IMG/VR virus record: IMGVR_UViG_3300027374_000004
Length of the DNA: 20,000 nucleotides
DNA from: an uncultured virus (IMG/VR IMGVR_UViG_3300027374_000004)
Lineage: Duplodnaviria; Heunggongvirae; Uroviricota; Caudoviricetes
Reading direction: 5' to 3' (one strand)
A program made the position numbers and the translations under genes. Under the pieces are notes generated by a model. The model was not told the origin of the DNA. It made no database searches and saw only the letters and a list, made by a program, of their open reading frames with translations. Shown here one piece after another: positions 1 to 20,000 of this stretch (positions within the stretch are counted from its first letter, which is position 1; each line of letters opens with the position of its first letter).

Positions 1-95
1 GACCTCTTGCATGAGTACGTTCGGGCGATCTCATTGGCTCGATTCCTGCTGATTCCACGGGACATGAGATTTTTGACAAACTTTTTTCTGGTCAT
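1..95 (-). CDS. Phage hypothetical protein, partial (MTRKKFVKNLMSRGISRNRANEIART...)
   Basis: ATG at 95 overlaps the TGA of the upstream gene (ATGA); frame open to the window edge. Confidence 0.6.
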   Translation of the reverse strand, partial: MTRKKFVKNLMSRGISRNRANEIARTYSCKR

Positions 96-970
96 TTATC
101 CATCTCCTTTCCAATCTCGCCGCCGTCCAGTGTGAGTTGTCCGTCAAGGTTTTTGTCGTCCATCCACCAGCGAAACACATCATCTGCGGTTTTCCAGCGG
201 GTTTCAACCCCTCTCTCCTCCCGCACTTTAATCATTCTCTCAAACGATTTGAGATACATCTCTTTGTACTTGGGCCAAATCCGAAACTCTGTGTATCGTC
301 TTTTGCTTGCAATCGGGCAGCCGACGCACCCGCAGCGGCTAAATCCCATATCGTACACGGGGTTGATCTCCACCTTACCGTCCCTCAAAAAGTCCCACAC
401 ATCCCGGTCAGTAAAATCCACAATGGGGTGGATCTTGATTTTGGCCTTTACCTGGCACGGGGCAATGATCCGCTGATCCCAGTTGTCAAAGTCAAAAACG
501 ACTTTGTCCGCCCGTGTTTTGCCGAAGAGCTCGGCAACGCCGGAATCAGCTCGCCCATTGCTCTCACCGCTGCGTATCCCCAACACCATACACCGGTGGT
601 TGCCGCCGCCCTCCTTGAGCACCTGGCAGCAATACCTTACCCTCCGAGTAGGCGGAATAAGTTTTTGAGGAATGAGCTGCCACATACTGGTGGGATGCCC
701 TTTGTAGGTGGGATAATTGATGGTGCAGGGCACTCCGGCAAGCTCCAGCTCGTGGAATTTTTTGCGTACGTGCCTCACGGTCTCCGGGGCGTCTGCCGTG
801 GTGTGATTGTGGGATACCTCAAACCTCACCCCGGATCGCTTCAGCAGCTCCAAGCAGACCTTGCTGTCTTTCCCGCCGCTGTAAGCCAGCAGCAGGGGCT
901 TCTGGTAGTAAAACTCGCTTAGTTCAGCCGCCTGCTTCAGGCGCTGGATTGCTTTGTGTTCTTTGTCCAT
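92..970 (-). CDS. Phosphoadenosine phosphosulfate (PAPS) reductase family protein, phage type
   Basis: PP-loop YSGGKDS, RYCC..LKE, GIRSGES, HPIVDF..DVW, GCVGCP; ATG 970 follows AAGGAG. Confidence 0.88.
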   Translation of the reverse strand: MDKEHKAIQRLKQAAELSEFYYQKPLLLAYSGGKDSKVCLELLKRSGVRFEVSHNHTTADAPETVRHVRKKFHELELAGVPCTINYPTYKGHPTSMWQLIPQKLIPPTRRVRYCCQVLKEGGGNHRCMVLGIRSGESNGRADSGVAELFGKTRADKVVFDFDNWDQRIIAPCQVKAKIKIHPIVDFTDRDVWDFLRDGKVEINPVYDMGFSRCGCVGCPIASKRRYTEFRIWPKYKEMYLKSFERMIKVREERGVETRWKTADDVFRWWMDDKNLDGQLTLDGGEIGKEMDK

Positions 971-1015
971 CTTCAATCTCCTTTATCGCCCGAAACACCG
1001 GGTAAAACTGCTGTG

Positions 1016-1636
1016 TCACCACACTTGTTCTCCCCATTGCTCCGCCATAGCTTTAGCAATACCAGGGAATGTTTTTGAGCGTGTTTTCGGGTCTCACTCT
1101 TTTCTGCCTTGGAATCGTCTGTAATTGCCGTGAGCGTCCTTGCAGCCCCCATTCACATACGGCTCATGATATTCCATAATTTCTGTAGGCATAAGAGGCG
1201 GTAGACCTTTGAGCCATAAACAAGTGCGTTTGCTGTACGGGTGCCCAAACCAATAAGGCTGTATTGCCTGATTGTATGGAGGCAAGCCTACTATCTTCAT
1301 AGGAGTTGGGTTTTCTATGGCAATCTTAGGACAATCAGCATGGTAGAATTTCAAGAAAAACTCTTTCGCCTCCATTGCTTTTTCAAACCGCTCTGGTACA
1401 ATCTCACCATTGACCCTCATTCTTACGGCTCCGGCATTAGTCATGTATGTACAGGGGGGGAATGCAATAATCATGTCCCATTTAATTTTCAGCATTTCCA
1501 ATGCGTCCACCTGCAAATGCCATTCTGGGTACCCTCCAGAACAAGGCTCAATATCGCAGCTGTAGGCTTCGTGACCCAAGGATCTAAATGCCTTGCATAC
1601 TTCCTGTGATTCTTCACAGGCAACCAATACTTTCAT
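1016..1636 (-). pseudogene. Phage DNA cytosine-methyltransferase-like gene with in-frame TGA at 1094-1096
   Basis: KVLVACEES, SCDI, AFPPCTY, IENP, KRTCLWLKGLP; the same frame continues after the TGA as DPKTRSKTFPGIAKAMAEQWGEQVW*, which I recognise as the usual end of this family. Confidence 0.8.
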
Positions 1637-1645
1637 TTCTTCCTC

Positions 1646-2479
1646 CTATGCGTAATTAGCATCGTCTGAAAACAAGCTGGTCTGCCCAATTGGCTCAAAA
1701 TTTTGCCAGATGACTTCTTGTGCCAGTGCGGCAGAAGTGGTCCAAGAATAAACGCTGTCCTTGTACCACCCCTGCAGGGCGGTATTGTACAGATCGCTGT
1801 CATAACCGCTGATAACGATTTTTGCTCTGCTCTCTGTGATCAGTTCCAGCAGCCGTTCTTGCTGCTCATCGTTCATTTCGTAGCGGTACATTTTGCCGCT
1901 CTTTCGGGTGGAACGGACATAAGGCGGGTCTAGGTACATCAGCACATCAGGGCTGTTATAGCGCTCAATCAGCCGGAAAGCGTCCATGTGCTCGATCTGC
2001 ACCAGATTGGTGGTGCTGCCTCTAAGGCGTTGTGCTGCAAGATCAATGGTATCTGTGATCCCGCCCCATTTGCAGGCAGTTCCACCGATTTTCATCTGCT
2101 TATGGTTCCTCCAACCGCATTTACCGTCCATCTTTGCGCCTATGGCCTGAGTAGTACGCACCATATAACGCCGAGCTTTTTCTAGTGGATCCTCGCAGGC
2201 CTTAAAGGATCTGTCATATTCCTCTCGGCTGTACGGGGTAAGAGCCAGCACCCGTTTTAACTTCTCTGGTTGCTCCCGCAGCACCTGGAACAGGTTGACA
2301 ACATCGCTGTCCAGGTCATTTATGGTCTCTACCGCCCCTGAAGCCTTATTGAAAAAGACAGCGCCGGACCCGCAGAACGGCTCCAAGTAGACCATTTTTT
2401 CGTAACCCTCTGGGAAATGAGATATGATCCAGTTTGCAATGCCCCATTTACTGCCGGGGTATCTGATTATGGCTTTCAT
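1646..2479 (-). CDS. DNA adenine methyltransferase, Dam/D12 class
   Basis: RYPGSK, EPFCGSGAV, INDLD, catalytic YLDPPY. Confidence 0.93.
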   Translation of the reverse strand: MKAIIRYPGSKWGIANWIISHFPEGYEKMVYLEPFCGSGAVFFNKASGAVETINDLDSDVVNLFQVLREQPEKLKRVLALTPYSREEYDRSFKACEDPLEKARRYMVRTTQAIGAKMDGKCGWRNHKQMKIGGTACKWGGITDTIDLAAQRLRGSTTNLVQIEHMDAFRLIERYNSPDVLMYLDPPYVRSTRKSGKMYRYEMNDEQQERLLELITESRAKIVISGYDSDLYNTALQGWYKDSVYSWTTSAALAQEVIWQNFEPIGQTSLFSDDANYA

Positions 2480-2567
2480 TTCGCTTCCTCCGTGTATGCA
2501 CCCTCACCCTCCGTCGATCCTTGGGCACCTTCTCCGCCTGGCGCTATGGTTATTCCAAAAAAGAAAA

Positions 2568-3173
2568 TTATCCATAGCAGAAATAGATCGTGCTTCCCAG
2601 GGTGCGATCATGGTAAGAGTAATATATTTTCCCGGAAACACACCCGCTTTGTCCTACAACATCAGCAGGAATCGTACACCCATACTCCAAAACCCTTTTT
2701 GCGTTTCGGACGCATTTGGAGGTAGGTGTGCGCTTCAGGCTCCCGTTCCTCACACAGCCATATTGTCCAGGCTGATAAATTACTCCCCGGATCGTATCAG
2801 GATACCGACTGCTTTTCACCCGGTTTATTACCACGCTGGCAACAGCCTGCTGCACCCAATCCGGGAACCAATTACAGCCTGCCTCTGCATAGACCACACG
2901 AGCCAGCAGGTCGAGGTCTGCTGCCGTGTAATCCATTGCGATCAGGATCTCCTTACCGTCCTTCAGGCGGGAGAAATAATCGGTCTTCTGGTATCCAAGG
3001 CCCTGGGTTTCAATCTTGCGGTTTCTCAGGGCTTCGTATTCCCTGCCCTGGGCCATCGCCTCTGCGGAGCCGTTCTGCGCACATTTCCGCATTTCGGCGT
3101 AGTAGTCGATATTTCGAACCTGCGGCGGGAATGTCAGAGCCACGGATACCAGCAAGCAGATGATGTATTTCAT
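2568..3173 (-). CDS. SleB/CwlJ-like cell wall hydrolase (Hydrolase_2) with N-terminal signal/anchor
   Basis: LLARVVYAEAG, AVASVVINRV, YPDTIRGVIYQPGQY; hydrophobic N-terminus. Confidence 0.88.
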   Translation of the reverse strand: MKYIICLLVSVALTFPPQVRNIDYYAEMRKCAQNGSAEAMAQGREYEALRNRKIETQGLGYQKTDYFSRLKDGKEILIAMDYTAADLDLLARVVYAEAGCNWFPDWVQQAVASVVINRVKSSRYPDTIRGVIYQPGQYGCVRNGSLKRTPTSKCVRNAKRVLEYGCTIPADVVGQSGCVSGKIYYSYHDRTLGSTIYFCYG

Positions 3174-3406
3174 GCGAACCCCTCCCAGTAAATCCCATGA
3201 TCCCGCAGAATCTGGGGAAATTCCTGGGCAAAGAATTTGATCTGCTTTTTGGAGAGGTAGATCATGTCGCCAAACACCTTCCCACTGCTGATTGCCACGC
3301 CCTTTTTGCTGTCGTCAATGATGTACCGCAGACCACCGGGGCAGTCGCTGTCGATCACTCTGACGCTGTACTTTTCTTCCAGCGCTGTTGCTTTCCAATC
3401 GGTCAC
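3170..3406 (-). CDS. Hypothetical protein (78 aa)
   Basis: AAAGGAGG RBS before GTG; stop overlaps the next ATG. Confidence 0.7.
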   Translation of the reverse strand: MTDWKATALEEKYSVRVIDSDCPGGLRYIIDDSKKGVAISSGKVFGDMIYLSKKQIKFFAQEFPQILRDHGIYWEGFA

Positions 3407-3433
3407 GCTGATTCCTCCTTTCCAAATTCTCAG

Positions 3434-3781
3434 TCATTCTGATTTTGCTGTGGGCACTTCATTCAGTAGCCTTTCAGCCCTTTTTTTAAGATCGGGCAAA
3501 AGTTCCTCTTGCCTAGCTTTCAACCGATCGATCTCTTTCAGGTACCCACGAATTGTCTTTTCACGGAACTTCTTGAGATGGGATACCCGCACTTTCCGTT
3601 CCAGATCGGTACGGTGGGTAGTTAATGTCTGCATTGCCAGATCTGCCGCATAAAACACATATTTGTGTCCGCATGACGGACAAACGAAATAGTGGATTTC
3701 CAGATCTGATTTTCTCGTCACTTCAAAAGAAAGCGGCGTCACGTCAAATTCGGCCTGGCAAAAATTGCATTCCACTTTCAT
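3434..3781 (-). CDS. Zinc-ribbon/coiled-coil hypothetical protein
   Basis: CxxC...CxxC; AAAGGAG RBS; fits the operon. Confidence 0.75.
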   Translation of the reverse strand: MKVECNFCQAEFDVTPLSFEVTRKSDLEIHYFVCPSCGHKYVFYAADLAMQTLTTHRTDLERKVRVSHLKKFREKTIRGYLKEIDRLKARQEELLPDLKKRAERLLNEVPTAKSE

Positions 3782-3809
3782 AGCTTCTCCTTTCCACTCG
3801 CCGGTCTTC

Positions 3810-4241
3810 TCAATTCACGATGTTTCCCCGTGCGTCATAGACTAGCGACTGATCCTTGATTGCCAAAAGGATTCTGTACGCCTTTCGCAAGGTCAAAAGA
3901 TCGAAATACCCGAAATGACATTCTTCCACCGGGATATTCAATTTTCTTGCCAGCCAAGCGTACATATCTGATCGCTTTTTTTGAGCTTTCGACTTCCCTT
4001 GCCATTTGCTGTCAAAGATTTCGTGGCACATCTTTTTCCCTTTTCGCATATTGGCATCAGCCAGTATTCCAAGGGCTTCTCTGGGTCTCGGTTTATGCGT
4101 TCCCACATAGGCGCCGCAGCTCCGGCACAAGTAGCAATAACCGCTGCCATACGGTTTCCCGTATATCTCTGCATTGGATACATAGGCTACCTTTCCTCCG
4201 CAGAGATTGCACACCTTCGGGTGAAGATTCACAGTGCTCAT
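3810..4241 (-). CDS. Zinc-finger protein, DUF3268-like
   Basis: CNLCG...CRSCGAYVGTH, ALGILAD, CHEIFD, CHFGYFD. Confidence 0.78.
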   Translation of the reverse strand: MSTVNLHPKVCNLCGGKVAYVSNAEIYGKPYGSGYCYLCRSCGAYVGTHKPRPREALGILADANMRKGKKMCHEIFDSKWQGKSKAQKKRSDMYAWLARKLNIPVEECHFGYFDLLTLRKAYRILLAIKDQSLVYDARGNIVN

Positions 4242-4930
4242 TTTCCTTTCTCCATCTCTTCCCGCAAGCTCTCCTTGATGTAATAATCAAGCCCCAGCTT
4301 CTGGCAAAGCGTTTCAGTCTTTTCGCCGAACGCCTTCCAGTCGATATCCGATGGGTGATAGTTCAGCTTACCAATTTTCACTCGGTTTGCAATCCGACTG
4401 ACCAGGTGAAGCTCAATGAAAAAATTCCTTTCATCGGTGACCGGTTCAAACGAAACCCAGGTGTTTATGCCTTGAATATGCGCTTCCGAAAGGCTGTCCA
4501 GCCTCGCCCTGTAAGTGTCTGCAGATACGCCGTCAAGAGTGATCCCGTACCAGTCGTTTTCGTCCAGCAGGTCAAAATCTCGACTGCCGTCGCCCTTAGT
4601 CAGAATCTGGACGTGATTTCCGTACTCCTTAAGGAGCTTGATAATCTCCCGGGTCGTGCTGGTATCATAGCCCGTGGGGTAAGGGTCGCACGTAAAACAG
4701 AGGTGCACCAGTTTTCCCCGGAGGGTAGTATCTTTGTCGAGCTGTGTGCGAACCTTGCCTATAATGTTCTTCTTCGGTTCCACATGACTGTGGAAATCTT
4801 CCTTGGTGCGATGCAACACATTGGGTGCAAAGCAGTAATAGCAACGGTGCGGGCAGCCGGTATAGATATTTAATGCCCACTCTCCATATTCAGCTGCTTT
4901 CCCGCCTGGTTCATAAATTGGTCCTGCCAT
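4238..4930 (-). CDS. Radical SAM protein (SPL-like/phage type)
   Basis: NIYTGCPHRCYYCFA (CxxxCxxC), CDPY, ILTK, WVSFEP; ATG 4930 follows GGAGAGG. Confidence 0.85.
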   Translation of the reverse strand: MAGPIYEPGGKAAEYGEWALNIYTGCPHRCYYCFAPNVLHRTKEDFHSHVEPKKNIIGKVRTQLDKDTTLRGKLVHLCFTCDPYPTGYDTSTTREIIKLLKEYGNHVQILTKGDGSRDFDLLDENDWYGITLDGVSADTYRARLDSLSEAHIQGINTWVSFEPVTDERNFFIELHLVSRIANRVKIGKLNYHPSDIDWKAFGEKTETLCQKLGLDYYIKESLREEMEKGK

Positions 4931-5132
4931 TTTGATCCTCTCCTTTTTCAACGTCATCAAGGGCACATATCACAACTGAATTGCCGTGGCGGATATCCAG
5001 CAGCTCGGCTTGGTACAAGAATTCTCCTTTATCCGATTTGCGGAGAATGCAGCCGGTCAGGCGATATATTCCGCCGGCGCCTTTCCGTGTGACAAAGCGC
5101 CCCATGTTTTGCTTGACTCTTGTCAATTCCAT
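4911..5132 (-). CDS. Hypothetical protein (73 aa, MELTRVKQ...)
   Basis: ATG 5132 with GAAAGG upstream; fits between PcfJ and the radical SAM gene. Confidence 0.7.
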   Translation of the reverse strand: MELTRVKQNMGRFVTRKGAGGIYRLTGCILRKSDKGEFLYQAELLDIRHGNSVVICALDDVEKGEDQNGRTNL

Positions 5133-5234
5133 GTTTTTGCACTCAGCCTTTCTATAATTCGGTATTCCTGCCGGGGCAGGTGCCGCCGGAGCATATCCAG
5201 CGGCCACCGTTCCATGCGCTTGATGGTAATCTAC

Positions 5235-7181
5235 TCATGCGCTCACCCCCAGCGCCGACTTATTTGTACGCCACCGCACACAGGATTTGGCAAATCCCTC
5301 CGTAAAGGATCTGACCTCTTTGGGAGCGGAGCAATTTCCAAAACCGTGTAGTTGCTGGATTCTCCCGGTTTCCACATCAATCTCAGCGGTGAAAAAAGGC
5401 TTGTCCGGTTTCTCATAACTGCGGATAAAGAAGATCATACTTCTCCCGGCGATATGATTCTCGTAATACATCTTCATTCCTACGCAGTGGTTCAGGCACT
5501 GTCCTTCTGTGGTCAAATCACTGCGTTTTTGAGGATATACCACGCAATAGTCTTTGTTGGCATACTCATGTGCCCACCAGTACAGGCCGTCATCTATAGC
5601 CCGTTTAAACCTCTGGTTCTCAAGCTCGTCCTTCTGCTCATTGATCCTTGCAACCAGCAGGTCATGGCGCTCTTTTAGATCCCGGGGTTCCAAAATCGCC
5701 CGCTTGCTCATGTCGCTCTGAAGCGTATCCGCCATATTGAGATAATCTCTGTAGAGCGTGATGAAATAGGACAATTTGTTATGTCTGAGCTTAATTGATG
5801 CCAGGCTTCGCTGGGCTTGCACATATCTGAGAGTGTGCCCCAGCGTATTAAACCGCATAATATCTCTTACATACTGTAGATCGTAGCGATCCAGCCGCAA
5901 GGCACACAGATCTTTGAAATCCTCCGGCCGCACAGCCCCAGTTGCTTCAACAATGACCTTAATTTCATAAAAATCAGCTTGTGTCTCCCGCAGCACAGGC
6001 AGCCAGCTCCGGCCAATACCCAGCAGCTCCGACATATTTCTGGCGTCTTTTTTGGGGAGGAAATCTGACGCAAGCACAAAAAGCCCGGATTTCACAAGGT
6101 ACTCCGTTTGGGGTATGTTCTTCAGGTTGTCGAGCAGCCTACGGAAGCAGATAGGGCGTCGAATACCCGAAAGGCTGGTCTGCAGATCCACGTTGTAATA
6201 CTTATCGCCAAACACTTCACGCAGGTTTTCGGTGTACACATAGCTGTCACCATAGTTCTCTGTACCATTGCGCTGACGTCTCCAGTCATACCCATAATAT
6301 GGCCCTACTGTCCAAGCATAGGCATATTCTGTAGCTTTGCCGTTGTTTACTAGGAACAGTGTCTTAAAATAGTCTGAAAAACGGTAGCTGGGCTTTTTGC
6401 GGCCTGGCTCTATGGTCCTCACCACGTCCGTGTAGCGCAGGAGCAGCTGACCGTCAACCTTACAGGCGATACAGATTTTAGCCTTATGAGTTATTTCTGA
6501 CTTCTTGACCCACTCGGCTCGGTAGATTACAGGTAGCCCGCACTTGGGGCAAACGCCTTTTCCGCCCGGCTTAATCTCCCGGCCCACCCGAAATGATTTA
6601 CCGCAGTGACGGCAGGTCGCTCGGCGTTTACCTTTTTCCAGCTTGGAGATATACATCACCGATTCCTGGAACACCTTGTTTTCACAGAATTTTGCCAGGT
6701 CTGCAGGGTAAGCCGGGAACATAGCAAAATGCCGTTTTTGCAGCTCCATTTTGTTGTGCCACGCCAGATCTCTCTGCTCTCGCTTTGTATCGCTGACAAA
6801 TCGGGAAATTGCCTCTCCGACCTTGTGAATATCGTCACGCCAAAAGCCTGTGCTACCTAGCTTTTTTTCGACAGCATCAATGCTTTCCTGGGTTGCAGCC
6901 ATGCACGGATAGTCGTTATCGTAGAAATATCCCGAAACCGGATTGCGTTCTGTCCATTCTACCGAAAAATCCCGAAACGGGCGCACCACCTGCGTGATAT
7001 AGTTTTTGCCGTCTGAGAAAAATCGGTATAGTAACCCTTTGAGATCGTAGACGTCCACTGAGAGGACTTCTCCGCAACGTCCCGCCTGATGAATCGCTGC
7101 TCCGGCGGAGTATTGCAACTTTCCAGATGGCCCCGGCCCGGGGGTCAATGGCAGGTTTTCCAGAATACTTTTTATCAGCAT
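5235..7181 (-). CDS. PcfJ domain-containing protein
   Basis: C-terminal LKERHD, EGQCLNHCVG, IFFIR..KPDKPFFTAEI, QLHGFGN; internal CxxC pairs. Confidence 0.85.
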   Translation of the reverse strand: MLIKSILENLPLTPGPGPSGKLQYSAGAAIHQAGRCGEVLSVDVYDLKGLLYRFFSDGKNYITQVVRPFRDFSVEWTERNPVSGYFYDNDYPCMAATQESIDAVEKKLGSTGFWRDDIHKVGEAISRFVSDTKREQRDLAWHNKMELQKRHFAMFPAYPADLAKFCENKVFQESVMYISKLEKGKRRATCRHCGKSFRVGREIKPGGKGVCPKCGLPVIYRAEWVKKSEITHKAKICIACKVDGQLLLRYTDVVRTIEPGRKKPSYRFSDYFKTLFLVNNGKATEYAYAWTVGPYYGYDWRRQRNGTENYGDSYVYTENLREVFGDKYYNVDLQTSLSGIRRPICFRRLLDNLKNIPQTEYLVKSGLFVLASDFLPKKDARNMSELLGIGRSWLPVLRETQADFYEIKVIVEATGAVRPEDFKDLCALRLDRYDLQYVRDIMRFNTLGHTLRYVQAQRSLASIKLRHNKLSYFITLYRDYLNMADTLQSDMSKRAILEPRDLKERHDLLVARINEQKDELENQRFKRAIDDGLYWWAHEYANKDYCVVYPQKRSDLTTEGQCLNHCVGMKMYYENHIAGRSMIFFIRSYEKPDKPFFTAEIDVETGRIQQLHGFGNCSAPKEVRSFTEGFAKSCVRWRTNKSALGVSA

Positions 7182-7193
7182 ATTTACACCCCC

Positions 7194-7691
7194 TCAGAAC
7201 AGCGAAAGCTGTATCACTTCCGGCTTCGGCTTTTCCTTGGGTACCGGAGCGGAATTCTGTGCCGGTTTCTCTGTTTTCTTGGGCGCCGGCTTCGGTGTGG
7301 CTGCCCTCTTAGGAACCGACTTTGGTTTCTCGGGTACCCGGTTCATTTCTTCCTCCGAGGGAGCTTCACCAGTGAGCTCAATTTCCATGAGGAATCTAAT
7401 ATCGGAATTCGGAAAATAATTTTTCACGGCTCCCCGATACACATCGATGTCCGAAATGTGATTCCCACAGCCTTTCATGATCTCGGCGCAGCAGTCAGAC
7501 AGCGTGCGCTTGGTTTTATAGACAACTTCGGCAAACTTTGCATTTCCCTCACAGAAATTTGTAAGTGTAGATGCAACAAATTCCGAAACTGCCTTTTCCT
7601 TTTGCCCCCCGGAGAAGTTTTTCAACTCCTCAGCGATTTTTTCTTTTGCCACGGATTGGTAGTCCCTAGCCGTTCCCAGTATTTCTGTCAT
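7194..7691 (-). CDS. PcfK-like (AcrIIA9-related) protein
   Basis: FAEVV..TLSDC..I..ISDIDVY..AV.NYF core, Lys/Pro-rich tail ending QLSLF, directly upstream of PcfJ. Confidence 0.65.
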   Translation of the reverse strand: MTEILGTARDYQSVAKEKIAEELKNFSGGQKEKAVSEFVASTLTNFCEGNAKFAEVVYKTKRTLSDCCAEIMKGCGNHISDIDVYRGAVKNYFPNSDIRFLMEIELTGEAPSEEEMNRVPEKPKSVPKRAATPKPAPKKTEKPAQNSAPVPKEKPKPEVIQLSLF

Positions 7692-7715
7692 ACACGATTT
7701 CTCCTTTTCGATGAT

Positions 7716-8567
7716 TCAAAACAATGTAAGTTGTCCGCTGTCTGTTGTGCTCAAAGGCATTCTTTCAGGCTCGGGAGTCTCAGTAGGCTCAGTGATTTCT
7801 GGTATATCAGCCGCCGGTGCGTTACGTAAGATATAATCCATCTGAGCCACCATTCTGCGGCCTTGCCATACCTCAGAGTAAAACATAGGGGTAAACCAAA
7901 TATCCTGACCCTCTTGCAGGACAGGTAGCACCCCTGATCCTGCACACACGATGGGATTTGATAGACTGTTTCCCACTACTACATATCCGGCGCACCCTAA
8001 CAAAGACAGTTGTATGTAACACATGAGCGCCGCTGTCACATCGATGTCCTGAGCAACATACAGTGCCTGCAGCGGCCCTATGTTTTTTGATGCCAGCACG
8101 TTTCTGGCAGCTATGAGCAGTACACCCGCTCCGCAGCATGGATCTAGTATCCCCACATAGCCTTTCTGCTCGGCAGTTATATCCACAGTCTCCAAAGATG
8201 CGATCGCCATGAAGTGTCCTATGTGATACGGCGTGAAGAACTGTCCGTTCCAATGACTCCCCAAGCCCAGACCCATAAAGAGCTCCCCTAGAAAATCTTG
8301 TTCCGGGTTTTCCTCCAGGGCTTTTACCATAATCGCTAACAGTTCCGGGAATTTTTCAGCCTCCTGTTTTGCGTAGGATTGGGTAATGGATAAATATTGC
8401 TGCTCCCGTTTCTCCCGCAGCTCGCTTTTATCGAGGACATTTGATAATGAGATAGCCGCAAGCATTACAAAATCTGACCACACCTGCCAGTTGCTCTTAC
8501 TGCCGCACAAACCAGAAAACAGCTTTTTGAAATCAGCTTGATACTCGAATTTTCTCCGTTCGACCAT
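7716..8567 (-). CDS. N6-DNA-methyltransferase-like SAM-binding protein
   Basis: GQFFTP, ILDPCCGAG, AQDID, GNSL; no NPPY/F visible. Confidence 0.8.
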   Translation of the reverse strand: MVERRKFEYQADFKKLFSGLCGSKSNWQVWSDFVMLAAISLSNVLDKSELREKREQQYLSITQSYAKQEAEKFPELLAIMVKALEENPEQDFLGELFMGLGLGSHWNGQFFTPYHIGHFMAIASLETVDITAEQKGYVGILDPCCGAGVLLIAARNVLASKNIGPLQALYVAQDIDVTAALMCYIQLSLLGCAGYVVVGNSLSNPIVCAGSGVLPVLQEGQDIWFTPMFYSEVWQGRRMVAQMDYILRNAPAADIPEITEPTETPEPERMPLSTTDSGQLTLF

Positions 8568-8569
8568 CG

Positions 8570-9112
8570 TTACTCCAATTCCCCGGGGATTTCATAATCC
8601 TCCGGGTAATTTCCGTCGCCGGCAGGACCATCCATTGAATCTTCAGGGAGGGCTTCCTCATCATCCATCAGATCTTCCAACGGCACACTGTTGTCCGGGA
8701 GATCCGAAGGAAGATTCGCAGCGCTCTCAATATCAGGCATATTGTCGATATCCAGCAGATGTTTTTCCATGACATTACGGAAAAAGAACCGCCACCAGTA
8801 CCGGCACATATTGACGAACAGGTTTTTCAGCTTGGCCAGCAGAGATTCACTGATGGTGAAATCCTCAGAGAATTTGTATGTAGGCTTGTCATCTCCCTCG
8901 TTGTAAAAGAACCGCAGGGAAGCGTTGACACTGGTATACTCGTTCTCTTTTTCCTCTTCCAGCAGAGACATTTGTCCATCAAAATCGCCTGAAGGCTTGA
9001 TGGTAAGGGAAATCGGGTAGCTGCTGCGGTGAAAAGTGTAGATCAGATTGTTTTCGTCGCAGATGTTCTGCAACTTCTTCTCGTAGATCTCAAATTGTGC
9101 CACTTCGTTCAT
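8570..9112 (-). CDS. Hypothetical protein with acidic C-terminal tail
   Basis: ATG 9112 follows GAAAGGAG; fits the operon. Confidence 0.8.
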   Translation of the reverse strand: MNEVAQFEIYEKKLQNICDENNLIYTFHRSSYPISLTIKPSGDFDGQMSLLEEEKENEYTSVNASLRFFYNEGDDKPTYKFSEDFTISESLLAKLKNLFVNMCRYWWRFFFRNVMEKHLLDIDNMPDIESAANLPSDLPDNSVPLEDLMDDEEALPEDSMDGPAGDGNYPEDYEIPGELE

Positions 9113-9133
9113 TTTGGTTGCTCCTTTCAATTT

Positions 9134-9646
9134 TCAGTGAAGAACCAGCAATGCACCATTCGGTGCAGTCTGGACCTTGTAATTTTGCAAATCTTGCTCT
9201 TTAACATACTTCCTGTCGAAATGTTCTTTCATGCTGTTCCAAACTGCCCAGGGAACCCGATATACCCCTCCGGATACAAAGCCCACAACCACATAGCAGC
9301 GAGCCCCCAAGGCCTCATTCTTGGTCATGTACTCAGCCTGTCCGGGTGTTACCCTATCCTGGGTCAAACGGTCCGTAAGGGTATATTTTGCCTCAATCAT
9401 GACCGCACGACCTCCCTTGATCACGCCTTTGTAGTCTGGTTGAGCTTTTTTTACATACACCGCCAGAAATCTACCATCTTTCAAATCCTTATAGGCCCTG
9501 ATCGGCTCTGGTGTCTTTTCGATGATTGCCAATCCGCAGGATTCATAATAGGCAAACGCAGCATCTAAACGCTGTTCAAACCGCTTTCCCATTGCCTTAT
9601 TTACCGCACCACGTCGGCGATAATCGGCCCTGGTGTCTGTTACCAT
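9134..9646 (-). CDS. recU: RecU-family Holliday junction resolvase
   Basis: GKRFE, IEKTPEP, PDYKG, IEAKYT motifs. Confidence 0.85.
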   Translation of the reverse strand: MVTDTRADYRRRGAVNKAMGKRFEQRLDAAFAYYESCGLAIIEKTPEPIRAYKDLKDGRFLAVYVKKAQPDYKGVIKGGRAVMIEAKYTLTDRLTQDRVTPGQAEYMTKNEALGARCYVVVGFVSGGVYRVPWAVWNSMKEHFDRKYVKEQDLQNYKVQTAPNGALLVLH

Positions 9647-10140
9647 TATGGCAACTCCTTTCTTGTGCTTCTCCCGAGCAAAGATGTGTTATTGGCCCTG
9701 AGCATTGCGCAATAAGCTCTCCTGAACCCCTCAATATTCCAAGAATCATCATTGTCAGTCAGATATTGGTAGCCTCCCATGGCGTCAATAACCATTTTTG
9801 CAGGAGATTCTGCCGGAAGACTCTTGTAGAAGCTCTCACAGGTGCCACCCAAAATTTGTTCGCTATTCAATGCCCAGAAGGTTTCCATGACGAACTCTCG
9901 CACCTCATCTTTGAACTCTTTGGCTTTGCCGATGAATTCTGCGATGGTAGGCGGATACTTTGACGATCTGCACAGTTTAAGTACGGCTTGCTTACCCGTC
10001 CAAAAATCAATATCTTCCGTGCAGGCTGTCCAAAGCTCTATCGTTGGTCCAAGAACCGAAATTCCACCTTTGAACATTTCAGCGTTAGGCCACGCCAGCA
10101 TCATCACGGAGAAGATTTCTGTCATTTCTTTTCGGGTCAC
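9646..10140 (-). CDS. Replicative helicase loader/inhibitor (SPP1 G39P-like N-terminal domain)
   Basis: AWPN...LW...DIDF...AV...SKYPPTIAEF pattern; directly downstream of the initiator. Confidence 0.72.
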   Translation of the reverse strand: MTRKEMTEIFSVMMLAWPNAEMFKGGISVLGPTIELWTACTEDIDFWTGKQAVLKLCRSSKYPPTIAEFIGKAKEFKDEVREFVMETFWALNSEQILGGTCESFYKSLPAESPAKMVIDAMGGYQYLTDNDDSWNIEGFRRAYCAMLRANNTSLLGRSTRKELP

Positions 10141-11057
10141 GTGTCATCACCAAACATTTCATGTAACTGCCGCAAATCGTCCATTGCAGAACTCTTCCTG
10201 CTCTTGTCTCGGTCATTGTCATAGTTCCCTTCCAAAATCTTCTGCCAGTTAGCTGGTTTCAGAATCCAGTCCAGAGAGCAGCCGGCCCATGTGCCGGAGC
10301 GCCCAGTCAGAAAATCGCTTCGCTCTATTTTTTTGCAGACATCACGAAACTCTTCCTGGCTTACTTTCTTGGATCGGAGAGCCTTTTTCCTTGCTTCTGT
10401 CCAGTTGACCGTTTTTTGAGGTTTTGGTAACGATGGGCAGTTCTCACAGAAGATCTCTCGATATTCGTCATAGGGAAAGGGATTCACGGTAGCCGCATCT
10501 TGCGGCGTTTCCTTTCCTTCCCCTACGACCCTATCTTTTTCTTTACTATCCTTACCTAACCTAGACTTACCTACCTTATACTTACCTAACCTATACTGTT
10601 GTGACATTTTGGCATCGCCTGGGTGACACTCGGGTGACACTTGGGCGTCATCTTGACGACATTCCGGAAAACCTTTGTCACCGTCCTCCGGAAGCTCAGG
10701 CACAACATCTACCGGGTGATCTGTATAAGCTCCGTCTGGCTTGAGGTAAAGAGTACTTTTTTCTTCTTGGTACAGAGTAGGCTTTATGCGCTCTTTGCGC
10801 AGAGCATTGGATATTCGCCAGTGTTTGATAACAATTACTCCGCTCTGGAAAGCTAAGACAAACCGTTTCGCTATCAAAAGCTTCAGGTCGTCATCTGCGG
10901 CCCCGATAAGCCTTTGTATGCGTTTAGGACTGCTGACAAAGCCTTCGTCGTCTGCCCGTATTCCAAGATGGAAATACAAAGCCTGTGCAGACAGTGGCAT
11001 ATCCAAAAAGGCGTCTGTGTCCACAATGACTTTAGCAAACATTCTGCGTTCCGCCAC
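10137..11057 (-). CDS. Phage replication initiator / replisome organizer
   Basis: N-terminal AERRMFAK..DAFLDMPLSAQALYFHL, C-terminal DWILKPANWQKILEGNY, internal repeats; AAGGAGGT RBS. Confidence 0.88.
   Translation of the reverse strand: MAERRMFAKVIVDTDAFLDMPLSAQALYFHLGIRADDEGFVSSPKRIQRLIGAADDDLKLLIAKRFVLAFQSGVIVIKHWRISNALRKERIKPTLYQEEKSTLYLKPDGAYTDHPVDVVPELPEDGDKGFPECRQDDAQVSPECHPGDAKMSQQYRLGKYKVGKSRLGKDSKEKDRVVGEGKETPQDAATVNPFPYDEYREIFCENCPSLPKPQKTVNWTEARKKALRSKKVSQEEFRDVCKKIERSDFLTGRSGTWAGCSLDWILKPANWQKILEGNYDNDRDKSRKSSAMDDLRQLHEMFGDDT
10551..10664. repeat. Putative phage origin: three 15-bp repeats (CTTACCTAACCTAGA-like) and 11-bp-phased GTGACA-type iterons
   Basis: 15-mers at 10551, 10566, 10581; GTGACA at 10601, 10623, 10634, variants at 10645 and 10656. 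Confidence 0.7.
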
Positions 11058-11069
11058 GCTACCACCTCC

Positions 11070-11530
11070 TTAGAACGGCAGATCATCGTCGTCATGCAGA
11101 ATCTCCTCAAAATCATCACTGCTTTCGCTGGGGTAAGCAGAAGATGAATCGCTGGATACCGGGTGCTGCTCTGAGGGAGTTTCAGAACTCTGCCGCTGGC
11201 CTTCGCCCTGCTTGTCTCCGGCAAAGCTAAAACATAATTGGCTTTGATTTCGACCGCTTTGCGCTTATTTCCCTGCTTGTCCTCGTACATTCGTGTTTGT
11301 ATTTCTCCGGCTACACCTATCATTTTTCCTTTTGAGAAATGCCTGCACACAAAATCAGCGGTACTCCGCCAGGCCACCACGTCGATAAAATCAGCCTGCC
11401 GCTCTTGCCTCCGCGGAACATAGTTCCTGTCTACCGCCACGGAGAACGAACAGACAGAAACTCCGTTTTGTGTGGTTTTTAATTCTGGGTCAGCTGTCAG
11501 CCGCCCCATGATCGCAACGACGTTAAGCAT
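11070..11530 (-). pseudogene. ssb: Single-stranded DNA-binding protein, frameshifted near 11229-11232
   Basis: MLNVVAIMGRLTADPEL OB fold; the acidic tail ...HDDDDLPF* (stop 11070-11072) is in another frame; span is 461 nt. Confidence 0.85.
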
Positions 11531-11741
11531 CTGCTTTCCCGCCTTTCTTTGGGAACACATAGGCTGCCGTAGTGCAAATCGCAAACGATGTATCGTTGTC
11601 ATGGTACGCATTGCGCAATACCATGAGCTCAGTTTCGGCACGCACAAGCTGTTCAAACCTTGATGCAGGAATGGTCACCAAATCTTCTCTTTCCTGTGGT
11701 TCCATATTCTGGGTCGGATTATTTTTGCAATGAACATTCAT
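11523..11741 (-). CDS. Hypothetical protein (72 aa)
   Basis: GAGGT RBS before ATG 11741; overlaps the ssb start. Confidence 0.65.
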   Translation of the reverse strand: MNVHCKNNPTQNMEPQEREDLVTIPASRFEQLVRAETELMVLRNAYHDNDTSFAICTTAAYVFPKKGGKADA

Positions 11742-11776
11742 ATTGCTACCTCGTTTCATAGATTATTTACACATCT

Positions 11777-12286
11777 TCATTGTTCGGGGATGTCTATAAC
11801 GATTCCCAACTCTTGTGCCTCAGCAATAGCGCCGTCAATCAGATCTGACATCTCAGCTGTAGTCATATCCCGGGTACGCTTATACAGTTTGTAGCAGGCA
11901 AAGCGTATTCCGTTCTCCACTCGTGAATCAAACTGAACAGCGTATGGGTATATTTTGGTGACATCGGTGTTTTCCGGCAATTTGATACCCATCACACTTC
12001 CGTCATCATTTCGAGCTAAAACGCCATATTGGCAGACAAGCCAGATCTTTGCAGCGTCCTCGCTCATTTTTGACTTCCGGGCAATCTGATTGAGTAGGGT
12101 ATGGAAATAGGCATTGGACTTATTGGATCGCTTTTCTCGGTGCTGATTTATCTCCACGTCCAGCTCCTTGCCGTGGAGGTGATCAAATTCCTCACGAAAA
12201 TCCGCATCAACTTCCACGGTAAGACGCTGTTTGCCATTCAGACCGACACTCATATCGATAAGGCGGCCTGTCATAGAGATTTCCAC
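11777..12286 (-). CDS. NinB/Orf-like recombination protein
   Basis: KRSNKSNAYFH and TRDMTTAEMSDLID..IAEAQELGI. Confidence 0.7.
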   Translation of the reverse strand: MEISMTGRLIDMSVGLNGKQRLTVEVDADFREEFDHLHGKELDVEINQHREKRSNKSNAYFHTLLNQIARKSKMSEDAAKIWLVCQYGVLARNDDGSVMGIKLPENTDVTKIYPYAVQFDSRVENGIRFACYKLYKRTRDMTTAEMSDLIDGAIAEAQELGIVIDIPEQ

Positions 12287-12882
12287 TTAGCCCTGTAAAG
12301 GCTCATCAGGTCTGTACTTTCGAGCCACTGCAGGAAATCTGCAATGATAGGGTAAATGCTGGGAGTTTCTTCCCTCCGGTATGTTTCCTGCCAGACCTCC
12401 GATCCATTGCTGATAAGGTATGTGAAGTCCTGCGCTTCCGGTACCAGTTCCAGATATACCGGGTGCTGAGTGCTAGAAACATACTTGCCTCGGTCATACC
12501 CTTTGGAGAATTTAATATCGTAAATGTGACCAGATTTGAGTGCGTCCAATCTGCCATATAACACAAGATCCATTCCCGATACAGAAACTTGCTTGCTGGC
12601 TTTGTGCTGCAGAGAACCGTTCTGCACAATTCTGGCTATCTTCTCCGCGGCTTCATACCAGCGGTTTCCGAGATCTCCGTAGCCCTTGGTGATATCTGTG
12701 ACCAAATTCTCGAAGTCAATACCATTTTGCATGGCTTCGTTCGATGTTGTAGGTTCACGCCGCAGCGTGACAAGAAATTCTTCCATGGGATCGAATTCTG
12801 TAGTCAAATCCTCATAGGGATTTTCTTTCATGAGATACAACCAAGAGGACAAAAGGGAATGTGTCAAGAGATAGCTATCCAT
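12271..12882 (-). CDS. PD-(D/E)XK nuclease-like protein
   Basis: G.DFE, GRLDAL..IYDIK, QH..Y motifs; next to the Sak4-like ATPase. Confidence 0.65.
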   Translation of the reverse strand: MDSYLLTHSLLSSWLYLMKENPYEDLTTEFDPMEEFLVTLRREPTTSNEAMQNGIDFENLVTDITKGYGDLGNRWYEAAEKIARIVQNGSLQHKASKQVSVSGMDLVLYGRLDALKSGHIYDIKFSKGYDRGKYVSSTQHPVYLELVPEAQDFTYLISNGSEVWQETYRREETPSIYPIIADFLQWLESTDLMSLYRAKWKSL

Positions 12883-13862
12883 CAGGATTCCCCCTCGGCG
12901 GTGGACTGCGGCTCTTCTGTAGGCTCGGGATTCGGCTCAAAATAGAGCTTTGCCTCTTTGTCGTACACCAGATTGAGTGCTGAGATACGATCACGGAACA
13001 GATCTTTCAGTTCTCGCTCAGATGTGAGGGCATGCTGGATTTCTTTCATTTTCCCGCCAGCAATGTTTGCCGTTTCTGCACTGACAATAGAATTGATAAT
13101 CTCCCGGCCGGCAGTCATGGCGATATCGTACAGTGCCTGCATCTCTTCATTCTTCTGAACTTCCTGCGCTGCCGCTGAATTGTACTGGTCAAACAGTTTA
13201 GTCAGGAAATCATTGGGAGCAGTAGGGGAAAGGGCGGGAATTTTGTGTTTCCCGTAAACACCACGGGTGCCCTTGGCGAAGTACCGTTCGCAGTTGGAAA
13301 ATCCGATGGTGTGGTTGTTGCCTTCCATTTCCACAAACCCGCCCAAGTCCATAGGTTCCCAGACGTTGTTTTTGGTCTGCCCTTCAACTTTGATACGAAG
13401 ACGGGTATTGTCGCCGTCCTTTTCTTCTGTGGCGTGGAATACGATGACGATATGTTTTTGAAGCTCGTAGAAGCAGTAATCCATCAGGCGGACGAACTCC
13501 TTGCCTACAGCGCCGTACCCCTTGAGAGACAGGCTTCCATCACGCTGGCCATACTTCGGATCTTTCTTGATTGCCCAAAGGGACATCAGAGAAATCAGCT
13601 TGCCTCCGGTATCAAAAACCAGCGTGTCAAAGTCCTTGACATTTTCCGGGGTCAAATCTGCCAGGATCTCGTCGTAGTCCTTGGGTTGGATATAGGGCTT
13701 GCGGTAACGTGGTTCAATTCGGTCAATGCCAAAGTCCACATCGATATGTAAGGGATTGGGGGCAGACAGCGCCAGTGTGGATTTTCCTATGCCAGGGTAT
13801 CCGGCAATCAGGATTCGGATTTTTTTGTTGCCTTCTTTTATGTCGTTGGGATTTCTGATCAT
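12882..13862 (-). CDS. AAA_24 / Sak4-like ATPase (single-strand annealing recombinase)
   Basis: Walker A GYPGIGKS, Walker B LVFDT, IVFH; context with nuclease and SSB. Confidence 0.8.
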   Translation of the reverse strand: MIRNPNDIKEGNKKIRILIAGYPGIGKSTLALSAPNPLHIDVDFGIDRIEPRYRKPYIQPKDYDEILADLTPENVKDFDTLVFDTGGKLISLMSLWAIKKDPKYGQRDGSLSLKGYGAVGKEFVRLMDYCFYELQKHIVIVFHATEEKDGDNTRLRIKVEGQTKNNVWEPMDLGGFVEMEGNNHTIGFSNCERYFAKGTRGVYGKHKIPALSPTAPNDFLTKLFDQYNSAAAQEVQKNEEMQALYDIAMTAGREIINSIVSAETANIAGGKMKEIQHALTSERELKDLFRDRISALNLVYDKEAKLYFEPNPEPTEEPQSTAEGES

Positions 13863-13876
13863 GGTGAATGCTCCTT

Positions 13877-14137
13877 TCAGTCCATCTGTTCTCGGTTGAT
13901 GGTAACCGTGATTTTTTCATGGCAGCGGAAACCAAAATTTCCGCAAGCGAACATTCTTGTATTCCGAAACGATGCTTCATCGTAGTGTGATGTACAGTTT
14001 AACAGGCCACTGGTTTGGTCCGGGTGATACATTCGGAACACGGTGCAGGCGAGGCTTCTATTGGGCGCCTCAATCTCTGTCCAGCCTCCATAAAATGCGT
14101 GACCGGAGGTGCCATAGGTGAAGTAGAATTTGCTCAT
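13877..14137 (-). CDS. Hypothetical protein (86 aa, MSKFYFTYG...)
   Basis: ATG 14137 follows GAGGGGTGA; 4 nt downstream of the previous stop. Confidence 0.75.
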   Translation of the reverse strand: MSKFYFTYGTSGHAFYGGWTEIEAPNRSLACTVFRMYHPDQTSGLLNCTSHYDEASFRNTRMFACGNFGFRCHEKITVTINREQMD

Positions 14138-14141
14138 GCAC

Positions 14142-14414
14142 TCACCCCTCAAAAGCAACGCCGCATTCTTCAAGCAAGTCCAAAAACCGGTCCTGGAATG
14201 TTTGAGTATTCTTTGCAGGCTGTTCGTTCGCATTGATTTCAAATCCATGCCGCTCCAAACATTCCCTGCAAATATCAATGCGCAGCGGAGTGTAGTATGA
14301 TCCGGTTTCTCGGAAAATACGGATTTTTCCGGTGTCTCTGACTTCAAACGAAGCCATATCGTTTGCTTCCTTCTCCTTTCCACATACGTCACAGTAGGTC
14401 TTGGTCTTGGTCAT
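14142..14414 (-). CDS. Small zinc-binding hypothetical protein
   Basis: CDVC...CREC; AAAGGAG RBS. Confidence 0.75.
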   Translation of the reverse strand: MTKTKTYCDVCGKEKEANDMASFEVRDTGKIRIFRETGSYYTPLRIDICRECLERHGFEINANEQPAKNTQTFQDRFLDLLEECGVAFEG

Positions 14415-14429
14415 TTCGATTTGCTCCTT

Positions 14430-14978
14430 TCAAATTTGCTCGGTAGCCAGGTATTGGCGTACTTTTTGAGAGATCCATTCCTGAGTGGTAATTCCATCAG
14501 CCCGTAAACGCTGTTGCAACGCCCCATAGTCCTCATTTGAGAGGCGGCAGGTGATACGACACTTCAAGCGGTGTTCGTAGCTCTTACGGGGCGTTTGCGG
14601 CCCATTTCCGGCCGGAGGCTCGTCATCTTTCATTTGCCGGCCAAATACATCATTCAGTGCCACTATAGCGTCTGGCCTGAGGGTAATCCCGTATTCCTCT
14701 CCACGCTCACATTTGCTTTGGAGGGTTTTGTCGTATTTGGGATAAAGCCTCTTTACCGTCAAAACCATTTCCTTGGCAGAAGCGCCGCTTTCCTGCCGGA
14801 GACTTCTCAGGTTGAAGTCCTTGACAGCCGGCGCCGGGACTGATAGAATAACACTGTGTTCTTTTGTTTGGGGTCGTTCCGGGTCAAGCGGAGCGGCCTC
14901 TTTCTTTTTTCGCTGACAATCGCAGAGTTCCCCCGGATCGAGGTTGGCGCCACAATGAAGGCAAGTTTTGAAAATCAA
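14430..14978 (-). CDS. Hypothetical DNA-binding protein: N-terminal CxxCGANLDPGExCDC, central HTH-like part, C-terminal RHH-like part
   Basis: ORF track; TTG start overlaps the upstream TGA. Confidence 0.7.
   Translation of the reverse strand: MIFKTCLHCGANLDPGELCDCQRKKKEAAPLDPERPQTKEHSVILSVPAPAVKDFNLRSLRQESGASAKEMVLTVKRLYPKYDKTLQSKCERGEEYGITLRPDAIVALNDVFGRQMKDDEPPAGNGPQTPRKSYEHRLKCRITCRLSNEDYGALQQRLRADGITTQEWISQKVRQYLATEQI
14821..14849 (+). promoter_or_regulatory. sigmaA-type promoter antisense to the early operon
   Basis: TTGACA-17bp-TAGAAT with extended -10 (TGn). Confidence 0.75.
14856..14910 (+). ncRNA. Putative ~55-nt antisense small RNA ending in an intrinsic terminator (hairpin 14870-14900)
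   Basis: GGGGTCGTTCCG/CGGAGCGGCCTC 12-bp stem with G-U pairs that form only on +, then TTTCTTTTTT. Confidence 0.6.
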
Positions 14979-15349
14979 CTCTCATCACCGCCCCCAAAGG
15001 ATTTGATCCAATCGGTAGCCTGCTTGGAAATCTCTGCCGCCTCTTCGTCAGATAAGCCCACGATATCCGGCTCGCCGTTCTCGTACCCGTCTTTCATGAT
15101 GATGATGTTTCCCACGATGGGGCTGCCATGAATTTGGGTTCGGTAAAGAAAGCTTCCGTAAGCGTTCATGGGCAATCCCATCAGAAGTCCTTCCTCATTG
15201 CACAGTAAGCAGTAGGGTCTTTTCAGGCCTCCGGGCCAAACATGCTCCATGTACCCGCCGAGGATCTCCTTGGCACCCTGGAACAGGGGTTCTGAAAGCT
15301 CTACCGGGTAAACTTTGTTGTCCGTGGTGATTACTACTCCTTTTTTCAT
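14975..15349 (-). CDS. DUF3846-like protein
   Basis: LGGYME.V, CNEEGLL.GLP.N, IVGNIII. Confidence 0.75.
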   Translation of the reverse strand: MKKGVVITTDNKVYPVELSEPLFQGAKEILGGYMEHVWPGGLKRPYCLLCNEEGLLMGLPMNAYGSFLYRTQIHGSPIVGNIIIMKDGYENGEPDIVGLSDEEAAEISKQATDWIKSFGGGDES

Positions 15350-15361
15350 GTTTTGCTCCTT

Positions 15362-15619
15362 TCAATTTTTTAGGGAATTTTCGGGCAGTTCTCTTGATAT
15401 CACCCCCTCTCTGCTGTTAGGATATACGATGCGCCCCCTTGCAACGGGAGGCTCATACTTCCTTTTGATCTTTCGCACCTTCACAGGCGGCGGAAGCCTG
15501 TCCGGGTCAGATATCTTTGCCAGCCACCGTTCCAACCGATATACTGTCAAAATCAGTACGCCTATTGCCAGGAACACAATTCCGGCAAATCCCCAAACTT
15601 CATTCGCCGTTTTCCTCAA
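15362..15619 (-). CDS. Small single-pass membrane protein
   Basis: N-terminal hydrophobic helix; start overlaps the upstream stop. Confidence 0.6.
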   Translation of the reverse strand: MRKTANEVWGFAGIVFLAIGVLILTVYRLERWLAKISDPDRLPPPVKVRKIKRKYEPPVARGRIVYPNSREGVISRELPENSLKN

Positions 15620-15873
15620 CTCCTTTCCCGTCCGAATATGGCAAGGATTTGACTATCAGACCAGTGGAGGGTATTGAACAACTTACGTAATTCCCTCAGC
15701 TGGAAAGAGCCGGGATTCTTCACTCGGGTATACACCGTGTTTACATGGACGTTCAGGATCGGCGCCAGCTCCTTATAGTCGTCTGTGCCTTTTTCCATCA
15801 GCAGGGTTCCTTTGATCCCTGCCCTAACACTGTCATCAGCTCGATCCTGAACGCTCTTTCTCAGTTTTGGCAC
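15616..15873 (-). CDS. Small HTH DNA-binding protein
   Basis: KELAPILNVHVNTVYTRVKNPGSF.LREL; AAAGGAG RBS. Confidence 0.72.
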   Translation of the reverse strand: MPKLRKSVQDRADDSVRAGIKGTLLMEKGTDDYKELAPILNVHVNTVYTRVKNPGSFQLRELRKLFNTLHWSDSQILAIFGRERS

Positions 15874-15930
15874 ACAAATTTACTCCTTTCAAATGCTCTT
15901 TAAGAGCACCACAGCGAGACATTTAAGGTC

Positions 15931-16209
15931 TCACCCCATCAGCAGATAGGCGACGACGACGCCCAGGATAATTGCCATACCCACGACAGCAATCAGCAGT
16001 CCCGTCAAATAGCTGCGTACCTCAAGACTATCCTCTATACACCACCTGCGAATCCGGTCACAATTTTCACGATTTTCTTGACTTAGCTTCTGGAAGGTTT
16101 TTATGAGATCGTCCATTTTCGCAGAAGCATCTTTGTAGGCCATTTCGTAGTGATCTATGGTGGCATTTTTGGTATCATTCTCACCAGACAAGGGGCACTT
16201 AAATTCCAT
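15931..16209 (-). CDS. Small protein with C-terminal transmembrane helix
   Basis: AAGGAGGTGA RBS; hydrophobic C-terminus. Confidence 0.75.
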   Translation of the reverse strand: MEFKCPLSGENDTKNATIDHYEMAYKDASAKMDDLIKTFQKLSQENRENCDRIRRWCIEDSLEVRSYLTGLLIAVVGMAIILGVVVAYLLMG

Positions 16210-16240
16210 TTAATTCACCTCCTTGTTTTCGTCTAAACAT

Positions 16241-16444
16241 TTAGACGTTTTCGGTAAAAAAAAGATCTGCTACTGTTGTGCCAAGAGCTTTTGCAATTTT
16301 TGCAAGGGTTTTGGTAGTCGCCTCTTTAGAATCATCGTTTTCGATCATAGAAATTGTTTGACGACTCACGCCACTTCGCTCGGCAAGTTCTTCTTGGGAC
16401 ATTTTTTTTGCCTTACGAAATTCCTTGATTTTGTATCCCATCAA
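16241..16444 (-). CDS. Cro-like XRE HTH regulator
   Basis: MSQEELAERSGVSRQTISMIEN; divergent from the repressor. Confidence 0.92.
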   Translation of the reverse strand: MMGYKIKEFRKAKKMSQEELAERSGVSRQTISMIENDDSKEATTKTLAKIAKALGTTVADLFFTENV

Positions 16445-16483
16445 ATTCCCACCTCCGTTCCGTCTAAATGTTTTGACATTTTA

Positions 16484-16512
16484 ATAATACAGCCGGCTCC
16501 TGCTGTTGTCAA
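16484..16512 (-). promoter_or_regulatory. Early (cro) promoter
   Basis: TTGACA-17bp-TATTAT on the minus strand. Confidence 0.75.
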
Positions 16513-16553
16513 GTGCTTTTTACAGATTCTGTCAAAAATTTTTTACATTCCCC

Positions 16554-16582
16554 TTGACAACGCCATATCTACAATGTAAAAT
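16554..16582 (+). promoter_or_regulatory. Repressor promoter
   Basis: TTGACA-17bp-TAAAAT. Confidence 0.75.
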
Positions 16583-16612
16583 CTTATTGTCAAGTAGAAA
16601 GAGGGGGAGCAC

Positions 16613-17239
16613 ATGACATTAGCCAAATTGATTTCAGAATACAGGAAATCACATGGATTTTCTCAGCGACAAATGGGAGCTCAATGCGGCTTGTCAACTG
16701 GCTATATTTCCTTAATTGAAAAAGAAGTAAATCCACAAACGGGAAAGCAAATGATTCCCACCCTTAATGTCTTAAACAAAATTGCAAAGGGCATGAATAT
16801 GACGATTGATGAGCTCTTTTCCGTGTGTGACGATATGCCCGTCAATACAAGTGAAAGCGAAACTGAATCAGAGCCAAGTTTTACAGGAGAACAAATTGGT
16901 CACCGCATCAAAGAGTGCCGTGAAAGAATTGGTATAACTCAAACTGATCTTGCTAACTCAATCGGTGAATTAAAGCAAACAATATATAAATATGAATCTG
17001 GTTTTATTGAAAATATCCCGATTAAGAAGCTGGTGCTTATAGCTGAACATTTGAAAGTGTCTCCAGGTTACCTTATGGGCTGGGAAGAACACCCGGATCA
17101 AAAAGAAAAACCTGCCCCCAAGGAAGGGGACAAGCTTAGTTTGGAGATTATGAATTTGTTTTTTTCGTTGCCGGAAGAGAAGCAGCGGGAGGCCTTACAC
17201 TATCTCCGCTATCTTGCAGAGAGCGAAGGAAGGAAATAA
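16613..17239 (+). CDS. Phage repressor with two tandem XRE HTH domains and a short C-terminal helical domain
   Basis: FSQRQMG..CGLSTGYISLIE and ITQTDLA..IGELKQTIYKYESG..YLMGWE; no S24 peptidase domain. Confidence 0.9.
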   Translation: MTLAKLISEYRKSHGFSQRQMGAQCGLSTGYISLIEKEVNPQTGKQMIPTLNVLNKIAKGMNMTIDELFSVCDDMPVNTSESETESEPSFTGEQIGHRIKECRERIGITQTDLANSIGELKQTIYKYESGFIENIPIKKLVLIAEHLKVSPGYLMGWEEHPDQKEKPAPKEGDKLSLEIMNLFFSLPEEKQREALHYLRYLAESEGRK

Positions 17240-17309
17240 GCGCAAGCTTCTTTTCGTTTGACAGAGCGCAAATTTCCCGGTACATGAGATCCAGTTCTTT
17301 CACATTCAA
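17148..17309 (-). CDS. Small antisense protein (53 aa) resembling the repressor C-terminus; candidate anti-repressor
   Basis: TTG 17309 follows AGAAAGAAGTGA; upstream TGTGTTATAAT; peptide similarity to the repressor tail. Confidence 0.55.
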   Translation of the reverse strand: MNVKELDLMYREICALSNEKKLALISFLRSLQDSGDSVRPPAASLPATKKTNS

Positions 17310-17393
17310 GACAATCACTTCTTTCTGTTTTGCTGTGCTCGGGAGGTGAAAGAATTGTAGCAAAATCTACAGGACTTTGCTTGAAGATGGAAG

Positions 17394-17431
17394 ATTATAA
17401 CACATGGCCGAAACCGGCAACATTATGTTGC
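17394..17431 (-). promoter_or_regulatory. Leftward extended -10 promoter with upstream palindrome
   Basis: TGTGTTATAAT (17404-17394, minus); GCAACAT-T-ATGTTGC at 17417-17431. Confidence 0.55.
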
Positions 17432-17467
17432 GGTTGAAATAAAATAAGCATACAACGAGGGGATTGC

Positions 17468-17941
17468 ATGGAAGAAAAAAAGTATGAAATTGAAGTACCA
17501 TTATCCTATGGATCGCTTTGTATTGATGGAAGTAATCTTATCATTGTACAAAAGAAATCCGAAGAAATAATTCCTATTGCAAATATTCAATCTTTCTATC
17601 TGTCTGAGCCAAAAGGTTATGTTAGACCTAGGGGGAAAATCAAATTCACAACTGCGGCACATGGAACCGTGGATATTGTCAATTTAGGATTTGGAATAAG
17701 TAGTGCTTCTGACAGCGGACGTCAATTCGTTTATTATGAAGAAGATTATGAGGCCGCAAAGCAAATGAGAGATTACATTTCAAATTTTAACTCCACACCC
17801 AAAAATGTGAATGTACAGCCTCACAAAGAGGAACCGGTATCTACAGCAGATGAGATTAGAAAGTTAAAAGCATTGCTTGACGAAGGAATATTGACCCAAG
17901 AAGAGTTTGCGGCCAAGAAGAAGCAACTGCTAAACCTATAA
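17468..17941 (+). CDS. SHOCT domain-containing protein
   Basis: C-terminal ADEIRKLKALLDEGILTQEEFAAKKKQLL; GAGGGG RBS. Confidence 0.88.
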   Translation: MEEKKYEIEVPLSYGSLCIDGSNLIIVQKKSEEIIPIANIQSFYLSEPKGYVRPRGKIKFTTAAHGTVDIVNLGFGISSASDSGRQFVYYEEDYEAAKQMRDYISNFNSTPKNVNVQPHKEEPVSTADEIRKLKALLDEGILTQEEFAAKKKQLLNL

Positions 17942-18020
17942 AAATAGAAAATGCCCTCCGGCGCTACCAACACCAGAGGGCAAGGAGATCTACCGGCGGG
18001 AACCGGCAGAATAATCGTGC
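17941..18020 (-). ncRNA. Putative ~80-nt antisense RNA to the integrase leader, ending in an intrinsic terminator (hairpin 17952-17982)
   Basis: Minus-strand TTGATT-17bp-TACAAT (18055-18027); stem TGCCCTCTGGTG/CGCCGGAGGGCA with G-U pairs on minus, then TTTTCTATTTT. Confidence 0.6.
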
Positions 18021-18037
18021 AAATATATTGTACCGCT

Positions 18038-18067
18038 TCCCGCCAAAAAAATCAAGGCGGGATTTTT
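18038..18067 (+). terminator. Intrinsic terminator just before the integrase RBS (candidate attenuator)
   Basis: TCCCGCC-11nt-GGCGGGA-TTTTT. Confidence 0.6.
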
Positions 18068-18097
18068 GCGCCCTTTTTTAGGAGGTATAGGTACAAT

Positions 18098-19153
18098 ATG
18101 GCAAAAGCAAAAAGGCTACCTAGCGGGAGCTGGAGAGTACAAGTGTTTGTCGGTAAGGAGGACGGAAAAAGAAGATATAAGTCCTTTACTGCGGAATCAA
18201 AATGGGAGGCTGAATATCAAGCCAGCCAGTATGCCAGGAATCGCAAGGAGAGAAAAAATGTGATGAATATCACCGTCTGTGAAGCTGTTACTCGTTATAT
18301 AGACAGCAAGGATGGGGTTATTTCACCGGCTACAATAAGAGGATATCGATCAGTGCAGAACAATGGGCTGCAGAATTTGAAAGACGTCAAATTGAAGGAT
18401 CTGACCAATGAAGCTATCCAGCAGCAAATTCGAGCCAAAATTAAAACCCATTCCCCTAAGACGGTCTTAAATGAACATGGGATACTAACCGCTGCTCTAA
18501 ATATGTTTTATCCTGAATTTCGGGTTAATGTATCTTTACCTCAGAAGAAAAAACGCCCTCAAACTGTTCCCACTGATACCCAGGTAAAAGAGCTCCTGGC
18601 TCTGGCAAAGGGAAAGGACATAGAATTGCCGATCATACTTGCTGCCATGGGGAGCTTGCGTGAAGGAGAAATAGCTCCTCTAAATGTTGAAGATATCTTA
18701 GAATACGGTGTAAGGGTAAATAAGGATATGGTCAGAGATCAATACCAAAAGTGGGTAATCAAGATGACTCCAAAAACAGATGCCGGGAACCGTGTTGCGC
18801 CATTGCCCAAAAAAGTAATACAAATGCTGAAAGAGTACACCAAAGAGAAAGAAAGTGAAGATAGGATTTTCGTGATGACCCCAGAGGGAATATATGACCG
18901 TTACAAGAAACTAAGAAAGAAATGCGGAATGGACAAATGCCGTTTCCATGATCTTCGGCACTATTATGCCAGCGTTGCCCATTTGTTAGGTGTACCAGAT
19001 CAATATATCATGAAAAATGGTGGCTGGACAGACAAAGGTACTCTCCAGCAAATATACCAACACGCTCTTTCGGATCACGAAGAAATGGAGGACAAGAAGA
19101 TTACAGGCCACTTTGAAATGTTTCTAGACACAAAAGGCGAAGAATCAGAATGA
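18098..19153 (+). CDS. int: Tyrosine recombinase / phage integrase (351 aa)
   Basis: AGGAGG RBS; N-terminal arm-binding domain; LREGEI, TPKT, FHDLRH, GGW, IYQH. Confidence 0.95.
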   Translation: MAKAKRLPSGSWRVQVFVGKEDGKRRYKSFTAESKWEAEYQASQYARNRKERKNVMNITVCEAVTRYIDSKDGVISPATIRGYRSVQNNGLQNLKDVKLKDLTNEAIQQQIRAKIKTHSPKTVLNEHGILTAALNMFYPEFRVNVSLPQKKKRPQTVPTDTQVKELLALAKGKDIELPIILAAMGSLREGEIAPLNVEDILEYGVRVNKDMVRDQYQKWVIKMTPKTDAGNRVAPLPKKVIQMLKEYTKEKESEDRIFVMTPEGIYDRYKKLRKKCGMDKCRFHDLRHYYASVAHLLGVPDQYIMKNGGWTDKGTLQQIYQHALSDHEEMEDKKITGHFEMFLDTKGEESE

Positions 19154-19170
19154 GCTTCTTTTTTGCAAAA

Positions 19171-19194
19171 TTCGTGTTGCATTTCGTGTTGCAT
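19171..19194. repeat. Perfect 12-bp tandem repeat TTCGTGTTGCAT x2; likely integrase arm-type sites
   Basis: Lies between the int stop and the tRNA 3' end. Confidence 0.7.
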
Positions 19195-19270
19195 AACTTC
19201 ATTTTTTTCTTATTTTTGACCCATATTTACTATAAATTCGGTCACAAAAATTTGTGAGAAAAACCAGTAA

Positions 19271-19314
19271 AAAGGCCAGTGTTCATGCGGATTCCCGCAT
19301 AATCACTGGCTTTT
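19271..19314. terminator. Long hairpin at the att junction; probable bidirectional terminator
   Basis: GCCAGTG..ATGCGG/CCGCAT..CACTGGC with A- and T-runs on the two sides. Confidence 0.65.
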
Positions 19315-19319
19315 CTTAA

Positions 19320-19394
19320 TGGCTGGGCTGGCGGGATTCGAACCCACGGGTGACGGAGTCAAAGTCCGTTGCCTTACCGCTTGGCGACAGCCCA
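19320..19394 (-). tRNA. tRNA-Gln(TTG), CCA encoded; probable integration target
   Basis: TGGGCTG acceptor, CT-TTG-AC loop, GGTTCGAATCC. Confidence 0.96.
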
Positions 19395-19446
19395 ATATAG
19401 GAGATACGGAGCCTAATCGCTAAAATTAAACTCCGCATCTTTTAGG

Positions 19447-19524
19447 TGGGGTGGAAGATGGGACTCGAACCCACGGTCTCCAGAGCCACAATCTGGCGCT
19501 TTAACCAACTAAGCTACATCCACC
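19447..19524 (-). tRNA. tRNA-His(GTG), G-1 and CCA encoded
   Basis: CCAGA-TTGTGGC-TCTGG anticodon arm, GGTTCGAGTCC. Confidence 0.96.
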
Positions 19525-19528
19525 ATAT

Positions 19529-19605
19529 TGGCGCGCCAAAAGGGACTCGAACCCCTGGCCTACTGCTTAGAAGGCAGTTGCTCTATCCAGCTGAGCTATT
19601 GGCGC
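19529..19605 (-). tRNA. tRNA-Arg(TCT), CCA encoded
   Basis: ACTGC-CTTCTAA-GCAGT anticodon arm, GGTTCGAGTCC. Confidence 0.96.
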
Positions 19606-19724
19606 GTATGTGAGGGGCTGTTTCCCGGCCCGCAAAACAGGGAAAACCGTAAGCACGGTGATTCCGGCAAATTTTTAGGCGGTCAAAACCGCCTGCGGAA
19701 AGCCAAAGGCTTTCCGAATCAATA

Positions 19725-20000
19725 GGAAAAATTGGAGCGGGTGATGGGAATCGACCAGCGGCTTGCGCCGCTGCTGGCTCGTCCACCCCAAGCTTGTGGC
19801 TTGTGGTACCGGACTCACCGCTCTTCTCTAAAAATGTGCCGCAGGCACATTTTCTTCACGAGAAGACCCCCTTGGGGTTCGATTCCTGTCAAGCTTATGG
19901 AAAAATTGGAGCGGGTGATGGGAATCGACCAGCGGCTTGCGCCGCTGCTGGCTCGTCCACCCCAAGCTTGTGGCTTGTGGTACCGGACTCACCGCTCTTC
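19725..20000 (-). repeat. 174-bp tandem repeat (one full unit plus a partial identical unit), each with a 22-nt tRNA-Gly-like 3' end
   Basis: 19725-19826 is identical to 19899-20000; TCGATTCCCATCACCCGCTCCA (minus) at 19733-19754 and 19907-19928. Confidence 0.92.

What the first reader, a model, noticed from the sequence alone, without database searches (positions are those of the whole stretch)
17148..17431. Antisense mini-gene encoding a mimic of the repressor's own C-terminal domain (candidate SinI-style anti-repressor)
Seen: a 53-aa minus-strand ORF overlaps the repressor 3' end by 92 nt. It has a plausible RBS, a consensus extended -10 (TGTGTTATAAT) and nearby palindromes (TGTAG-N6-CTACA near 17356-17371; GCAACAT-T-ATGTTGC at 17417-17431). 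Its core LSNEKKLALISFLRSLQDS aligns without gaps to the repressor tail LPEEKQREALHYLRYLAES. The shared DNA around 17200-17230 is an imperfect palindrome, so both strands encode related helices. The repressor has no autocleavage domain and no ImmA-type protease lies in the module. Established: Bacillus SinI inactivates SinR by mimicking its C-terminal oligomerisation helices. Inference: this peptide poisons repressor dimers and its transcript is also antisense to the repressor mRNA, giving a cleavage-free induction switch.
Basis: partly seen in the sequence, partly recalled or inferred. Interest (0 to 1): 0.8.

Follow-up and report, generated by a model that had tools for sequence, protein, structure and literature searches.

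The report
Repressor-tail mimic: small anti-repressor gene
A real 53-codon gene lies tail-to-tail with a prophage repressor gene and encodes a copy of the repressor's own two-helix tail, so it probably wakes the virus by prying repressor molecules apart, much like a switch recently described in Bacillus phages.

Summary
A 53-aa minus-strand ORF (17148-17309, TTG start) overlaps the last 92 nt of a 208-aa 2xHTH prophage repressor. It is a real gene. A profile built from 19 database proteins, without the window, scores it at E=3.5e-13. It belongs to an unnamed family of about 50-aa proteins: 22 small cluster representatives among 1.84 billion. In 6 of 6 distinct loci with known context the small gene is convergent with an XRE repressor and overlaps its 3' end by 77-92 nt. 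Those repressors carry a homologous tail even where the DNA-binding domain differs. Tail and peptide profiles align gap-free over 31 columns (E=4.6e-8), and both model as helical hairpins. The unit has its own -10 elements and a terminator hairpin inside the repressor's linker codons, kept by compensatory changes. Relatives with the same DNA-binding domain carry an S24 domain or an M78 protease instead. The likeliest function is a SinI/AimX-type anti-repressor. Binding, de-repression and the trigger are inferred, not shown. A 2025 preprint describes the same logic in arbitrium phages, so I call this a new variant.

The parts
17148..17309 (-). Small gene, 53 aa, TTG start, TAA stop. Predicted helix 3-14, turn (LSNEKK), helix 18-34, then a disordered C-terminal part.
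   Evidence: ORF; E=3.5e-13 against a profile of 19 family proteins built without it; AF2, pLDDT 94-98 over residues 1-30
17315..17325 (-). Weak Shine-Dalgarno-like stretch GAAAGAAGTGA ahead of the TTG start
   Evidence: It aligns with AGAAAGAGG (L001) and AAAGGAG (L125, L128).
17354..17362 (-). Extended -10 TGCTACAAT. This is the promoter element that aligns with the TATAAT of relatives. It lies inside the palindrome TGTAG-N6-CTACA (17356-17371).
   Evidence: DNA alignment of WIN, L001, L125, L128; palindrome
17394..17404 (-).
   Evidence: read (ATGTTG-18-TATAAT with TG). It aligns with GTGATAAT of L125 and L128.
17417..17431 (.). Palindrome GCAACATTATGTTGC over the -35 region of the upstream promoter. 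It lies between the divergent small gene and the SHOCT gene. Candidate operator; the binding protein is unknown.
   Evidence: It is unique in the window.
17098..17137 (-). Intrinsic-terminator-like hairpin plus T-run for the small gene's transcript. It lies inside the repressor's linker codons (KEKPAPKEGDKL).
   Evidence: 12 pairs, 6 G-C, tail TTCTTTTTGA; 12 consensus pairs in 4 loci, 6 with compensatory changes; 10 of 20 such loci against 1 of 83 controls
16613..17239 (+). Prophage repressor, 208 aa: HTH_3 (about residues 1-70), HTH_3 (99-154), disordered linker, two-helix tail
   Evidence: phrog_8, phrog_3 repressors
17123..17236 (+). Repressor C-terminal helical hairpin (residues about 171-208), homologous to the peptide. 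Presumed oligomerisation domain.
   Evidence: helices 22-36 and 39-58 of the 59-aa fragment, pLDDT about 92
16241..16444 (-). Cro-like HTH gene divergent from the repressor. The intergenic region carries TTGTCAAG three times, the presumed repressor operators.

Best explanation
The 53-aa minus-strand ORF is a genuine small gene. It has its own promoter(s), ribosome-binding site and terminator, and it lies convergent with the prophage repressor gene, overlapping its last 92 nt. Its product is a two-helix hairpin that is a diverged inverted duplicate of the repressor's own C-terminal two-helix tail.

The likeliest mechanism is that of SinI on SinR and of AimX on AimC. When the small gene is switched on, the peptide pairs with the repressor tail in place of a second repressor tail. 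This blocks repressor oligomerisation and therefore cooperative operator binding. The cro-side early operon is then released and the prophage is induced without any cleavage of the repressor.

Shown here by computation: the gene is real and conserved; peptide and tail are homologous; the gene pair is linked; the transcription signals are present. Inferred: the tail is the oligomerisation surface; the peptide binds it; the outcome is de-repression. Unknown: the signal that turns the small gene on.
For: Real gene.
- A profile of the window and L001 peptides found 27 proteins at E<=1e-3 among 1.84e9. Of these, 22 are small proteins of 48-83 aa with the same layout. None carries a name.
- The window ORF scores E=3.5e-13 (48.9 bits) against a profile of the 19 others.
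- The conserved N-terminal half (KELLxxLRLLxxLSxEEK) is encoded outside the repressor gene, so it is not a by-product of repressor constraint.

Linkage.
- In 6 of 6 distinct loci where I could see context, the small gene is convergent with an HTH_3 gene and overlaps its 3' end by 77-92 nt. The loci are WIN, L001, L125-127, L128-129, L131 and L132.
- The tails of those repressors are homologous.
- L131 and L132 have a different architecture upstream of the tail: one HTH_3 plus a middle region, not recovered by any of the three repressor-based locus scans. I did not align their HTH to the window's. So tail plus peptide looks like a portable cassette.

Mimicry.
- Tails against peptides: E=4.6e-8, 31 columns, no gaps.
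- The best non-peptide hit of the peptide profile among 13,140 six-frame ORF fragments is the window repressor's own tail (E=0.02-0.03).
- Both parts model as helix-turn-helix hairpins with the turn at aligned positions.

Transcription unit.
- Conserved -10 elements.
- A terminator hairpin just after the stop, with 6 of 12 pairs showing compensatory changes. Such hairpins occur in 10 of 20 loci of this kind against 1 of 83 controls.

Module replacement. The same HTH1 domain (64-73% identical) is joined to Peptidase_S24 in L039 and followed by a Peptidase_M78 gene in L002.

Co-folding of tail and peptide. The verdict was weak support: ipSAE 0.41 against a best control of 0.02, contacts agreeing in at least 93% between runs, partner pLDDT at least 66. 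In the calibration, 116 of 157 solved complexes and 2 of 215 mismatched pairs reached the mark. At a score of 0.60 or under, only 18 of the 157 solved complexes passed, as did both mismatches that passed.

Precedent. AimX (29-80 aa) is convergent with aimC and overlaps it. It binds AimC's C-terminal oligomerisation domain and relieves repression; a start-to-stop mutant abolishes the effect (bioRxiv 10.1101/2025.11.23.689978; passages and sections 9 and 11 read).
Against: - No expression data. No RNA run was listed for this DNA.
- The window copy has a TTG start and a weakened SD (GAAG where relatives have GAGG). It is not among the predicted proteins of the big collections, so it may be poorly translated.
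- Co-folding gave only weak support.
- That the tail mediates repressor oligomerisation is assumed from SinR and AimC; it was not tested here.
- Within the close family, cognate peptide and tail are not each other's best match. WIN ranks 7 of 23, and L125 and L128 rank 11-13 of 23. Specific covariation is therefore not shown for this subfamily.
- No known trigger site was found. There is no GAAC-N4-GTTC box with up to 2 mismatches in the 170 nt upstream (the consensus is recalled from memory).
- Foldseek found no solved structure like the peptide (best E=6.3), and there is no Pfam SinI match.
Confidence: 0.65

Rival explanations
1. The peptide binds the repressor tail but acts as a positive or modulating partner. 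For example it could cap, stabilise or retarget the repressor, or set the lysogeny threshold during infection, rather than act as an inducer.
For: The same homology and linkage data fit this reading. No trigger site or SOS box was found at its promoter. The promoters look constitutive-like in several relatives, for example TTTACA-17-TATAAT in L001 and TTGACA-17-TATAAT in L040.
Against: A monomeric hairpin that occupies a dimerisation surface is expected to break oligomers. Both studied analogues are antagonists: SinI (start of the abstract of PMC3163267, seen in the listing) and AimX. In relatives the cassette sits where S24 or M78 inactivation modules sit.
Confidence: 0.12
2. The minus-strand transcript itself is the regulator, through antisense pairing with the repressor mRNA 3' end or through convergent transcription. 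On this reading the ORF is secondary.
For: Geometry. A transcript from 17347-17387 to about 17100 would be complementary to roughly the last 140 nt of the repressor mRNA. The terminator is conserved.
Against: There is protein-level conservation of about 50-aa ORFs across 22 cluster representatives that are under 50% identical to one another. Start codon and SD are conserved. There is homology to the tail. In AimX/AimC, recoding the overlap changed nothing and a start-to-stop mutant lost function.
Confidence: 0.1
3. The peptide acts mainly in trans on other XRE regulators with similar tails, either co-resident prophages or host regulators. That would be cross-talk rather than self-induction.
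For: Two-helix tails of this type are common among XRE repressors sampled here. The window peptide scores higher against 6 non-cognate tails than against its own (rank 7 of 23). L001 has a second HTH_3 gene with a similar-looking tail next to the small gene.
Against: Gene-pair linkage is strict, 6 of 6. Across 23 pairs cognate scores exceed non-cognate ones, 30.5 against 25.1, permutation p about 1e-4.
Confidence: 0.08
4. The ORF is a chance open frame created by the palindromic, helix-coding DNA at the repressor's 3' end.
For: Antisense frames of at least 30 codons are common near repressor ends in the sampled loci. The window copy has a weak start.
Against: More than 40% of the ORF lies outside the repressor gene, and that part is conserved.
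Confidence: 0.02

Closest known systems
AimX-AimC of extended arbitrium modules in Bacillus phages (Kabel et al., bioRxiv 10.1101/2025.11.23.689978). I read the abstract and outline, found passages, and sections 9 and 11.
   Same: A small ORF (29-80 aa there, 53 aa here) lies convergent with an HTH phage repressor and overlaps its 3' end in antisense (30 bp there, 92 nt here). The repressor is an N-terminal HTH, a disordered linker and a small helical C-terminal oligomerisation domain. [quoted passage not shown] A cro-like gene is divergent from the repressor.
   Different: No aimR or aimP lies upstream. Here the small gene is preceded by a divergent SHOCT-domain gene and the integrase. The host range is uncultured gut Clostridia-type genomes, not Bacillus (record titles). 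Here the peptide is demonstrably homologous to the repressor's own tail. I saw no such statement in the passages I read. Sequence relatedness to AimX or AimC was not tested because I had no sequences in hand. The AimC C-terminal domain described there includes a beta-hairpin between the helices; the models here show none.
SinI-SinR of Bacillus subtilis (start of the abstract of PMC3163267, seen in the search listing; the rest is recalled)
   Same: A small helical antagonist shares the heterodimer-forming helices with the C-terminus of an XRE-type HTH repressor and abolishes its DNA binding by forming a heterodimer.
   Different: There is no match to Pfam SinI (PF08671; the accession and family name are recalled) for the peptide or the tail at E<=5. 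The gene order differs: sinI lies upstream of sinR in the same direction (recalled), whereas here the genes are convergent and overlapping. This system controls a prophage, not biofilm genes.
Small trans-acting antirepressors of prophages: Gifsy GfoA/GfhA and 186 Tum (LexA-controlled), and the Vibrio phage smORF modules (PMC3121763 and PMC10432266, seen in search listings only; details recalled)
   Same: Cleavage-free induction by a small protein that inactivates a repressor lacking a self-cleavage domain.
   Different: Those proteins are not copies of the repressor's own domain and are not encoded antisense to its 3' end. No LexA-type box was found here.
ImmR-ImmA and S24-type repressors
   Same: Same position in the immunity region. 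Close relatives of the window's first HTH domain use these modules instead: L002 has an M78 gene and L039 an S24 domain.
   Different: Those are proteolytic inactivation modules. The window has neither domain.

Membership tests
The unnamed ~50-aa protein family found here (alignment A4) | Significant match to a profile built without the window sequence | tested here: met
   E=3.5e-13, 48.9 bits, profile positions 5-50 of 51
The unnamed ~50-aa protein family found here (alignment A4) | Convergent with an XRE repressor that carries the homologous tail, and overlapping its 3' end | tested here: met
   92-nt overlap in the window. Six of 6 distinct loci overlap by 77-92 nt.
SinI/SinR (Sin domain) | Sequence match to the Pfam SinI domain in antagonist and repressor tail | tested here: not met
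   No SinI hit at E<=5 for 15 peptides and 2 tails
SinI/SinR (Sin domain) | The antagonist shares a homologous helical-hairpin domain with the repressor's C-terminus | tested here: met
   hhalign E=4.6e-8; matching helix-turn-helix models
SinI/SinR (Sin domain) | A 1:1 heterodimer forms that prevents repressor oligomerisation and DNA binding | tested here: inconclusive
   Co-fold verdict: weak support. Score 0.41 against a best control of 0.02. In the calibration 116 of 157 solved complexes and 2 of 215 mismatches reached the mark; at 0.60 or under only 18 of 157 solved complexes did, and both passing mismatches.
AimX/AimC extended arbitrium module | Small ORF convergent with, and partly antisense to, the repressor gene, with a cro-like gene divergent from the repressor | tested here: met
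   definition
AimX/AimC extended arbitrium module | aimR and aimP lie directly upstream of the small ORF in the same direction | tested here: not met
   Upstream of the small gene are a plus-strand SHOCT gene (17468-17941) and the integrase (17951-19153). There is no gene on the small gene's strand.
AimX/AimC extended arbitrium module | Sequence homology to AimX or AimC | not tested
   No AimX or AimC sequence was in hand. tblastn of a family member against 50,697 phage records gave only one hit, at E=0.8.
LexA-controlled antirepressors (Tum, Gifsy type) | A LexA box in the antirepressor promoter | tested here: not met
   GAAC-N4-GTTC with up to 2 mismatches: none in 170 nt upstream in WIN, L001, L125, L128, L132 or L038; one 2-mismatch site in L131. 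The consensus is recalled and may differ in these hosts.
ImmR/ImmA or S24 self-cleaving repressors | A Peptidase_M78 gene next to the repressor, or a Peptidase_S24 domain in it | tested here: not met
   Neither was found in the 29 window ORFs scanned. Both occur in relatives L002 and L039.

The most novel reading that the evidence does not exclude
'Two-helix tail plus convergent mimic peptide' is a portable, self-contained induction cassette. It arose by inverted duplication of a repressor's oligomerisation tail, with its terminator written into the repressor's linker codons, and it has been grafted onto many unrelated XRE DNA-binding domains in prophages of gut Firmicutes. It works independently of arbitrium signalling, SOS cleavage and ImmA proteases, and it answers to a still unknown host signal acting at palindromes in its promoter or leader (GCAACATTATGTTGC here, CTGCCGGCAG in relatives). 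On this reading AimX/AimC is one branch of a much wider class. Support for the wider class: 20 of about 103 distinct XRE loci sampled here have a convergent SD-preceded 30-60-aa ORF, and peptides resemble their cognate tails more than non-cognate ones.
Probability: 0.45. Interest if true: 0.75.

Novelty: new variant of a known kind. Interest (0 to 1): 0.62.

Why it matters
Most prophages of gut anaerobes have repressors with no recognisable self-cleavage domain, and what induces them is largely unknown. This cassette gives a concrete, testable switch: a peptide of about 50 aa that gene callers and family libraries miss. It has no Pfam or PHROG family, and the window's copy is absent from the protein collections. 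The finding extends the SinI/AimX principle beyond Bacillus and beyond arbitrium. It shows a clear evolutionary route, inverted duplication of the repressor's own tail with two reading frames and a terminator sharing the same DNA. It also supplies a search rule for finding more such switches: a convergent small ORF preceded by an SD and followed by a hairpin inside the repressor's linker. Finding the factor that controls its promoter would identify a non-SOS induction signal in gut bacteria.

Tried and rejected
- Word-indexed protein search with the peptide: no candidate.
- Pattern scan of viral contigs with the peptide: 74 pattern matches, none confirmed.
- Alignment A4 was too variable for a locus scan.
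- A scan with P0030 returned 7 loci that are all false: the match lies inside one long open frame of more than 490 aa, unrelated to the small gene.
- Phage GenBank records: blastn of the region hit only about 100 bp of the SHOCT gene in Lactobacillus phages. tblastn of a family member gave one hit at E=0.8.
- RNA evidence: no RNA holder was listed for 16200-18000.
- Pfam and PHROGs on 15 peptides: nothing below E=0.02. The window tail gave a sub-threshold DUF2281 hit (E=0.0027, 18.7 bits against a cut-off of 26.5).
- PDB by sequence and Foldseek of the peptide model: nothing meaningful.
- ESM Atlas: best score 0.84, unnamed clusters.
- Rfam on 16900-17600: only a chance-level hit at E=0.69.
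- A seed HMM from just two tails ranked the L001 peptide first and the window peptide fourth among distinct non-self hits, but at E=0.13 and 0.86. It was too weak alone and was superseded.
- Lenient iterative tail profiling drifted, and I did not use it.
- Codon-position counts in the 20 non-overlapping codons (differences at positions 1/2/3 = 50/38/62 over 6 pairs) point the right way. The sequences are too diverged for a formal test.
- CTGCCGGCAG, the palindrome of relatives, is not at the window's promoter.
- The repressor operators (TTGTCAAG, three copies in the cro-repressor gap) are absent from the small gene's promoter.
Full report
**Setting.** The window is the left arm of a virus record of about 50 kb. 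It ends in an integrase gene (17951-19153) next to three tRNA genes. The immunity region reads as follows:
- a cro-like HTH gene (16241-16444, minus strand);
- a 168-bp gap with two face-to-face consensus promoters and three copies of TTGTCAAG;
- the repressor (16613-17239, plus strand; 208 aa, HTH_3 twice);
- a 228-bp gap;
- a SHOCT-domain gene (17468-17941, plus strand);
- the integrase.
The genes to the left are typical early phage genes, including SSB, RecU, methylases and an AAA_24 ATPase.

**Checking the observation.** The minus-strand frame is open from 17363 to 17148. The 53-aa version starts at TTG 17309 and overlaps the repressor by 92 nt. The extended -10 TGTGTTATAAT (17404..17394) and both palindromes are present. 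The repressor has no S24 domain, and none of the 29 window ORFs I scanned is an M78 protease. One small correction: a second extended -10 exists, described under "A transcription unit of its own".

**Is it a gene?**
- The first sign came from L001, an uncultured Clostridiales genome. Its repressor shares 79% identity over the first HTH and has a related tail. It has a convergent 50-aa ORF that is 38-43% identical to the window's, starting at the aligned position. That ORF has AAAGAGG before its ATG, a TTTACA-17-TATAAT promoter and a hairpin plus T-run after its stop.
- A profile of the two peptides, run over 1.84 billion protein representatives, returned 27 hits at E<=1e-3. Of these, 22 are proteins of 48-83 aa with the same pattern: M-x-SSKELLxxLRLLxxLSxEEKxxLLxFLxxLQDSxDSxxPP. 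The other 5 are long, multi-stretch matches that I set aside. None of the 8 clusters I looked up carries a name.
- A profile of 19 of these, without the window, finds the window ORF at E=3.5e-13 among 13,140 six-frame fragments. I left out the three N-terminally extended calls P0007, P0014 and P0021.
- The best-conserved stretch is the N-terminal half. It is encoded beyond the repressor's stop codon, so repressor constraint cannot explain it.
- Pfam, PHROGs, PDB sequences, Foldseek and the ESM Atlas give no name.

**Linkage to the repressor tail.** I could see genomic context for six distinct family members: WIN, L001 (=L130), L125-127, L128-129, L131 and L132. In 6 of 6 the small gene is convergent with an HTH_3 gene and overlaps its 3' end by 77-92 nt. 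The C-termini of those HTH genes align with one another: (D/S)LEIxxxxLSLSxxKKQEALxYLRYLA. L131 and L132 have a different architecture upstream of the tail (one HTH_3 plus a middle region) and different putative operators. None of the three repressor-based locus scans recovered them, though I did not align their HTH to the window's. L001 and L125-129 have one HTH; the window has two. The tail and the peptide gene therefore move together as a cassette.

Conversely, close relatives of the window's first HTH carry other inactivation modules at the same place. L039 has a Peptidase_S24 domain, and L002 is followed by a Peptidase_M78 gene. The family is rare: 4 of 401 genomes sampled from the order of L001's genome had a match, and no cultured phage record did.

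**Mimicry.**
- Six cognate tails against 20 peptides align over 31 columns without a gap (E=4.6e-8, probability 94.9%). This pairs LEIMNLFFSLPEEKQREALHYLRYLAESEGR with DLMYREICALSNEKKLALISFLRSLQDSGDS.
- After the peptides themselves, the top hit of the peptide profile among 13,140 fragments is the window repressor's tail (E=0.02-0.03). The tails of L125-129 follow.
- AlphaFold2 models give the peptide helices 3-14 and 18-34 (pLDDT 94-98 over the first 30 residues) followed by a disordered C-terminal part. They give the tail two helices with the turn at the aligned position, after a low-confidence linker.
- Aligned residues are encoded at mirror-image positions about 17215. DNA remnants of that inverted duplication survive: 17174-17183 against 17246-17255. 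Only about 35 nt are shared by the two homologous segments, so the likeness is not a trivial effect of reading one palindrome twice.

**A transcription unit of its own.** Directly after the small gene's stop, on its strand, lies a 12-pair hairpin followed by TTCTTTTT (17137..17098). It sits inside the codons of the repressor's linker.
- The equivalent hairpin exists in L001, L125 and L128. Six of 12 consensus pairs are kept through changes on both sides, although the linker peptides differ.
- With a simple scan, such a hairpin follows the small ORF in 10 of 20 loci of this general kind, against 1 of 83 control loci at the matching position. Promoter-like sites occur in 10 of 20 against 17 of 83.
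- In the DNA alignment the -10 of the relatives (TATAAT) lines up with the window's TGCTACAAT (17362..17354). This implies a leader of about 38 nt, as in L001. Two tandem promoters are possible.
- A transcript from the upstream promoter would first form the hairpin 17381..17359, which one search also flags as terminator-like.

**Mechanism.** I propose that the tail is the repressor's oligomerisation surface and that the peptide competes for it. This would yield repressor-peptide heteromers that cannot bind operators cooperatively, so the early operon is released without proteolysis. This is the logic of two studied systems.
- SinI/SinR: the abstract seen states that the heterodimer-forming surface is conserved between the two proteins.
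- AimX/AimC of arbitrium phages: there a 29-80-aa ORF is convergent with the repressor gene and overlaps it. It binds the C-terminal oligomerisation domain, blocks oligomerisation and DNA binding, and is needed for lysis. The antisense RNA was found not to matter.

Co-folding of tail and peptide gave weak support. The score was 0.41 against a best control of 0.02, with contacts agreeing in at least 93% between runs and partner pLDDT at least 66. In the calibration 116 of 157 solved complexes and 2 of 215 mismatches reached the mark; at 0.60 or under only 18 of the 157 did, as did both passing mismatches.

Binding, de-repression and the role of the tail are inferences. The trigger is unknown:
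- there is no LexA-type box (the consensus is recalled);
- the repressor's TTGTCAAG sites are absent from this promoter;
- candidate operators are the two palindromes in the window;
- in relatives a CTGCCGGCAG site lies just after the -10, but it is not present in the window.

**Points against, or weak.**
- The window copy has a TTG start and a degraded SD. It is absent from the protein collections.
- There is no expression evidence.
- In pairwise scoring the window peptide ranks its own tail only 7th of 23, and L125 and L128 rank theirs 11th-13th. Co-variation is not shown inside this subfamily. Over all 23 pairs cognate scores exceed non-cognate ones (30.5 against 25.1, permutation p about 1e-4), but related loci are not independent.

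**A wider pattern (lower confidence).** The sample comprises 116 fetched loci, about 103 distinct after removing duplicates. Twenty have a convergent 30-60-aa ORF with an ATG or GTG start and a 5-of-5 SD core, ending within about 130 nt inside to 20 nt beyond the repressor's stop. At least one of these (L093) looks spurious. Their peptides look like their repressors' tails, for example L062 (z=6.6), L047 (8.7) and L012 (3.4). Twelve tails against 12 peptides gave P=1.5e-4.

**Novelty.** Five literature searches turned up one direct analogue, the AimX/AimC preprint of November 2025. I found nothing on a stand-alone version, on Clostridia-type hosts, or on the peptide being a duplicate of the repressor's own tail. 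I therefore rate this a new variant of a known kind: a new, unnamed protein family and a non-arbitrium context, with the same principle.

Noticed in passing
window 16613-17239; L001 2501-2884; L002 2393-3318; L039 2501-3166: Domain shuffling at the repressor. The window's first HTH is 79% identical to L001, 73% to L002 and 64% to L039. It is followed by a second HTH plus tail in the window, by the tail alone in L001, by an unrelated C-terminus with an M78 protease gene next door in L002, and by a Peptidase_S24 domain in L039.
   Followed up: partly
L128 1965-1974; L131 1464-1473; L125 1965-1974 (1 mismatch); L001 about 2975-2989: A 10-bp palindrome CTGCCGGCAG lies a few bases after the -10 of the small gene in relatives, including L131, whose repressor has a different architecture and different putative operators. 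It is absent from their cro-repressor gaps and from the window's promoter. It may be the binding site of the unknown regulator of the cassette.
   Followed up: partly
window 17359-17381 (minus strand): A hairpin AGCAAAGTCCTGTAGATTTTGCT followed by ACAATTCTTT lies in the leader of the upstream promoter and contains the -10 of the downstream promoter. flags it as terminator-like. It may act as an attenuator or as an operator.
   Followed up: no
L014 2845-2982; L040 2847-2978; L107 2697-2807: A second class of convergent small ORFs (36-45 aa, ending in W-G-x) lies next to XRE repressors with two-helix tails. These touch the repressor gene's end rather than overlapping it deeply.
   Followed up: no
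L012, L018, L038, L053, L062/L047, L071, L072, L076, L078, L082/L108, L086/L090, L103: Other XRE repressors with two-helix tails also have SD-preceded convergent ORFs of 34-55 aa overlapping their 3' ends by 44-110 nt, often followed by a hairpin. Their peptides resemble the cognate tails. These families are distinct from the window's.
   Followed up: partly
L001 3133-3462: A second HTH_3 gene (109 aa), whose C-terminal stretch looks like a similar tail by eye, lies divergent from the small gene in L001. It could be its regulator or a second target.
   Followed up: no
window 17468-17941: A SHOCT-domain protein (157 aa, N-terminal part without a family) sits between the switch and the integrase. 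In relatives this slot holds different accessory genes: a SWIM zinc-finger protein in L125 and an ORF in L131 that looks like a lipoprotein by eye.
   Followed up: no
window 17232-17277: An inverted repeat GGAAATAAGCGC / GCGCAAATTTCC (12 nt, 83% complementary, 22 nt apart) spans the repressor's stop codon and lies within the small gene's coding region. No T-run follows it.
   Followed up: no

What the first reader, a model, noticed from the sequence alone, without database searches (positions are those of the whole stretch)
17941..18097. Antisense-RNA-controlled terminator/anti-terminator switch in front of the integrase
Seen: on +, TCCCGCC (18038-18044) can pair with GGCGGGA (18056-18062) to form a terminator followed by T5 just before the int RBS. 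Alternatively 18026-18044 can pair with 17995-18013 (GGCGGGAACCGGCAGAATA, 16 of 19 complementary), a mutually exclusive anti-terminator. On the minus strand, TTGATT-17-TACAAT points into an ~80-nt unit that covers the anti-terminator arm and ends in its own terminator. Established: plasmids pT181 and pIP501 control rep by antisense-RNA-induced attenuation. Inference: the same logic keeps int silent in the lysogen while upstream lysogeny genes are transcribed.
Basis: partly seen in the sequence, partly recalled or inferred. Interest (0 to 1): 0.78.

Follow-up and report, generated by a model that had tools for sequence, protein, structure and literature searches.

The report
Antisense RNA switch guarding prophage integrase
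In front of this gut-phage integrase gene lies a small RNA gene on the opposite strand that most likely flips the integrase message into an 'off' fold, a control layout known from plasmids and found here, with changed letters, before many unrelated phage integrases of gut Clostridia.

Summary
The window is a Clostridia prophage (cI, accessory gene, leader, tyrosine integrase). Of 155 non-redundant related integrase leaders, 114 carry an opposite-strand -10; of these 94 have TTG at spacer 17-18 and 111 an opposite-strand terminator, giving an RNA of about 79 nt. The arm it covers pairs with a switch segment in 96 of 111. A switchable terminator is predicted in the window and its subfamily (83 of 85), but only kinetically, and in 32 of 111 distant leaders. 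The cassette precedes both tyrosine and serine integrases. It works like plasmid pT181/pSK41 antisense control. Streptococcal RNAs at the same position are known and expressed (Rfam RF02589), but the window does not match that family and four streptococcal leaders lack the switch arm. All mechanism is computed; no RNA data were available. The scan's notes hold other integrase-leader switches, none matching this DNA.

The parts
16554..16582 (+). Promoter-like site of the cI - accessory gene - int unit (inferred source of the leader transcript)
   Evidence: TTGACA-17-TAAAAT, 11 of 12; no plus-strand terminator listed between it and the leader
16613..17239 (+). cI-like repressor, two HTH_3 domains
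   Evidence: Pfam PF01381, PHROGs repressor families
17468..17941 (+). Accessory gene with SHOCT domain; its stop codon abuts the 3' end of the antisense RNA
   Evidence: PF09851, phrog_888
17941..18020 (-). Predicted 80-nt antisense RNA: 10-nt 5' tail, stem-loop 1 (18010-17989), 6-nt linker, terminator
   Evidence: Fold z = -6.0; start placed from the conserved T(-1)G(+1), 91% and 84% of 114 homologues; homologue lengths 58-127, median 79. Not observed as RNA.
17952..17982 (-). Terminator of the antisense RNA; apex UUGGUAG at 17970-17964
   Evidence: 111 of 114 homologues; folds better on the minus strand in 108 of 111; 9 of 10 pairs with two-sided changes; YUGG at the apex in 76 of 111 against 16 of 99 control hairpins
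17995..18013 (+). Arm A (pre-emptor): anti-terminator and anti-anti-start arm, wholly covered by the antisense RNA
   Evidence: 16 of 19 with 18026-18044; 96 of 111 homologues beat shuffles
18024..18044 (+). Arm B, the switch segment: pairs with arm A, or with the terminator 3' arm plus the start-codon region; overlaps the antisense -10
18027..18055 (-). Antisense promoter: -35 TTGATT 18055-18050, 17-nt spacer, -10 TACAAT 18032-18027
   Evidence: conserved geometry in homologues
18038..18067 (+). Terminator-like hairpin (7 bp, 11-nt loop) and U5
   Evidence: -13.3 kcal/mol; basal 7 positions fully paired in 77 of 85 subfamily leaders across 20 arm variants (3' arm was part of the search pattern)
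18067..18073 (+). Conserved TGCRCCC after the U tract; can pair with arm B (OFF) or, in most subfamily members but not the window, with GGGYGCA in arm A
   Evidence: Alignment A2: 92% of cells paired, 1 of 7 pairs with a two-sided change
18080..18100 (+). SD (AGGAGG 18080-18085) and start region; 18090-18100 pairs with 18024-18034 in the OFF fold
   Evidence: B:start pairing beats shuffles in 67 of 110 homologues, G-U:A-C 21:6
18098..19153 (+). Tyrosine integrase, 351 aa
   Evidence: PF00589, phrog_1, 356 homologues at E <= 1e-60
19320..19605 (-). tRNA-Gln, -His, -Arg cluster beside the integrase end (likely insertion region)
   Evidence: same order in L082

Best explanation
A cis-encoded antisense RNA keeps the integrase off in the lysogen by refolding the int leader. 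int is the last gene of the repressor transcript. Without the antisense RNA, arm A captures the switch segment as it is made; this blocks the terminator's 5' arm and keeps the ribosome-binding and start region open for a limited time (ON). With the antisense RNA bound, arm A is taken away, and the freed segment forms the terminator and, on read-through messages, pairs with the start region (OFF). Translation-start occlusion is the family-wide output; premature termination is an added layer in the window's subfamily and some others. Shown: the sequence elements, their conservation, covariation and computed folds. Inferred: expression of the RNA, binding, termination, repression, and the biological timing.
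For: Antisense -10 in 97 of 155 leaders strict (shuffles 3.2) and 114 relaxed (12.8). TTG at spacer 17 in 82 and 18 in 12 of 114, none at 15, 16, 19-21. Minus-strand terminator 111 of 114, plus strand 23. A:B duplex -17.0 against -8.3 shuffled and -10.1 non-cognate; 96 of 111 significant. A:B helices have asymmetric bulges in 93 of 110 and loops of 3-21 nt. Segment +3 to +13 from the -10 pairs with arm A when free and with the start region when arm A is removed. Cost of opening SD-to-ATG: 4.6 with real arm A, 8.6 with shuffled arm A, 10.4 with arm A removed; real below shuffled in 104 of 111. Held-out loci found by an integrase-independent pattern: -35 TTG 13 of 14, A:B 13 of 14, real below shuffled 14 of 14. 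Covariation on A2: 14 pairs with two-sided changes against 8.7 in shuffles; the arm A:B pair 90:128 is G-C in 15 and A-U in 12 of 29, at least 3 changes on the tree. Streptococcal RNAs at the same place are expressed in lysogens (PMC4829319, PMC6431027).
Against: No RNA data for any clostridial member. In the window both the terminator (P 0.95-0.98 at 3' ends 18062-18063) and the start-occluding helix (P 0.96-0.99 at 18100-18115) win at equilibrium without the antisense RNA, and 0 of 85 subfamily leaders switch the terminator at equilibrium; ON is therefore only a kinetic state (computed barrier 11 kcal/mol). A:B shows no G-U excess over A-C (20:24) and no plus-strand energy preference (45 against 64). 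39 of 81 terminator-like hairpins form regardless of the antisense RNA, which the model does not explain. B:start pairing is weaker (67 of 110; cognate in the top tenth in 36 of 110). 41 of 155 related leaders lack the unit. None of 4 streptococcal leaders has the A:B arm. Homologues are related, so counts are not independent events.
Confidence: 0.68

Rival explanations
1. Pure transcription attenuation as in pIP501: the antisense RNA acts only by inducing the terminator at 18038-18067.
For: Arm A holds at least 3 of the 5 basal bases of the terminator 5' arm before the 3' arm is made in 83 of 85 subfamily leaders; anti-terminator P about 0.99 at 3' ends 18044-18058; compensatory terminator variants.
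Against: U tract of only 5; 30 of 111 distant leaders lack such a hairpin and 39 form it regardless; the start-occluding helix is conserved with G-U bias.
Confidence: 0.12
2. The antisense RNA works through duplex cleavage (RNase III) or through collision of convergent polymerases; the folds only set message stability, and cutting off arm A gives the OFF fold secondarily.
For: Perfect 80-bp complementarity; two forms of the streptococcal RNA Spy_sRNA779816 on Northern blots (PMC4829319); convergent transcription matters in pIP501 (PMC5703833).
Against: Does not by itself need the cognate-specific A:B helix or the segment shared between two alternative helices.
Confidence: 0.13
3. Arms A and B are a DNA inverted repeat (operator, or an inverted promoter duplicate) and the small RNA has another target.
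For: No G-U bias in A:B; B overlaps the promoter.
Against: Bulges in 93 of 110 and spacers of 3-21 nt; no conserved plus-strand promoter (11 of 111, shuffles 5.9); no second target: matches of 11 nt or more in 5 of 94 cognate against 12 of 470 non-cognate upstream regions, none above 10 nt in the window.
Confidence: 0.05
4. Chance hairpins in an intergenic region.
For: Promoter-like sites are at chance level in the window alone.
Confidence: 0.02

Closest known systems
Plasmid pT181 RNAI / repC attenuator, and pIP501 RNAIII / repR (PMC5703833 and PMC5435934; passages found by term)
   Same: Counter-transcript of similar size (87 nt in pT181) over the leader; a pre-emptor arm holds the terminator 5' arm; binding frees it; pT181 can repress both transcription and translation.
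   Different: Controls a phage integrase at the end of a repressor operon, not plasmid replication. In the window the SD lies downstream of the terminator and the start is occluded by a separate helix. The antisense promoter is written into the switch segment and terminator loop. No sequence relation was tested or seen in Rfam.
Plasmid pSK41 RNAI / rep (PMC5703833, passages)
   Same: About 83-nt antisense RNA with a 5' tail and two stem-loops, binding upstream of the start region and inducing an SD-sequestering stem without covering the SD.
   Different: pSK41 does not terminate; many members here add a terminator. Different target gene and element.
Streptococcal prophage antisense RNAs upstream of int: Spy_sRNA779816 (Rfam RF02589; PMC4829319, passages) and SP119_SR034/071/086/106 (PMC6431027, passages and supplement rows)
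   Same: Same position and strand, 81-91 nt, TTG-17-TAnnnT promoter, own terminator; proposed to silence int in lysogens. Phage 315.3 leader scores 82.8 bits on RF02589; my model R1 weakly hits the MissE1 leader (E 0.005), which hits RF02589 below cut-off.
   Different: The window and four clostridial records give no RF02589 match at E <= 1. Arm A:B pairing is absent in 4 of 4 streptococcal leaders. The passages I saw give no mechanism.
[quoted passage not shown]
   Same: Antisense terminator loop makes first contact, and binding strengthens a distant SD-sequestering helix. A hairpin of the same pattern came up in a BsrG locus (L392, RF01412).
   Different: Pairs at the 3' end of a toxin message. 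The bsrG terminator hairpin carries complementarity to a YUNR loop that proved dispensable, so the motif alone does not prove a recognition site.
P1 c4 / P4 CI antisense RNAs and IS10 RNA-OUT (recalled, not read)
   Same: Small RNAs of mobile elements silencing a phage or recombinase gene.
   Different: c4 and CI act on short targets elsewhere; RNA-OUT covers the ribosome-binding site directly. Here the RNA covers neither the SD nor a second site that I could find.

Membership tests
pT181/pIP501 antisense attenuators | Cis-encoded counter-transcript with own promoter and terminator over the leader | tested here: met
   Sequence level only:
pT181/pIP501 antisense attenuators | Pre-emptor arm, covered by the antisense RNA, mutually exclusive with the terminator | tested here: met
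   Window and 83 of 85 subfamily leaders; only 44 of 81 distant hairpins overlap arm A pairing by 3 or more bases
pT181/pIP501 antisense attenuators | Antisense-induced premature termination | not testable with these tools
   No RNA run listed; equilibrium folding does not switch the terminator in the subfamily
pT181/pIP501 antisense attenuators | Controls a plasmid replication initiator | tested here: not met
   Downstream gene is an integrase; no match of the leader in the plasmid collection
pT181 (stem-loop IV) | SD inside the terminator 3' arm | tested here: not met
   Window SD at 18080-18085 is outside 18038-18062; met in some homologues such as L084 and phage Roos
pSK41-type antisense translational control | Antisense RNA with 5' tail and two stem-loops binding upstream of the start region | tested here: met
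   RNA 5' end lies 60 nt upstream of the SD
pSK41-type antisense translational control | Binding induces a helix that sequesters the translation start | tested here: inconclusive
   Computed in 104 of 111 homologues; in the window the helix also forms at equilibrium without the RNA; no experiment
Kissing-loop antisense systems | YUNR U-turn in a recognition loop | tested here: inconclusive
   UUGG 56 of 111 against 11 of 99 controls, but generic YUNR 97 of 111 against 66 of 99; which loop makes first contact is unknown
Rfam RF02589 Spy779816 | Score of 67 bits or more on the model | tested here: not met
   No match in the window at E <= 10 nor in 5 records at E <= 1
P1 c4 / P4 CI | Rfam match and short targets elsewhere in the element | tested here: not met
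   No Rfam hit; no second target

The most novel reading that the evidence does not exclude
The unit is a portable RNA cassette, shuffled between unrelated tyrosine and serine integrases, that acts as a kinetic timer and occupancy sensor: Int can be made only from a short-lived co-transcriptional fold, just after DNA entry or when repressor-operon transcription outruns the antisense RNA, and the resident RNA also silences in trans the integrase of incoming phages that share its variable arm A, giving an RNA-coded integration-exclusion specificity separate from repressor immunity.
Probability: 0.25. Interest if true: 0.82.

Novelty: new variant of a known kind. Interest (0 to 1): 0.66.

Why it matters
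In these phages int sits behind the repressor gene on one transcript, so something must keep it quiet in the lysogen. This gives a specific, testable answer that recurs in about three quarters of the related integrase leaders examined, in front of both recombinase classes, and in a cultured phage (Faecalibacterium phage Roos). It carries plasmid-style antisense control over to prophage integration and excision, defines an RNA family with no Rfam match, and offers many natural, probably orthogonal switches for Gram-positive hosts.

Tried and rejected
RNA evidence: no RNA holder was listed for window 16500-19300, so no reads were laid; this says nothing on expression. Rfam: no match for the leader at gathering score or E <= 10. 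blastn of the leader: one weak hit in phages (Roos, E 0.5), none in plasmids. First single-protein locus scan gave 1 locus. A second target for the RNA, a lead from scan note e1-4728288, was not found. A conserved plus-strand int promoter in the leader was not found; one plus-strand site at 17709-17737 inside the accessory gene was not followed up. The open frame from ATG 17951 into int has no SD and L082 lacks that ATG: taken as chance. Of 10 named phage int leaders, my promoter scan showed the unit in Roos and four streptococcal phages, and not in phiCD119, phiEF-1.1, phBC6A52, fOgPSU1 or zrk29-2. Strand-asymmetry tests of A:B gave no support for RNA-level pairing. Ten literature searches found no paper describing this switch; the library lacks most subscription papers. 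Figure S3 of PMC6431027 is a picture and could not be read; the model files of PMC8040213 were not searched, and its integrase-linked candidate RNAs may include parts of this motif.

Full report
Setting. The window is part of a 50-kb virus record. Around the finding lie cro-like (16241-16444, minus) and cI-like (16613-17239, plus) genes, a SHOCT-domain gene (17468-17941), a 156-nt gap, a tyrosine integrase (ATG 18098) and three tRNA genes. The closest integrase in a named genome is 85% identical, from a Neglectibacter (Oscillospiraceae) assembly, with the same tRNA order (L082).

Observation. The three folds beat all 200 shuffles: antisense RNA -39.1 (z -6.0), anti-terminator -21.4 (z -3.7), downstream OFF fold -29.6 (z -4.1). 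The OFF fold holds a helix not noted before: 18024-18034 with 18090-18100, covering the start codon. No Rfam family matches.

The antisense unit is conserved. An alignment of 52 of the 120 listed homologues fetched 240 loci. With the window and L001, 241 gave a tblastn hit, 232 had a start and 200 nt upstream, 206 were unique, 204 had 260 nt, and 155 remained below 80% likeness. A minus-strand extended -10 occurs in 97 of 155 (shuffles 3.2, maximum 6), 114 with a relaxed pattern (12.8); 41 lack it. In the 114, TTG starts a hexamer at spacer 17 in 82 and 18 in 12, and in none at 15, 16, 19, 20 or 21; T then G follow 6-7 nt after the -10 in 91% and 84%, which places the window's start at 18020. 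A minus-strand terminator follows in 111 of 114 (plus strand 23), giving 58-127 nt, median 79; the hairpin folds better on the minus strand in 108 of 111. A plus-strand ORF of 80 or more codons ends at the leader in 88 of 111, and no plus-strand promoter is conserved inside it (11 of 111, shuffles 5.9).

The switch. Arm A (covered by the RNA) pairs with arm B (the -10 region) at -17.0 against -8.3 for shuffled A, 96 of 111 at p <= 0.05, and -10.1 for non-cognate pairs; B pairs with the start region at -12.9 against -8.3, 67 of 110. The bases at +3 to +13 pair with A in the nascent free RNA and with the start region once A is removed. Opening SD-to-ATG costs 4.6 kcal/mol with real A, 8.6 with shuffled A, 10.4 without A; real is below shuffled in 104 of 111; window 7.7, 10.4, 13.4. 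A:B helices carry asymmetric bulges in 93 of 110 and loops of 3-21 nt, unlike a protein operator. Against this, A:B has no G-U excess (20 G-U, 24 A-C; B:start 21 and 6) and no plus-strand energy preference (45 against 64).

Termination is the less general output. A terminator-like hairpin before the SD was found in 81 of 111; 32 are predicted to switch, 39 form either way, 30 leaders have none (the script keeps the lowest-energy hairpin, which in the window is an extended fold). For the window's subfamily I scanned viral contigs with a pattern from the terminator 3' end: 117 stretches, scan cut at its limit. In 85 unique leaders with a -10 anchor the basal 7 positions are fully paired in 77, over 20 arm variants (partly circular, since the 3' arm is in the pattern and the 5' arm was chosen by folding). 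Arm A holds at least 3 of the 5 basal bases before the 3' arm is made in 83 of 85, yet at equilibrium the terminator forms with or without the RNA (0 of 85 switch). In the window the anti-terminator has P 0.98-0.99 at 3' ends 18044-18058, the terminator 0.95-0.98 at 18062-18063, the anti-terminator again 0.71-0.74 at 18075-18085, and the start-occluding helix 0.96-0.99 at 18100-18115; the computed refolding barrier is 11 kcal/mol. ON is thus a co-transcriptional trap, which is an inference from an equilibrium program.

Covariation. On 29 subfamily leaders (A2; L246 and L319 left out because no integrase follows) 91.9% of cells pair against 82.4% in shuffles, and 14 of 27 pairs change on both sides against 8.7; 9 of these are in the antisense terminator, 3 in the A:B top helix, 1 in the sense terminator, 1 in the GGGYGCA:TGCRCCC helix. 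Pair 90:128 is G-C in 15, A-U in 12, other in 2, with at least 3 changes on a tree built without those columns. Relatedness inflates such counts.

A portable cassette. Behind the 117 subfamily matches, 71 ORFs hit a profile of the window's integrase family; many others are cut short. Twelve representatives are all integrases: 10 tyrosine, 2 large serine. A second pattern, made only of the antisense terminator and -10, gave 25 loci: 18 have an integrase-type ORF downstream (Pfam: 11 tyrosine, 5 serine; 2 truncated without a hit), 7 do not, one of which is a BsrG locus. Of 16 loci given to a held-out test 14 were analysed (L379 and L383 were not matched by the script): -35 TTG 13, A:B 13, real below shuffled 14, more closed when bound 13 (two pairs are near relatives). 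Model R1 gave 61 matches in 60 of 92 sources, 60 at int leaders and 1 elsewhere, and one match in the window's own record. Cultured Faecalibacterium phage Roos has the unit with its SD inside the induced hairpin.

Recognition loop. The apex of the antisense terminator holds YUGG on one strand in 76 of 111 (controls 16 of 99) and UUGG in 56 (11); the commonest apex includes UUGGCG, the loop shared by plasmid loop-loop antisense systems (PMC3753616, passages; U-turn rule in PMC4485353, passages). Generic YUNR does not discriminate (97 of 111 against 66 of 99), and in bsrG/SR4 one such loop was dispensable (PMC3834814). This is suggestive only.

What is known. pT181, pIP501 and pSK41 supply the mechanism (PMC5703833, PMC5435934; passages). 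Antisense RNAs of 81-91 nt upstream of int are expressed in S. pyogenes lysogens and were proposed to silence int (PMC6431027, passages and supplement rows; PMC4829319, passages); one is Rfam RF02589. The window does not match it and 4 of 4 streptococcal leaders lack A:B pairing. Ten searches found no description of the clostridial switch; unread supplements (PMC6431027 Fig. S3, PMC8040213 models) may bear on this. Scan notes describe other integrase-leader RNAs; look-ups by sequence and place found none like this DNA.

Verdict. A real, conserved antisense-controlled leader; works like pT181/pSK41 control but is not a member by target or Rfam; new variant of a known kind. How it is turned on (before the RNA accumulates after entry, or by stronger operon transcription on induction) is inference. 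Interest 0.66.

Noticed in passing
window 17108-17425, minus strand: A second convergent unit: extended -10 at 17402-17394, a small ORF within 17363-17148 overlapping the cI 3' end, and a terminator at 17137-17108. May control cI.
   Followed up: partly
window 19170-19193: Tandem 12-nt repeat TTCGTGTTGCA just after int, also in L082; likely integrase arm sites (inference).
   Followed up: no
window 19727-19826 and 19901-20000: Exact 100-nt duplicate; the own record covers the window only to 19844, so it may be an end or assembly effect.
   Followed up: no
L246 1171-1362, L319 1260-1451: The promoter-plus-hairpin half of the cassette without arm A and without an integrase behind it.
   Followed up: no
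L386 1501-1569 and 2501-2570: Two copies of the cassette 1 kb apart, the first truncated and without an integrase.
   Followed up: no
L374, L382, L384, L388, L392, L398 around 1501: The same hairpin pattern as a plus-strand terminator in BsrG-like type I toxin-antitoxin loci; only L392 matched Rfam among the three tested.
   Followed up: partly
L242 against L252, antisense terminator: The terminator loop occurs in both orientations among close relatives (GCGCCAAC and GTTGGCGC), pointing to loop inversion.
   Followed up: partly
L372 (G003:C1:524690-524880): A second cassette in the genome of L154, before a different, zinc-ribbon tyrosine integrase.
   Followed up: partly
L139 3967-4177, minus strand: Weak model match away from the int leader.
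   Followed up: no
window 17709-17737, plus strand: Promoter-like site (10 of 12) inside the SHOCT gene that could feed the leader.
   Followed up: no
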